A stretch of 64,000 nt of DNA, taken from assembly GCA_963804995.1 (NCBI GenBank), contig CAWDSK010000006.1, positions 2,048,001 to 2,112,000 of the forward strand, written 5' to 3'. Made by a program: the position numbers and the translations under genes. Source of the stretch: an uncultured Acidobacteriota bacterium (GTDB taxonomy: Bacteria; Acidobacteriota; Terriglobia; UBA7540). The notes below the pieces were generated by a model, which saw only the letters and a program-made list of their open reading frames with translations, was not told where the DNA came from and searched no databases. Of this stretch, positions 1-64,000 are shown in pieces (position 1 is the stretch's first letter; each line of letters opens with the position of its first letter).

Positions 1-1
1 A

Positions 2-1177
2 GTGGTTAGCCTGGCAAAAGCTCAGGTGCCGAACGCCCAGGCGCCGCTGGCGGCTAAAGCCCTCGGAGACGTCACCAGCATCCAACCCGGCAAACTAACC
101 CTGCACACAGAAAAAAGTGGCGACGTCCAAGTCCTTTTGGGCGACAACGTCTCCGTTCTGCGGGTTCCGCCGGGCGCAAGGGATTTGAAGACCGCAGCCA
201 AAATCACGGTAGGTGAAATCAGTGTGGGTGACCGGGTATCGGTGATTGGCCACCTCTCGGACAACCAGAAATCCCTGCAGGCGAGCCGCGTCATTGTGAT
301 GACGAAGTCAGATCTTGCCAGTGCACATCAAGCCGAAGCACTGGATTGGCAGCGGCGCGGAATCGGGGGGGTGGTTAAGGCGGTGGACCCGGCAACCAAA
401 GAGATTACGGTTGCGGTTCCGAACACGCCCCCTACCCCGGGGAATCCGACTCATCCTGTCATCCTGACTCAAACGCCGAAGACTGTGCTCCTGCGCTACG
501 CTCCAGACTCGGTAAAGTTCAGCGACGCCATACCCAGCACCTTTGACGCGATCAAGGTGGGTGATCAAGTCCGCGCCCTGGGCACCAAGAGCGACAACGG
601 CACTCACTACGCGGTCGAGAAGTTAGTTTCAGGAACCTTCCGTAACCTGGGCGTGACCGTGATGTCCGTGGACGCGCAAGCGAACACTCTGACAGTAAAG
701 GATCTGACTTCCGGGAAGCCCCTGTTGGTACATACGACCCCGGATTCCAAGATGCACCAACTCCCGCCTGAGGTGGCCGAGCGGATTGCCCGTTTCAACT
801 CGGGGGCACCGGCTCCGGGGGCGGCGGCAGGGGAAACGCCCCGCGCCGGAGGGGCCGAAGGAGGCGGGGCCCAAGGCGGTCCTGGTGCTCCAGGCGGTCC
901 CGTTGGCCCAGGCGAGGGAAACGGTAACCACCGTGGCGGGGGAATGGGTAATTTCAATCAGATGCTTGAACACATGCCGGCGCTGACTCTCAGCGAACTG
1001 AAATCCGGCGATCCCCTCATCGTGGTCTGTACGGCGGGAGCGAATCCCTCGGAAGTAACGGCCATTGCCATTCTTTCCGGTGTGGAACCCATTCTTACTG
1101 CCCGACCAAAGGGTGGGGGCGACGTGAATCTGGGGTCTTGGAACCTTAGCATGGGCGGTGGCGGAGGCGAGCAGTAG
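2..1177 (+). CDS. Secreted hypothetical protein with repeated beta-rich (DUF5666-like) modules and Gly-rich linker; probably 5'-truncated by the window edge
   Basis: 391-aa ORF open from the window start; repeated 'IKVGDQVRALG'/'ISVGDRVSVIG'/'LKSGDPLIVVC' motifs; directly upstream of a TonB-dependent receptor. Confidence 0.6.
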   Translation: MVSLAKAQVPNAQAPLAAKALGDVTSIQPGKLTLHTEKSGDVQVLLGDNVSVLRVPPGARDLKTAAKITVGEISVGDRVSVIGHLSDNQKSLQASRVIVMTKSDLASAHQAEALDWQRRGIGGVVKAVDPATKEITVAVPNTPPTPGNPTHPVILTQTPKTVLLRYAPDSVKFSDAIPSTFDAIKVGDQVRALGTKSDNGTHYAVEKLVSGTFRNLGVTVMSVDAQANTLTVKDLTSGKPLLVHTTPDSKMHQLPPEVAERIARFNSGAPAPGAAAGETPRAGGAEGGGAQGGPGAPGGPVGPGEGNGNHRGGGMGNFNQMLEHMPALTLSELKSGDPLIVVCTAGANPSEVTAIAILSGVEPILTARPKGGGDVNLGSWNLSMGGGGGEQ

Positions 1178-1293
1178 AACCATCCCCGAGCCGTGATTCT
1201 CTTCCTAAGGTGATCGGTACTGCCAGACCGACCCCGAGTGCCGCAACACTTGGGACATGGCCTCTGCGAAAGAATTATGGAGGATTAGTCAAG

Positions 1294-4191
1294 GTGAACG
1301 ACTTGTTAAGAAATCCGCAGCGAACGTTCTGCGCAGTGTTGCTGGCATTTTTCCTGGTTCCTATTTGTATTTTCGGCCAAGCCAGCCGCCCCAGCCTGAG
1401 CGGCCAAGTTCTTGACCCCTCGGGCGCGGCAGTTCCTGCCCTTACCGTCTCGGTCACTGGGCCGGGAGGGACAGCCCTGGTTGCTCAAACCGACGATCAG
1501 GGCCGGTACGCTTTCCGCAACCTGCCCCCTGGCACTTACAAGCTCCAAATCCAACTCAAGGGATTTACCGACTTCGTGAAGACCGGCATCGTAATCGCCC
1601 GCGGCCAGCCCCAGGTCGTGGATGTTCATCTGGAAGTGGCTCTTGAGAAGCAACAGGTCACGGTGACCGATGAGACGACCAAGGTCAGTGTGTCACCGAC
1701 CGAGAACGCCAGTTCGTTGGTCATCAAAGGGAAAGACATTGAATCGCTCTCGGATGACCCTGATGAATTGCAGTCGGAGTTGGAAGCTCTGGCGGGGCCT
1801 GCCGCGGGGCCCAATGGAGGCCAGGTCTACATCGACGGATTCACCGGCGGCCAACTTCCGCCCAAATCCTCGATCCGGGAAATCCGCGTCAATCAGAATC
1901 CCTTTTCCGCCCAATATGACTCTCTGGGCTATGGGAGGATCGAGGTTCTTACCAAGCCGGGCACGGACAAGCTGCATGGCCAGGTTTTTTATAGCGGCAA
2001 CGACTCCGCATTCAATACCCGGAATCCCTTCGCGGCGCAGGTGCCGGCTTACCACTCTGAACTCTTCGACGGGAATATTGGCGGCCCTATCAACAAGAGA
2101 ACCTCGTATTATTTTGACGGGCAGCGCCGCAATATCCAGGACGACTCCGTTGTGAGCGCCGTAATTCTCGATTCCAACTTCGACCAGGTTCCCTTTAGCC
2201 AGGCACTCCCAGCTCCTCAAACGCGCACCAACCTCAGTCCCCGGGTTGACACTCAATTCGGCACCAATAATACTTTGACGGTTCGTTATCAGTTGTGGCA
2301 GGACAACGAAACCAATCAAGGTGTGGGCCAGTTCAATCTTCCCTCGCAGGCCTACAGCTACGGCAGCACGGATCACTCCATTCAAGTCAGTGATGCCCAG
2401 GTGTTAAGTGAGAAGGCCGTAACGGAGGTCCGGTTCCGTTTTCACCATTACATCTACAATCAATTGCCGCAGAGTCTGGCGACAACGATTTCAGTCCCAG
2501 GGGCATTCTACGGCGGTGGAAATAGCTCCGGGACAAGCCATTACACTGAAGATTCCTATGAATTTCAGAACTATACCTCCTGGTCTCTAAGCAAACACTT
2601 CCTGAAGTTTGGAGCGCGACTTCGGGATTATGTCCCCGCCTCGAGTTCGACCTCGAACTTCAATGGCACTTTTACCTTCCCCTCGCTCAATGCCTATCAA
2701 ATTACGGAGCAGGGTCTCGAAGCGGGGATGACTCCCGCCCAGATCAGTGCCGCCGGGGGCGGAGCGAGCCAGTTCGTCGTCGTGGCAGGAAACCCTGTTG
2801 CTCAGGTTCACTACCTTGACTTTGAACCCTACGTGGAGGACAACTGGAAGGCGCTCCCCAATCTGACGGTCAGCGCGGGGCTGCGCTTTGAAACCCAAAC
2901 CCACATTCACGATCACGCCGATTTCGCTCCTCGTCTTGGCATCGCCTGGGGCTTTGGAAAAGGGAAATCACCCAAAACGGTTTTGCGCGCGGGCAGCGGA
3001 GTCTTTTACGACCGCTTCGGCGAGAGCTTGATCCTTAACGCCGACCGCCTGAATGGGGTCAACCAGCAGGAGTACATTGTCCCCTCGCCCAACTTCTTCC
3101 CCACCATTCCCCCGGTCAGCACGTTCGCGGGGAATCTGATTGCGTCCACGGTCTACCAGATTGACCCGAACTTACGCGCCCCTTATACGATCCAATCAGG
3201 GGTGGGGCTGGAGCGGCAAGTTTCCAAGATCGCCACGGTCTCCGTGACCTATCTCAACGCCCATGGCGTTCATGAACTTCACTCGCGTAACATCAATGCG
3301 CCGGACCCGGCGAATCCCTCCAGCAGCCCGTACCCTTTGGGCAGCACGGCCCCCTTGTATCAATACGAATCCGACGGGCTCTACAACCAGAACCAGATGA
3401 TCTCCAACTTTAATATTCGAGGCCCGAAGTTCTCGCTTTCTGGTTTTTACACTCTCAGCTACGCCGACAGTAATATCGCAGGATCTGGCAGCTTTCCCAT
3501 GAACCAATACAACCTGGAAGAGGACTATGGACGCTCCTCGTGGGATGTGCGCCATCGCGTCTTCCTGGGAGGCAGTTGGAACCTTCCGCGGGGCTTCCAG
3601 CTCTTTCCCTTTGTGGTGGCGAATTCCCCCCGTCCTTTCAATATCACGGTGGGTAAGGATTTGAATGGCGATTCGATTTATAACGACCGGCCCACCTTTG
3701 CTACCAACCTGTCAGCTCCCGGCGTGATAGTTACGCGCTGGGGTGCCTTCAACACCACCCTCCCAACCGCCGGTGAAACCGTCATCCCCCCTAATTACGG
3801 CATAGGGTACTCCCAGTTCGCCGTCAATTTGCGCCTCAGCAAGACATTCGGATTCGGCAGAGAAATCGCCCACGGGGCGGGTGCTGGAGGTCCTGGCGGG
3901 GGAGGCAATCGTGGCGGCGGAGGATACGGCCGCGGTCTGGGCGGTCAGGGACTCAGCAGCGGAGGGGGAGGTGGCGGATTTTGGGGAGGCGGAGGAGCCT
4001 CGACGAACCGCCGTTACAACCTTACGTTAAGTGTCTCTGCGCGTAATCTCTTAAACAACGTCAACTTGTCGTCGCCGACCGGTAATCTCAGCTCGCCGCT
4101 TTTTGGTCACTCCAATGGACTGGCGGGCGGGTTCTTCGGTAGCAGCGCTGCAAATCGCCGAATCGACTTGCAGGCGCGGTTCACTTTCTAG
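1294..4191 (+). CDS. TonB-dependent receptor (carboxypeptidase-regulatory-like N-domain, Oar-like barrel)
   Basis: Signal peptide; 'SLSGQVLDPSGAAVP...TDDQGRYAFRNLPPGTY' N-domain; C-terminal 'RRIDLQARFTF' beta-signal; GTG at 1294 follows GGAGG (ORF track starts at 1210). Confidence 0.9.
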   Translation: MNDLLRNPQRTFCAVLLAFFLVPICIFGQASRPSLSGQVLDPSGAAVPALTVSVTGPGGTALVAQTDDQGRYAFRNLPPGTYKLQIQLKGFTDFVKTGIVIARGQPQVVDVHLEVALEKQQVTVTDETTKVSVSPTENASSLVIKGKDIESLSDDPDELQSELEALAGPAAGPNGGQVYIDGFTGGQLPPKSSIREIRVNQNPFSAQYDSLGYGRIEVLTKPGTDKLHGQVFYSGNDSAFNTRNPFAAQVPAYHSELFDGNIGGPINKRTSYYFDGQRRNIQDDSVVSAVILDSNFDQVPFSQALPAPQTRTNLSPRVDTQFGTNNTLTVRYQLWQDNETNQGVGQFNLPSQAYSYGSTDHSIQVSDAQVLSEKAVTEVRFRFHHYIYNQLPQSLATTISVPGAFYGGGNSSGTSHYTEDSYEFQNYTSWSLSKHFLKFGARLRDYVPASSSTSNFNGTFTFPSLNAYQITEQGLEAGMTPAQISAAGGGASQFVVVAGNPVAQVHYLDFEPYVEDNWKALPNLTVSAGLRFETQTHIHDHADFAPRLGIAWGFGKGKSPKTVLRAGSGVFYDRFGESLILNADRLNGVNQQEYIVPSPNFFPTIPPVSTFAGNLIASTVYQIDPNLRAPYTIQSGVGLERQVSKIATVSVTYLNAHGVHELHSRNINAPDPANPSSSPYPLGSTAPLYQYESDGLYNQNQMISNFNIRGPKFSLSGFYTLSYADSNIAGSGSFPMNQYNLEEDYGRSSWDVRHRVFLGGSWNLPRGFQLFPFVVANSPRPFNITVGKDLNGDSIYNDRPTFATNLSAPGVIVTRWGAFNTTLPTAGETVIPPNYGIGYSQFAVNLRLSKTFGFGREIAHGAGAGGPGGGGNRGGGGYGRGLGGQGLSSGGGGGGFWGGGGASTNRRYNLTLSVSARNLLNNVNLSSPTGNLSSPLFGHSNGLAGGFFGSSAANRRIDLQARFTF

Positions 4192-4218
4192 TGATTCGGG
4201 GCTCGGCTTTTAGTTCTT

Positions 4219-4260
4219 AGCCCTCTCCCTGGGGCACGCTCAGCCCGCGGGGAGAGGGCT
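4219..4260. repeat. CCCTCTCCC...GGGAGAGGG palindrome (REP-like or terminator-like)
   Basis: agccctctccc ... gggagagggct inverted repeat between the receptor and sulfatase genes. Confidence 0.6.
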
Positions 4261-4281
4261 TGCTATTTGGATCTTACGCTT

Positions 4282-6111
4282 ATGCTTCACGCGAAAACCC
4301 AAAGGCCCCGCCCAGCCGCGGGTTTGGGATTGTTCATCTTCCTCTGGTGCCAACTCTGTGTGGGCGCTGCAGCACCTCCCGACGTGAGCCCTTCCACCCC
4401 CATCATCCTAATCTCCATTGACACTCTCCGCGCCGACCATCTCAGCGCCTACGGGTATAGCAAGATTCAAACGCCCCACTTGGACTCGTTCGCGAAGGGA
4501 GGCACGCTATTTAAGCAAGTTGAGTCGCAAATCCCGCTCACGCTACCCTCCCACACCTCCCTATTCACATCCACGTATCCCTTCCAGAATCGCATTGAAG
4601 AAAACGGTGAGCGCGTGCCCCCCGGGGCCGTGACGCTCGCCTCCGTACTGCGGTCGCACGGCTACAAAACCGCCGCCTTCATCGGCAGTGATTTCCTGGA
4701 CAGCCGTTTCGGGTTGGACCAGGGCTTCGACTTTTACGAGAGTCCTTTCAATCTGGAAGCTGCCCGCGTCACGAATCCCTTCTCCATGACCGTGCGGCGA
4801 AACGGCGCCCTGGTAGTGCGCGCCGCGCGCCAGTGGCTTAACGCGAACCGCGGCCAGCCGGTTTTCGCCTTTGTTCACCTCTATGATTTACACGAGCCCT
4901 ATGACCTCCCGCAGGATGCGGCCCGGCAGCGGGGCATCTCACAGTACGATGCGGAGCTTGAATACGTTGACCAGGTGCTGGGCGAGTTCAAACAAACCCT
5001 GATCGAGTCGGGATGGTGGGAGAAGTCCTTAGTGATCCTGCTCTCAGACCACGGCGAAGGTCTGGGGGAGCACCAGGAGTCCGACCACGGCTACTTTATC
5101 TACGAAAGCACGCTTTGGGTGCCGTTGATTCTGCATTGGCCGGCGGGCGCCGCGGGCTATCCGGCCGTCGCACCAGTCCCTTGCGGTTTGATCGACGTGG
5201 CGCCGACCATTCTGGATTTTCTGCACCTCCCCACCCCGGGTTCCTTCGTGGGCAGAAGCCAGCTTGGCACGATCAAGGCAGGGGATGCCGGCGGCCCCAG
5301 CGCGGTCTACAGCGAAAGTCTCTATGCTCACGACGCCTTCCGCTGGGCACCGCTCCGCTCTCTGCGCGCTGAAAGATACAAACTCATTGACGCGCCCAAG
5401 GCGGAACTTTACGACCTCGATGCCGACCCCCACGAAAAAACCAACCTCCTGCCCAGGAAATCCGCAATCGCCTCCGAACTTCACACCCAGCTTGACACTC
5501 TGCTCGCTCACTACGCACCCACGAGCCCAGCCCCGACCCAGCAGATTTCGCAGGAAACGCTCGCCGCCCTTGAGTCTCTCGGCTACCTCGCGGTGGCGCC
5601 TCCCGCCGAAGCAGAGGGCCCCGGACCCGACCCCAAGGACCGCCTGGAAGAGTACCACGCATACGCAGCCGCCCTCTTGGCGCTTGAGGAGGGACACGCG
5701 AATCTGGCACTCCCCAAGTTTCGCGAGATTCTGGCAAAGTCCCCGCACAACACGCTGGCGCGGTTTCATCTGGGCGAATGCTACTTCAAGACTGACCAAC
5801 CCGAGAATGCCCTGCGGGAATGGACCACGACGCTCAAGCTCGATCCCGCCTACGCGCCCGCTGCCGAAGCCCTGGGAGAGTACTGGCTGGAGCGGGGGGA
5901 CTACACCAAGGCGCGCCTGCGCTTTGCACAGGTGGTGGCGCTGACCCCAGATAGTTACACCGGCCAATTCAAATTAGCGATCGCTGAGGAGCACCTGGGA
6001 CTTCTCAAGGAAGCTCTGGGGCATCTTGAAGCCGCCTGCAATATTGCCCCCCACTCTGAAAAGTGCGCCGAGGAATTGCAGGCACTCCGGCAGAAGACGA
6101 AGCAAATGTAG
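4282..6111 (+). CDS. Sulfatase-like (alkaline phosphatase superfamily) hydrolase with C-terminal TPR repeats
   Basis: 'ILISIDTLRADHL', 'PLTLPSHTSLFT', 'LLSDHGE', 'DVAPTIL' motifs; helical TPR-like tail; N-terminal signal peptide. Confidence 0.85.
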   Translation: MLHAKTQRPRPAAGLGLFIFLWCQLCVGAAAPPDVSPSTPIILISIDTLRADHLSAYGYSKIQTPHLDSFAKGGTLFKQVESQIPLTLPSHTSLFTSTYPFQNRIEENGERVPPGAVTLASVLRSHGYKTAAFIGSDFLDSRFGLDQGFDFYESPFNLEAARVTNPFSMTVRRNGALVVRAARQWLNANRGQPVFAFVHLYDLHEPYDLPQDAARQRGISQYDAELEYVDQVLGEFKQTLIESGWWEKSLVILLSDHGEGLGEHQESDHGYFIYESTLWVPLILHWPAGAAGYPAVAPVPCGLIDVAPTILDFLHLPTPGSFVGRSQLGTIKAGDAGGPSAVYSESLYAHDAFRWAPLRSLRAERYKLIDAPKAELYDLDADPHEKTNLLPRKSAIASELHTQLDTLLAHYAPTSPAPTQQISQETLAALESLGYLAVAPPAEAEGPGPDPKDRLEEYHAYAAALLALEEGHANLALPKFREILAKSPHNTLARFHLGECYFKTDQPENALREWTTTLKLDPAYAPAAEALGEYWLERGDYTKARLRFAQVVALTPDSYTGQFKLAIAEEHLGLLKEALGHLEAACNIAPHSEKCAEELQALRQKTKQM

Positions 6112-6227
6112 CCCAGTTAGATAGTTGTCAGCGGCTTAAGGGATGGCGTCGGGGGAGGGAGAAGGTCCTTCTCAGTAAGACATTTTGTCATAGCGATATC
6201 CAGTTTTTGGTAGGCCTTGTAAGTGGG

Positions 6228-6311
6228 TTTGTTTTCAGAATGTTCTCAGCTTTGGGGGAACGAAAATCGCCTTTCCCCGCCCTTTGTTTTCAGTATGTTC
6301 TCAGCTTTGGG
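6228..6311 (+). repeat. Two 29-bp direct repeats (one mismatch) separated by 26 bp
   Basis: tttgttttcag(a/t)atgttctcagctttggg at 6228-6256 and 6283-6311. Confidence 0.8.
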
Positions 6312-6520
6312 AAAATGGCGTCTTGGGCGGACATAAAGGCGCTGTGAAATCCGGGGTGTGGCTGCGGCTACATAACTCCCTTCTTGCCCCACTTGCCCAG
6401 CCCAGCCTTGCCCTGTACGCGCCTTGGCGCCGGGGGGGGTCACGCGGTACGATAACAATTATACCTCACTAGTAAACAATGTCAAGCACATAATTCCGGT
6501 GAGTGGTGTCGCAGTTTGAG

Positions 6521-6571
6521 GTGCCACGGGCGTCCCGCCCGTGCTCGGGCATGGCCGGGACGGCCATGGCA
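6521..6571. repeat. REP-like double hairpin (GGGCGTCCCGCCC type)
   Basis: gtgccacgggcgtcccgcccgtg ... catggccgggacggccatggcac. Confidence 0.55.
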
Positions 6572-6863
6572 CGGCTTTGGTTGCGGCTCCGCCGCGCTGC
6601 GCCTCTGCGTCTCTGCGCGAGATGCTTTGGCTCGTTCAGGGATTTTTTCACAGCTTCAGAGGGCGGGGCTTCACAGGCTGCGGAAAAGTCTTCGGTATGC
6701 GAGGTGGCGGCGACTTTACCTCACCTTGACTTCAAAGGGTGAGCAGCATTGAGGGGGGAAATCGGAATCCCCGCTCAAAAAAACGGCGTACAATGGGGAC
6801 CGCGGAGGGCTCTATTCTGCCTTCCGCCGCAATTATAATTCTCCGCGTACGCGGGGGTGTTTC

Positions 6864-7343
6864 ATGGCGAAAGTCACGGAACTGCTGATCAATGGTGTGG
6901 AGTATTCCGTTGAGGTTGACTCGGACGCGAGTCTCCTGAGCGTCTTGCGCAACGACCTCAACCTGACAGGAAGCAAATATGGTTGTGGTGAGGGCCAGTG
7001 TGGCGCCTGCACGGTATTGATCGGGGGATTACCGCGACGTTCCTGCATTACTCCTGTAAGCGATGCCGCGCGGAAGCCCATCACGACGATCGAGGGCCTG
7101 GAGAAGGATGGCCAACTGCACCCCGTTCAGCAAGCGTTTCTCGATGAAGGTGTCATGCAGTGCGGCTATTGTACTTCCGGCATGATCATGACCGCGGTGG
7201 GCTTGCTGAAGGTCCACCCTGATCCGACGGAAAAGGAGATCGCTCACTTCCTGGAGGGCCACGTCTGCCGATGCGGAACCTATGGGCGCATCATTGCTGC
7301 CGTTCGCCGGTCGGCAAAATCCCTGCAGGAGGTGCGCTCGTGA
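6864..7343 (+). CDS. (2Fe-2S)-binding small subunit of a xanthine-dehydrogenase-family molybdoenzyme (IorA/CoxS-like)
   Basis: 'GSKYGCGEGQCGACTV', 'QCGYCTSG', 'CRCGTY' motifs. Confidence 0.95.
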   Translation: MAKVTELLINGVEYSVEVDSDASLLSVLRNDLNLTGSKYGCGEGQCGACTVLIGGLPRRSCITPVSDAARKPITTIEGLEKDGQLHPVQQAFLDEGVMQCGYCTSGMIMTAVGLLKVHPDPTEKEIAHFLEGHVCRCGTYGRIIAAVRRSAKSLQEVRS

Positions 7344-9556
7344 AAACACTTTGGAACCACCCCCCGACCCACTCCTTGGAAAGGAGAGGAGCCGAAACTC
7401 CCCTCCTTAGTAAGGAGGGGTGCCCGGAGGGCGGGGTGGTTGAACCCGAACGCTACGAATTGAGTGCTCCCGCCACTTATCACTTTGCGCTGCCACGGCG
7501 CGATTTCTTCAAGGTGTTGGGCGGCGGCATCGTGGTTTTCTGCCTCCTTGATAGCCCTTTGATTGGGCAGGAAGCCGGTCGCGCCCGCCGTCGGCCCGAG
7601 GAATCTCTGCCGCAGGACATCGCTGCCTGGCTGCACGTCACCGAAAAGGGTGAAGTCAACGTTTGCACGGGCAAGGTGGAGGTGGGGCAGAACATTCGCA
7701 CCTCGCTCACGCAGGCCGTGGCCGAGGAGTTGCGGATTGCGCCCGGCTCGATCCACCTCCTCATGGGCGACACCGACCACGTTCCCTTTGATATGGGGAC
7801 TTTCGGCAGCCGGACAACTCCCACCATGAACCCGCAACTTCGCCGGGCGGCTGCTACCGCGCGGGAAGCCCTCATCGACCTCGCCGCCGAGGCTTGGAAA
7901 GTAGACCGCACGAAACTGGTGGCGGCCAATGGCGCCGTAACAAATCCGGAAACACGTCAAGCCGCAAGCTACGCGGAACTGGCCAAGGGGCGCGAACTCG
8001 CGAAGACCATTCCTGCGGAAGACCCTCTCACTCCTGCGACCGGATGGACGGTCATGGGCAAGCCGCTCCCGAAGGTCACGGGCCGCGACATCGTTACGGG
8101 CAGGCATCGCTACCCTTCTGACATCAAGCTGCCCGGGATGCATTACGGCAAAATTCTGCGGCCGCCTGCTTTCGGCGCCACACTCACTTCTCTCGACTCG
8201 CACGAGGCGCAATCGATGCCCGGCGTAACTGTGGTGCACGACGGTAACTTTGTGGGCGTTACTGCCCCCAATCCATACCTTGCCGAGAGTGCTCTCGCTG
8301 CTTTGCGCGCCACGTGGAAATCCCCGCCGCAGCCCTCCAGCGATGAGTTGTTCGATTACTTGAAGAAGAATGTGGAGCACGGAGAGGACCGCAACCGCCA
8401 CGCCGTCGGCTCAATGGAAAAGGGCCTGGCGGACGCGAGCCTGCGGCATAAACAAACCTACACCGTCTCCTACATCGCGCACGCGCCGCTGGAGCCCCGC
8501 GCCGCCGTGGCCGAATGGAAAGACGGCAAGCTGAGCGTGTGGACCGGAACCCAGCGGCCTTTCGGAGTGCGCGGCGAACTGGCGGAAGCCTTTCACCTGC
8601 CGGAAGACCAGGTGCGGGTCCAGATGCCTGACATGGGCTCGGGCTACGGCGGCAAGCACACCGGCGAAGCGGCCGTGGAAGCGGCGCGCCTGGCCCAGGC
8701 CGCGCGCCAGCCCGTGAAGCTGGTGTGGACGCGCGAGGAGGAATTCACCTGGGCCTATTTTCGTCCGGCCGGAGTCATCGAAGTTTCCGCCGGCCTGCGA
8801 AGTGATGGCACGATCACCGCGTGGGAATTCCACAATTACAATTCCGGCGGCGCCGCCATCGGCACGCTCTACAACATACCGAATCAGCTCATTGAGTTTC
8901 ACTCCACCCAATCACCTTTGCGCCAGGGCTCGTATCGCTCGCTCGCTGCCACGGCCAATCATTTTGCGCGCGAGTCTTTCATGGATGAGCTTGCACACCT
9001 GGCCAAGATGGACCCACTGGAATTCCGGCTCAAGAACCTCGAGGATGCGCGCTTCCGGGCGGTGCTCGAAGCCGCCGCGCAGAAGTTCGGCTGGGGCCAA
9101 TCCAAGCCTCAGCCGGGGCATGGCTTCGGCATTGCGGGTGGGTTTGATAAAAATGGCTACGTGGCGACCTGCGCGGAAGTGGCGGTCGATCCTGAAACCC
9201 ACCAGGTAAACGTGGTGCGTGTGGTGACGGCCTTCGATTGTGGCGCGGTGGTCAATCCCGATCAGCTTCGCAATCAGATCGAGGGCGCGAATGTGATGGG
9301 TCTCGGCGGCGCATTGTTTGAAGCCATCAAGTTCGAAAACGGGCGCATCCTGAACCCGCACTTTGCGCAATATCGCGTGCCGCGCTTCAGTGACGCTCCC
9401 GCGCTGGAAGTCGTCCTGATCGATCGGAAGGATGTGCCTTCGGCGGGGGCGGGGGAAACTCCCATCGTGGGCATCGCGCCGGCCGTCGGTAATGCTATCT
9501 TCGCGGCTACAGGCAAACGCCTGCGCGGCCTGCCGATGGCTCCGAAGGGGGTGTAG
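7340..9556 (+). CDS. Molybdopterin-binding large subunit (isoquinoline 1-oxidoreductase beta / IorB-like)
   Basis: 'GKVEVGQNIRT', 'HAPLEP', 'GSGYGGK', 'GAGETP' motifs; GTGA overlap with the small-subunit stop; alternative GTG start at 7436. Confidence 0.9.
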   Translation: MKTLWNHPPTHSLERRGAETPLLSKEGCPEGGVVEPERYELSAPATYHFALPRRDFFKVLGGGIVVFCLLDSPLIGQEAGRARRRPEESLPQDIAAWLHVTEKGEVNVCTGKVEVGQNIRTSLTQAVAEELRIAPGSIHLLMGDTDHVPFDMGTFGSRTTPTMNPQLRRAAATAREALIDLAAEAWKVDRTKLVAANGAVTNPETRQAASYAELAKGRELAKTIPAEDPLTPATGWTVMGKPLPKVTGRDIVTGRHRYPSDIKLPGMHYGKILRPPAFGATLTSLDSHEAQSMPGVTVVHDGNFVGVTAPNPYLAESALAALRATWKSPPQPSSDELFDYLKKNVEHGEDRNRHAVGSMEKGLADASLRHKQTYTVSYIAHAPLEPRAAVAEWKDGKLSVWTGTQRPFGVRGELAEAFHLPEDQVRVQMPDMGSGYGGKHTGEAAVEAARLAQAARQPVKLVWTREEEFTWAYFRPAGVIEVSAGLRSDGTITAWEFHNYNSGGAAIGTLYNIPNQLIEFHSTQSPLRQGSYRSLAATANHFARESFMDELAHLAKMDPLEFRLKNLEDARFRAVLEAAAQKFGWGQSKPQPGHGFGIAGGFDKNGYVATCAEVAVDPETHQVNVVRVVTAFDCGAVVNPDQLRNQIEGANVMGLGGALFEAIKFENGRILNPHFAQYRVPRFSDAPALEVVLIDRKDVPSAGAGETPIVGIAPAVGNAIFAATGKRLRGLPMAPKGV
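7355..7441. repeat. 87-bp palindromic element (AACCACCCC...GGGGTGGTT family) at the 5' end of the molybdoenzyme gene
   Basis: Terminal inverted repeats plus internal hairpin cccctccttagtaaggagggg; related to intergenic elements at 31717-31870, 57190-57351 and 62099-62194. Confidence 0.8.
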
Positions 9557-9601
9557 AGCAGGTGGAGTAGCCGTAGACAAAAAAGGGGGGCGCAAAACGT
9601 C

Positions 9602-9679
9602 TGAAGACGGGGAAGTTGGTGGGACGTCGCGCGCTATGCCGCGCGGAGAGCAACTTCTGGGACAAGTCCCAAGATGACA
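9602..9679. repeat. Dispersed ~78-bp non-coding element, copy 1 (copy 2 at 51070-51148)
   Basis: gtgggacgtcgcgcgctatgccgcgcggagagcaacttctgggaca matches gtgggacctcgctcgctatgccccgcggagagcaacaagtgggaca. Confidence 0.7.
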
Positions 9680-9790
9680 AAAAGTCGTGGACGGATTGCC
9701 CCTCCACCGTGCCGCACACTTGGCCGCGCGGAAAAATATACCGGAATTATCCCAATACGCGGCGGGGGCGTAACCCGCCGTTTGAAAAGC

Positions 9791-9820
9791 CGCAGGGCTG
9801 GAAAGCGAGCCCTGCGCTAC
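9791..9820 (-). repeat. GTAG-type REP (GTAGCGCAGGGCT...AGCCCTGCG)
   Basis: GTAG foot plus GC-rich hairpin; sister copy at 41442-41471. Confidence 0.75.
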
Positions 9821-9857
9821 ATGCTGCCCAAGGCACCGAAGGGGGTTTAGCTGCGCT

Positions 9858-12296
9858 ATGCAAATCAGAACCCATTATGTGTTCCGTTCCATCCTGATCC
9901 TAGGATTCGGTGCCGCGTTGTGGGCGGCCACTCACGTGTCGCGCGTCGCGGGTGAGGCGGCGTCTCCACGCGCGCAAGCTTCATCCGGCACATCACTCGA
10001 AGTACAGGCCCACGCCGCACTTTCCGTCATCGATGGGAAAATCAAGCTCACCGGACTGCATCATCCCGTCACCGTGTTGCGCGATCGTTGGGGAGTGCCG
10101 CACATCTACGCCCAAGATCAGCACGACTTGTTTTTCGCCCAGGGCTTCGTCGCATCGCAGGACCGCCTGTTCCAGATGGAACTCTGGAAGCGCTTGGGGC
10201 AAGGGCGATTGGCGGAAATCTTCGGGCCCTCGATGCTCGAACGCGACGTGAACGCGCGGCGCCTGCGCTATCGTGGGGCGATGGCGGCTGAGTACGCGAG
10301 TTACTCTCCCGACACAAAGGAAATTCTGGAGGCCTTCACCGAAGGGATCAATGCTGAACATCCGATACCTCACGTCGCCAGGCGGCCCCGGCCTCCCCTT
10401 GGAATTCCGGCTCGCGGGCTTTTCCCCCGAGCCTTGGAAACCTGAGGACTGCATTCTGCGCATGGCGGGATTTCCCATGACCGGCAACGCGGCGCGCGAA
10501 CTTTTTCACGCTCAACTGGTGGCGCTGGTGGGAGCGGAGGGTGCCGCGAAGTTGCTGGACCTGGATCCCGCCGTCAAGCTCGATCCCGCCCCGGGCCTGG
10601 ACCTCACCGGCCTGACGGCTGATTTTCTGCGCAACCTGCCGGGAAGCGATGATCGCCTGGAATTTCCACCCGAGCCGGGAGTGCAGGGCAGCAACAACTG
10701 GACGGTGTCCGGCAAGCTGACCAGTACGGGGCGCCCGATTCTGGCGAACGATCCCCATCGCGGCATCGCCTTGCCCTCGCTGCGCTACGTCGTGCACCTG
10801 GTGGCGCCCGGTTGGGATGTTATTGGAGCCGGCGAACCGGCCTTGCCGGGCGTGGCGATTGGACACAATCAGCACGTCGCCTGGGGCATCACGATTTTTG
10901 CCGTGGACCAGCAGGACCTTTACGTTGAGACCATCGATCCCGCTGACCCGCTTCGTTACAAAACCGAAACGGGCTGGGAGCGGATGCGCGTGGAGGAGGA
11001 GGAAATCCGCATCAAGGGCAAGCCCTCCGTGCGAGCCCAGATGAAGTTCACTCGCCATGGCCCCGTGCTGTGGGAGGACCCGGCCCACCACCGCGTCCTG
11101 GCCCTGCGTTGGGTGGGAGCGGAACCGGGGACGGCGGGCTACCTGCCTTCCCTCGCCATCGATCGCGTCCAGAACTGGGAACAGTTTGAAGCGGCCATGC
11201 CGCGCTGGAAAGTGCCTCCGGAAAACATCGTCTACGCCGACACGGCGGGAAACATTGGCGAGCACTCCATGGGCCTCACGCCCCTGCGCAAGAATTGGTC
11301 AGGGCAACTGCCGGTGCCTGGAGACAAGGGATTATGAATGGTCAGGTTGGATTCCCGCCGCGAAATTGCCGCACCAGTTCAACCCCGCCGAGGGCTTCGT
11401 CGCCACCGCCAACCACAAAATGATTCCTGAGGATTACCCCTTTAAGGTGGGAAACGAATGGTCGCCTCCCTACCGCTTCCTGCGGATTCACGAAGTGTTG
11501 CGCGACGCCGCAACGCGAGGGAAAAAGCTGAGCGTAGAAGATTTGGGCCGCCTGCAAAGTGATGTCGTGTCACTGCCCGCGCGTGAGCTTCAGCCGCTGC
11601 TCGCACATGCGGTGGGCAACTCGCGTAATGCGGCGGCGCGCTTGCTGCTCGACTGGAACTGTTCACTCGATCGCGACTCTGCCGCGGCAGCGCTATTTGA
11701 ACTGTGGCTTCCGGAAGTCCAGCGCTCCGTATATCACCTTCTGGCGCAGCAAAGCGCTTGGGCACTTATGGAAGGTCATGGAGCATTGCCTGTCGTTATG
11801 CGCCACCTCGAGCACCCTGATGTGGCAACCTTCGGCCCTTCGCCTGAAGCCGCGCGCGACCGCTTGCTGCTCTCAACCCTCGCCATCGCCGTCGACAAAC
11901 TCAGCAGGCTTGAAGGCTCCGACCCCAAGCAGTGGTCCTGGGGAAAGATTCACGTCGTCCACTTCCGCCATCCTCTCGATCGCCTGCCCGGCGCAGCCGC
12001 GTTGATGGATTTGACGCCGCTGGCCAGACCAGGTGATGGTTTTACCGCCTGCGCCACCAGCTTCTCCGGAAATAGGCTTCGAGCAGACGCATGGGGCAAG
12101 CTATCGCGAGGTGATGGATGCGGCGGATTGGGACCGGTCGCAGGGGATCAATGTGCCGGGCGAAAGCGCCCAACCCGGCAGCCCTCACTATGGTGATTTG
12201 TATCCTCTCTGGATCGAGGGCAAATACTTCCCGCTCGTCTACTCTCGCCCCGCCGTGGAAAAGGAAACCACGGGGCGGTTGGTGCTGGCGCCGTGA
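9858..12296 (+). pseudogene. Penicillin acylase (Ntn-hydrolase, peptidase S45) family gene with three +1 frameshifts (~10359, ~11332, ~12074); pseudogene or sequencing error
   Basis: Family motifs fall in four consecutive ORFs: 'RDRWGVPHIYA...QDRLFQMELW', 'GSNNW...LANDPH', 'YEWSGWIP...FVATAN', 'GASYR...PGES'. Confidence 0.85.
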
Positions 12297-12313
12297 GAGG
12301 GGAAACCTTTGGG

Positions 12314-12400
12314 TCGGGTCATCGGTTCATCGGGCCATCGGGCCATTGAGTGATGGGTGATTTGCGATTGATGATTTGCGGATTGTGATTGGTGATTGAG
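12314..12400. repeat. Short tandem 7-8-mer repeats (catcgggc / tgattgg-like)
   Basis: gggtcatcggttcatcgggccatcgggccattg...gtgatttgcgattgatgatttgcggattgtgattggtgattgag. Confidence 0.55.
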
Positions 12401-12518
12401 GTCCGCCCGGAACACCCTTCTCCTGCCGCATGTACGGCGTAGCGGTTGCGGTAGGGATACCGGTTACCCGGTACCCCCCGCACGGATCCGTACGTGCGCT
12501 GGTTAGCGCATACGGCTC

Positions 12519-13955
12519 TTATCTCGGATGTGTGGCGGCGAACCGTTGGGATGGCCAAGGATGCACAACGTGCGGAGCAGGCAACCAGCAGGCCGCAAGC
12601 TTCCCCAGTCGGTCCCAGTTGAGGCGGTGGCGTTGACTGCGTTGACGCAGTTGTGTTCGCCACAGTCGGGTCAACCGTTCCCGAAAGATTCGCAGGCGGT
12701 CGAGGTTTCCCGGTACCGCGTGATAGTTGAAGTAGCCTTGCACGACCGACCGGAGCCATTTACCCGTATCCGCGATGGGATCGTGCCGACGCTGCCGGAG
12801 TTGTTGCTTGAGTTCCTGCAACTTCCCCCGCAGGCGCTTGCTGATCGTCTTCCGCTTCACGGTAAATTGCCCCCTCCGGTTCTTCCCGCTGATATGCGTG
12901 AAGCCCAGAAAGTCGAACGTCTCCGGCTTACCTTCTCCTCTCCGTTTCCGGTAAAGTTCGGCAAACGGCCCGAACTCGATCCGGCGCGTTTTGTCAGGAT
13001 GCAGTTCCAATCCAAACTTCCCCACCCGCTCCCGGAAATCCTCCAGAAAGCGGTCGGCTTCCGTCTGCGATTGGAATCCAAGGACCGTATCGTCGGCATA
13101 CCGCACCACGACCACGTCTCCCCGGGCGTGCTTCTTGCGCCACGCCTGCACCCACAGGTCAAAGACGTAGTGCAGATAGATATTCGCCAGCAGGGGCGAG
13201 ACCACCGCCCCTTGTGGCGTACCCATCTCCGTCTCCGACCATTCGCCTTCCTCCCTCACCCCGGCTTTCAGCCATTTCTGGATGAGCCGGAGAATCCGGG
13301 GGTCGGCGACGCGATGCTGCACGAACTTGAGCATCCATTCGTGGGATATCGAATCGAAAAATCCACGAATGTCCGCGTCAAGAACGTAGTTCACGTGCTT
13401 CACCGTGAGCGCGTACGAGAGCGCGTCCAGCGCTTGATGCTGGCTGCATCCCGGTCGAAAGCCATACGAGAAGCCCAGAAAGTCTTCCTCGTAAATCGCA
13501 TTGAGGATGGTGACCACGGCCTGTTGGACGATCTTGTCCTCCAGTGCCGCAACCCCCAACGGACGTTGCCGCCCGTCGCCTTTCGGGATATACGCCCTTC
13601 GCGAGGGCTTCGCTCGGAATGCTCCGCGGTGGACCCGGCTGTGCAGATCGACGAGTCGACCTTCCAGCCCGCTTTCATACTCCTGCCACGTCATGCCGTC
13701 TACTCCCGGTGCAGCTTTTCGCTTCAAGGCGTAAAAGCTTTCCCGCAGCAGATCGACCGTTAAGTGGTGGAGCAAGGCCGTGAACTTCATCTCCCTGTGT
13801 TCCTTCGCGGCTTTCCGCACACCCGCGAGTCCCTGGGACACGCGTGCCCCGCTCTGTGTCGGGTGCGTGTTAGGCCAACGGGTGTTCTCCTTGATCAGCG
13901 GCCTTCCCTCCTCATTCTCCGCCAACGGCTTCCCGTCTTTGTTCAAATGATTCAT
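12519..13955 (-). CDS. ltrA: Group II intron reverse transcriptase/maturase, no En domain; resembles bacterial class E
   Basis: 'APGVDG', 'YIPKGDGRQRPLG', 'SYGFRPG', 'GTPQG', 'RYADD', 'FDFLGF' motifs and maturase X region; stop codon abuts domain V. Confidence 0.95.
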   Translation of the reverse strand: MNHLNKDGKPLAENEEGRPLIKENTRWPNTHPTQSGARVSQGLAGVRKAAKEHREMKFTALLHHLTVDLLRESFYALKRKAAPGVDGMTWQEYESGLEGRLVDLHSRVHRGAFRAKPSRRAYIPKGDGRQRPLGVAALEDKIVQQAVVTILNAIYEEDFLGFSYGFRPGCSQHQALDALSYALTVKHVNYVLDADIRGFFDSISHEWMLKFVQHRVADPRILRLIQKWLKAGVREEGEWSETEMGTPQGAVVSPLLANIYLHYVFDLWVQAWRKKHARGDVVVVRYADDTVLGFQSQTEADRFLEDFRERVGKFGLELHPDKTRRIEFGPFAELYRKRRGEGKPETFDFLGFTHISGKNRRGQFTVKRKTISKRLRGKLQELKQQLRQRRHDPIADTGKWLRSVVQGYFNYHAVPGNLDRLRIFRERLTRLWRTQLRQRSQRHRLNWDRLGKLAACWLPAPHVVHPWPSQRFAATHPR

Positions 13956-14170
13956 CGGTACTGTTCCGCTGTCCGACTCCTCGAAAGCGTGCAGGCGGGC
14001 TGTACGGCCATCGCCTTTTCCCGCCGTCCGGCCACGATCTACGGCGGCCGGCGCCTCCGAGGTCTCCCGGTTCTCGTGCAGAAAGTGTCTAGGCGTGTCT
14101 GGGGTCTACGACTACGCAGGACTGTGCCGGAACTCGCGTTGGCGTCCCGGCCTCATGTTGCCTTCCGTTT

Positions 14171-14176
14171 AGTCTG
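14171..14176 (-). other. Candidate EBS1 (CAGACU) of the intron
   Basis: Loop of GCCGACGUUUU-CAGACU-AAACGGAAGGC; pairs with GGUCUG, the last 6 nt of the 5' exon at both insertion sites. Confidence 0.75.
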
Positions 14177-14611
14177 AAAACGTCGGCGTCCTGATTGGAC
14201 ATTTTCGAAGCTCAATACCCAGCCCACCTATTCCCCTGTTTACGCTTCACCGTGCGCCTCACGACGCCCAGCGCAAAACTCGGGGCCGAGTGGATCGCTG
14301 CTCCTTCCTCGTGAGAAATTTTCATTCTCTGCTTTCTGCCGGTTTATCCCGGCGCACCAGACCTCCGCCGTTGAGGTCTGCGGCTCTTCGTATGTCATCG
14401 GAGCGAATGGTGGGTGGCGAAGAACCAGCCTTTCAAACCAAGAACCGCGGCCCCCAAAACCGGGGGACCGCGCTACGAAACATCGCCGCCGGTAGCGGGG
14501 AAGCCTTGCGGCAGGCGGTCGGCAGTAACCACTGGCGCTGGCCCAAGCCGAACGGTTGCCGCGGCGACCCCTACGATGTGCGCGAAAATTCTTGTTGTTA
14601 AACACACCTTT

Positions 14612-14711
14612 CTCTGTGTCCTCTGCGGCCAGAAGAGCTTTCACACAGAGGCCACGGAGATACTCTGTGCGCTCTGTGTTGAAGCTTGAGAGGCACGGAG
14701 GACACAGAGAG
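14612..14711. repeat. ctctgtg/cacagag short-repeat palindromic element
   Basis: tctctgtgtcctctg...cacggaggacacagaga nested inverted repeats. Confidence 0.6.
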
Positions 14712-14884
14712 ATTCGTTTTGATTGCGGCCTCCTGCCGCGCTGCTACCTGCTAAATTGGTTGCGAGGTGACCCCCTCACCCGCCCCGGCGACTTTGAGTT
14801 TTGCGTTTTGCGCTTTGTGTTTTGACTTTCTCTTCCGGCTCTGCCGCGCTCCGCTCCCGGCTCGACTACCCCATCGAATTCCCC

Positions 14885-16387
14885 CTACGGCAGCGTGACC
14901 ACGGCCACGGCGAGGCCTCCCAGGGTTACCTCATCGCTGCGCAACTGGCCCTGCGCGGGCGGCTCGAACGCGGTCTGCTGATCGACTACTTCCATGCGGC
15001 CACCGGCGGCGCCGGGGATGGAAACCACCTGTGCCCAGAGGCGCTTATTGATCAGCAGCACCTTATGCTTGCCGTCGCGAGTCACGAAGCCTTGGATGAA
15101 CAGTTCCTCATCCGGCGGGTCGGTATCAACCAGTTTATCCCCAGGCCCGAAATTCTCGCGCAGAAGTTTCAGCACCCAGGCGCGCGCATTCGGTTTATTC
15201 AAGGCCCAGTCCACCAGGCTGACGCTGGGATACTGCGTCGGGTAGCCCACAAGCTGCGATTCCCCGACCACTTCGATCCCCATGCGGGCCAGCTCGCCGA
15301 AAGCGTAGGCGTAGAGCGCGCCTGAAAGGTTCCAAAAGAAATTGGGGATCGGCTTGACGACGTGCCCCGGTAGTGACTGAGTGCGATCATCGCCGGAGAT
15401 CGCCCCCAGCTCATCGATGTCCGTCTGCGTTTGGGGAGAGAGCCGCTGGCGAATGCTGTCCACGTAGCGCACCACATTCAGGAAACCATTCATCTGATCG
15501 AAGAAAGTGTACTGCTGGCCCTCTGGCGACTGCTCCGCCGTGGGGGAGGCGTAAAAGTGGTAGCTGACCATGTCCACAGGAATTCCCGGCTTGTGGTGGC
15601 GCGGATTCAAGAAATACTCAAAGATCTCCGGATGGTGTCCCGTCTCGTCCAGCGCCAGCGACACGAACTTCATGTGGGGCGCCACTTGCCGGACGGCTTC
15701 CACGATGGCGTCGTAGCTGGCCGTGTATTCCTGCGGGGTCATGGAGTGTTCGTCATCAACCTCGTTGAAAACTTCCCAGTAGTCGATTTTGTAGTGATGG
15801 TCGGAGGCGTGGAACTTTCCATACTCGTCCTTGAATCCACCCTGGGTGTACCAGCTCACCAGGCGCTGGTAGTAACCCGCCAACTCTTTGCGCGAGGGAT
15901 CACGCAACTCAGTTCCCTGCTGGTAGGTCCAGGTCACCTGGTCGGGATCCGCGGGATAGGGCACGGGCTCGGGGGTTTTGTACATCCATTGCGGGATGGC
16001 GCTGAAATTGATCACGACGGAATGGTCGGCGGTCGCTTCCATAAAGTCCGCCATGACGGGGTCGATCAGGGAAAAATCCCAGAATGTCTTGCCGTCGTGC
16101 GGCGGATCGAGTTCCGCCACCGACAGCTTGGGGTAAGGCAACCAGGGCACGTAACGGACGTAGTCGCAGCCCAGATCATGCAGGGTGCGGAAAGCCGCGT
16201 CGTGCATGGAGGCGCCCCGGCGCAGCATGGGGTTCACCACCACTTGCAAGGTGGGATTGGTACGGGAGACGCGCACCACTTTGTTCCAGTCGATTTTGAT
16301 TTTATTTGCGGAGTCAGCAGCCTGAAGTGCGGGGCTGATTGAGAAAAGTATAAGGATTGGTAGGACTAATAGGCTTCGATTCTTCAT
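14885..16387 (-). CDS. Secreted glycoside hydrolase, clan GH-A (GH39-like)
   Basis: Signal peptide; 'YWEVFNEVD' acid/base motif, 'VSYHFY', 'IDELG' nucleophile region. Confidence 0.75.
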   Translation of the reverse strand: MKNRSLLVLPILILFSISPALQAADSANKIKIDWNKVVRVSRTNPTLQVVVNPMLRRGASMHDAAFRTLHDLGCDYVRYVPWLPYPKLSVAELDPPHDGKTFWDFSLIDPVMADFMEATADHSVVINFSAIPQWMYKTPEPVPYPADPDQVTWTYQQGTELRDPSRKELAGYYQRLVSWYTQGGFKDEYGKFHASDHHYKIDYWEVFNEVDDEHSMTPQEYTASYDAIVEAVRQVAPHMKFVSLALDETGHHPEIFEYFLNPRHHKPGIPVDMVSYHFYASPTAEQSPEGQQYTFFDQMNGFLNVVRYVDSIRQRLSPQTQTDIDELGAISGDDRTQSLPGHVVKPIPNFFWNLSGALYAYAFGELARMGIEVVGESQLVGYPTQYPSVSLVDWALNKPNARAWVLKLLRENFGPGDKLVDTDPPDEELFIQGFVTRDGKHKVLLINKRLWAQVVSIPGAAGGRMEVVDQQTAFEPPAQGQLRSDEVTLGGLAVAVVTLP

Positions 16388-16460
16388 GGTGTCACCTTCG
16401 GAGGGGAATTAAAGTGATTCATTATTACTGAGCTTTGCATAATTAAGGTGAGGCAAAGAC

Positions 16461-16568
16461 CCCCTCACCCGTCCCGCCCCGGCTGGTGAAAGCGCCGGCG
16501 GCGGTCCACCCTCTCCCCCAAAGGGGCGAGGGTTGTAAATTCAAATCGACTCTCCCCTCGGAGAGGGC
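16461..16568 (+). repeat. CCCCTCACCC...CCCTCTCCC palindromic repeat, copy A
   Basis: Near-identical to 18164-18232; inverted, insert-bearing copy at 60587-60752; partial relatives near 14771 and 45527. Confidence 0.8.
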
Positions 16569-16607
16569 CATGCCTTGCGCGCACGCGCGGGCGCGAAGCG
16601 CCGGGGC

Positions 16608-18020
16608 TCAGATCCTGACCAGCGGAATTTTCATGACGGAGGCCAGCTTCTCGATTCGTCCCGCCAGGTGCCCCACCCCCAACGCGACGTGGTGCGTGGG
16701 AGCTTCGTGGCACCAACGATTGACGAACTCCGCGGGGGGCTGGGCAAATTTCAGCCGCGAGTTGGTGTTGCCGATGCGCAGCGTGGGGCCGGGTAGGGAT
16801 TCACCTTCCGCCATAAGCATTTTCAGTTTGCCTTCGGCAGTCTGCGTTACTCCCAAAATCGTGATGGGGCCTTTCGCGACTTTGAATTCCACCGATACCC
16901 CGTAGCCGCGCTTGCCGTGGTAAAGCCCCAGCCCGCGCAGGAGCGGGCGTTGATCACTGATGGTGATGTGCCCGGGCCCGTCGTGACCCATCAGCAGAAA
17001 GTCTTCGCGGAAATCCATGGCGTAGAATTCCGTGTAGGAGCCGCCCGCGCCGAACTGGTCGATGATCTTCATACCCAGACAGGTTTTGAGGTCCCCCTCT
17101 CCACTGGCGGGAATGCCACGCGCCGTGAGCAAGGAATTGCCCATAATCAGGCCCGCGCCCAGACGCTCGTATTCGTTGCCATCCAGGCCGCGGTAATAGT
17201 AGGTCAGGCCGTTGAGCGCGAAGTCCGCCACCAACCGGTCAAGACCCACGGCGGCCTGGGCTGACCAGACCAGGTCCTCCGGTTTGACGCTGGGGTCGAC
17301 GTCGAAGACGGCGCGCGCTTCCTCCAACTTCTTCTGCACCTCAGCATCGCCGACTGCAGGGACGCGCTTTTGGAGGTCGCACATCTCCAGGACTTCGACG
17401 TGCGCGCCCACTTGCCCGTGCACGGCGGTGAAGTCCGAATACATGTCGAGCATGCCGGGATAATTGTGGCCGAGGAACCCGATGCGGGCGCGGCGCAGGG
17501 TTCGCGCCACACCGGCGGCGGAGCACCAGTCTTCAATCTCGCGCCAGGCCGACGCGTCATCACGCAACATGCCGGAGACCACGCGGAGGTCGATTGAAGA
17601 GCGCGCAAAGGCGTTCGCGATTTCCGGCGCGCAGCAGGTGCAACAATTCGCCAGCCACTCGCCCGTGTCTGTCGCTTCGTAATCGAGCGCCGCAATGGGC
17701 TGAAGATTCAGCACCACCACCGGCACGCGCGCGCGCTGCACCACCGGCAAAACCTGCGAGGAGGTGGCGTAGGTCGCGATGTAACAGATGATCAGGTCAA
17801 CACCCTCGCGCCGGAAGAGGTCACCGGCTTCCTGGGCGCGCTCGGGCGTGTCCACCAGGCCGCTCGAAATTATTTTCGCCCCGAAGCCGGCGAGGCGGCT
17901 TTCCACTTCGCGCTGGTAGCCTTCCAGGCGCTCCTTGAGGCCGGGAAACTGCGGCCAGTAGGCGGCGAGGCCGATTCCAAAGACCCCGAGGTTGGCCGGG
18001 GTCTTGCTGCCGGAAGTCAT
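16608..18020 (-). CDS. L-fucose/L-arabinose isomerase family protein
   Basis: 'YPGMLDMYSD', 'GEGDLKT', 'MGHDGPGH', 'THHVALGVGH' motifs; AGGAG RBS before ATG at 18020. Confidence 0.85.
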   Translation of the reverse strand: MTSGSKTPANLGVFGIGLAAYWPQFPGLKERLEGYQREVESRLAGFGAKIISSGLVDTPERAQEAGDLFRREGVDLIICYIATYATSSQVLPVVQRARVPVVVLNLQPIAALDYEATDTGEWLANCCTCCAPEIANAFARSSIDLRVVSGMLRDDASAWREIEDWCSAAGVARTLRRARIGFLGHNYPGMLDMYSDFTAVHGQVGAHVEVLEMCDLQKRVPAVGDAEVQKKLEEARAVFDVDPSVKPEDLVWSAQAAVGLDRLVADFALNGLTYYYRGLDGNEYERLGAGLIMGNSLLTARGIPASGEGDLKTCLGMKIIDQFGAGGSYTEFYAMDFREDFLLMGHDGPGHITISDQRPLLRGLGLYHGKRGYGVSVEFKVAKGPITILGVTQTAEGKLKMLMAEGESLPGPTLRIGNTNSRLKFAQPPAEFVNRWCHEAPTHHVALGVGHLAGRIEKLASVMKIPLVRI

Positions 18021-18163
18021 GTTCACTCCTTGAAACCCGCGCTCATAGTATCTCGGAGTGCGCGCGGCTTCAAGCGCAGAGCGGCGGAGTCGCAACTAAA
18101 CTAGAAGGGGCGCTGCCATTTCCGTAGTTGCGTGCGGGTCCCGCTCCTGGGGTGGTGAAGTAA

Positions 18164-18232
18164 CCCCTCACCCGTCCCGCCCCGGCTGATGAAGACGCCG
18201 GCGGCGGTCCACCCTCTCCCCTCGGAGAGGGC
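18164..18232 (+). repeat. CCCCTCACCC...CCCTCTCCC palindromic repeat, copy B
   Basis: Same family and orientation as 16461-16568. Confidence 0.8.
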
Positions 18233-18367
18233 TATGATTTCTATCCTGTGTGGTTGAGCAAACCGGTAGCGCACAGTCTCGTAGGGGCACCCCACGAGAT
18301 GCGTTGGTTGCGGCCACGCCGCCCTGCGCTATCCCGCATGATTCACCGGTTGAACCGCCGCCAGGAA

Positions 18368-19096
18368 GTGAGTACACTGACCGCCGTGGCTCTCGACCAA
18401 CCTCTTTCCGAATCCGAACTCGAGGAACTGGAAAGCTTCCTTGATTCCGATCTCGTCCCGGAAGAAACGATGAACCTTTGCATGCTCAACGGCTATCTCA
18501 CCGCTATTGCCGTCGGGCCGGTCACGCTGCTTCCCAGCGAATGGTTCCCCAGGATTTGGGGCGAGGGAGATGAACCGGCCTTCGACTCTCTCGAGCACGC
18601 GCAGCGCATCTTTGATTTGATCACACGTTTCTACAACCATATCGTCCGGAAATTCATGAAGGCGCCCGAAGAATTCCAGCCCTTCTTGTACGAGGACGTG
18701 CAGGATGGCCAACCAACTCTTTCCGCAGAGGAGTGGTGCATTGGATTCAGCCTGGGGATTCATTTGAGGTCCGAAGCCTGGGAGCCACTCCTCAAGGACG
18801 AGGAGAATTCGGGGATACTTGCTGCAATCGTCGCCTTCTCCCTGGATGATGCCTGGGAAGAGGTCACCGAGGGTCGTGATCCGGTAGAGGTGCGTGACGA
18901 GTTAATCGGCTTGCTGCCGGCGACCGTGTTCGCAATCCATGCCTACTGGCAACCCCTTCGCCAGAAAAGAGCTGCCGGCCTGACGCCGGATTCCGTCCGC
19001 CTGGGTGGAAGCTCGAAATCCGGCCGCAATGCCCCTTGCCCCTGCGGCAGCGGGAAAAAGTTCAAAAATTGCTGCGGAGTCGCGGGTAAGAACTGA
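18368..19096 (+). CDS. YecA/UPF0149 family protein with C-terminal SEC-C motif
   Basis: 'PLSESELEELESFL...LNGYLTAIAVGP...EWCIGF' and 'GRNAPCPCGSGKKFKNCCG'; start uncertain. Confidence 0.9.
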   Translation: MSTLTAVALDQPLSESELEELESFLDSDLVPEETMNLCMLNGYLTAIAVGPVTLLPSEWFPRIWGEGDEPAFDSLEHAQRIFDLITRFYNHIVRKFMKAPEEFQPFLYEDVQDGQPTLSAEEWCIGFSLGIHLRSEAWEPLLKDEENSGILAAIVAFSLDDAWEEVTEGRDPVEVRDELIGLLPATVFAIHAYWQPLRQKRAAGLTPDSVRLGGSSKSGRNAPCPCGSGKKFKNCCGVAGKN

Positions 19097-19511
19097 ATCT
19101 CCCAACACGCGCCATCCGCCAGCAGGTGGATACAAGCGCAGCGCGGGGCAGCGGCAAACAAGGCGACTCGTAGGGGCACCCCATGGCTCAAGCTTGTCCA
19201 AATTATGCCCTACTTACACCAAGCTAATCATTATTAGGCCAATAAGTTGATAAAATGGCTTGAGATATTAGCCGCAGGTGGAGGAGTGACTTCCTGTCTG
19301 AAAAATAGGAGAACCCGCCCCGAGGTTTCGAATCGGAAAGCCGTTCCGACCCCTCCAATCGGTATGCGCCCTGAATTTCCTGGATGGAATTGAAGGATAT
19401 TGGAACATTCCGCCAACCTCTCTTGGCAAAGCGATTGCTGTGAATCTAAGCCTACCCGCCCGGTTCACGCGAAGCGCCGCAGGGCGGAACCTAAGCATCA
19501 GCGAGAACCTT

Positions 19512-20813
19512 TTGAGCGATTCCATCGAACAAAACGGCGTAGTGGGCGCAGGGGGAGCCGGGTTCCCCATGGCCGTGAAGCTGCAGAGGCAGGCTGAGAC
19601 CTACATCGTGAACGCGGCGGAGTGCGAGCCCCTGCTGCACAAGGACAAGGAATTGCTGCTCCACTACGGGGTGGAGATGCTCGCCGGCCTGCGGATTTCC
19701 ATGGAACGCGTGGGCGCGCGGCGCGGGGTTATTGGCATCAAGGAAAAGTATGAGGACGTGATTCGGAGCCTCTCGGGTCAGTTGCCGAACGATATCGAGA
19801 TCCAACCTCTGCGCGATGTCTACCCGGCGGGTGATGAGTTTGTTCTGGTCTATGACGTGACCGGCCGCGTGATCCCGCCCGGCGGTCTGCCGCTGGATGT
19901 GGGCGCGGTGGTCTCAAACGTCGAGACGCTGATCAACGTGGCGCGGAACCGTCCGGTGACGCACAAATATCTGACCGTGGCAGGCGCGGTGGCTGAACCC
20001 GTGACGCTGCGCGTGCCTGTGGGCATGGCGATTGGAGAGGTCATTGCCGCCGCGGGTGGCGCGACGGCGAGCCCCTTCGAAGTCCTGGTGGGTGGCGCCA
20101 TGATGGCGCATCTGGCCGCGGGGCTTGAGCAGCCCGTCACCAAAACTACCGGCGGGTTGATCGTGCTGCCGCGCGAGCACGGATTGATCCGCCGCTACCT
20201 GCGCTCGTGGCCGGCGATGGACCGCATCGGCAAGTCGGCGTGCGACCAATGCTCGTTCTGCACCGAACTCTGCCCGCGCTATCTGCTGGGCCATCCCATC
20301 GAGCCGCATAAGGCCATGCGCGCGCTGGGCTTTGCTCCGGATAAAGACCGGTTGATGATGGGCACGCTCTATTGCTGCGAGTGCAACCTGTGCAGCCTGT
20401 TCTCTTGCCCCGAAGATCTGGATCCTAAGGACGTCTGCGCTCACGACAAGAAAATTGCCCGCGAGCGCGGCTTGGGATGGCAGGGCAGGGCGGAAGACAT
20501 TCGGCCGCATCCCGTGGCAAACCAGCGCCGTATTCCTACGCACCGCTTGATGGCGAAGCTTGGCCTCACAGGATTTCGCAACGTGGGTCCGCTGGAAGAT
20601 CGGGGGCTCGCACCGCGGCGCGTGGTCATCCCGCTCCAGCAACATGCGGGTGCACCGGCCGTGCCCACAGTCCGCCCTGGAGAATCGGTGCGCATGGGTG
20701 ACTTGATCGCTTCACCTGCGGCCGGGAAACTGGGCGCCAACATTCACGCCAGCATTTCGGGAATGGTACGCGCTATCGATGGCGCTGTGATGATAGAGGC
20801 AAGTAGACAGTGA
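19512..20813 (+). CDS. pduS: PduS-like (RnfC-related) flavin/4Fe-4S oxidoreductase of the BMC locus
   Basis: 'GVVGAGGAGFP', 'NAAECEPLLHKD', 'CDQCSFCTELCPRYLLGH', 'CCECNLCSLFSCP', C-terminal 'QHAGAPA...HASISG'; start uncertain (ORF opens at 19440). Confidence 0.85.
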   Translation: MSDSIEQNGVVGAGGAGFPMAVKLQRQAETYIVNAAECEPLLHKDKELLLHYGVEMLAGLRISMERVGARRGVIGIKEKYEDVIRSLSGQLPNDIEIQPLRDVYPAGDEFVLVYDVTGRVIPPGGLPLDVGAVVSNVETLINVARNRPVTHKYLTVAGAVAEPVTLRVPVGMAIGEVIAAAGGATASPFEVLVGGAMMAHLAAGLEQPVTKTTGGLIVLPREHGLIRRYLRSWPAMDRIGKSACDQCSFCTELCPRYLLGHPIEPHKAMRALGFAPDKDRLMMGTLYCCECNLCSLFSCPEDLDPKDVCAHDKKIARERGLGWQGRAEDIRPHPVANQRRIPTHRLMAKLGLTGFRNVGPLEDRGLAPRRVVIPLQQHAGAPAVPTVRPGESVRMGDLIASPAAGKLGANIHASISGMVRAIDGAVMIEASRQ

Positions 20814-20895
20814 TCAGTGGACTGTGGCCAGATGGTGAGCGTTCTTTCGGACAACTGGCTACTGACAACTGACTGCTTCAAGGAAGGAAACGTAC

Positions 20896-21456
20896 GTGGC
20901 TGAAATGGACACCATCGGGCTCGTGGAAGTTACGAGCATCGGCATTGGCTACAAGGCGCAGGACGCCATGCTCAAGGCCGCTTCGGTAGAACTGCTGCTC
21001 GCGCGCACCATCTGCTCCGGCAAGTACCTGATTGCGGTGTCAGGCGACGTGGCCTCCGTCGAGTCGAGTGTTGAGGCCGGCGCCACCGCCTCCGAAGGCG
21101 CACTGATCGAGCGGCAAGTTATCTCGCGGCTCCACCCTTCCGTCTTCCCGGCGATTTCTTCGGCAGTAGATTTGCCCACGGAGCAGTTCGAAGCGCTCGG
21201 CATCATCGAGACGTTTTCCGCGTCCACCATCATCGAGGTCGCGGACGCCGCCGCCAAAGCTGCCAACATCAAACTCTTCCGCATTCATCTGGCCATGGCC
21301 ATCGGGGGCAAAGGCTTTGTGCTCCTGACCGGTGACATCTCAAGCGTCGAGGCCGCGGTGGCCGCCGCTACACCCGTCGCCGGAGCCGAGGGCATGTTGG
21401 TGAGCGCCGTCGTCATCCCCGCCCCGCGCCGCGAGCTGTTCCGCGAGTATATTTAG
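20896..21456 (+). CDS. pduT: BMC-T tandem shell protein, PduT-like
   Basis: Two BMC domains; 'ARTICSGKY' keeps the Cys equivalent to the PduT Fe-S ligand; follows the pduS-like gene. Confidence 0.85.
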   Translation: MAEMDTIGLVEVTSIGIGYKAQDAMLKAASVELLLARTICSGKYLIAVSGDVASVESSVEAGATASEGALIERQVISRLHPSVFPAISSAVDLPTEQFEALGIIETFSASTIIEVADAAAKAANIKLFRIHLAMAIGGKGFVLLTGDISSVEAAVAAATPVAGAEGMLVSAVVIPAPRRELFREYI

Positions 21457-21465
21457 TGTAGTTAT

Positions 21466-21876
21466 TTACTGATTCCAGTCCTCGACCCGGGCACCGGCGT
21501 CCTGGAAGTGCTCGGCGTTGCCGGTAACGATTACGGCGCCGTACTCGATGGCATGTGCTGTGATGAGGACATCAGCATCCTGGTGGGAGCGACCCCGTGA
21601 CCGCAAGTCCGCCCAGAGACTTGAGGCGCGTTCCCAGGTTGCCGCGTTGAACTCTCTCCAAACCATCGCTTCGGCCAACTTCTTGAAGGCTGTGAGTTGC
21701 GCCACCGCGTTCTTGATCACCAGCTCCCGCCGGATTTCATAGAATACCACCGGGCACATGATGAAGAGTGCGTTCCGCCTGATCTCCTTGCGGAATCGGT
21801 CGAGGACGCGCTGATTCCCTGGATGTTTTTTGAGAAGCTTGGTGACGGTGTCGGTGTCGAGTGAGTAACTCGTCAT
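21466..21876 (-). CDS. PIN-domain (VapC-like) toxin
   Basis: 'YSLDTDTV', 'VFYEIRR', 'DADVLITAHA', 'VTGNAEHF' PIN motifs. Confidence 0.85.
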   Translation of the reverse strand: MTSYSLDTDTVTKLLKKHPGNQRVLDRFRKEIRRNALFIMCPVVFYEIRRELVIKNAVAQLTAFKKLAEAMVWREFNAATWERASSLWADLRSRGRSHQDADVLITAHAIEYGAVIVTGNAEHFQDAGARVEDWNQ

Positions 21877-22091
21877 CCTGTTTGGGTAGGCGTGAATGTG
21901 GAGCGATGGTTCCGAATGTCGTCCTCAAATCCGTTCCACCACTTTTCATCACGATCATCGGGTGTGGCAAGCCAGGTATCGAGCCACTTAAGCAGCTTCC
22001 GATTCTGCGGGCGCAGAGAGCTGTTTTGCCGGCCGGCGCCAGATGCCGTCGGCCCGGAGCGCCGCTTGTGCAGGGTTGTTGCGTTTGCCAT
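21873..22091 (-). CDS. Putative antitoxin of the PIN toxin
   Basis: 72-aa ORF immediately upstream with ATGA overlap; acidic, Trp-rich C-terminal half. Confidence 0.6.
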   Translation of the reverse strand: MANATTLHKRRSGPTASGAGRQNSSLRPQNRKLLKWLDTWLATPDDRDEKWWNGFEDDIRNHRSTFTPTQTG

Positions 22092-22172
22092 GAACTTTCC
22101 CCAGCTCAAATGATAACACAAAGGAGCTTCGACATCGCTAGGCATAACGCCAACCGCAGTGCGCGCGAGCCC

Positions 22173-22928
22173 TCAAGCCAGCACCAATTCCACTCCGCAC
22201 TTTTCGAGCAGCTTCTCGAACCGCGGGGGCAGCTCCTGGTCGGTCACGATTACGTCCACGGCCTCCAGCGGCGTGAGGTGCGCCATGGTTTGGCGGCCAA
22301 ATTTCGAATAATCGGCCACCACCATGACGCGGCGGGAGACCTCAATCATCTTGCGCTCCGAGCCCACCACCAGCGTGTTCGTGTTGCTCAGGCCTGCCTC
22401 GGTGATGCCGCCCGTCCCCATCACCAGGACGTCCGCCGCTACGCGCGTCAGCATCTCCTCGCAGATCGGCCCCAGCAGAACACCCAGGCGCGGGTAGAGG
22501 TATCCGCCCGTGAGCGTCAACTCCACACTTTTGGAATCGTAGAAGATTTGCGCAATGAGGATGGAATTGGTGATGACCTGCAGCGAGTGGCCCAACAGTT
22601 GGCGCGCCACCTCCGCCACCGTCGAGCCGCCGTCCATGATCAGGGTCTGGCCTTCTTCGAGCAGGGCCGCAGCCGCCTTGCCGATGCGTTGCTTCTCTTC
22701 CCGGGCACGACTTGGCACCCAGCCCACGCCTCGCGACTCTTTCTGAACCTGCAGCGAGATGGCGCCGCCTCGGACCCTCCGCACCATACCCTGTTGTTCG
22801 AGCTCCATGAGGTCGCGGCGAATACTGGATTCCGAGACTCCCAGTTTGGACGCCAAGGCTGCGGCGTCAATGAACTCCTGACTTCGAATAGCGTTGTGGA
22901 TTTCAATTTGTCGTTCGGCAGCTCGCAT
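22173..22928 (-). CDS. DeoR/GlpR family transcriptional regulator
   Basis: HTH 'LGVSESSIRRDLMELE...RVRGGA', 'DGGSTV', 'ADYSKFG'; divergent from the BMC operon. Confidence 0.95.
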   Translation of the reverse strand: MRAAERQIEIHNAIRSQEFIDAAALASKLGVSESSIRRDLMELEQQGMVRRVRGGAISLQVQKESRGVGWVPSRAREEKQRIGKAAAALLEEGQTLIMDGGSTVAEVARQLLGHSLQVITNSILIAQIFYDSKSVELTLTGGYLYPRLGVLLGPICEEMLTRVAADVLVMGTGGITEAGLSNTNTLVVGSERKMIEVSRRVMVVADYSKFGRQTMAHLTPLEAVDVIVTDQELPPRFEKLLEKCGVELVLA

Positions 22929-22954
22929 GGGAAGGAAGATAGCACAGAATCGGC

Positions 22955-23035
22955 CTAAATAGAAATAATATGCATGGATATGAAATAATCTGAACGTCTA
23001 TAGGAATACACATTGCACAATAACCCAATACCAGT
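22955..23035. promoter_or_regulatory. AT-rich divergent promoter region with GAAATAAT direct repeats (candidate DeoR operator)
   Basis: gaaataat at 22962-22969 and 22982-22989 between deoR and pduL. Confidence 0.4.
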
Positions 23036-23051
23036 CAGTTTGGTGCGTGAA

Positions 23052-23726
23052 ATGACACCACAACTCGATCGCGCCGTCGTGGAGACCATCGTCCGGGAAA
23101 TCGTCCTCAAGCGTATGGGTACCTGTCCGGACAAGGAAACGGCAGAGCAACCCTCACGCCTGGTGGTGAACGCCTCCGCGCGCCACATGCACGTAAGCCA
23201 GAAAGACCTGGAAGCCCTGTTTGGAGCCGGGCACCAATTGAAGCCGCTACGACCCCTGTATCAGACCGGCACCTTCGCTGCGGAGGAGACAGTCGTGCTC
23301 ATCGGGCCGCGCGGCCGGCTGATTTCTAACCTGCGAATTCTGGGGCCAACCCGTGCTGCCTCGCAGATTGAGCTTTCCTTCACGGATGCCATCATGCTGG
23401 GCATCGAGAATCTGCCCGTCCGCCTCTCAGGCGACATCGAGGGGACGCCGGGAGCCTTCGTCATGGGGCCGCAAGGAGTGGTGGAGATCAAGAAAGGTTT
23501 GATCCGCGCGGCGATGCATGTACATATGACGCCGCTGGACGCGGAGTCGCACGGGGTTCGGCACAAGGATGTTATGAAGCTAAGGGTGGGTGATGGTACG
23601 GCGGTAACTTTCGACAAGGTGCACGTGCGCGTCGATCCCACTTTTCGGCTGGAAGTCCACATGGACACGGACGAGGCCAATGCTTGCGCGTTGCATCTGG
23701 CCAAGCAAGTGGAATTGATTAAGTAG
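23052..23726 (+). CDS. pduL: PduL phosphate propanoyltransferase with N-terminal encapsulation peptide
   Basis: 'NASARHMHVS', 'LRILGP', 'HVHMTP', 'LEVHMDTDEANA'; amphipathic 'DRAVVETIVREIVLKRM'. Confidence 0.95.
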   Translation: MTPQLDRAVVETIVREIVLKRMGTCPDKETAEQPSRLVVNASARHMHVSQKDLEALFGAGHQLKPLRPLYQTGTFAAEETVVLIGPRGRLISNLRILGPTRAASQIELSFTDAIMLGIENLPVRLSGDIEGTPGAFVMGPQGVVEIKKGLIRAAMHVHMTPLDAESHGVRHKDVMKLRVGDGTAVTFDKVHVRVDPTFRLEVHMDTDEANACALHLAKQVELIK

Positions 23727-23781
23727 GGGCGCTGCAAGAACGGGCGATCGAATCAGGAGTGAGTGATTAGGAGAAGAACCT

Positions 23782-24084
23782 ATGAATCAAGCCTTAGGGA
23801 TGATTGAGACGAGAGGGCTGGTGGCCTTGATGGAAGCCACCGACGCCATGTTGAAGGCCGCCAACGTTACCTTTGCCCACTGGGAACCGGTGGGCTCGGG
23901 GCTGGTCACGGCTTTCGTAGAGGGTGATGTGGCCGCCGTCAAGGCCGCTATCGACGCCGGGGCCGAAGCTGCCTCACGCTTGGGTGAAGTGGTAAGCGTG
24001 CAGGTGATTCCCCACCCGCACGAGGATCTGAGCATCTTCACGGAGCCGCCCACGGAATCGGGAACAACCAAGAAGGCGGCCTGA
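23782..24084 (+). CDS. BMC-H shell hexamer
   Basis: '[26 protein letters not shown]...GDVAAVKAA...VIPHPH'. Confidence 0.95.
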
Positions 24085-24105
24085 GAGGCCACCAAGGAGA
24101 AGGTC

Positions 24106-24375
24106 ATGAATCAAGCATTGGGATTACTTGAAACCAAGGGATTGGTGGGGCTCGTGGACGCGAGCGACGCCATGTGCAAGGCCGCCAACGTCCAACTGGT
24201 CAAAATGATTCAGATTGGCGGCGGCTACGTCACCACCATTGTGCGTGGCGACGTGGGCAGCGTGCGAGCGGCGATTGATGCCGGAGCCGCGGCGGCGAAG
24301 GCCCTGGGTGAACTGGTGGCGGCGCACGTGATCGCTCGCCCGCATGAAGGGGTCTCGGAAGGTTACTTGAAGTAA
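24106..24375 (+). CDS. BMC-H shell hexamer
   Basis: 'ALGLLETKG...QIGGGYV...GDVGSVRAA...HVIARPH'. Confidence 0.95.
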   Translation: MNQALGLLETKGLVGLVDASDAMCKAANVQLVKMIQIGGGYVTTIVRGDVGSVRAAIDAGAAAAKALGELVAAHVIARPHEGVSEGYLK

Positions 24376-24400
24376 GGCGTTTCGGGTTCCGGTGGTAGGA

Positions 24401-24473
24401 TCGAAACTCGAAATTCGAAACTCGAAAATCGGCGACTCGCCCACGAGTTTCGAATTTCGAGTTTCGAGTTTCG
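24401..24473. repeat. Inverted TCGAAA(C/T) heptamer tandem-repeat hairpin
   Basis: tcgaaac tcgaaat tcgaaac tcgaaaa ... tcgaatt tcgagtt tcgagtt tcg. Confidence 0.85.
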
Positions 24474-24506
24474 TTCTCTCCCCGGCGCCTGGCAAAGGAG
24501 AATCCG

Positions 24507-24779
24507 ATGGTACAGCAAGCAATTGGAATGATTGAGACGCGTGGATTGGTGGCGCTGGTGCAAGCCACTGACGCCATGTTGAAAGCGGCCAACGTGCAGT
24601 TCAAAGGCTGGAGAAAGATCGGTGGAGGGCTCTGCACCAGCTTCGTCGGTGGCGACGTGGCAGCGGTGAAAGCCGCGGTTGACGCAGGCGCTGTCGCCGC
24701 CAAAAACGTTGGTCAAGTGGTCAGCGTCCAGGTAATCCCCCGCCCGCACGACGATCTGGGCGCGATTTTACCGGAATAA
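24507..24779 (+). CDS. BMC-H shell hexamer
   Basis: 'AIGMIETRG...KIGGGLC...VIPRPH'. Confidence 0.95.
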
Positions 24780-24805
24780 CGCAAAGCTCGATGGAAGGTG
24801 CGGCC

Positions 24806-25102
24806 ATGTTCCTGGCCAAAGTAATAGGCAATGTTGTTTCGAGTCATAAGAACGCCCGCTTCCAGGGTATGAAGCTGCTGTTGATTCAGCCCTACGTTAC
24901 GCGCGAGGGCAAGCTGGTGGAATCCGGAAGCTCAGTGGTGGCGGTCGATAGCGTAGGTGCGGGCGAAAGCGAACTGGTGATGTTCACCCAGGGAAGTTCC
25001 GCGCGTCTGACCGACACCACCAAGGACTGCCCTGTCGATACGGTCATCATCGGCATCGTGGACACCGTACAAGTGGCGGGCCAGCGGCTGGAAAAACCCT
25101 AG
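24806..25102 (+). CDS. BMC-P vertex protein (EutN/CcmL family)
   Basis: 'MFLAKVIGNVVSSHK...VAVDSVGAG...GSSAR...DTVIIGIVD'. Confidence 0.95.
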   Translation: MFLAKVIGNVVSSHKNARFQGMKLLLIQPYVTREGKLVESGSSVVAVDSVGAGESELVMFTQGSSARLTDTTKDCPVDTVIIGIVDTVQVAGQRLEKP

Positions 25103-25134
25103 TGCGGTAGTTTGAGGTCGGCGGCCAAGAGTTA

Positions 25135-25207
25135 TCGAAACTCGAAAATCGAAATTCGAAACTCGCGAGCGTTCCACCGATTTCCGAGTTCCGACTTTCG
25201 AGTTTCG
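25135..25207. repeat. Inverted TCGAAA heptamer tandem-repeat hairpin
   Basis: Same family as 24401-24473. Confidence 0.8.
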
Positions 25208-25254
25208 GTACGGGCTGCTGACTCCTGGATTCTGGTGTTACAGAGGCTTGGCAA

Positions 25255-26691
25255 ATGAGCACAACCACTGATCCCATGATCGCGGCAATCGTCGAAGAAG
25301 TAATTGAACGGCTAAAACCGCGCCTGGCGGGGCGACTGCCGGAGCGGCAGGCAGCCGCAGGCGACGGCGTGTTTTCCACGGTTGACGACGCCGTGAAGGC
25401 CGCGCGCGTTGCGCAAGCGCAGTTGGCGGCGCGCAGCTTGCAAGACCGGGCGGAGATCATCGCCATCGTCCGCCGCCTGTGCATCGAGCGCGCCGAAGAA
25501 CTTGGCAAAATGGAGTATGAAGAATCGCGCCTGGGCCGGTTGGACCACAAAATCGTAAAGGTGCGGCGGGTGGAGAAGGTGCTGGGCGTGGAAGCGCTCC
25601 GGACCGAAGCCCGCAGCGACTCCACGGGGCTCTTCTTCATCGAGTACGCACCCTTCGGCGTCATCGCCATGGTTCTGCCCAGCACGCACGGCGTGCCCAC
25701 TATGGGCAGCAACGCCATCAGCGTCCTGGCCGGCGGAAACACCCCGGTGTTCACTTCCCACCCCTTGACGGCGCGCAGCGTGGCGTACGCGGTGCGGATG
25801 TTCAATCGCGAAATCGAAAAGCGCATGGGCCTGCGCAATCTGCTTTGCGCGGTGGAGTCACCGACCATCGAATCGGTAAATGAGCTTTTCCGTCACCCCG
25901 ATGTGGCGCTGATTTGCGTTACGGGCGGCGGCGCCGTGGTTCACGCCGCCATGCAGGCCGGCAAGCGGGTGGTGGCGGCGGGTCCGGGCAATCCTCCCGT
26001 GCTCGTGGATGAGACGGCTGATCTCGCGAAAGCTGCGGAATCCATCATCTTGGGCGCCTCGTTTGATAACAACCTTCTTTGTACCAGCGAAAAGGAGGTC
26101 TTTGTGGTTGCCAAGGTCGCCGACGAATTCATTATGGCGATGAAACGGGCGGGCGCTGTGCAATTGAACCATGCGCAAGTGGAGAAACTGGCGCAAGCCG
26201 TTTTTGATTTTGAGCCGGGAAAAGACGGTGGCCGCGCCCGGGCTCGCGTGAAGCACGAATTTGTGGGAAAGGACCCGGCCGTGCTGGCGGGCGCCATCGG
26301 CATGACCTTGCCTGCCGGAACCCAATTGCTGTTTGGCGAAACCGAAGAAGACCATCCCTTTGTGCAGACCGAGCAAATGATGCCCTTTGTGCCCGTGGTG
26401 CGCGTGGGATCCGTTGACGACGGCATTCGCGCCGCCCTCAAGGCCGAACACGGCTTCCATCACACGGCGCTCATTCATTCTCGCAACGCCGAAAACGCCA
26501 CCAAGATGGCGCGCGCGATGAATACCACGATATTCGTTCAGAACGCGCCTTGTTATGCCAGCCAGGGGGACGGCGGTCCGGGCTTTCTGAGTTACAGCGT
26601 GGCCACGCCCACCGGCGAAGGCGTGACCACACCCCTGACGTATACGCGACAGCGCTCGTTCACTATCGCCGGCGCGCTACGCATTATCTAG
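25255..26691 (+). CDS. CoA-acylating aldehyde dehydrogenase (EutE/PduP family) with N-terminal encapsulation peptide
   Basis: 'PFGVI', 'VTGGGAVV', 'AGPGNPPVLVDETAD', 'SFDNNLLCTSEKE', 'TPTGEG'; 'MIAAIVEEVIERLK'. Confidence 0.95.
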   Translation: MSTTTDPMIAAIVEEVIERLKPRLAGRLPERQAAAGDGVFSTVDDAVKAARVAQAQLAARSLQDRAEIIAIVRRLCIERAEELGKMEYEESRLGRLDHKIVKVRRVEKVLGVEALRTEARSDSTGLFFIEYAPFGVIAMVLPSTHGVPTMGSNAISVLAGGNTPVFTSHPLTARSVAYAVRMFNREIEKRMGLRNLLCAVESPTIESVNELFRHPDVALICVTGGGAVVHAAMQAGKRVVAAGPGNPPVLVDETADLAKAAESIILGASFDNNLLCTSEKEVFVVAKVADEFIMAMKRAGAVQLNHAQVEKLAQAVFDFEPGKDGGRARARVKHEFVGKDPAVLAGAIGMTLPAGTQLLFGETEEDHPFVQTEQMMPFVPVVRVGSVDDGIRAALKAEHGFHHTALIHSRNAENATKMARAMNTTIFVQNAPCYASQGDGGPGFLSYSVATPTGEGVTTPLTYTRQRSFTIAGALRII

Positions 26692-26700
26692 GTCAAGCTG

Positions 26701-27066
26701 ATGTTCATTGCCCGCATCGACGGATCGATTACCTCCACGGTCAAACACCCGAGCTTGCGAAGCCAGCGCTTGTTGATCGGCCAGAGGCTGGAAGCGGATG
26801 GTAATGAGGTGGGTGAACCCATCGTGCTGCTTGACGATCTGGGCGCGGGGTTGGGTTCCCAGGTGCTGGTTACAACCGACGGAGACCTGGCAAGACAGAA
26901 ATTGGGGGACAACACCACCCCAACACGCATGATCGTGGTGGGGATCATTGATCGCAATCCCCAAACCGGATGTTCTGAGTCTTCCGTCACCCATTCGAAA
27001 CTCGAAAATCGAAAAACGAAAATCGCGCCGAGTTTCGAGCTTCGAGTTTCGAATTTCGATTTGTAA
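26701..27066 (+). CDS. BMC-P vertex protein (EutN/CcmL) with repeat-derived C-terminal tail
   Basis: 'MFIARIDGSITSTVKH...DDLGAGLG...VVGIID'; last ~23 codons overlap a TCGAAA heptamer hairpin (26994-27062). Confidence 0.9.
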   Translation: MFIARIDGSITSTVKHPSLRSQRLLIGQRLEADGNEVGEPIVLLDDLGAGLGSQVLVTTDGDLARQKLGDNTTPTRMIVVGIIDRNPQTGCSESSVTHSKLENRKTKIAPSFELRVSNFDL

Positions 27067-27070
27067 GCGT

Positions 27071-27406
27071 ATGCGCCTGGGAATCGTTCGCGGAAATGTC
27101 GTGCTGAGCGTCTCGGATCCAAGCCTGGAGGGGACGCGATTCTTGATCGTCGAACCCGTGACCGGCGGGGCGCTCGCGGCTCAGGACGGATCGGGTGGCG
27201 GAAAGCAACTGATCGTCGCTGACCACCTGGGCCCCGCTGAGGGCGAGATGATTGCCTTCGTCGAAGGGCGGGAAGGCGCCAATCCTTACTGGCCCGGCCG
27301 GGCTCCGGTGGACGCCTATTGCAGCCTGCTGGTCAATACGGTGGACTACCACCCACCGGGTGCTGAGGCTGCAAAGGAAATCAGGCCGTCTTCTGGAAAA
27401 CGCTGA
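27071..27406 (+). CDS. BMC-P vertex protein (EutN/CcmL)
   Basis: 'MRLGIVRGNVVLS...DHLGPAEG...EGREGANPY...PVDAY'. Confidence 0.9.
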   Translation: MRLGIVRGNVVLSVSDPSLEGTRFLIVEPVTGGALAAQDGSGGGKQLIVADHLGPAEGEMIAFVEGREGANPYWPGRAPVDAYCSLLVNTVDYHPPGAEAAKEIRPSSGKR

Positions 27407-27453
27407 TGCCAGGAGCGGGTGAAAGCACAGGCCGTTAAAGGCAGGGTTTAATT

Positions 27454-28575
27454 ATGAAGAGGGTTGATTTACAAAGCCACAAAGTGCTGACCGGCAAGAA
27501 TCTGGAAGCCGCAGTGTCCGCAGGGGCGAGTGAGATTGTGCTCGCGGAGGGCGCGGTCCTGACGCCCACCGCGCGCGACATCATTCGCCGCGCCGGTTTG
27601 ACGATCATCGGCAACCACCACGGGCCGAGCACTCAATCCGCCGGAACTGGCGCTGCCGCGCCTGCGGTCCAGCGGCTTGCGCCGTCTGTTGCAAGCCCTA
27701 TTCTCTCCAAGTCCGCGCGCTCGGAAGAAGCCCTTCTGAATTCGCCTGAGGCGCAAGTCATCAAGCAGGAAATGATTCGGGTGGGAAGGAAACTCTGGGA
27801 CCGGCAATATGTGGACGGGAATGGCGGCAACATCACCTATCGCATCACGCCCGACCGTGTAATCTGCACACCTACCCTGCTGAGCAAGGCTGACCTGACC
27901 CCCGACGATTTCTGCCTGGTGGATTTGGAAGGAAACCAATTGGCAGGGAAGACCAACCGCACCAGTGAGGTCTATCTGCACTTGCAGGTTTACAAGACGG
28001 TCCCTGAAGCGCGCGCGGCGGTGCACGCCCATCCGCCCCACGCCACGGCTTATGCTATCTCGGGGCGGGTGCCTCCTCGCTGCGTCATTCCTGAGCAGGA
28101 TGTCTTTGTCGGATCGGTCGCCATCTCACCGTATGAGACGCCCGGCACGCGCGAGTTCGCGAAGACCATCATTCCTTATGTGAAGGACCACAACACCATA
28201 TTGTTGTCTAATCACGGCATCATCTGCTGGGCTGACACCGTTACGCACGCCGAATGGTACGTGGAAGTTGTCGACACTTACTGCCGCACGCTGATGCTGG
28301 CCGCGCAACTGGGCGCCGGCATCACGCGCATTCCTCCCGAAAAGGAAAAGCTACTGCTGGAAGTTAAAAAGCGCCTGGGGTTGCCCGATGCCAAGTTCGG
28401 CCTCGAAGAGTGCCAGCTCTGCGACCAGCCGGAAACTCCCGGAGGCATCACCGTCTGCCCCACCACCTGCCCGAAGAATTGCCCCGGCGGGTGTGGCGGG
28501 AAGACTCAGGATGTGGAAGCCCTCGTAAAGACCATCACTGACGAAGTCATGGCCGCGCTAGAGACGAAGGCTTAG
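27454..28575 (+). CDS. Class II aldolase (fuculose/rhamnulose-phosphate aldolase-like), BMC signature enzyme
   Basis: 'DGNGGN', 'TSEVYLH', 'VHAHPPHAT', 'NHG' Zn motifs; C-terminal amphipathic 'VEALVKTITDEVMAALE'. Confidence 0.9.
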   Translation: MKRVDLQSHKVLTGKNLEAAVSAGASEIVLAEGAVLTPTARDIIRRAGLTIIGNHHGPSTQSAGTGAAAPAVQRLAPSVASPILSKSARSEEALLNSPEAQVIKQEMIRVGRKLWDRQYVDGNGGNITYRITPDRVICTPTLLSKADLTPDDFCLVDLEGNQLAGKTNRTSEVYLHLQVYKTVPEARAAVHAHPPHATAYAISGRVPPRCVIPEQDVFVGSVAISPYETPGTREFAKTIIPYVKDHNTILLSNHGIICWADTVTHAEWYVEVVDTYCRTLMLAAQLGAGITRIPPEKEKLLLEVKKRLGLPDAKFGLEECQLCDQPETPGGITVCPTTCPKNCPGGCGGKTQDVEALVKTITDEVMAALETKA

Positions 28576-28622
28576 CCCGGGTTCACAAACACGATGCCCC
28601 AAAGCCCTCATGCGCCTGCACA

Positions 28623-28880
28623 CTATCGGTACACCTCGCGCCGGTGACCCACCTTCACTACCAGCACCGTTAGTTCTGCATCCGAAACGGAGTACACAAC
28701 CCGGTAGGGGCCCTGACGCACTCGGTATTTTTCCTGCGCGGAGAGCTTCTCTGAGCCGGGTGGCCGGGGATTGTCGGAAAGGGTTGCGATTCTCTTTGCG
28801 ATGCGGGCACGGTCTTTCCCGGGGATGGCCTCGATTTCTTTTACCGCAGAGGGCTTGATCAATACCCTATAGCTTTCCAC
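28623..28880 (-). CDS. relE: RelE/ParE family toxin
   Basis: 'YRVLIKPSAVKE...NPRPPGSEKL...YRVRQGPYRVVY...VKVGHRREVYR'. Confidence 0.9.
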   Translation of the reverse strand: MESYRVLIKPSAVKEIEAIPGKDRARIAKRIATLSDNPRPPGSEKLSAQEKYRVRQGPYRVVYSVSDAELTVLVVKVGHRREVYR

Positions 28881-29100
28881 GTCGCCTCAGGTCCTTAAGG
28901 ACTAATTCGAAAGCGAGGTTAGGCTCCTTCGCCCGCTCTTCAAAGGCTGCCAAATCTTCCGCATCTTCAGCCAGGCTCCGCTTCACAGCGTCATTTACGA
29001 TTTCAGATAGACTGCGCTCAGTCCCCGCAGCTTTGACCTTCAGCGCTCGGTGGAGGCTTGCGTCGAAATAAACCGTGGCACGCTTCTGCGTTGCTCCCAT
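28867..29100 (-). CDS. CopG/ribbon-helix-helix antitoxin
   Basis: 'KRATVYFDASLHRALKVKAA...SLSEIVNDAV...EDAEDLAAFEER'; overlaps the toxin start. Confidence 0.85.
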   Translation of the reverse strand: MGATQKRATVYFDASLHRALKVKAAGTERSLSEIVNDAVKRSLAEDAEDLAAFEERAKEPNLAFELVLKDLRRRGKL

Positions 29101-29135
29101 GTGCTGATTATGACGTTTCGATGTTATAACGTCAA
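29101..29135 (-). promoter_or_regulatory. Sigma70 promoter with overlapping palindromic operator; probably leaderless mRNA
   Basis: TTGACG-17 nt-CATAAT-6 nt-ATG; inverted repeat TGACGTT...AACGTCA at 29111-29134. Confidence 0.75.
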
Positions 29136-29322
29136 GACGTTTGCCCGGGCCATGGAAGCGATGGTCTTCAAAGGGGCAAACCCTGCCGCCCACCTGGAAC
29201 TACGGTTGTCCCCAAGGCGAGTGTGGCGATGTGAAATCGCCGCTACCGGTTGCGTCATTCCCACCAGGGCGGGAATTCAAGTCAAACAATGAATCGCGCT
29301 CTCCCCAGCGGACCAAACCATC

Positions 29323-31341
<2,019 letters not shown>

Positions 31342-31442
31342 TCACAGGTTCGAGCACGATGTAGAAGAGGAATTATAACCCCGGTGGGGCCGGCGGGTGG
31401 GAAGCGGAGTTTGCCGCCCTTCTCCAGCCTGCGCGCCGCGCT

Positions 31443-31547
31443 TTGGATTGCGGTAGCAGCAGCTACCGCCTTGCTTCCTCCCCACATTGCACATTTGCCG
31501 TATGAACAGAAGGCGGAAAGCGGTAGCTGCTGCGACCGCAGTCCAAG
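31443..31547. repeat. REP-like inverted doublet (TTGGA.TGCG family)
   Basis: ttggattgcggtagcagcagctaccgc ... gcggtagctgctgcgaccgcagtccaa. Confidence 0.7.
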
Positions 31548-31716
31548 GTGCCTTCGGCACACATGCTTTCAGGGTAGCAAGCGGTAGTGTCCTGGATTAA
31601 ATTCATTGAACGCTGGCACAAATCGCTCAAGAGTGCGTGCATCAGGCGGGGACCAACTCCGAGAGCCGTGTTGCGTAGGCCTCCGGCAGAGAAATGGCCG
31701 GAAAATATTCCCCTGT

Positions 31717-31870
31717 TCAGCACCACCCCGTCGCTCGGCCCCGATGATCAATTTGGAAAGAACACGCTATCGGCGCTCGGCGCGCCACCCCTCCTCATCA
31801 GAGGCGGGGAGTTCCGAAACAACTCCCCTCCTAATTTAGGAGGGGTGGCGCGCCGAGCGACGGGGTGGTT
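31717..31870. repeat. ACCACCCC/CCCCTCCT palindromic doublet with a nested 39-bp micro-insert
   Basis: Related to 57190-57351 and 62099-62194; insert at 31738-31776. Confidence 0.8.
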
Positions 31871-31967
31871 ACGATGGGTGGCGCCTTGGGCGCCGGGGTG
31901 GTTATTCCCTTGAGCATTTCCGCCGGGGTGGCTATCCGCAGTGAGGCGGCATTCATCCCGATCTGAT

Positions 31968-32009
31968 CGGGACGCCGCCATATGGCGAGGTAAACTCGCC
32001 GCTACGACA
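31968..32009 (-). repeat. GTAG-type REP (GTAGCGGCGAGTTTACCTCGCC)
   Basis: Identical to 42350-42391; related copy at 57085-57118. Confidence 0.85.
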
Positions 32010-32101
32010 CCGAATTGCCCCACAGCCTCGCCTTGACACGCCTGCAATTCGGCTGGTAGTGTCGTTATTTGGTAAGGCAGAATTCTGCGGAGTATCAGGC
32101 C

Positions 32102-32497
32102 ATGAAGCTGAAAACTATTTTGACGGCAATCGTTCTCGGAGTAGTGTGGCTGGCGGGTTCAGCAGCCGCCCAACAGCAGGACAAGGACCCCCCCAAGACC
32201 GGCAATGCGCGTTTTGGCGATCCCACCTCCATAGCGCGCAATTATCAGGATTATCTTTATGGTGTCATCAAGGAACTTAAACCCGACGAATTGGTCCTGA
32301 CCAAGACCAAGGTCGGCACGGACCAGGCGTTTAAGCTGAACAAGAAGACCAAGTTCAGCCAGAACGGCAAAATCAGTTCCTTGGACAAGCTCAGCGTGGG
32401 CGACAGGGTTTGGGTGGACGTCGCGACGGATAAGAGGACAGGCGATTTGATCGCCAAGAAAGTTGTCTCCGGGGTTGATATACCAGCAGTTCCGTAA
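32102..32497 (+). CDS. Small secreted hypothetical protein (DUF5666-like beta domain)
   Basis: Signal peptide 'MKLKTILTAIVLGVVWLAGSAAA'; 'LSVGDRVWV' motif. Confidence 0.65.
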   Translation: MKLKTILTAIVLGVVWLAGSAAAQQQDKDPPKTGNARFGDPTSIARNYQDYLYGVIKELKPDELVLTKTKVGTDQAFKLNKKTKFSQNGKISSLDKLSVGDRVWVDVATDKRTGDLIAKKVVSGVDIPAVP

Positions 32498-32590
32498 AGG
32501 GTTGCGCCTGCCTTTCGGCTCAAGCTGCGACACGCCGGGGGGGCGCGGGCCTGATCGAGCCACCCCGTTTCTGCCCTCACGGGCTTCTCA

Positions 32591-33541
32591 TTGAAGAAAG
32601 CTATACTCATTTACAATCCGATTGCCGGGCGGCGTCCCGCCAAGCGCGTGCACGAAATCCGGCAAGCCGCCGCCGTGCTGTGCGACCACGGGATGGAGGT
32701 TGAACTGGCTCCTACGGAGCGGCCGGCCATGGCGCAGGATTTGGCGCAGGCCGCGGCCCGGCGGGGCTTCGACCTTGTCCTGGTTTGCGGCGGCGATGGG
32801 ACCATTAACGAAGTTATTAATGGACTCGCGCCCAGTCCCATTCCCTTGGGCATACTTCCGGGCGGCACCGCCAACATCCTCGCCAAGGAGTTGCGTCTCC
32901 CTCACAATCCCGTAAACGCAGCTCGCCAACTCCTCGGCTGGTCGCCGCGACGCATCGCGCTGGGGCGGGCCCGTTGGGTGGGCGCCCAGTCCCCGCCGGA
33001 GAACGGCCATCGCAGCGCCGAGGCATGCTTCCGGTATTACGCCAGCGTGGCGGGAATTGGTTTTGACGCGCACATCGTCTACAAGCTTTCTTCCAAACTT
33101 AAGGGGGACTTTGGTGTGGCCGGCTATGTGCTGGAGGCTTTACGCCAGCTCGTGCGCTACTCCTTCCCTAAGTTCTCCTGGCGGCTCGACGGCCACGAGT
33201 ACCAAGGCACGTTTGCCGTCGTGCATCGCACTCGACTCTATGCCGGCTGGCTGCATATGGCGCCCACGGCCGACCTGTTTTCGCCGCGCTTCGCCGTGTG
33301 TTCGTTCCCGAGCCGCAGCCGCCTGCGGTACCTGGTTTACGCCCTGGCCGTGCTGGCGCGCCAGCACTTGCGATTGAGCGACGTCACGCTTCACGAGGGT
33401 ACTCCCGTGGACTGTTCCCCCGGGGACTCCTCCACGCCGGTGCGCTTTGAGCTGGACGGGGAACTTGTCGGCACGCTGCCCGTCACCTTTGAGATCGTTC
33501 CGGATGCGCTGACGGTGCTGATGCCGGAAGGGAGGAGCTAG
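32591..33541 (+). CDS. Diacylglycerol/lipid kinase family protein (YegS/BmrU)
   Basis: 'IYNPIAG', 'GGDGTINEVING', 'LPGGTAN', 'GIGFDA', 'LDGE'. Confidence 0.92.
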   Translation: MKKAILIYNPIAGRRPAKRVHEIRQAAAVLCDHGMEVELAPTERPAMAQDLAQAAARRGFDLVLVCGGDGTINEVINGLAPSPIPLGILPGGTANILAKELRLPHNPVNAARQLLGWSPRRIALGRARWVGAQSPPENGHRSAEACFRYYASVAGIGFDAHIVYKLSSKLKGDFGVAGYVLEALRQLVRYSFPKFSWRLDGHEYQGTFAVVHRTRLYAGWLHMAPTADLFSPRFAVCSFPSRSRLRYLVYALAVLARQHLRLSDVTLHEGTPVDCSPGDSSTPVRFELDGELVGTLPVTFEIVPDALTVLMPEGRS

Positions 33542-33650
33542 AAGTTAGGAGTTAGAAGTTAGAGGTGAGAAGAAAGCCTGCTTGATTCTAGCTTGTGACG
33601 CTTACCTTCTAGCTTCTACCTCCTAGCTTCTAACTTCTAACTCCTGGATT
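33539..33650. repeat. Inverted TAGAAG(T/C) heptamer tandem-repeat hairpin
   Basis: tagaagt taggagt tagaagt ... gcttcta cctccta gcttcta acttcta; same family at 39825-40021. Confidence 0.8.
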
Positions 33651-33654
33651 CTTC

Positions 33655-34671
33655 ATGGATAACCTGACTCACACGCTTACGGCGGTGGCCATCAGCCACA
33701 CGGGGCTCAACCGCAAGACCCGATTCGCCACACTCATTGTCATCCTGGCCGCGAACGCTCCTGACCTCGACATACTGACGGGATTTCGGGACAGTGCGAC
33801 GTACCTTAAGTACCACCGCGGCATCACGCATTCCCTCTTAGGCGTCATCGTTCTTGCATTTATTCTGTGGGGTTGCATCTACTGGGTCGGGAAGAGAGTG
33901 CGGCCCAAGCCCCGCCTTCCCCTGAATGCCCGTTGGCTCATGTTGGCAGCGTTGCTGGGAACCGGCAGCCACCTGCTGCTCGATTTTACGAATTCGTACG
34001 GGGTCCGTCCCTTCCTGCCCTTTAGTGGACGCTGGTATGCCTGGGATATCATGTACATCTTCGATCCCCTGCTGCTCCTCCTGCTGGTGCTGGGCCTGGG
34101 AGTGCCCTGGCTGCTGCGTCTGATTTCTGAAGAAGTCGGGGCACGCAAGCCCAACCTCGCACGTGGCGCGATCTTCGCGCTGAGCGCCATGGTCGCGCTT
34201 TGGGGAGTGCGTGCTTTTGCCCACAGCCGCGCCCTGAGCATCCTCGACAGCCGCACGTATTCTGAGCAGAACCCGCAAAGACTCGACGCCTTCCCCTCCC
34301 CAGGAAATCCCCTGGCGTGGACAGGCGTGGTCGAAACGGATGCGGCTTTAAGTGTACTGTCTGTGAACGCGTTGAATTCGGACCAACCCCCCGAGGAAGT
34401 GCGGTCGTTCAAAAAGCCGGAAGCCTCCGCCGCTCTCGAAGCCGCCATGAGGACTCGGACGGGCCGCATCTTCATGGATTTTGCCCGTTTCCCGTGGGGA
34501 GAAGTTGAGGCTAGTGAAGATGGTTTTCTGGTGAGCCTGCGTGACTTGAGATTCTATCGGGGCATGGCGCGCTCCCGCGGGTTCGTCGTCGACGTTGAAC
34601 TCGACAAAGACCTGCGGGTCCGCTCCGAGTCCTTTTCGTTCAACGCTCCACTGCGGCGGGGTGAGGAGTGA
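33655..34671 (+). CDS. Membrane-bound metal-dependent hydrolase (YbcI/YdjM-like)
   Basis: 'MDNLTHTL', 'NAPDLD', 'HRGITHS', 'SHLLLDFTNSYG'. Confidence 0.9.
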   Translation: MDNLTHTLTAVAISHTGLNRKTRFATLIVILAANAPDLDILTGFRDSATYLKYHRGITHSLLGVIVLAFILWGCIYWVGKRVRPKPRLPLNARWLMLAALLGTGSHLLLDFTNSYGVRPFLPFSGRWYAWDIMYIFDPLLLLLLVLGLGVPWLLRLISEEVGARKPNLARGAIFALSAMVALWGVRAFAHSRALSILDSRTYSEQNPQRLDAFPSPGNPLAWTGVVETDAALSVLSVNALNSDQPPEEVRSFKKPEASAALEAAMRTRTGRIFMDFARFPWGEVEASEDGFLVSLRDLRFYRGMARSRGFVVDVELDKDLRVRSESFSFNAPLRRGEE

Positions 34672-34700
34672 ATCAGCCATCGGATCATCGCTGGCTGGCG

Positions 34701-36613
34701 GTTGCGGTAGGGATACCGGTTACCCGGTACCCCCCGCACGGATCCGTACGTGCGCTGGTTAGCGCATACGGCTCTTATCTCGGATGTGTGGCGGCGAACC
34801 GTTGGGATGGCCAAGGATGCACAACGTGCGGAGCAGGCAACCAGCAGGCCGCAAGCTTCCCCAGTCGGTCCCAGTTGAGGCGGTGGCGTTGACTGCGTTG
34901 ACGCAGTTGTGTTCGCCACAGTCGGGTCAACCGTTCCCGAAAGATTCGCAGGCGGTTGAGGTTTCCCGGTACCGCGTGATAGTTGAAGTAGCCTTGCACG
35001 ACCGACCGGAGCCATTTACCCGTATCCGCGATGGGATCGTGCCGACGCTGCCGGAGTTGTTGCTTGAGTTCCTGCAACTTCCCCCGCAGGCGCTTGCTGA
35101 TCGTCTTCCGCTTCACGGTAAATTGCCCCCTCCGGTTCTTCCCGCTGATATGCGTGAAGCCCAGAAAGTCGAACGTCTCCGGCTTACCTTCTCCTCTCCG
35201 TTTCCGGTAAAGTTCGGCAAACGGCCCGAACTCGATCCGGCGCGTTTTGTCAGGATGCAGTTCCAATCCAAACTTCCCCACCCGCTCCCGGAAATCCTCC
35301 AGAAAGCGGTCGGCTTCCGTCTGCGATTGGAATCCAAGGACCGTATCGTCGGCATACCGCACCACGACCACGTCTCCCCGGGCGTGCTTCTTGCGCCACG
35401 CCTGCACCCACAGGTCAAAGACGTAGTGCAGATAGATATTCGCCAGCAGGGGCGAGACCACCGCCCCTTGTGGCGTACCCATCTCCGTCTCCGACCATTC
35501 GCCTTCCTCCCTCACCCCGGCTTTCAGCCATTTCTGGATGAGCCGGAGAATCCGGGGGTCGGCGACGCGATGCTGCACGAACTTGAGCATCCATTCGTGG
35601 GATATCGAATCGAAAAATCCACGAATGTCCGCGTCAAGAACGTAGTTCACGTGCTTCACCGTGAGCGCGTACGAGAGCGCGTCCAGCGCTTGATGCTGGC
35701 TGCATCCCGGTCGAAAGCCATACGAGAAGCCCAGAAAGTCTTCCTCGTAAATCGCCTTGAGGATGGTGACCACGGCCTGTTGGACGATCTTGTCCTCCAG
35801 TGCCGCAACCCCCAACGGACGTTGCCGCCCGTCGCCTTTCGGGATATACGCCCTTCGCGAGGGCTTCGCTCGGAATGCTCCGCGGTGGACCCGGCTGTGC
35901 AGATCGACGAGTCGACCTTCCAGCCCGCTTTCATACTCCTGCCACGTCATGCCGTCTACTCCCGGTGCAGCTTTTCGCTTCAAGGCGTAAAAGCTTTCCC
36001 GCAGCAGATCGACCGTTAAGTGGTGGAGCAAGGCCGTGAACTTCATCTCCCTGTGTTCCTTCGCGGCTTTCCGCACACCCGCGAGTCCCTGGGACACGCG
36101 TGCCCCGCTCTGTGTCGGGTGCGTGTTAGGCCAACGGGTGTTCTCCTTGATCAGCGGCCTTCCCTCCTCATTCTCCGCCAACGGCTTCCCGTCTTTGTTC
36201 AAATGATTCATCGGTACTGTTCCGCTGTCCGACTCCTCGAAAGCGTGCAGGCGGGCTGTACGGCCATCGCCTTTTCCCGCCGTCCGGCCACGATCTACGG
36301 CGGCCGGCGCCTCCGAGGTCTCCCGGTTCTCGTGCAGAAAGTGTCTAGGCGTGTCTGGGGTCTACGACTACGCAGGACTGTGCCGGAACTCGCGTTGGCG
36401 TCCCGGCCTCATGTTGCCTTCCGTTTAGTCTGAAAACGTCGGCGTCCTGATTGGACATTTTCGAAGCTCAATACCCAGCCCACCTATTCCCCTGTTTACG
36501 CTTCACCGTGCGCCTCACGACGCCCAGCGCAAAACTCGGGGCCGAGTGGATCGCTGCTCCTTCCTCGTGAGAAATTTTCATTCTCTGCTTTCTGCCGGTT
36601 TATCCCGGCGCAC
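34701..36613 (-). mobile_element. Group II intron, copy 2 (1913 bp), inserted in a REP hairpin
   Basis: Near-identical to 12445-14357 with the same ends. Confidence 0.95.
34775..36211 (-). CDS. ltrA: Group II intron reverse transcriptase/maturase
   Basis: 478 aa; two residue differences from copy 1 seen (TILN/TILK, GNLD/GNLN). Confidence 0.95.
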   Translation of the reverse strand: MNHLNKDGKPLAENEEGRPLIKENTRWPNTHPTQSGARVSQGLAGVRKAAKEHREMKFTALLHHLTVDLLRESFYALKRKAAPGVDGMTWQEYESGLEGRLVDLHSRVHRGAFRAKPSRRAYIPKGDGRQRPLGVAALEDKIVQQAVVTILKAIYEEDFLGFSYGFRPGCSQHQALDALSYALTVKHVNYVLDADIRGFFDSISHEWMLKFVQHRVADPRILRLIQKWLKAGVREEGEWSETEMGTPQGAVVSPLLANIYLHYVFDLWVQAWRKKHARGDVVVVRYADDTVLGFQSQTEADRFLEDFRERVGKFGLELHPDKTRRIEFGPFAELYRKRRGEGKPETFDFLGFTHISGKNRRGQFTVKRKTISKRLRGKLQELKQQLRQRRHDPIADTGKWLRSVVQGYFNYHAVPGNLNRLRIFRERLTRLWRTQLRQRSQRHRLNWDRLGKLAACWLPAPHVVHPWPSQRFAATHPR

Positions 36614-36838
36614 CAGACCCTAGTTCTTGGGGGTCTGCGATGCCCTGAAGGGACAGGTAAGAGCTGATAACTCATCCCCGTGGTGATGAATTGCTGGAGA
36701 CCAGGACTGTAAGTGGGTTTCGGAATTCTACTGGAGAACTTATCTCAAGATTGACCTTTGGGAATAGTTTCCCTTTGGGACATCGCAGACCCCAAGGTAC
36801 AGGGGTCTGCGCCATCCAGCGGCTTCTTCATTGGCTTC

Positions 36839-37441
36839 TTAGATGACCTGATTTGCAGAAGACCGGCGCTTCCACCACCGGGTAATCAGGGCAAGAGCGA
36901 TGACCAGGACCACCGCGGTCAATGACGCCCGGCCCAAATTGTGACGCAAGTAATCCTGCGCCTGGAGGCCATAGCGCGCGCCCAGCCAGGCATCCGCGCC
37001 AAACCTCAGACCGCGGCCTACCAGGAGCGCCAGCCCAAAACGCAGAGCGTTGACGCGCAGCACGCCGGCGGTGAGAATGAACACCTTCAGGGGCGCCGGT
37101 GGAGGCAGCAGCGCCGCCACCAGAACCGCCACGAAATCGTTCCGCTTGAGCCAGCGCTGAGCGAAGGTGACGGACAGCGGGGTGGTCTTGCGGAAAAACA
37201 ATTTCCCGCCGCCGCGTGCGATCGAATAAAGGACATACGCCCCGCCCATCGAGCCCAGGGTGCTGGCGAGGGCGTAAACGGGCCACCAAGCCGGGCGCTT
37301 GCTGGCCAACACGATCAAGGCCAAATCATTCACGCCAGGAAAGGGAACGAGCGAGGAATCAAGAAACGACATCACGAACAATCCCCATCCCCCGTAGAGG
37401 ACCAGGATCTGACCGAGTTTGGCGGAGAGTGACTTCAGCAT
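36839..37441 (-). CDS. DedA/YqaA (VTT domain) membrane protein
   Basis: 'GLFVMSFLDSS', 'LGSMGG', 'PPPAPLKVFILTAG', 'GRGLRF'. Confidence 0.85.
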   Translation of the reverse strand: MLKSLSAKLGQILVLYGGWGLFVMSFLDSSLVPFPGVNDLALIVLASKRPAWWPVYALASTLGSMGGAYVLYSIARGGGKLFFRKTTPLSVTFAQRWLKRNDFVAVLVAALLPPPAPLKVFILTAGVLRVNALRFGLALLVGRGLRFGADAWLGARYGLQAQDYLRHNLGRASLTAVVLVIALALITRWWKRRSSANQVI

Positions 37442-37706
37442 GCTTTCGAGCTTACACCTTCGAATAAGGGCCGCTCATTCTATGCGCTCCCGCGGCGCAG
37501 CACAACGTGTGATCGCATGGGGGGAGGAGGGACTTGCGCCTTCCCCCACACCCAGGGCCAATCTTTGGGGTTTCCCTAATCAGAAAAACTGATAAGATTA
37601 GTAGGATATCTCTGCACTGGTCTAATGCTTTGGGGCTTCGCTTAAACCCAGCGGGCAATGGTACGCTTCAGGGTACGTCTTTGGGGGAAAACTCAGGAGG
37701 GCAACA

Positions 37707-38771
37707 ATGAAATCGTCCAACGCCGCAACCAATACGGCCAACGTCGCCGAATTATTGTGCGGGACAGGCCAACCGGCGGCAGGGACCCTGGAGGAGCGGG
37801 CGCGGCACGAGGACCCCTCCCTTCTCAAGACCATGTTGGAGCAGATGCTCCTCATCCGCCGCTTCGAGGAAAAATCCGCCGAACTTTATACGCTAGGAAA
37901 AATCGGAGGCTTCTGCCACCTCTACATCGGCCAGGAAGCGGTGGCGGTGGGTGCGCTTTCCACCACCCAACCGGATGATTACATCTTCACTTCCTACCGC
38001 GAGCACGGGCATGCGCTGGTGCGGGGCATGGACCCGGGCGAAATAATGGCGGAACTTTGCGGCAAACAGAGCGGCGTCTCCAAGGGTAAGGGCGGCTCGA
38101 TGCACCTGTTTGACAAGGGGCGCGGTTTTCTGGGTGGACATGGAATTGTCGGCGGGCAAATTCCGCTGGCCGCGGGCACGGCCTTCGCCTCCAAATATCT
38201 GAAGCAATCGCGCGTCACGCTTTGCTTCTTCGGAGAAGCGGCCGTCAACATCGGTTCCTTCCACGAATCCTTGAATCTCGCTGCGCTGTGGAAACTTCCC
38301 GTGGTCTTCATTTGCGAAAACAATCGCTTCGGCATGGGGACTCCCATTGAGCGAGCCTCCTCGCTTTACGAACTTTCGCAAAAGGCTTGCGCCTACAACA
38401 TGGCTCGCACCTGGGTGGACGGCATGGACGTCCTCGCCGTGCGCGAAACCCTGAAGGAAGCTGTCGACCGCGCGCGCCAGGCGAGTGCTCCCACGCTCAT
38501 TGAAGCGCGCACTTACCGCTTCATGGGCCATTCCATGTCCGATCCTTCGCATGGCCACTACCGCACCAAGACGGAAGTGGAAGAGCACCGCCGGCAGGAT
38601 CCCATCAAACAGTTCACCGCGGCTTTAGAGGGGATTGGAGTGGTCAACCCGGGATTTCTTGACGAACTCGACCAGAAGGTTCGCGACATTGTGGAAGAGG
38701 CGGTTGCTTTCGCGGAGCGGAGCCCTGAGCCAGACGCCAAGGAACTCGGCACAGACGTTTACGCGGAATAG
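37707..38771 (+). CDS. pdhA: Pyruvate dehydrogenase E1 alpha
   Basis: 'GFCHLYIGQEA', 'GKGGSMH', 'TYRFMGHSMSDP'. Confidence 0.95.
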   Translation: MKSSNAATNTANVAELLCGTGQPAAGTLEERARHEDPSLLKTMLEQMLLIRRFEEKSAELYTLGKIGGFCHLYIGQEAVAVGALSTTQPDDYIFTSYREHGHALVRGMDPGEIMAELCGKQSGVSKGKGGSMHLFDKGRGFLGGHGIVGGQIPLAAGTAFASKYLKQSRVTLCFFGEAAVNIGSFHESLNLAALWKLPVVFICENNRFGMGTPIERASSLYELSQKACAYNMARTWVDGMDVLAVRETLKEAVDRARQASAPTLIEARTYRFMGHSMSDPSHGHYRTKTEVEEHRRQDPIKQFTAALEGIGVVNPGFLDELDQKVRDIVEEAVAFAERSPEPDAKELGTDVYAE

Positions 38772-38810
38772 ATTAAGTCACCCCATATTAAGATCGATGC
38801 GGAGCTATTC

Positions 38811-39815
38811 ATGGCAATGATGACTTATCGTGAAGCCCTTAACCAGGCGATGCGCGAGGAAATGCATCGCGACGAGACCGTGGTGCTGATGGGCGAGGAA
38901 GTGGGCTTCTACCAGGGCGCTTACAAGGTCAGCAAAGGACTGCTCGATGAGTTCGGGCCCATGCGGGTGCTCGACACTCCCATCACGGAGCTGGGCTTTA
39001 CGGGGCTCGGCGTGGGCGCGGCGATGGTAGGCGTGCGGCCCATCGTCGAGATGATGACCTTCAACTTCTCGATGTTGGCGCTCGACCAGATCGTGAATAG
39101 CGCGGCGAAAATGCTCTACATGTCAGGCGGGCAGTTTCCCATTCCCATGGTGATTCGCGGTCCCGGAGGCGCCGCGCACCAGCTTGCCGCGCAGCACTCG
39201 CAGTCGCTGGAATCGTGGTTCTGCCACGTTCCCGGCTTGAAGGTGGTGGCACCCTCTACCCCGGCTGACGCGAAGGGCTTACTCAAGACTTCGGTTCGTG
39301 ACAATAACCCAGTGATCTTCATCGAGTCGGAAGTGCTGTACGGGACGCGTGGCGACGTTCCCGAGGGGGATTACCTCATTCCGCTGGGCGTGGCTGACAT
39401 CAAACGCCCCGGCCGCGACGTGACCATCATCGCGCACTCGAAGATGGTGCTGCTGGCGCTCGATGCTGCCGCGGATCTGGCAAAGGAAGGTATCGAGGCT
39501 GAGGTGGTGGACCCGCGCACGCTGCGCCCGCTCGATACCGAGACTATTTTGAACTCCGTAAAGAAGACGAATCGCGTGGTGATTGTCGAGGAAGGCTGGC
39601 CTTACTGCGGAGTGGGCGCGCAGTTTGTGGATACGATCCAGCACGCCGCGTTCGATTACCTCGATGCGCCCATCCTGCGGGTGACCGGTGTCGACGTCCC
39701 CATGCCCTACGCGAAGAACCTGGAACACCTTGCGCAGCCTGATAAACAGCGCGTCAAAGACGCCGTTTACCGCGTGCTCTACCGGCAAGGAGTCGGGGCG
39801 CAAGGGCATGCGTAG
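38811..39815 (+). CDS. pdhB: Pyruvate dehydrogenase E1 beta
   Basis: 'GEEVGFYQGAYKVS', 'DTPITE', 'AAQHSQ', 'DVPMPYA'. Confidence 0.95.
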   Translation: MAMMTYREALNQAMREEMHRDETVVLMGEEVGFYQGAYKVSKGLLDEFGPMRVLDTPITELGFTGLGVGAAMVGVRPIVEMMTFNFSMLALDQIVNSAAKMLYMSGGQFPIPMVIRGPGGAAHQLAAQHSQSLESWFCHVPGLKVVAPSTPADAKGLLKTSVRDNNPVIFIESEVLYGTRGDVPEGDYLIPLGVADIKRPGRDVTIIAHSKMVLLALDAAADLAKEGIEAEVVDPRTLRPLDTETILNSVKKTNRVVIVEEGWPYCGVGAQFVDTIQHAAFDYLDAPILRVTGVDVPMPYAKNLEHLAQPDKQRVKDAVYRVLYRQGVGAQGHA

Positions 39816-39824
39816 GAGAGGATC

Positions 39825-40021
39825 GAAGTTAGAAGTTAGGAGCTAGGAGTCAGAAGCTAGAACTTAGAAACTGGAATCCAGAACTCAGGATTCAGAAACG
39901 AGCGGCGCAGATCATTCGGACCGGCGCAAATTCTCGCCGTCTAAAATGACGAGGAAACCGGGGGGCAAAGGCAGGCGGGATGCTTGCATTCTAGCTCCTA
40001 ACTCCTGGCTCCTAACTTCTA
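39825..40021. repeat. Inverted TAGAAG heptamer repeat element between pdhB and pdhC
   Basis: gaagtta gaagtta ggagcta ggagtca ... tagctcc taactcc tggctcc taacttc. Confidence 0.75.
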
Positions 40022-40058
40022 GATCCCTGCTCCTTTACTTACAAAATGAGGGTTCCCA

Positions 40059-41402
40059 ATGGCCGTTAAGGTAATGATGCCTAAGGGCAGCGATACGATG
40101 ACGGAGGGCAAAGTCCTGAAGTGGCTGAAGAGCGAAGGGGACACGATCTCCACTGGCGACACCGTTGTCGAAATCGAGACCGATAAGGTGGACATGGAAG
40201 TCGAAGCCATGGGCGGCGGCGTGCTCCGCAAGATTTTGGTCGAGAAAGGCAAAGTCGTGCCCGTGGGCGAATTGCTCGCGGTCATCGCGAAGCCCGACGA
40301 GGATATTGCGGCTCTGATCAAGGGCGACGGCAAGGGGTCCTCCGCTCCTCCACCCGCTGCCGCCGGAGCCGGTGCGCCTGCCTCCTCCGGAAAAGCAACG
40401 GCGGCTCCTCCGGCCGTTAGTGCTCCGCCCGAGCCTGCAGTGGGAGGATCTCTGCCAGTTCCTGAGACCGGCGGCCGCGTGATTGCCTCACCCCTGGCGC
40501 GAAAGATGGCGAAGGACATGGGTCTTGAGATTGCCAGCATCGCGGGCTCTGGTCCGGGAGGAAGAATCATTCGCCAGGACGTGGAGCGCAGCGCCGCGTT
40601 GCCTTCGCATGCGCGCACCGCAACCGGCGGCCAGGAAGCTCCCTCGCCTTTGCGCGCGCCAGTTGGAGCGCCTGTGCCCATCGCGCCGCGCCGGGCTCCC
40701 ATTGCTCCCACGGGTCCAGAGTTTTATGATGAGCCGCTCAGCTCCATGCGCAAGGTGATTGCCACGCGCCTGGTGCAGAGCAAGGCTCCGGTGCCGCATT
40801 TCTATCTCACCATCGAAGTGGATATGAAGCGCGCCAAGGAGTTGCGCGAGTCCGCCAACCTTCTCAACGCCGACCTGAAGCTCAGTTACAACGACGTAAT
40901 CTTAAAAGCCTGCGCCGCGGCTTTGCGCCAGCACCCGGAAGTGAACGCTTCATTCCAAGGTGAGTCGATTCGCTATCACAACCGCGTGCACATGGGTATG
41001 GCGGTATCGACGGACGGCGGCGGGCTGATTACGCCCGTCATCCGCAACTGCGATGCGAAGACCTTGCAGGAGATTTCCCGCGAGGCGAAAGAGCTGGCCG
41101 GCCGTGCCCGTACGCGCAAACTGCTTCCTGAGGAATACGTGGGTTCCACCTTCTCCGTCTCGAATCTTGGCATGCTGGGCATCGAGGAGTTTTCCGCGGT
41201 CATTAACCCGCCGGAAGGGGCGATCCTGGCCGTGGGAATGGTGGCAGAGAAACCGGTGGTGGTGGAAGGCCGCGTGGAAGTCGGCTTGCGCTGCCGCCTG
41301 ACGCTCGCCTGCGACCACCGTGTGGTGGACGGCGCCACCAGCGCCAAGTTCCTGCAAACCCTGAAACAGATTCTGGAGAATCCTGTATATCTGGCGTTCT
41401 GA
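40059..41402 (+). CDS. pdhC: Dihydrolipoamide acetyltransferase E2
   Basis: Lipoyl 'EIETDKV', E3-binding 'ASPLARKMA...GSGPGGRI', catalytic 'DHRVVDG'. Confidence 0.95.
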   Translation: MAVKVMMPKGSDTMTEGKVLKWLKSEGDTISTGDTVVEIETDKVDMEVEAMGGGVLRKILVEKGKVVPVGELLAVIAKPDEDIAALIKGDGKGSSAPPPAAAGAGAPASSGKATAAPPAVSAPPEPAVGGSLPVPETGGRVIASPLARKMAKDMGLEIASIAGSGPGGRIIRQDVERSAALPSHARTATGGQEAPSPLRAPVGAPVPIAPRRAPIAPTGPEFYDEPLSSMRKVIATRLVQSKAPVPHFYLTIEVDMKRAKELRESANLLNADLKLSYNDVILKACAAALRQHPEVNASFQGESIRYHNRVHMGMAVSTDGGGLITPVIRNCDAKTLQEISREAKELAGRARTRKLLPEEYVGSTFSVSNLGMLGIEEFSAVINPPEGAILAVGMVAEKPVVVEGRVEVGLRCRLTLACDHRVVDGATSAKFLQTLKQILENPVYLAF

Positions 41403-41441
41403 CGCACGGTAGAGCGCAAAACCTCGCTTCGCTGGAAAGGC

Positions 41442-41471
41442 CGCAGGGCCGGACCGCGGGCCCTGCGCTAC
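41442..41471 (-). repeat. GTAG-type REP (GTAGCGCAGGGCC...GGCCCTGCG)
   Basis: Sister of 9791-9820. Confidence 0.75.
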
Positions 41472-41479
41472 TTCTGACT

Positions 41480-42250
41480 ATGCGATTTGAAAAAGAATTG
41501 GAAGTTGCGCAACGCATCGCCGAACAGGCGGGGCGGCTGGCGCTGGAAAGCCAGGCACGTGGATTCCAGTGGGAAGCGAAGCCTGATGATTCTCCCGTGA
41601 CTGCTGTCGACCGCGCCAACGAGCGGCTGATCTGCGGGTTGCTCGAAGAAGCCTTTCCCGACGACGGCATCCTGGGCGAAGAGGGCGCGGCACGTGAATC
41701 GCACAACGGCCGCCGCTGGATTATCGACCCCATCGATGGCACGCGCGACTTTGTGAGGGGCATTCCCACCTGGAGCGTCATGCTGGCGCTCGAAGCGGAG
41801 GGCGAGGTGGTGGTGGGCGTGTGCCACCTGGCGGCGCTCGGGGAACTCCATTCCGCTGCCGCTGGTGTGGGAGCCTTTCGCAACGGAACTCGCATCCACG
41901 CAGCGCCCGCCAAAACGGTTGAGCAAGCCGTGATCTGTGTGACCGCTCTGCGAAACCTCAACGGGCGCGACTTCTCCGACAGGCTGATTCCCTGGATGTC
42001 CCGCTTTTGGGCAGTGCGAAGCATGGGCGGCTGCATGGACGCGATGTGCGTCGCCTCCGGGCGTGCCGATGCTTTTATCGAAGTCGAAGCCAAGGCTTGG
42101 GACCTGGCTCCGCTCAAGATCATTGCCGAGGAAGCCGGTGCGCGCTTCCTCAACTTCAATGGCAAGTCGAGCATCTATGGCGGCAACTGCGTGATCACCA
42201 TTCCTTCCCTCGAAGCCGAGATTCGCCGGTTCCTGGGCATTCCAGATTGA
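41480..42250 (+). CDS. Inositol monophosphatase family protein (HisN-like)
   Basis: 'SPVTAVD', 'GEE', 'WIIDPIDGT', 'WDLAP'. Confidence 0.9.
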   Translation: MRFEKELEVAQRIAEQAGRLALESQARGFQWEAKPDDSPVTAVDRANERLICGLLEEAFPDDGILGEEGAARESHNGRRWIIDPIDGTRDFVRGIPTWSVMLALEAEGEVVVGVCHLAALGELHSAAAGVGAFRNGTRIHAAPAKTVEQAVICVTALRNLNGRDFSDRLIPWMSRFWAVRSMGGCMDAMCVASGRADAFIEVEAKAWDLAPLKIIAEEAGARFLNFNGKSSIYGGNCVITIPSLEAEIRRFLGIPD

Positions 42251-42349
42251 ACCTGAGCGAGGGAAGACTCTCCCCTGCAACCTACCTCCGTGTGCCATCC
42301 GGCTAACCAGTCCATGCAGTAGAGGCGGCGGAACCTGTCCTGATCTTAA

Positions 42350-42391
42350 CGGGACGCCGCCATATGGCGAGGTAAACTCGCCGCTACGACA
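42350..42391 (-). repeat. GTAG-type REP, identical to 31968-32009
   Basis: cgggacgccgccatatggcgaggtaaactcgccgctacgaca. Confidence 0.85.
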
Positions 42392-42480
42392 TCAGATTGA
42401 CCCTGCCATCCTCCCAGATGCTTGCATTGTGCAAAATGTGTATAATGGCGGCAGCCCCTCTCTACCTACAAGGAGGCTTT

Positions 42481-43701
42481 ATGCGAACATGGCAACGTGT
42501 GTCGGTGGCCATTTTTGTGTTGGTGCTCTTTGCGCTTCCCTCGTATGCCCAGAGCAGAACGTGCAGCGGCATGAGCATTGGACAACTCACGAGTCTGAAC
42601 GGCTTCGTGCCTTTCCCTGCCGACAATCTTTGGAACACGGATATCGCCAGTGCGCCTGTGGATCCCAATTCTGCCGCTTACCTCAACTTCATTGGAATGG
42701 CCACCACCCTGCACGCTGACTTTGGAGCTGGTACTTATAACGGCCAAAGCATCGGCATACCCTACCAGGTTGAGGCCAACACGCAGCCGTTGGTCAATGT
42801 CGCGCTGGGCGCCTATGCGAGTGAGAGCGACCCGGGTCCCATGCCGATTTCCTCCAACGCCCTGATTGAGGGTTACCCCAAACCCGGAACCGGCGACCGA
42901 CACGTCCTGGTGCTTCAGAACGGCGGTTGCTGGCTCTATGAGCTTTACAACGCCACGTTGTCGAAGAAAGGGGCTTGGAGCGCCAATTCCCCGGCCATCT
43001 GGGATATGTCCGCTGACGAGCAGCGGCCTTACACGTGGACCTCTGCGGACGCCGCAGGGCTGCCGATTTTCGTGGGGTTGGTGCGCTACGATGAAGTTGC
43101 CGCGGGCGCCATCAACCACGCCTTGCGCTTTACCGTGCCCACTACCCAGAAAGCATTCGTGCTGCCCGCCACCCACTGGGCGTCGACTAACACCAGTAGC
43201 AGCGCGCCTCCCATGGGTCTGCGCCTGCGTCTGAAAGCGTCGTTTGATATCTCCGGTTACCCCACGGACGACCAGGTGATTCTGACTTGCCTGAAGAAGT
43301 ACGGCATGATCCTGGCGGATAACGGCAGCGGCATCTTCATCAGCGGCGCCCCGAACAGTAACTGGAACAACAATGATCTCTCCCTGCTCAAACAAATCAC
43401 AGCGGCGAGCTTTGAGGTTGTGGAGACCGGAACCATTTATACCCCCTCCAATGTTCCCACTGGTGCGTCGCCTACGATTTCCAGTTTCACGGCTAACCCC
43501 CCCACGGCAACGAAGGGGCAGTTGGTAACACTCAGTTGGACAACCAGCAATCAGCTCTACAACATCATTTCGCCGCAGGTGGGGCCCGTGCGCGGGACAC
43601 AGATTATCATTCCGGCTCCCTCGTCCACGACCACGTACACTCTCTACTCCACCAACCAGTACGGACGGACGACGCAGACTGTTACTTTGACTGTCCATTA
43701 G
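42481..43701 (+). CDS. Secreted hypothetical protein with C-terminal Ig-like domain
   Basis: AGGAGG RBS, signal peptide; 'GDRH', 'WTSADAAGLP', 'INHALRFT', 'YGMILADNG'; Thr-rich beta tail. Confidence 0.8.
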   Translation: MRTWQRVSVAIFVLVLFALPSYAQSRTCSGMSIGQLTSLNGFVPFPADNLWNTDIASAPVDPNSAAYLNFIGMATTLHADFGAGTYNGQSIGIPYQVEANTQPLVNVALGAYASESDPGPMPISSNALIEGYPKPGTGDRHVLVLQNGGCWLYELYNATLSKKGAWSANSPAIWDMSADEQRPYTWTSADAAGLPIFVGLVRYDEVAAGAINHALRFTVPTTQKAFVLPATHWASTNTSSSAPPMGLRLRLKASFDISGYPTDDQVILTCLKKYGMILADNGSGIFISGAPNSNWNNNDLSLLKQITAASFEVVETGTIYTPSNVPTGASPTISSFTANPPTATKGQLVTLSWTTSNQLYNIISPQVGPVRGTQIIIPAPSSTTTYTLYSTNQYGRTTQTVTLTVH

Positions 43702-43726
43702 ATTGAAATCAGTGGCAGGAAAAACC

Positions 43727-43753
43727 AGGGGCGCGGCATCTCGCGCCCCTTTT
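43727..43753 (+). terminator. Rho-independent terminator
   Basis: aggggcgcg-gcatct-cgcgcccct followed by T run. Confidence 0.7.
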
Positions 43754-43792
43754 CCATTATTGAAACGTCGTCTTAACGAGGAGGAATGAGGA

Positions 43793-43996
43793 CTGGCGCA
43801 GACCCCGGCTCTTTGGGGTCTGCGATGCCACGAAGAGGCAGTGATGAATTGCGCGTCACACGAGGGGTATAGAATTGTCGTTAGGTGGACGATAAATGCG
43901 CTTGTAGAAGCGTATGGCTCGTTTCACTCTAAACACTGGCCGGGATGGTGTCCATGCGGGACATCGCAGACCCCCAAGAACCGGGGTCTGCGCCAG
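43793..43996. repeat. Intact 204-bp REP doublet of the intron-target family
   Basis: CTGGCGCAGACCCCGGCTCTTTGGGGTCTGCGATG ... CATCGCAGACCCCCAAGAACCGGGGTCTGCGCCAG. Confidence 0.9.
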
Positions 43997-44033
43997 CCGC
44001 CGTTCTCGGACGCCGCGGCAGCAAGTCCAGCGC

Positions 44034-45326
44034 TCACACGTTCGGGTCGCCGTGAATTTCCACTTCCTCGGGCTCGGGGGTTAGCTCCACGGCTGGAGGA
44101 AGCTTCCCCGCCCAATTCGCCCATGCCCAGAAGATTGCCGTGGTTGAGCTGAGGATGCCCGCCACAAGTCCGATAGTGCGAGGGCTATGGTATTGCGAGG
44201 CGATGCCCGCCGCCGTCATGGACAGGATCATGGTGGACCAAACCAGCGATTCCGTCGTGGAAAACACCCTTCCGCGGAATTCGTCAGGAACATGGCGGAG
44301 CAATTGCGAGGTGTTCAACACCGAACTGACGGCCGTGCCGGCGCGGGAAAGCGCAATGAAGAATAGCGCCGCCCCGAAGCGCGGCATCTGGCTGAACAAC
44401 ACATACGCGCCGCCGTGGATGACGTAGCAGATGGAGATGGTGCGTTTGTAATTTCCAAAGCTGAGGCGCTTTCCCATGTAATGCCCGAAGCCGCCTCCGA
44501 TCAGCAGTCCGAGCCCCGCGAAACTCCAGATGATCCCGATTCCCGCCGGGCCCCGGTTGAAGACCTGTTCCCCGAAAAGTGTGAAGAGGATTTGCGCCGC
44601 GCCTCCTCCCGTCGCCCAGCCCACCCCCACCAGCGCGATGCCCAAAATCAGGGGCGAGGACCGCATGTAGCGCAGGCCCTCTTTGTACTCATGCCAGGGC
44701 CGCACCACCTGCTCCTCAGTCAACGCCTCGCGCTTGGCCCGGAAGCTGCCGGCCACGCGCAATTGCCAGATACAGATTGCCGACGCCAGGAAGGACAGGG
44801 AGTTCAAAACGAACGCCCACTGATATCCCAGGCTCGCCGCGCTCAAGCCCGCCACCATGGTTCCCACGGTTATGGTGGTCCACTGCGTGGTCTGGGTCAG
44901 GGAGTTCGCGGTGTGCAGTTCCTCTCGGTTGGTGATGGTGGGCAGGATGGCTGTGCGGCCGCTGGTGAAGAACGGCGACGCGAACATCAGGATCGCGCTC
45001 AGCCCATAAAGCAGCGATGTTGAGGGATGCCGGACCGTGAGCACGAACGCCAAAGCCACCACGGTGCGGACGAGGTCGCTTGCGATCATGATGCGCTTGC
45101 GGTCGAAACGGTTGAGGATGACGCCTGCCAGCGGCCCCGCCATCACCGCCGGAAAGGCGCGCGACAGCATGACACCGCTTACCACCAGTCCGGAATGGGT
45201 GGTCTCCATCGCCAGGCTGAAAACGGCAATGTTGTTGAAATGATCGCCGATTTCGCTTACGACCTGCCCGATCCAGGTGTAGCGGTAGTTGCGGTTTTGA
45301 CGCAGAAGTTGGACAAAATCATTCAT
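44034..45326 (-). CDS. MFS transporter (DHA3/macrolide-efflux-like)
   Basis: Multiple TM segments; 'NRFDRKRIMIASDLVR', 'VPDEFRGRVFS'. Confidence 0.9.
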   Translation of the reverse strand: MNDFVQLLRQNRNYRYTWIGQVVSEIGDHFNNIAVFSLAMETTHSGLVVSGVMLSRAFPAVMAGPLAGVILNRFDRKRIMIASDLVRTVVALAFVLTVRHPSTSLLYGLSAILMFASPFFTSGRTAILPTITNREELHTANSLTQTTQWTTITVGTMVAGLSAASLGYQWAFVLNSLSFLASAICIWQLRVAGSFRAKREALTEEQVVRPWHEYKEGLRYMRSSPLILGIALVGVGWATGGGAAQILFTLFGEQVFNRGPAGIGIIWSFAGLGLLIGGGFGHYMGKRLSFGNYKRTISICYVIHGGAYVLFSQMPRFGAALFFIALSRAGTAVSSVLNTSQLLRHVPDEFRGRVFSTTESLVWSTMILSMTAAGIASQYHSPRTIGLVAGILSSTTAIFWAWANWAGKLPPAVELTPEPEEVEIHGDPNV

Positions 45327-45647
45327 CAGTTCATCCGCCGTTGATTGCCGAAAAGGCGGGAATTCGTGCGGGTACCTGCCCCTGAGTGCAAGTCAGACCG
45401 GAACAATATTCTACAACAGCCTTCCGGCGTGCGAGTGGTTTATGCTCACGCGAGCGGAGAACTGGAACAGACACTAACGATAGGGATTTGGAATTATCGG
45501 CCCCGACCAGGGACTTGAATATTTTGCCCTCTCGGGAGAGAGGGTTGTGAATTCAAATCAACGTCCGCCCCTCATCCGACTATGGCCCCCCCTCGGTCGC
45601 CGTGGCGACATCGGGGCCGGATAAGGGGGGCCTGTCCCCGAGTTATT

Positions 45648-48353
45648 TCATCTCGGCAACTTTGCTTCACCAGTGATCTCAAAGTTCAAGCCGACGCCTG
45701 CCGCACTATCCGCAGGCTGAGCGCCACCCACGAAGATGCGGTATTTGCCGGGCGCGACCCGGTGTTCCCCCTGGTCATTCACCATGCTCAGGTCGCGTGG
45801 CTTAAGCGTAAAAGTCATGTGGCGGGATTGCCCTGGAGCAAGGTGGCAACGCTCGAAACCCCGCAGGGCCCGCAAGGGGGCCCCGGGCGTGGGCGGGAAC
45901 TCCAGGTAAAGCTCCGCAACCTCATCACCGGCAGGACCGGAAGTGTTGCGCACGTCCGCCTTAACGGTAAGTTCTTCTCCAGCTTTGAGTTGCGGTGCCG
46001 AAACTTTCAAATTGCTGTACTGGAAGGTCGAATAGCTCAACCCATAGCCGAAGGCATAGAGAGGCTTACCCTGGAAGTAGCGGTAAGTGCGGTTCTGCAT
46101 CGAGTATTCGTCAAAGGGCGGGAGTTGATCGAGGGAAGTGTAGAAAGTAATAGGCAACCGTCCAGCCGGATTATTAATTCCAGCCAGGGTTTCTGCAATC
46201 GCCGTGCCGCCCTCCTCCCCCGGGTACCAAGCTTCCAAGATCGCCGCCGCGTGTTCCTGCACCCAATTCACCGCCAGCGCACTGCCATTTACCAGAACCA
46301 CCACCAGAGGCTTACCCGTAGCGGCCAGGGCTTCCAGCAAATCCTGCTCCGCTTGCGGCAAGGCGATATCGGTGCGGTCGCCGCCGTTGAAGCCGGGCAC
46401 GTGGATGGGCATCTCTTCACCTTCGAGGTCCGGTGAGAGTCCCACGAAAGCCACCGCCACGTCCGAGTGCTTTGCCACATTCACCGCTTCTTCACGCAGA
46501 ACCTCCACCGGCGGTTGCCAGTTCAGAGTGACTCCGGCTGCCCACAGCACGGACTCATGCACATACTCCAGGCGGAAGGCGTGGGGTTGCTGGTCTGTGA
46601 AATGCGCCTGAAAAGTCGTGGGCGCGCCTTGCCGGACGTATTCGCCGATTACGCCCTCCAGCACCGATTTGCCGTCCAGGTAGACCCGATACGTTTCCTT
46701 ATCCTCACACGGCCAGCAATCCGGCTTGCTCACCGTGAACGAGTAATCCCCAGGTCCGGGCGGAGTCAGCGTGCCCGTCCAGCGCACGGCAAAAGCCTTC
46801 ATATCGACTCCCGGCGCGGGCACAGCCGAGTTCCAATCAAACTGGATGCGCGGGTCGACCCGGGTGAGTACAGGCTTCCCGGAGAAGTTGGTATTTGAGA
46901 AATACTCGGCTTTTAGGCCTTGGGAGCCTGTCACAAGGGAGGGATGGAAGACGGTTGTGGGGACCGGAAGAGGCAACTGGCTTAAAAAGGGAGAGCCTTG
47001 CGCGGTGAGAATATCGGCCTTGCCGACAAACAATTTGCGCATGCCGTCCAGAGGATAAACAGGATGAGACGGCACACCGTTGTAGTTGCCTTCGAGCGCC
47101 ACCAGAGACTCCGCGTCCGGTCCGATCACGGCGATGGTATGGAAGCTTGATTTCAGGGGCAGGATGCCATTCTGGTTTTTCAAAAGCACCATCGACTCGC
47201 GCGCCGCCTTCAAGGCCAGCGCCCGGTGTTGGAGTGAATCATTCTCTCGAAAGGGAATGCGATTGAACGCCACGGCGCTCGGGGGGTCAAACATTCCCAG
47301 GCGGATCCGGGCGGTGAAGAGGCGTTTCAAGTCGGTATCGATTTCGCTCTCCTTGATCAAGCCATCCTGCACGGCTTTGACCAGCGCCACGTATTCATGG
47401 CCGCAGGTGGTGTCTGTCCCGGCCAGTGCGGCCAGGGCGGACCCGTGCTCGTTGTCGGGCGTGAATTTGTGGCCCTCGGTGATGTCTCCGACCGCGCCGC
47501 AGTCGGAAGTTACGTACCCTTGAAACTTCCAGGCGTCGCGAAGCGTGGTTTGCAGCAGGAATTTGTTGGCGCATCCCGGCACGCCGTCGATGGAGTTATA
47601 AACGCACATGACGGAATCCGCGTGGCCCTCCACGACCGTGGTGCGGAAGGCGGGCAAGTAAGTGTCCTCCAGGTCGTGCGGCGAAACGTTGACGTTAAAT
47701 GTGTGCCGCTCCGGATCAGGCCCGCTGTGGACCGCATAGTGTTTGGGAGTCGCGATTGCCTTCAAGTACTTGGGATCGTCTCCCTGCACGCCGGTCACAA
47801 ACGCCAAGCCCAGCTTCCCGGTGAGAAACGGATCTTCGCCGAAGGTCTCCTGCCCGCGCCCCCAGCGAGGATCGCGGAAGATGTTGATGTTGGGCGACCA
47901 AAAATCCAGACCGTAGAAGATGCTATGGTTCCCTTCCCGCTGCGCCTGGTTGTATTTGGCGCGACCCTCGGTTGCGATAGTCTCGCCCTCCTGGTGGACC
48001 ATCGCCTGATCCCAGGTCGCTGCCATGCCGATGGCTTGCGGGAATACGGTCGCGTAACCCGAGCGCGCCACCCCGTGCAACGCTTCACTCCACCAGTTGT
48101 AGGAGGGAATGCCCAGCCGGAGGATTTCCGGGGACGTGTATTGCATTTGCTGAACCTTCTCATCCAGGGTCAGGCGTGACACCAGGTCGTCCACGCGCTT
48201 CTCAATGGGCAGCGCGGGATTCCGGAACGCGGGTGTAGCGTTTTCGGTCTGGCTCTGGGCAAAACCTGCAGGCATCAATCCGCAGAAGAGACCGAATGCA
48301 AAGAGCGCAGGAATAATTAATTGGCTAACCGAACGGTTCTTCGTCGTATTCAT
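45648..48353 (-). CDS. GH3 beta-glucosidase/xylosidase with PA14 and Fn3-like domains
   Basis: 'WSEALHG', 'RDPRWGRGQETFGEDP', 'KHYAVH', 'TSDCGA', 'WYPGEEGG', 'FGYGLSY'. Confidence 0.95.
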   Translation of the reverse strand: MNTTKNRSVSQLIIPALFAFGLFCGLMPAGFAQSQTENATPAFRNPALPIEKRVDDLVSRLTLDEKVQQMQYTSPEILRLGIPSYNWWSEALHGVARSGYATVFPQAIGMAATWDQAMVHQEGETIATEGRAKYNQAQREGNHSIFYGLDFWSPNINIFRDPRWGRGQETFGEDPFLTGKLGLAFVTGVQGDDPKYLKAIATPKHYAVHSGPDPERHTFNVNVSPHDLEDTYLPAFRTTVVEGHADSVMCVYNSIDGVPGCANKFLLQTTLRDAWKFQGYVTSDCGAVGDITEGHKFTPDNEHGSALAALAGTDTTCGHEYVALVKAVQDGLIKESEIDTDLKRLFTARIRLGMFDPPSAVAFNRIPFRENDSLQHRALALKAARESMVLLKNQNGILPLKSSFHTIAVIGPDAESLVALEGNYNGVPSHPVYPLDGMRKLFVGKADILTAQGSPFLSQLPLPVPTTVFHPSLVTGSQGLKAEYFSNTNFSGKPVLTRVDPRIQFDWNSAVPAPGVDMKAFAVRWTGTLTPPGPGDYSFTVSKPDCWPCEDKETYRVYLDGKSVLEGVIGEYVRQGAPTTFQAHFTDQQPHAFRLEYVHESVLWAAGVTLNWQPPVEVLREEAVNVAKHSDVAVAFVGLSPDLEGEEMPIHVPGFNGGDRTDIALPQAEQDLLEALAATGKPLVVVLVNGSALAVNWVQEHAAAILEAWYPGEEGGTAIAETLAGINNPAGRLPITFYTSLDQLPPFDEYSMQNRTYRYFQGKPLYAFGYGLSYSTFQYSNLKVSAPQLKAGEELTVKADVRNTSGPAGDEVAELYLEFPPTPGAPLRALRGFERCHLAPGQSRHMTFTLKPRDLSMVNDQGEHRVAPGKYRIFVGGAQPADSAAGVGLNFEITGEAKLPR

Positions 48354-48629
48354 GTGAGTTACCTTTAGGTGAATTCAGCCGAACACTATCCTCTGGCAGT
48401 TTGCTGATTCCGGTCGCGCCGGTCACCGATTCCAAGGGGATTGCCGGTCGCGAGCCTACCAGCACCGGCGGCAGAATAGTGGCTGAACAGACCGGGTGAG
48501 TCAACCTGATTCGGCAGGGATAGAATAAGGAAGACTTTCAGCAAGGGTAGCCCAGATCGCTCCATGAGGAGAAATCCCTCCTAGCTTCTAACTTCTCACT
48601 CCTTCGCTTCTGCCCTTCCCGTGGGCACT

Positions 48630-49613
48630 CTATTTCACCAAAGCCCTAAAACTACTGACGCCTTCGGGCCGGGGGTTGGCGATTATGGAATCCAGGGCGC
48701 CGGTTATTCCCTTCAGGTAGCAATCGAAGAAGGCCACAGCGTACTCGGCGATGAGTGGCTGGTACTTTTCATTCAGGTTGGTCCAGGCGAAGTGGCCGGC
48801 GCCGCCAAACTCCACGTAATACTTGGGCGTCGAATTCAAATCGTAGGCGCCACCTGCGCGGCGGACCATGGGTGTGATGGTCACATCCATCGTGCCACCC
48901 TGATACATGACGGGCACGTCGAGGTGCGCCAGGTTCCCTTTCTTGAGAAAGGGGGCACAATAGGGTGACAAGCCCAGAACGGCTTTGATGCGCGGATCCT
49001 TCCAGGACGGCCACGCTCCCGCCACACCGAGGGCCGTGTACCCTCCCAGGGAATGCCCGGCCACGCCGATGCGGTTAGAATCAATGGGCACACCCTCAAA
49101 CGTCCCCGCCGCAAGAACGGCGTCCAGGATGGCTTTGAGGTCGGCAGCACGGTTCTTGTAGGTGGCGTCGCTCCACACATCGGGAAAGTTGAAGGGTTTT
49201 TCGGAGGGGGTGCTGTGGAGTTTTTCAAAGAGCTTGCCCGGATACCATCCCTCCTTTTCCCTGGCGCTGCCGCACCACGCGTCGGGATGATTGGGAGCAA
49301 GAACGAAATACCCGGCATCGGCAAGAGCCTCCACAAGGAGGATAGATTGTGTGTCGCATCCCGTGAAGCCATGGGAAAAGAGGATGAGCGGGTATCCACT
49401 GGGTGGGGCCGTGCCTACGGGTTTCCACAGAGCCACCCTGCGCCCCGCGATGGTGACCTCCGTCACCGGGTGATTCGTGCGGCCCACCATGGCGGTGAAC
49501 TGTTGAAATGCCATGAGGGCCCCACAGAGGATGAGAACCAGCGTAAGAAGAGAGAGACCGAGCCTCTTCAGAACAACCTTTCCCTTCGAGCGCCGATCCG
49601 CCAATATAGACAT
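48630..49613 (-). CDS. Alpha/beta hydrolase (PAF-acetylhydrolase/dienelactone-hydrolase-like)
   Basis: 'LILFSHGF', 'GHSLGG', Asp and His of the triad; N-terminal hydrophobic segment. Confidence 0.85.
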   Translation of the reverse strand: MSILADRRSKGKVVLKRLGLSLLTLVLILCGALMAFQQFTAMVGRTNHPVTEVTIAGRRVALWKPVGTAPPSGYPLILFSHGFTGCDTQSILLVEALADAGYFVLAPNHPDAWCGSAREKEGWYPGKLFEKLHSTPSEKPFNFPDVWSDATYKNRAADLKAILDAVLAAGTFEGVPIDSNRIGVAGHSLGGYTALGVAGAWPSWKDPRIKAVLGLSPYCAPFLKKGNLAHLDVPVMYQGGTMDVTITPMVRRAGGAYDLNSTPKYYVEFGGAGHFAWTNLNEKYQPLIAEYAVAFFDCYLKGITGALDSIIANPRPEGVSSFRALVK

Positions 49614-49752
49614 CCGGAACTCCTCCGCCTCTGAGCGTACGCAAACTGACGCGCCATATCAAGCTATTGCCAGATTCGGATGAGGGCTGCGGTTATTCTC
49701 TCATGCGCAACAAAAAGCCGCGGACGCCTTCAACGCGTCCACGCTACGCTTG

Positions 49753-49983
49753 CTACAGATTCGTCCACTCTTCCACCGAAACCGCCCGCCCCAAGAGGAT
49801 CTCAACCTCCCGAACCAGCATGCGCAGTTGCGGGACGGAGTATTCGGAATTGGAGGGAATTGCCTGACGCTTCTGGGAGAAAACCATGAATTGGTGGCGG
49901 GTTCCTGAGAAGGGGCCGTCAAAACCCAGGCTACGAAGTTTGCGGATGAAGTCGCCGCGCTTACAGGGCGTCCACCGGCTCAC
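49753..49983 (-). CDS. hicA: HicA family toxin
   Basis: 'FIRKLRSLGFDGPFSGTRHQFM'. Confidence 0.8.
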   Translation of the reverse strand: MSRWTPCKRGDFIRKLRSLGFDGPFSGTRHQFMVFSQKRQAIPSNSEYSVPQLRMLVREVEILLGRAVSVEEWTNL

Positions 49984-50233
49984 GAGAGGGCTCCTTGTTC
50001 AGGTCGATTCCCTGGAGAACCGGCAAGGGATGTTTCAGTTGGAGCCCCACCAGTATCCAATCCTCCAGTGTGGAGCGCAGTTCGTTCTCACATTCCCGCA
50101 GCGAGCTTCCAAAGACAATGACTCCCGGGCAGGGGGGAATGCGACCAGCGTAGCTTCCATCTTCCAACTTCTCGTAGGTAGCTTGCGCCAGGGCCTCTCC
50201 AACGTAATCACTCAGCACAAACCGTGGAGCCAC
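49961..50233 (-). CDS. hicB: HicB family antitoxin (short, no DNA-binding domain)
   Basis: 'YEKLEDGSYAGRIPPCPGVIVFGSSLRECENELRSTLEDW'; GGAGG before GTG at 50233. Confidence 0.8.
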   Translation of the reverse strand: MAPRFVLSDYVGEALAQATYEKLEDGSYAGRIPPCPGVIVFGSSLRECENELRSTLEDWILVGLQLKHPLPVLQGIDLNKEPSREPVDAL

Positions 50234-50291
50234 GCGACACCTCCGCCTCTCTGTCCAATTATACCTTTTCCTAACCAAAGGCAGTGCAAAC

Positions 50292-50906
50292 TTGTTCTCC
50301 AAACCGGTAGCGCTTCCGCGACTACCCTTGATTTCCCGCCTGCAACCGGTGCAGCAGGCGGATTTGGCCGGCGTGGTAGATATGTGCGTGGAGGAGACCG
50401 TCGAAGGGGGATACGCGTATCGTTACGGCCTGCGGGCGTGGGATCCGCAATACGTCATTCGTCACTTGGTCAACTACACCCTGAAGACGCAGATGGAGGC
50501 GGCCACCGCGCATCAGGAGCGGACGAAGGCCCAGGGGCTGCGCAACTGGATCCTCTGCCTCTTCCCCATCGCGGGATTCGCGCCGGACCCGGTGCAGCGT
50601 GAGTGGGAAGAGAAGACGGGACTCCGCATGGCCTGGGCTTCCGGTGGTTCAGCCTTGTTCGGCATGGCCTTGGCCTTTGCGCTGCGAGGTGCTTCTGAGG
50701 ATTCACGCTTTGTTGCCGTCGTCTACTACCTGGCCCTGGAATCCTTTGCGCGGCTATTCTGGACCGCCATCTCCCGCCGACCGCACGGGTCATTCTTGCT
50801 GACATTGCCGTACATTCTGTGGCAAGGGCTGAAACAAATGGGGCCGCCGAAGTCCGCGGAAGACGCGGGCGCAGTGCACATGAAGAGACAAGATGAAGTG
50901 AGTTGA
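50292..50906 (+). CDS. Hypothetical membrane protein, possibly a fragment
   Basis: 204-aa ORF with hydrophobic segments; no motif recognised; start uncertain. Confidence 0.45.
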   Translation: MFSKPVALPRLPLISRLQPVQQADLAGVVDMCVEETVEGGYAYRYGLRAWDPQYVIRHLVNYTLKTQMEAATAHQERTKAQGLRNWILCLFPIAGFAPDPVQREWEEKTGLRMAWASGGSALFGMALAFALRGASEDSRFVAVVYYLALESFARLFWTAISRRPHGSFLLTLPYILWQGLKQMGPPKSAEDAGAVHMKRQDEVS

Positions 50907-51069
50907 GATCCGGGCAGAAATTCCCTACGAGTTCGCCCCTGGTATTTCGACACCACCCTGGCTGGGTCAACTCTGGTAGGGTTTAAGGAATGCGAGAACG
51001 GTAGCCGCGCGCTATTTCGGAGCGCAGCACGGAGAATCCGCATGTGAAAAGTCATAGGAAAATAACGCA

Positions 51070-51148
51070 TGAAGGTGGGGAATTAAGTGGGACCTCGCTC
51101 GCTATGCCCCGCGGAGAGCAACAAGTGGGACAGTTCCACACATTGACA
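51070..51148. repeat. Dispersed ~78-bp non-coding element, copy 2
   Basis: Matches 9602-9679. Confidence 0.7.
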
Positions 51149-51409
51149 TATAGTCGCGAACACACAAAGGTTGAGTCGGAGAGCACGCCCTTTCCAGCCT
51201 GACCTTTACACCCCTGGTCGAGGCGGACGTGCAGATTTTTCGCTTCCAGTCCTCACGCCAACGGTACTAAGAACCGCATCCCTAAGTGAATTGACCTTGC
51301 CAATGACCGTTCCGGGTAGGCGCTCTCCAAGGCTTGCGGAGATAAGGATTCCGTGAGCCTGGCCGGTGGCCTGGGCTGAGATGGGCCGCCCCGCTGGGGA
51401 TGGGAAGAC

Positions 51410-51760
51410 ATAGGGGCAGGCCTCGCCCTACGGCGCAAAGCCTTCGGGTAGCAGGCCATCCTATGCCCAAGCTCCGGACGGCAGGCCCAAGCCATCGGGC
51501 GACGGGTCGTGCCTGCCCTCACCGTCGGCAGGGCCGACTTCAGGGCACCCATGAGGGGCCCCTACGGTCTGGTAGCCACGGTCAGCGTTTTCCTGACCGT
51601 GGGCCTTTCTCACGCGCAATACCACAGCCACATTTGACCAGGGGTTTTGGGATCAAAGGAAAATCCCACGGACAGAGAAGCACTGTCCGTGGCTACCCCC
51701 TCGTCGGCAGGGCCGACCTCCGGGCACCCATGAGGGGCCCCTACGCTTGCGGCCCCTACT
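51410..51760 (-). repeat. Cluster of GTAGGGGC-type REPs with an internal ~43-bp duplication
   Basis: cgtcggcagggccgac...gggcacccatgaggggcccctacg at ~51523-51566 and ~51702-51745. Confidence 0.75.
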
Positions 51761-51782
51761 GCGCCTCAGATAGACTTGACTC

Positions 51783-52778
51783 ATGCGCGCGATGTTGCTG
51801 GACAAGCCGCGGCCGGCGGAAGAAAACCCTTTGCGTCTCACCGAGCTTCCGTTGCCCAATCCGGGCGCGGGCGAAATCCGCGTGCAGGTGCGTGCCTGCG
51901 GAGTTTGCCATACCGACCTGCACATCGTGGAAGGCGACCTCGCGCTGCCCAAGCTTCCGGTAGTTCCCGGTCATCAGATTGTCGGCACAGTAGACGCTCT
52001 GGGTGCAGGTGTCAGTGAATTCCGGGCGGGCGACCGCGTAGGTGTTCCCTGGCTCTACTGGACGGACGGCGAGTGCGCATACTGCCGCAAGGGGCTGGAG
52101 AATCTTTGCGACCGCGCGCGCTTTACGGGATTCCATGCCGACGGCGGCTACGCGGAAGCGATGGTGGTGCCCGCCGCGTTTGCTTATGCGCTTCCCGAGG
52201 GCTTTTCGGACCTGCAAGCCGCGCCCTTGCTCTGCGCCGGGATCATCGGCTATCGGGCCTTGCAGCTTTCGAACCTTGAAGCAGGCGGCCGGCTGGGGCT
52301 TTATGGATTTGGGGCTTCGGCGCACATCGTGATTCAAATCGCGCGGCACATGGGATGCGAAGTCTCGGTCTTCACTCGCGCGGAAACGCACCGGCGACTG
52401 GCGCGGGAGCTCGGGGCCGCCTGGGTAGGCGCAGCGGGTGAGCAGCCGCCCGCGCCGCTCGACGCCGCGATTATATTTGCGCCGGCGGGAAAACTCGTCC
52501 CTGAAGCCTTGCGCGCGCTGCGCAAGGGGGGAACGCTGGCGCTTGCCGGCATCACCATGTCCGCCCTTCCTGAGATGGACTACAAACTCCTCTACAACGA
52601 GCGCATTCTGCGCAGCGTGGCCAACAGCACGCGAGACGACGCCCGCAACCTGCTTCGCCTGGCCGCGGAAATTCCCATCCGAACGGAAGTTGAGACCTTT
52701 CCCCTGGCCGATGCAAACCACGCCCTCCAAAATCTTAAGAGCAGCAAAATTCACGGAGCAGGCGTGGTGGTGATCTGA
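51783..52778 (+). CDS. Zinc-dependent alcohol dehydrogenase (MDR family)
   Basis: 'CGVCHTDLH', 'PGHQIVG', 'DGECAYCRKGLENLC', 'GLYGFGAS'. Confidence 0.93.
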   Translation: MRAMLLDKPRPAEENPLRLTELPLPNPGAGEIRVQVRACGVCHTDLHIVEGDLALPKLPVVPGHQIVGTVDALGAGVSEFRAGDRVGVPWLYWTDGECAYCRKGLENLCDRARFTGFHADGGYAEAMVVPAAFAYALPEGFSDLQAAPLLCAGIIGYRALQLSNLEAGGRLGLYGFGASAHIVIQIARHMGCEVSVFTRAETHRRLARELGAAWVGAAGEQPPAPLDAAIIFAPAGKLVPEALRALRKGGTLALAGITMSALPEMDYKLLYNERILRSVANSTRDDARNLLRLAAEIPIRTEVETFPLADANHALQNLKSSKIHGAGVVVI

Positions 52779-52791
52779 AAAGGCGCGATGC

Positions 52792-53664
52792 TTATATGGG
52801 GCGTTCGATGCGCATTCCGGTCAGGGACGTCGCCATCTCGCTGATTTTATAAGCGACACCGTGGGAGAACAATCCATCCGTGGGCTTCTCGTCGACGTAA
52901 ACGATATTGGCAGGTACAAAAATGTTGGCGGCCCCGGGCGTGTAAGGCAGGGCGGCCTCGACGGAGGTCCCGATGGGGTACCGCAGGCGGCTCTTGAAGC
53001 GAAAGCCTCCCCGCGAGATGTTTTCGGTTGTGGCGATCGCTTCCCCAATCTCCGGGTGCCGGACCAGGACATCCACCTTCAGGCCGATGCGCGCGTCGCG
53101 TCGCTCATTACTCGTGCGGAGGGGCAGCACCGTCACTGAGCCCATCGCTGCTGCCGCTTCCTTGGCCTCACGGAGCGCGGCCTGTCTCCACAGGCTGGTT
53201 CCCACGCCTTTGCATTGCCGGCAGGACCGCAACAGGCTCTCGTTGGCCAGCAGAACTTCCAGGGCAAAAACATCCAGGTGGACGACTTCCTGGGTGTGGC
53301 AGCGGATGCATTCCAGTAGGACGCGCCCCGCGGCTTCATGGGCCTCCGCCGGCGTGGGAAACTCAATGTCCCAGAGATTCACATGGGAGTCCAAGACTTC
53401 CAGGCCGTAGTAATAGCCTTCATCGACCTCCCCGATCTGCCCCACCACCCGGGTGGTGGTTTCGACGCCGGTCTTGAAGCAGCGCAGGCTCAGCGCTTGC
53501 TGGGGAAGCAGCACGCGCGCGGAAAGGATCTTGGCGCCGTGCCGGCTGACCACCAGGGTCTGAGTCCGTTCGGTGAAGCTCCTGCCACCGGCGTCGACAC
53601 CACTGATTTGAATTCCCAACTCCAGATAGACGCGATCACTGCGGCGTTTTGTTTCAGGATCCAT
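52792..53664 (-). CDS. Tandem PilZ-domain protein with central CxxC...CxxC
   Basis: 'RRSDR...VSRHGA' and 'ERRDAR...NISRGG' PilZ motifs; ATG at 53664 after GAGG. Confidence 0.8.
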   Translation of the reverse strand: MDPETKRRSDRVYLELGIQISGVDAGGRSFTERTQTLVVSRHGAKILSARVLLPQQALSLRCFKTGVETTTRVVGQIGEVDEGYYYGLEVLDSHVNLWDIEFPTPAEAHEAAGRVLLECIRCHTQEVVHLDVFALEVLLANESLLRSCRQCKGVGTSLWRQAALREAKEAAAAMGSVTVLPLRTSNERRDARIGLKVDVLVRHPEIGEAIATTENISRGGFRFKSRLRYPIGTSVEAALPYTPGAANIFVPANIVYVDEKPTDGLFSHGVAYKISEMATSLTGMRIERPI

Positions 53665-54103
53665 GGCGCACCTCACATTCGCGACAAGCGCTCTGGATAA
53701 ACTCGCTCGACGTGGCCTTTCAGTGGCCGGAATATAGTTGAAGGGCATGGGGTTGTCAACTTGGTTTTTCGCCCTGAGTTCTTGATTCTTTGCGCGTCCT
53801 CTCCCTGGTAGCTTCTTTTTTCGGAGCGTCCGCATCCCATTCACACCCATATGAATATTGATGACGGCAACTTTCCGAAGGTTCGGAGGCAAGGTTCAAA
53901 ATGGAAATGTGGACTTACATGATCGCGGTGGGGGCACTTGCGCAGCCGGAAGAGGAGTCATCGCCCGCGACAACTTTGACACCATCGCGGTGCTGGAGCT
54001 TGCGCAGAACTAAAGCGGGGTGTTAACCGGGGCTGCCGGGTGTACACTCACAGTTACCCATGAATCTCAAATGGAAATCGTGGGTGTGTGACCGAAGCTG
54101 GCT

Positions 54104-54571
54104 ATGAATCGTAAACGATGGGTGCTCATGGCAGTGGCGCTATTCTTTGGGGGAGTTCTTGTGGGCTACTTCGTGGGCCAAGCATTCCGACAGAACCCGC
54201 TTCAGAAACAGGAGCGTATTCAGCAAGGACAGTCAGGCACAAAGCTGGGGCCCTGGGAGACGCGGTTCAAGCCCCCCACCTCAATTCGGTTGCCAGATGC
54301 AAACCCCGTGGTCACATTTGAATTTGGGAGAGTCGAACGGGTGGTTTATGACAACCTGACTGTTACAATTACGAATATGACAGGCGGCCAATATACCCTG
54401 TCGTACATGGTTTTCGGTTACGATTCAAAGGGAAGGCGCGTGAGTGAAGGGGAGGCTGAGTTCCAAATCGGCAGCCGCGAGAGCGTGGTCAGAGAAATTC
54501 AGCTACAAACCTATGGGCTGGGACCCCGCCATGCTTCCTCTTTCCTCCTTGTGACAAGGATCGACCAATGA
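54104..54571 (+). CDS. Hypothetical membrane-anchored protein
   Basis: N-terminal TM segment then beta-rich domain. Confidence 0.6.
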   Translation: MNRKRWVLMAVALFFGGVLVGYFVGQAFRQNPLQKQERIQQGQSGTKLGPWETRFKPPTSIRLPDANPVVTFEFGRVERVVYDNLTVTITNMTGGQYTLSYMVFGYDSKGRRVSEGEAEFQIGSRESVVREIQLQTYGLGPRHASSFLLVTRIDQ

Positions 54572-54605
54572 TAGGTAAGCCAATGCAGACGGGAGAGAAA
54601 TTCGG

Positions 54606-54821
54606 ATGAAATCGATACAGGAAGCTACTCGACGCTATGTCAAGAAGTCAGTGATGGCTTTCCTGGAAGGTGAGAAAGACCTTAGGTGGATTAGTGGAGT
54701 TCTTCGCCACTCCGGGCTAGCGAAAGAACCGACTAAAGCGATCCTTCTTTCTTTAGGGGATTACGGAGACCGTGGCCGCGCAAAGGCTCTTTTGAATTGG
54801 TTTGAGTCATCTGACCGGTAA
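54606..54821 (+). CDS. Small hypothetical protein
   Basis: 71-aa ORF with GGAG RBS, co-oriented with neighbours. Confidence 0.5.
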   Translation: MKSIQEATRRYVKKSVMAFLEGEKDLRWISGVLRHSGLAKEPTKAILLSLGDYGDRGRAKALLNWFESSDR

Positions 54822-54897
54822 GGAAAGGAAGTCCGCTTGCTAACTTTGTGGGACATCGCAACGGAAGACGCGTACATTGCGTGAGGGGAAGTTTCTC

Positions 54898-55386
54898 ATG
54901 AGTTCGGTCCCTTGCTGGGTATGCCCTTCATGTAATGCATGGGTCTCGGTGGACTTCAGCACCTGCCCAGGTTGCGGGCATTCCTCTCCCTTTACGCATC
55001 CGCCGACTTCGCCTGCCACAGAAACTCGTAGTGGAACGAGTACGGTTTGCAGGATTAAGTTTCTTGTCCAGGGTTCTGAAGCAGAGCCTTACGAGACTGT
55101 ATTTTCCAAGCAAGGTGACAGGGTTACCGCAACATGCTCCTGCCCTGCGGGCGTCAAGGGTCTCAGGGGTATGTGTTGCAAGCATCGAACCAGAATACTT
55201 CGAGGCGGTACCGATGGAATAGTGAGCGCAAATATCGGAGACGTCAAAATTGTGCAGGGATGGATAGCAGGTTCGGACATTGAAATTGCATGTCAGAGGC
55301 TTTCAGAAGGTGAAGCTGATCTTGAACGGGCAAGGAAGAAAGTTGCTGCTGCAAAAAAGGTACTCGCAAAGGTGATGTCGAAATAA
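54898..55386 (+). CDS. SWIM zinc-finger protein with N-terminal zinc ribbon
   Basis: 'CPSC...CPGC' and 'TCSCPAG...CCKH'. Confidence 0.7.
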   Translation: MSSVPCWVCPSCNAWVSVDFSTCPGCGHSSPFTHPPTSPATETRSGTSTVCRIKFLVQGSEAEPYETVFSKQGDRVTATCSCPAGVKGLRGMCCKHRTRILRGGTDGIVSANIGDVKIVQGWIAGSDIEIACQRLSEGEADLERARKKVAAAKKVLAKVMSK

Positions 55387-55509
55387 CACCCCGCAAGCCC
55401 CGGATTCCTTGCGATTGTCTGGTAGCGGTCAGAGCAGTCTTGACGTGCAGGACCATCAAATTGCGGGGATGCACCGCCTCAAACGACACCTGTCCGCCGA
55501 AAACCGCGT

Positions 55510-56952
55510 TTATGATCCGACAGGCTCTTTCGGCTTGCGGCGCGTGGAGGGCTTACGGGTTCCCGTCTTCGTTCCTGATTTGGCAGCGCGCGGTTTGCGT
55601 GGCTTGCGCTCCGGAGCAGCCTCGACAGGAGCAACTTCCTCCACAACCGGCGACTCAGGCGGCGCTTCCGGCACCGGAACTTCGTCCGGTTGCTCGATGA
55701 CATCCCAGTTCACATCGGTCTCTACCGGCTGAACTTCCGGCTCAAGAATTTCCGGCGCTTCCGGCGCAACCTCAGTGGGAACAGCCGGGGCCGCGGCAGG
55801 CGCGGTGGCAGGGAATACTCGCCACACACCCTTGCGATCGCGGTGCAAGCGCAGCCAGCCTTCGCGTTGCGCCTGATGGAGAAGGTCAAGCAACCCGCGA
55901 AATCCGGAGCGTTCGTCGATGGAAGCGCCTGCCGCGCGCAAGACCTGGCGAATCTGGCGCAGGTAAACGGGGCGGTTCGGCGCCTTCTCAAAATGGGCAG
56001 GCAGAGCCTGCCGCAATGCCGTCAGGGCTTCCTCCAGGCTGGCGGTGGGAGCGGCGGGGGCAACCGCTTCAACCTGCGCGGCGCTGGGCGCAGCAGCAGC
56101 CTCACTGGCCGCGGTTTCTGCCGCAGGCTCAGCTTCCGCCGCAGCCTCCGCCGTCGGCTCCGGAGGAGCTTCGCGTGTGCCCTCGACCTCCAAAGCTTCC
56201 ACCAGATAACCACGATCGGTGCGGCGCATCTCCACCAGTCCGGCCTTGCGGAGCTTTTGGATAAATTCCAGAAACGACCCGGCGCCGAAGTCGCGCTCGC
56301 TGAAAGTAGCATCGAGCTGCAGCAGGGTGCTCTTCAACAGGCCGAGTTGAGGGGCAACTTCCCGCTCCGCCAGAATCTGCAGGGCGCGCTGGATATTCGG
56401 CAGCGCCGAGGAAATCGCGCGGCTTTCCGAACTGCGGGCGGTGGAACGCTGGGAGCGCGCGCTGCGGGACCCATCGCCTCCGGTCTTGAGCAGATTCTCG
56501 TAAGAGATGAACTCGTGGCAGTTGCGCTGCAGAATGCCGCTGGTGAACTGACGCCCGCCCACCACGAACACCCGCTTGTCATACTGCTTCAGCTTTTCCA
56601 CCAGGGCGATGAAATCGCTGTCGCCTCCCACGATCACAAAAGTGTTGATGTGATCGCGTGTGAAGGCCATTTCCAGGGCGTCGAGCGCCAGATTAATGTC
56701 CGCACCGTTCTTGTCGCCGCGGGGCGTCACGCTGCGCTGCACCATGTGCACGGCGTGTTGGGTCATCTCGCGGCTATACTCGCCGGCGCGCGGCCAGTCG
56801 CCGTAAGCAATCTTGCTGACCACCTCACCGCGTTCCTTAAGGGCCTCCAGAACGATGGAGACGTCGAAATCTTTCCCCATCGTGTCTTTGACACCAATCT
56901 GAATATTGTCGAAGTCAATAAAAACCGCTATCTTCAGTCTTTCTTCCAGCAC
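55510..56952 (-). CDS. NYN (LabA/DUF88) domain protein with OST-HTH/LOTUS domains
   Basis: 'AVFIDFDN', 'KNGADINLALD', 'GGDSDF'; 'DATFSERDFGAGSF' and 'SIDERSGFRGL'. Confidence 0.9.
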   Translation of the reverse strand: MLEERLKIAVFIDFDNIQIGVKDTMGKDFDVSIVLEALKERGEVVSKIAYGDWPRAGEYSREMTQHAVHMVQRSVTPRGDKNGADINLALDALEMAFTRDHINTFVIVGGDSDFIALVEKLKQYDKRVFVVGGRQFTSGILQRNCHEFISYENLLKTGGDGSRSARSQRSTARSSESRAISSALPNIQRALQILAEREVAPQLGLLKSTLLQLDATFSERDFGAGSFLEFIQKLRKAGLVEMRRTDRGYLVEALEVEGTREAPPEPTAEAAAEAEPAAETAASEAAAAPSAAQVEAVAPAAPTASLEEALTALRQALPAHFEKAPNRPVYLRQIRQVLRAAGASIDERSGFRGLLDLLHQAQREGWLRLHRDRKGVWRVFPATAPAAAPAVPTEVAPEAPEILEPEVQPVETDVNWDVIEQPDEVPVPEAPPESPVVEEVAPVEAAPERKPRKPRAAKSGTKTGTRKPSTRRKPKEPVGS

Positions 56953-57084
56953 ATTCCCTTCTTTCACCCAGGTTGCCCGCGGCAGACTCGGCCGTGGTGG
57001 CACTACTCGGGATGTTACATTACATTTAACATCATACTCCTAAACGTCCCATCTTGGCACTTCCTGAATTAAACGTTTGATGTT

Positions 57085-57118
57085 GTAGCGGCGAGTTTAC
57101 CTCGCCATAGGGCGGCGT
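57085..57118 (+). repeat. GTAG-type REP (GTAGCGGCGAGTTTACCTCGCC)
   Basis: Matches the 31968/42350 family. Confidence 0.8.
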
Positions 57119-57189
57119 AAAGCTAGACTTGTCCAGATTAGCGAAGCCTTCGAGTGGTCAACGTGGCTCTGCCTCCTGTCATGAAAAAG

Positions 57190-57351
57190 CTCCCCTCCTC
57201 AGATGAGGAGGGGTGGCGCGCCGAGCGCCGGGGTGGTGCTGATGCTTGCCACACGCCGCCCGGCGGATCGAATAACCACCCCGTCGCTATCAGGTGCTCG
57301 CGTAACCACCCCGTCGCCTTCGGCGCCACCCCTCCTAAATCAGGAGGGGAG
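57190..57351. repeat. CCCCTCCT/ACCACCCC palindromic doublet
   Basis: ctcccctcctcagatgaggaggggtggcgcgccgagcgccggggtggt ... accaccccgtcgccttcggcgccacccctcctaaatcaggaggggag. Confidence 0.8.
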
Positions 57352-57458
57352 TTACCCCGCCCATTTTCATCATCAGTGGCGCTCCGAAAGAGAATGGGCG
57401 TCTGTGCGGAAGAGTTATGCCCTTCCGGGTTCGCCCCCAGCGCCTTCGCATGCTGAAT

Positions 57459-58415
57459 TCAACGAAGATACATTAGCGTCTCATCGATAAGCCGCTGGGT
57501 TCCCGCGTAAGGCTCGCCATCGCCTTCCCACTCCATGGAGAAATATCCGCGGTAACCCTCGGCCTGCGCTATGTCAAAGCACTTCTTCACATCGACGCTG
57601 TGGAATTTTCCCGCGTCGTCGCCTTCGGAATCCTTCATGTGCGCGATGTTGTAAGCGTACTTGAACAGGGCCGCCATGGCGCGATCATTGAACTCCTGAT
57701 CGTGGGTCATCATGGAATTGCAGAAATCCGGCAAGGCGCGCAGATAGGGGCTGCTGACTTTTTCGATGATCTGGACGAGGAAGAAGGGGTCTTCCGTCAG
57801 GTTGTCGTCATTCTCCAGCGTGACGATGACCTGCTTTGAGGCACCGTACTCGGCAAGTTGCTTCAAGCTCTCCGCCGCGCGTTCCACGTGCGGGGCAACT
57901 GCGCGCGCGCCCTGGATGTGGGTGCGAATGCTGGGTGAACCAATTACCGCTGCAACGTCCACCCATTTCTTGCCGTTCACGACGGCCGTTTGGCGCTTGG
58001 CCGGGTCGGTATCGTAGAAACAAGCGCGCACGCTGCAGGGGATATCGACGGTGTGGCAATCCGCCTTGGCCACGGCCTCCCGAAGGCGCTTGAGGTAGGC
58101 GGGATCCGTCGAGTAGAAGTGGTCACCCAGGAGTTCGACGTTATGAACGCCAAAGCGCTGGACGATCATGGCGGGAAACTCCGTCAAGTTCATCTTGGTC
58201 GCCTTGGAATCACGGCCATAACGATTGCCGGGAGCGTCGATGAACATGCGAAAGGGCCAGGAGGTAATCGCCAGTCGGTCGTGGGGCCGGGTGGGAAAGG
58301 TCAAATGCGGCTCAGCGGGCTGTGCCCAAAGGCGCGGCGGGAAACCCAGAGTTGCTGCGCCTGCTGCCAGGACAGCCGATTCCTTGAGGAACTGCCGTCG
58401 AGAGTTCTGTTTCAT
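57459..58415 (-). CDS. Tat-exported sugar phosphate isomerase/epimerase (xylose-isomerase-like TIM barrel)
   Basis: 'SRRQFLK' Tat motif; 'LENDD', 'LPDFCN', 'HMKD', 'SMEWE'. Confidence 0.85.
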   Translation of the reverse strand: MKQNSRRQFLKESAVLAAGAATLGFPPRLWAQPAEPHLTFPTRPHDRLAITSWPFRMFIDAPGNRYGRDSKATKMNLTEFPAMIVQRFGVHNVELLGDHFYSTDPAYLKRLREAVAKADCHTVDIPCSVRACFYDTDPAKRQTAVVNGKKWVDVAAVIGSPSIRTHIQGARAVAPHVERAAESLKQLAEYGASKQVIVTLENDDNLTEDPFFLVQIIEKVSSPYLRALPDFCNSMMTHDQEFNDRAMAALFKYAYNIAHMKDSEGDDAGKFHSVDVKKCFDIAQAEGYRGYFSMEWEGDGEPYAGTQRLIDETLMYLR

Positions 58416-58561
58416 AAAGTTTTCCTCCTCCACATCAAGGCTGCGAATGAATTCTGCTCAGTGATCCGAGCGCGGTGATAGAATCTGTCTCTCTTTCCGG
58501 GAGTGTCAAGCTGAATTTGGTTGGCGCTCCCCGTGGTAAAAACCCAACCTAGAGGTATACG

Positions 58562-59737
58562 ATGGCAAAAACGGTTAAAGTCGGAATTGTAGGCGCGGGC
58601 TTCGCGGCGCGCTTTCATTGGCAAGGTTACCAGCGCGTCCACAACGTGCCGGTGGAAGTTGTGGGAGTGACCGACCTCTCCGGAAGGTCACGCCAGAAAT
58701 TCCATCACGAGCATAACGTAAAGTCTTTTGCCACCTTTGAGGAGTTGTGCGATGCGGTCGACGTGGTGGATCTTTGCACGCCGCCCTCAACGCACGAAGA
58801 GATGGCGGTTCGAGGCTTCGAACGCGGCAAGCACGTGATTATCGAGAAGCCGTTCACGGGCTATTACGGCCCCGGGACTGCAGATTTCCGCGGCAACACT
58901 TTCAGCAAGGAAGTCATGCTGCGCGAAGCGATGGCAAGCTGCGATCGCATCCTCGCGGCCGCGCGCGCTGCAAAAAGGCGGATCGGCTACGCGGAGAACT
59001 GGGTCTATGCGCCGGCCATTGCCAAGGAGCGCGAGATTCTGATCAAGAGTGGCGGGCAACTGCTTTGGATGATCGGAGATGAATCCCACAGCGGCTCCCA
59101 TTCTCCCTACTACGGCATGTGGAAATTCTCCGGAGGTGGATCGATGGTGGGGAAAGGCTGCCACCCGCTGTCCGCGTTGCTCCACCTGAAGCGGGTGGAA
59201 GGCCAAGCGCGTGATCACAAGCCGATCCGCCCGGCCACCGTCTCCGCGCGCACGCACGAGCTGACGCGCATGAAGAATTTCCGCGATGCGGGTTTCCTGC
59301 GCACCACGTATGATGACATCGAAGATTACTGCCAGATACACGTCACGTTTGAGGACGGCACGGTGGCCGACATTTTTTCTTCGGAGCTTGTCCTGGGGGG
59401 TGTGCACAACTGGCTTGAGGTCTTCGCGAACAATCATCGGACCCGGTGCAATCTTAATCCCGTGGACGCGCTCGAAACTTTCAACCCGCGCGAGGACATC
59501 CTGAAGGACGTTTATCTGACGGAGAAGCTGGGCACCAAGCAGGGCTGGAGCCGTCCCGCGCCGGATGAAGATTGGCAACATGGCTACCCGCAGGAGTTCC
59601 AGGATTTTGTGGAGAGTTTTGCGGCCAACCGCGACCCGCTCGCCAGCGGGGAACTGGCGCGCGACACAATTGCCGTGCTTTACACAGGTTATCTCTCCGC
59701 GGAGCGTCGCGGGACGGAGGTGGAGATTCCTGGTTAG
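58562..59737 (+). CDS. Gfo/Idh/MocA family oxidoreductase
   Basis: 'VGIVGAGF', 'IEKP', 'GGGSM...GCHP'. Confidence 0.9.
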   Translation: MAKTVKVGIVGAGFAARFHWQGYQRVHNVPVEVVGVTDLSGRSRQKFHHEHNVKSFATFEELCDAVDVVDLCTPPSTHEEMAVRGFERGKHVIIEKPFTGYYGPGTADFRGNTFSKEVMLREAMASCDRILAAARAAKRRIGYAENWVYAPAIAKEREILIKSGGQLLWMIGDESHSGSHSPYYGMWKFSGGGSMVGKGCHPLSALLHLKRVEGQARDHKPIRPATVSARTHELTRMKNFRDAGFLRTTYDDIEDYCQIHVTFEDGTVADIFSSELVLGGVHNWLEVFANNHRTRCNLNPVDALETFNPREDILKDVYLTEKLGTKQGWSRPAPDEDWQHGYPQEFQDFVESFAANRDPLASGELARDTIAVLYTGYLSAERRGTEVEIPG

Positions 59738-60019
59738 CCGGGAGTCTTGGCCCCCAGCCAGCTTGACAGGCCCCCCCTGCGGAGGGGGGGGCGGCATGTC
59801 CGACAATTTTTGTCACTTACTATTCCACTCTGTGTCTACCTGTGCTAGGGTATGGCGGGCAGAAAAACGGAACTTCTCTATTTTCATCCAGTCAGGGGTA
59901 ACGCCGAGGACGTAAGTTGGTATCTGACGTGCATTTGAGGGTTTCAGCCCGGGTTCGCTGCAATTGGCATGTAAGCGGATTCGTGTGGTGTGCTTGTCCT
60001 TGGGGGAGGAGAACAGGCA

Positions 60020-60508
60020 ATGCATCGTAACCAAAAGGGGTTCTCGCTAGTCGAGTTGCTGATTGTCGTGACGATTATTTTGATCATCGCTGCGATAGCT
60101 ATCCCAAACTTTATACGCAGCCGGATCGCCGCGAACCAAGCCTCGGCCATCGAGAGCCTGCGGACCATTACCACCGCCGAGGTAACTTATTCCTCGACTT
60201 ATGGCCAGGGGTTTACCCTCACCCTCACGGTACTGGCTCCTCCTCCCAACGGTCAGAGCGCGACCTCAACCGCCGCGGGTTTGCTGGATGATGTGCTCGC
60301 GGCTGGATACAAGAGTGGTTACAGCTTCTTTTATACGCCCACCGACTTCAATGTGAGCACCAACCAGTATTACGGGTACACCGTTCAGGCCAATCCTTCG
60401 ACATACGGCCAGACAGGCGGTATGTATTACTATTGCGACCAGACCGGCGTGATTCGTGGAAACCCGACGACTCAGGCCGCCTCAACCGACACGGCAGTGG
60501 CGAACTAG
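60020..60508 (+). CDS. Type IV pilin-like protein
   Basis: Prepilin site 'QKG|FSLVELLIVVTIILIIAAIAIP'; 'KSGYSF' and 'DQTGVIR'. Confidence 0.92.
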   Translation: MHRNQKGFSLVELLIVVTIILIIAAIAIPNFIRSRIAANQASAIESLRTITTAEVTYSSTYGQGFTLTLTVLAPPPNGQSATSTAAGLLDDVLAAGYKSGYSFFYTPTDFNVSTNQYYGYTVQANPSTYGQTGGMYYYCDQTGVIRGNPTTQAASTDTAVAN

Positions 60509-60586
60509 GTCGCTGCAACCTCATCCCAGGGCCAATTCTTTCCTCCTTATTCAAACCTCAATCCTCGATGGGTACAAATTGAACTG

Positions 60587-60752
60587 ATAGCCCTCTCCGA
60601 GGGGTCGCAGATTCGCCGTGGCGGAAGAGGGTGGACCGCTGTCCCGATGCATTCTATCGGGAGGCGGGACGGGCCTACGCCCACCGAAGGGGCATCTGGG
60701 AGCAGTAAACCACATTTCAGCTTCGACCCGCAGGCGGGTGAGGGGTTACTTC
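60587..60752 (-). repeat. CCCCTCACCC-family repeat carrying nested inserts
   Basis: Reverse complement of 18157-18235 with extra segments. Confidence 0.7.
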
Positions 60753-60779
60753 GTCACCTGACGAACGGACCCGCCCCCT

Positions 60780-61997
60780 TCATGGGCAGGCACGGTTTGC
60801 CGCAGCCCGGTAGCCTTTCCCCAGCGCTGCCTTTTGCGTCATGTACTCGCCCGCTTGCGTGTTCCCATACCATCTCGTGCCGGCGCAATGGTAAGTTCCA
60901 GAGTTCGTGTTCACCCAAACCTTGGCGTCCGGATTGCCGGGGGCGGTGGTTTTCTGCACCTCGGGCGGGGGCTTCTTGGCAGGAGTTTTGGGGGAGAGAA
61001 CCCCGTGCCACGCCAAGAGTGCGGCCAGCAGCACAACCAGTGCGGACACTCCCCCCGCGGCGGCGAGCCACACGCGGCGGCGCGGTTTGGTGGCTGTGGC
61101 CGGCTGACCAGCAACGGTAGATGCAGGCTCGGGTGCACCAGAGCTTGGCGACGGGGTGAGGGACCCTGCCAGGGGTGTGCCGGTTCGAAGCGCGGTCATC
61201 ACCTCGCGCACCTGGACGCAGCGCGCCACAGGATCCTTTTCCAGGCAACGCCGCAGAATGGATTGCAGCGGTTCCCCCACCTGCGCAAGCTGGGGCGGGG
61301 CGGCCACCATGATCTCCATGCTCAGCTCGAACGGTGTGGCGCCGCGAAAGGGCAACTCGCCGGTCACCATCTGGTAGAGCAGCACGCCCAGCGCCCACAC
61401 GTCGCTCTCGACGGTGGTGGGGTCGCCGCGCAGGACTTCCGGGGCGAGATAGGGCAGCGTTCCGGCTGTCGCGCCGGCCTCCGCCAGCGGCAGGCGCGAA
61501 CTGGTGACGTCCTTCATGCCGCGGCGCGGAATGCGGCGGCCCAGCCCGAAATCCAGTAGCTTGATATTGCCTTCAGAAGTAACGAGGATGTTTAAACCCT
61601 TTAGATCTCCGTGAATGACCCCGCGCTCGTGGGCGTAGGCCAGTGCGTCGGCAATTTGCGCACCGTAGCGCCGCACTTGCTCCACTGGCATTCCACCTTC
61701 AGGGATCAAGTCTGAGAGCGGCAGCCCGGCGATATACTCCATGGCGATGTAGGCACGCTCGTCCTCTTCTCCCAGGTCGTAGATGGCGGCGATGTGGGGA
61801 TGATTCAGATTGGAAGCCAGGCGCGCCTCACGGAGCAATCGAGCCCAGGCCAGCTCGTCGTTGCGCAGGTTGTCGGCCAGAACCTTGATCGCTACCGTCC
61901 GCTCCAACCGCAGGTCGCGCCCGCGATAGACCACGCCCGAACCGCCTTCGCCCAGGCGGTCTTCAACCTCGTAATGCGCCAGCGTCTTGCCGATCAT
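60780..61997 (-). CDS. Hanks-type Ser/Thr protein kinase with TM segment and small C-terminal domain
   Basis: 'GEGGSG', 'VAIK', 'HGDLKGLN', 'DFG', 'YLAPE'; start at 61997 or 62009. Confidence 0.93.
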   Translation of the reverse strand: MIGKTLAHYEVEDRLGEGGSGVVYRGRDLRLERTVAIKVLADNLRNDELAWARLLREARLASNLNHPHIAAIYDLGEEDERAYIAMEYIAGLPLSDLIPEGGMPVEQVRRYGAQIADALAYAHERGVIHGDLKGLNILVTSEGNIKLLDFGLGRRIPRRGMKDVTSSRLPLAEAGATAGTLPYLAPEVLRGDPTTVESDVWALGVLLYQMVTGELPFRGATPFELSMEIMVAAPPQLAQVGEPLQSILRRCLEKDPVARCVQVREVMTALRTGTPLAGSLTPSPSSGAPEPASTVAGQPATATKPRRRVWLAAAGGVSALVVLLAALLAWHGVLSPKTPAKKPPPEVQKTTAPGNPDAKVWVNTNSGTYHCAGTRWYGNTQAGEYMTQKAALGKGYRAAANRACP

Positions 61998-62098
61998 AGG
62001 GGAGGGCACTCCTCGACAGGCATGGTAGCCTCAGGAGGGGCGTTTGTCAAAAAGGTAATGGTCACATCGCCATCAGGCGCGACCTCGTATCGAAAACA

Positions 62099-62194
62099 AC
62101 TCCCCCGCTCGGGTGAGGTGGGGTGGCGCGCCGAGCCCCGATAGCGCGTTCTTTCCAAATTGATCATCGGGGCCGAGCGCCGGGGTGGTGCTGA
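62099..62194. repeat. ACCACCCC-family repeat with 39-bp micro-insert
   Basis: Reverse-complement match to 31717-31813; insert at 62135-62173. Confidence 0.8.
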
Positions 62195-62382
62195 CTGGGT
62201 ATAGGGTTGGTGTTGCCCTGGGGCGTTTCGGACCGAGCCTGTGAGGTGTATACTCGCACCTCCACCGTTCGCCCTGCTGGCCTGACTGGGGACGATACGG
62301 CATCTGATCCTCAACAGCAACGGCGTGCGACAGTATTGCAGCGGGTGTTCAAGCTCAAAACACTGGAAAGGACTATCATCCT

Positions 62383-63978
62383 ATGCACAGACGCGACCTA
62401 CTCAAATCCCTTGCTTCTGCGGCTGCGGGACTGACCATCCTCAAGAGCGGTATGCTGCGCGGCGCGACCGCTCCCAGCAACAAACTAAATATCGCTCTCA
62501 TCGGCGCATGGGGCCGGGGCACGGCCCACTATAAATCGCTGCGGAACGAAAATGTCGTGGCGCTCTGCGACGTCAACGATCTGCGCACCAAGGAGGCGCT
62601 CCGGCTCTTCCCGGGCGCCAAGACCTACTACGACTGGCGGCGGTGCCTGGAGCAGAAGGATATCGAGGCGGTGGTCATTTGCACCGCCGACCATCATCAT
62701 GCCTTCATCGCCAACTGGGCGCTCAACCGCAATATGCACGTATTCTGCGAGAAGCCGCTGGGAATCAGCGTGGAAGAAGTGCGGGTGGTGCGTGCGAATT
62801 ACCTCAAGCGCAAGGCCAAGGTGGCCACTCAGCACGGAACGCAGCGGCACGCCTGTCCGAACTTCCAGCGCGTGCGCGAGTTGATTCTGGATGGAGCTAT
62901 CGGAGAGCTGAAGGTGGTGCATAGCTGGGACAGCCGGCAACTGCCGCGGCCGGGATATCCGGAAGGCCAGGGCATGGCGCCGTCGGTGCTGCATTACGCG
63001 GAGTGGATCGGACCCTCACCGGATCATCCCTACACCCCTCAGTACTTCGGCGGCTCGAGCGGCTTGAATTGCCTGTTCTGGAACATGTACCGGGACTTCG
63101 GAGTGGGGCAGATGGGCGACATGGGCGCGCACACCATGGACCTGGTGTGGAACGTCGTTGACGCCGGCGCGCCGATCGCAATCGAGATCGACCCGGAGGT
63201 TAGCGACAAGTACAATCCCGACATATGCCCGGTGAAGTTGAAGGCGCACTTCACCCATCCGGCGAATGCGTGGAGAGGGCCGGTGGAACTGGTGTGGTAC
63301 CAGGGTGGGCTGAAACCGGAGTCTCCCAAGGGCTACATCGATGTGAGCAAGATCGGCAACGGCGCAATCTTCGAAGGCACCAAGGGTACCCTCTTGTGCG
63401 ACTTCACATCCCGCCTGATCATTCCAAACGATGACGACGGGGACCTGACGTACTACCGGCGGCGTTCGAGCCAGGAACTGCTTCCGCTGGTGAATGGCAC
63501 CGGGATGCCAACACAAAAGCCTGCGAAACGGGCGGCCGGAGCGGCCTCAGGACCACCGCCGCTGCCGCCGGGATTCACGGCGCGCCCGAATGCGCAGCCG
63601 GGGCCGAACGGGTTCCCCACGGTCCAGTTCCTCGAGAACGGCCTCCCCGCGGGGCTGGGAATGCCGAACACCGACGTGGATGCAATCCTGGAAGCGGAGA
63701 AGAACGGTCGCCCGCTCGATCCCGATCCCTTCCAGTTGGAGTGGATTGCAGCCTGCAAAGGTAAGTATGACGGGGCGGTCCACGGAACCAGTAGCAAGAC
63801 GCACTGTGATTTTGACTACGCCGGGGTGATGATTGAGCAAATGCTGCTGGGTTTGGTCGCGCATCGCGCCGGGAAGAAGCTGGAGTACGACCCAGTTACT
63901 GGGACGATAACCAACGCGCCGGAAGCGAATGATTATTTGAAGAGGCAGTACCGCAAAAACTGGTCGTTGGACGGTTAG
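62383..63978 (+). CDS. Tat-exported Gfo/Idh/MocA family oxidoreductase
   Basis: 'HRRDLLK' Tat motif; 'CEKP', 'GDMGAHTMD'; C-terminal 'NAPEANDYLKRQYR'. Confidence 0.9.
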   Translation: MHRRDLLKSLASAAAGLTILKSGMLRGATAPSNKLNIALIGAWGRGTAHYKSLRNENVVALCDVNDLRTKEALRLFPGAKTYYDWRRCLEQKDIEAVVICTADHHHAFIANWALNRNMHVFCEKPLGISVEEVRVVRANYLKRKAKVATQHGTQRHACPNFQRVRELILDGAIGELKVVHSWDSRQLPRPGYPEGQGMAPSVLHYAEWIGPSPDHPYTPQYFGGSSGLNCLFWNMYRDFGVGQMGDMGAHTMDLVWNVVDAGAPIAIEIDPEVSDKYNPDICPVKLKAHFTHPANAWRGPVELVWYQGGLKPESPKGYIDVSKIGNGAIFEGTKGTLLCDFTSRLIIPNDDDGDLTYYRRRSSQELLPLVNGTGMPTQKPAKRAAGAASGPPPLPPGFTARPNAQPGPNGFPTVQFLENGLPAGLGMPNTDVDAILEAEKNGRPLDPDPFQLEWIAACKGKYDGAVHGTSSKTHCDFDYAGVMIEQMLLGLVAHRAGKKLEYDPVTGTITNAPEANDYLKRQYRKNWSLDG

Positions 63979-64000
63979 CCAGGCCGGTCGCCACCGTGTC

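Follow-up and report, generated by a model that had tools for sequence, protein, structure and literature searches.

An endonuclease-less group II intron, which its sequence places in class E and not in class C, is present in 40 copies in the genome of an uncultured Acidobacteriota bacterium (G000), and at all 38 copies with a readable 5' flank this flank is the 3' arm of a single family of REP hairpins. The explanation that we consider probable is class E retrohoming at the replication fork, with guides matched to one strand of the REP and protein contacts on its loop and foot. Insertion site, intron class, guide pairings, strand bias and the link to RAYT genes are drawn here from sequence comparison; fork priming and the protein contacts are modelled on work on RmInt1, and splicing is presumed.

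The window, that is, the whole 64,000-nt stretch of DNA analysed, contains two of the copies. Their features, and those of the surrounding REPs, are the following.

12445-14357, minus strand: group II intron copy 1, 1,913 nt, assigned to class E, GUGCG...GCAAC ends at 14357 and 12445
12519-13955, minus strand: RT/maturase ORF of copy 1, 478 aa, YADD, without endonuclease domain, in the class E clade with S.me.I4
12485-12518, minus strand: domain V, 34 nt, AGC triad, non-GNRA loop
14171-14176, minus strand: EBS1 CAGACU, intron nt 182-187, from covariation, in a 7-nt loop of the MFE fold
14198-14201, minus strand: EBS2 UGUC, intron nt 157-160, short and weak, from covariation
14109, minus strand: EBS3 (G249), pairing with C+1, from covariation
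12439-12444, plus strand: foot (GTAG) and stem base of copy 1's invaded REP (3' exon side)
14358-14382, plus strand: remainder of copy 1's REP hairpin, subfamily A; 5' exon, with IBS1 at 14358-14363 and IBS2 in the loop
14447-14476, plus strand: inverted, degenerate partner hairpin of copy 1's doublet, empty
34701-36613, minus strand: group II intron copy 2, ORF at 34775-36211
34691-34700, plus strand: foot (GCTGGCTGGCG) and stem base of copy 2's invaded REP, subfamily B
36614-36639, plus strand: remainder of copy 2's invaded REP hairpin
36785-36814, plus strand: inverted partner hairpin of copy 2's doublet, empty, target strand running anti-fork
43794-43995, no strand: empty doublet of REP subfamily B, hairpins at 43794-43823 and 43966-43995

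The two copies differ at 2 of 1,913 positions, and both are matched by Rfam group-II-D1D4-6 at 170 bits (in copy 1 at 14102-14322); GUGCG...AAC termini are common to all full copies. Excision of copy 1 gives GTAGCG|CAGACCTC-CGCCGTT-GAGGTCTGCG and that of copy 2 gives CTGGCG|CAGACCC-TAGTTCTTGG-GGGTCTGCG, exactly as written in the original prediction, which was made from this DNA alone. The GTAG foot that it named for the REP holds for copy 1, whereas the foot at copy 2 is CTGG. Its description of each hairpin as one arm of an inverted doublet is correct for the window (partners at 14447-14476, with a degenerate stem, and at 36785-36814) but not genome-wide, where only 13 of the 35 filled hairpins have a strict inverted partner within 300 bp. 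The empty form of the copy 1 site (GTAGCG joined at 14358) is present in contigs of public run X1; among the contigs of the public runs none spans the locus, and the RNA contigs stem from relatives. Since a near-identical doublet and spacer to those at 14358-14476 recur at the RAYT locus on contig C5 (56330-56440), the doublet appears to be a dispersed, REPIN-like unit. Elsewhere in the window, three paralogous short genes (23782-24749, repeat family D4) may encode microcompartment shell proteins. Other intergenic palindrome or 7-mer repeat families, without this intron, lie at 24400-25210, 26995-27072, 33522-33652, 39813-40027, 31717-32021, 57076-57353 and 62094-62194.

The prediction that both introns occupy the same site of the same palindrome family extends to the whole genome. 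The 40 copies retrieved by BLAST share 99.7-100% identity; 39 are full or nearly full and one is cut by a contig end. The 37 ungapped full copies differ from one another by 3.4 nt on average and are identical at every EBS position, and 31 distinct sequences were counted among 37 copies. RGTCYG|CGCYA is found at the insertion site in all 37 copies with both flanks, and the junction, placed by the prediction at GGTCTG|CGC near the base of the 3' arm, was located 2 bp above the stem base. The contig ends of C2, C6, C7 and C9 fall within or beside intron copies, and at the end of C6 and the start of C7 neighbouring units of a tandem REP array are both invaded.

The target family comprises 270 foot-side hairpins in two subfamilies, A with a GTAG foot and a 7-nt loop and B with a CTGG foot and an 8-nt loop. 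REPs are recognized by a GC-rich palindrome that comes after a GT(A/G)G head (PMC2817692); the head is GTAG in subfamily A and CTGG in subfamily B. With about 270 hairpins the family exceeds 100 extragenic copies, and it forms doublets and arrays. These hairpins lie within 900 bp of two of the 14 Y1_Tnp matches in the genome, and both of these genes pass the NCBIfam REP_Tyr_transpos (NF047646) cut-off, one per subfamily: C6:722 kb with subfamily B, and C5:58 kb with subfamily A, whose downstream inverted copy is degenerate. Each of the two RAYT genes is flanked by these REPs in inverted orientation, and in each case a flanking REP contains an intron. Judged by sequence, the hairpin family fits the RAYT/REP layout described in PMC2817692. 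The idea of a non-IIC intron using an abundant intergenic REP as a multi-copy landing site is supported.

Site preference was scored on an intron-free copy of the genome, which has 5,168 RGTCYG|C sites with sufficient flank; sites with stems of 8/10 or better were counted as hairpins, and 36 filled sites remained once four copies at contig ends had been left out. Hairpin sites were filled in 35 of 727 cases against 1 of 4,441 elsewhere, and the sole filled non-hairpin site is a decayed member of the REP family with a 7/10 stem. The comparison against all GGTCTG|C sites that had been proposed as a check returned a single filled site among 1,171 outside hairpins. According to a rough gene model 35 of the 36 scored insertions are intergenic, the codon model calling 72% of the DNA coding, so that intergenic DNA is over-counted.

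Fork orientation, assigned as described below, separates these sites further. Fork-oriented GGTCTG|CGCYA hairpins were filled in 25 of 52 cases, against 1 of 69 for the same hairpins running anti-fork. Only 3 of 52 fork-oriented GGTCCG hairpins, with one EBS1 mismatch and an intact stem, were filled. The opposite arm of the same hairpins, which has the same stem, IBS1 and IBS3 but lacks IBS2, with a reversed loop and differences at +3 to +5, was never filled when fork-oriented (0/75), nor was the fork-oriented hairpin variant CAGGTCCG, with its 5-nt loop (0/14). These results indicate that the hairpin is insufficient and that linear pairing matters. Pairing alone is also insufficient: one of 120 fork-oriented non-hairpin sites with IBS1, IBS2 and IBS3 was filled (intergenic 0/35), compared with 23 of 52 hairpins, which means that further specificity comes from protein contacts or from the hairpin. 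Protein contacts may be what supplies it. If an A-rich rule is added to the three pairings, 20 non-hairpin sites are left, one of them filled (intergenic 0/8), too small a sample for a decision. None of the 233 intergenic non-hairpin RGTCTG|C matches was filled. Filled hairpins have slightly stabler predicted folds than empty ones (-11.9 vs -11.1 kcal/mol, p 0.03). Inside the best subfamily the EBS2 match did not clearly separate filled from empty sites, and the orientation of the upstream gene had no predictive value for filling (15/30 same-strand, 8/20 opposite). A 10-copy non-hairpin repeat (C2:156769 of G000 and nine other places, in intron-free coordinates) carries GGTCTG|CGCCA without IBS2, and none of its copies is filled.

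All 15 copies on C6 lie on the minus strand and all four on C5 on the plus strand; on C2 the copies change strand somewhere between 112 and 246 kb, in the region of dnaA (124 kb). Fork direction was taken from whole-contig skew, with C2 split at dnaA and six copies on C1 and C9 left out; on this basis intron and fork point the same way in 33 of the 34 copies that could be assigned (p 4e-9), the skew being weak and the rule having been fixed after the orientations were seen. Local 150-kb GC skew proved too noisy for strand calls (29/40) and was dropped. Empty hairpins occur on both strands. A copy running with the fork would therefore have inserted into the lagging-strand template, a preference known for endonuclease-less introns (PMC5894124), and a moderate strand bias has been reported for class E (PMC8919778).

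The intron ORF of 478 aa is matched by TIGR04416 above cut-off (residues 70-438). RVT_1 is its only Pfam match, and neither HNH nor any other endonuclease domain was detected in the Pfam search, in agreement with the class-E-like, En-less protein first proposed. Its RT is 57% identical to a disrupted RT piece on pRmeGR4b, 34% to RmInt1 and RmInt2, and 31% to a class C intron of the same strain. Reference RTs were labelled by matching them to PMC5894124 by replicon and copy number, which makes the pRmeGR4b RT S.me.I4. In the tree, which has a single class E reference, the RT clusters with S.me.I4 (support 99/93), apart from the class D and C references. The class C reference sits on a long branch and the intron RT falls outside the class C clade; the RT phylogeny had been put forward as a check, and no grouping with IIC was seen. 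A class call by PDB sequence search was abandoned, as IIC, CL and ML RTs score alike. The closest named relatives (72-93% aa) are nearly all from Acidobacteriota.

Without the ORF the ribozyme measures 1,913 minus 1,437 = 476 nt, within the 450-700 nt given for class E (PMC3753933), and EBS1, EBS2 (short) and EBS3 were all found, as in IIB-like exon recognition. Domain V, in which an AGC triad had been noticed, measures 34 nt; class E is described with a 5-nt loop (PMC3753933), which S.me.I4 shows, whereas in the predicted fold here a U-A pair closes a 4-nt loop (AACC), which grows to 6 nt when this pair opens. IIC introns are marked by a CGC triad, a shortened domain V, an IBS1 of 3-4 bp, no EBS2 and a stem-loop upstream of IBS1 (PMC1702495). 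Here, the triad is AGC, domain V has 34 nt, EBS1 spans six positions, EBS2 covaries with the target and IBS1 is itself the 3' stem arm. Three other group II RT families, 31-37% identical to this one, are present in G000.

C9:154 kb: other RT family, 1 copy
C6:295-297 kb, C5:1087 and 1126 kb, C4:161 kb, C1:26 kb: other RT family, 6 copies
C1:98 and 289 kb, C3:1126 kb: other RT family, 3 copies

EBS1 (nt 182-186) and EBS3 (G249) were located by testing domain I columns against exon positions in 51 related insertions, with an EBS3-exon complementarity of 92% against 67% expected. In a refined set of 51 rows, for which 5' ends had been corrected and each EBS1/EBS2 variant was represented once, EBS1 (182-187) was complementary to exon positions -1 to -6 in 82% of cells (30% when shuffled), and EBS2 (nt 157-160) formed Watson-Crick pairs with -9 to -12 in 49% (24% when shuffled). 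None of 2,000 shuffles reached either value, but the rows are kin and these are not probabilities. EBS1 CAGACU and IBS1 GGTCTG make five Watson-Crick pairs and one G.U, and the EBS2 partner falls inside the REP loop. UAGACCCC near nt 250 was rejected as EBS1, this segment being invariant in relatives with other targets. Using RNA energies, the exon stem (-12.2 and -10.1 kcal/mol) is stronger than the EBS1-IBS1 duplex (-6.3 kcal/mol), and the stem should hinder EBS1 because its 5' arm, CAGACC, is a DNA mimic of EBS1. The original prediction had likened this targeting to IIC hairpin guidance. In that form the likeness found no support, as IBS1 is the stem arm itself, the 6-nt EBS1 and EBS2 co-vary with targets, and equally good hairpins are skipped if linear pairing fails (the opposite arm and GGTCCG above). 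Many related class E introns start two bases early (GAAAGCG, GTAAGCG or GATAGCG, not GTGCG; L035, L036, L041, L048, L052, L043, L161, L180 and others), and their EBS1 pairing is restored only with the longer 5' end.

Several related introns share the target. In G005 the intron (92% aa), whose EBS1 reads CGGACU, occupies six G[GTC]CCG sites that belong to the REP's CCG variant; five of the six copies lie in stems broken inside IBS1 while about seven perfect stems are empty, these being small numbers without strand assignment. In G043 (88%, EBS1 CAGACC), two of three copies are in perfect stems and the third (L187) is in a decayed-looking REP with a 2-nt bulge across IBS1 and is not counted as a clean non-hairpin case. 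The single copy in G002 is in a perfect stem. ORF-less versions of about 650 nt (L161, L180, L191, L225) were found in the same REP; ORF-less derivatives of 640-655 nt with varied EBS1 also occur at other sites (L054, L162, L194, L195, L197-L199), and such derivatives are likely mobilised in trans. Among metagenomes, 13 of 18 distinct introns with CRGACY guides lie in stems of at least 6/7, against a background of 16% for the RGTCYG|C sites of G000 and 2.8% for random positions, after 102 of 121 pattern matches without a recognisable intron 5' end were left out; L219 and L228 are clear non-hairpin cases. These two, together with L048 and L190, are same-guide relatives at non-hairpin sites.

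Other guides go with other stems, namely CAUACU with TGTATG hairpins and CAGAGC with GCTCTG hairpins, the latter in a 61%-identical lineage, and in related introns of at least two lineages EBS1 changes together with the hairpin stem. Seven RTs associated with hairpins are not monophyletic (AU p 6e-5, for a test group picked after the first tree). Across the lineage, 81 of 115 distinct targets have no stem and are often other dispersed repeats; these 81 non-hairpin sites have 53-63% A at -12 to -14, close to where the REP loop opens with AA (-15/-14). Retargeting onto abundant repeats looks like a habit of the lineage. In relatives from Acidobacteriaceae the insertions fall within a single conserved motif some 30 bp long, at different positions and on either strand (L055-L058, L071-L074, L083, L087-L088, L091-L103, L107-L125). 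Close relatives (83-85% aa) with EBS1 AACUUC or AACUAC target a dispersed A-rich repeat ending in GAGTT or TAGTT (L003, L046, L053, L054, L166, L195), and G000 retains two 5' fragments of this type (C2:652257 and C1:206552). At C1:441114 it also holds a 5' fragment of a GATAGCG-type class E intron at the same position of a GCAGAGC...GCTCTG hairpin. In L102 and L198, intron copies are arranged head-to-tail, one inserted at the end of the other.

In the reading that we favour, the intron would be an active or recently active class E element, IIB-like and endonuclease-less, whose RNP would encounter the REP target at the replication fork, while it is single-stranded as lagging-strand template. 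EBS1 would pair with the 3' arm GGTCTG, EBS2 with two to four loop bases and EBS3 with C+1, and the protein would probably read nearby bases, the A-rich -12 to -15 and perhaps +2 to +5; RmInt1 reads -20 to +5 (PMC5894124). The RNA would reverse-splice and then be copied from a nascent-strand primer. The REP family offers considerably more than a hundred sites between genes, and the rise to 40 copies would follow from this abundance and from inverted doublets, which put one arm on the usable strand. The hairpin would account for the abundance of the sequence and need not be the recognised feature. Against a purely linear model stand the 13 of 18 same-guide metagenome introns in stems and the slightly stabler filled hairpins.

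These observations bear on an alternative that we consider unlikely, in which an extruded REP hairpin is needed besides the pairings, either because EBS2 takes the loop as a toehold before EBS1 invades the 3' arm or because the protein docks on the stem; it would parallel the use of terminator or attC stems by class C introns. It would suit the confinement of all 38 readable 5' flanks to the hairpin family, the 35 intergenic pairing-complete non-hairpin sites that are all empty, the position of IBS2 in the loop, and the fact that hairpins form best on a single strand, the one the intron prefers. Insertion 2 bp above the stem base is also seen repeatedly, on unlike stems and in lineages that do not group as a single clade, although the AU test group was named after the first tree was seen. 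However, the 5' arm CAGACC should compete with EBS1 (-12.2 and -10.1 vs -6.3 kcal/mol), and relatives use non-hairpin sites, most lineage targets lacking a stem. The G005 copies in stems broken within IBS1 are a weak hint that the stem hinders EBS1, while the stability difference in G000 is a weak hint in the opposite direction. An extension of this alternative, that structure-assisted homing evolved at least twice in class E introns of this Acidobacteriota group, with the loop as EBS2 toehold, EBS1 displacing the 5'-arm mimic and guides tracking changing REP stems, is likewise doubtful.

It is very improbable that the pattern reflects survival, with insertion at many linear matches and selection purging all copies but those in harmless REPs. 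Nearly all scored insertions are indeed intergenic under the rough gene model, and most non-hairpin matches lie within genes; against this, intergenic non-hairpin matches are empty as well (RGTCTG|C 0/233; with IBS2 0/35), the opposite hairpin arm is equally harmless and never used, and the copies are young, with a mean of 3.4 differences. That one intron-bearing REP unit was multiplied by RAYT, recombination or mis-assembly, as the introns in REPs flanking two RAYT genes and the four contig ends in or beside copies might suggest, is hardly credible given the two subfamilies of flanks, which have different stems, loops and feet, the 31 distinct sequences counted in 37 copies, a 33/34 fork bias despite empty hairpins on both strands, and relatives that share the REP-insertion habit.

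Several known systems come close to this one. The class E introns S.me.I4 and Cl.be.I2 (PMC5894124, PMC3753933, PMC3552965) share the RT clade, the lack of an endonuclease, EBS1/2/3 and the ribozyme size, but the accessible text of these papers describes neither a REP target nor a 40-copy burst into one repeat, and in the 34-nt domain V here the 5-nt loop is not clearly present. RmInt1 and RmInt2 of Sinorhizobium meliloti (PMC5894124, PMC4615759) are likewise endonuclease-less and home into the lagging-strand template; thanks to the inverted repeats of its IS targets, RmInt2 has one target on that strand in every case, and it tolerates a weak EBS2 (PMC4615759). Both differ in belonging to class D and in targeting IS elements, with 7-10 copies, whereas the target here is a host REP hairpin. 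Class C introns at terminators and IIC-attC introns (PMC1702495, PMC4424553) share hairpin insertion, fork bias and many harmless sites, but their stem lies upstream of IBS1, whereas the intron described here takes the stem arm itself as IBS1 and has an RT with 31% identity to theirs. IS1397, ISKpn1, IS621, ISPa11, ISPpu9/10 and ISRm22 each insert at one REP position (PMC1525189), as here, but these are mobilised by DNA transposases, and a table in the same paper lists a P. putida group II intron as REP-associated in only two of nine cases. A proposal that upstream secondary structure plays a part for non-IIC introns concerns IIB introns (CL1, class E) next to attC-like stems in integrons of halophiles (PMC7923331); these are three single, speculative cases, for which the accessible text gives no repeat family or occupancy test.

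A review recognizes three target specificities of bacterial group II introns, namely homing sites, terminators and attC (PMC4424553), and we found no account of group II introns homing into REPs in searches of openly available full texts. REPs are already known as insertion-sequence targets; as an intron target class they are apparently undescribed, and we probably see an apparently new target class reached by a known mechanism. If structure-assisted homing were true, group II introns would have a fourth natural way of targeting, next to sequence homing, terminators and attC; the ORF-less derivatives would have it too, and it may damp the spread of RAYT/REP. The case is quantitative, about half of the best fork-oriented sites being filled, and provides a ready library of filled and empty natural targets for asking whether a non-IIC intron reads DNA structure. 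It also gives an example of guide RNAs co-evolving with a host repeat and an explanation for the unusual class E burst, and the 40 homologous 1.9-kb blocks in the chromosome are substrates for recombination.
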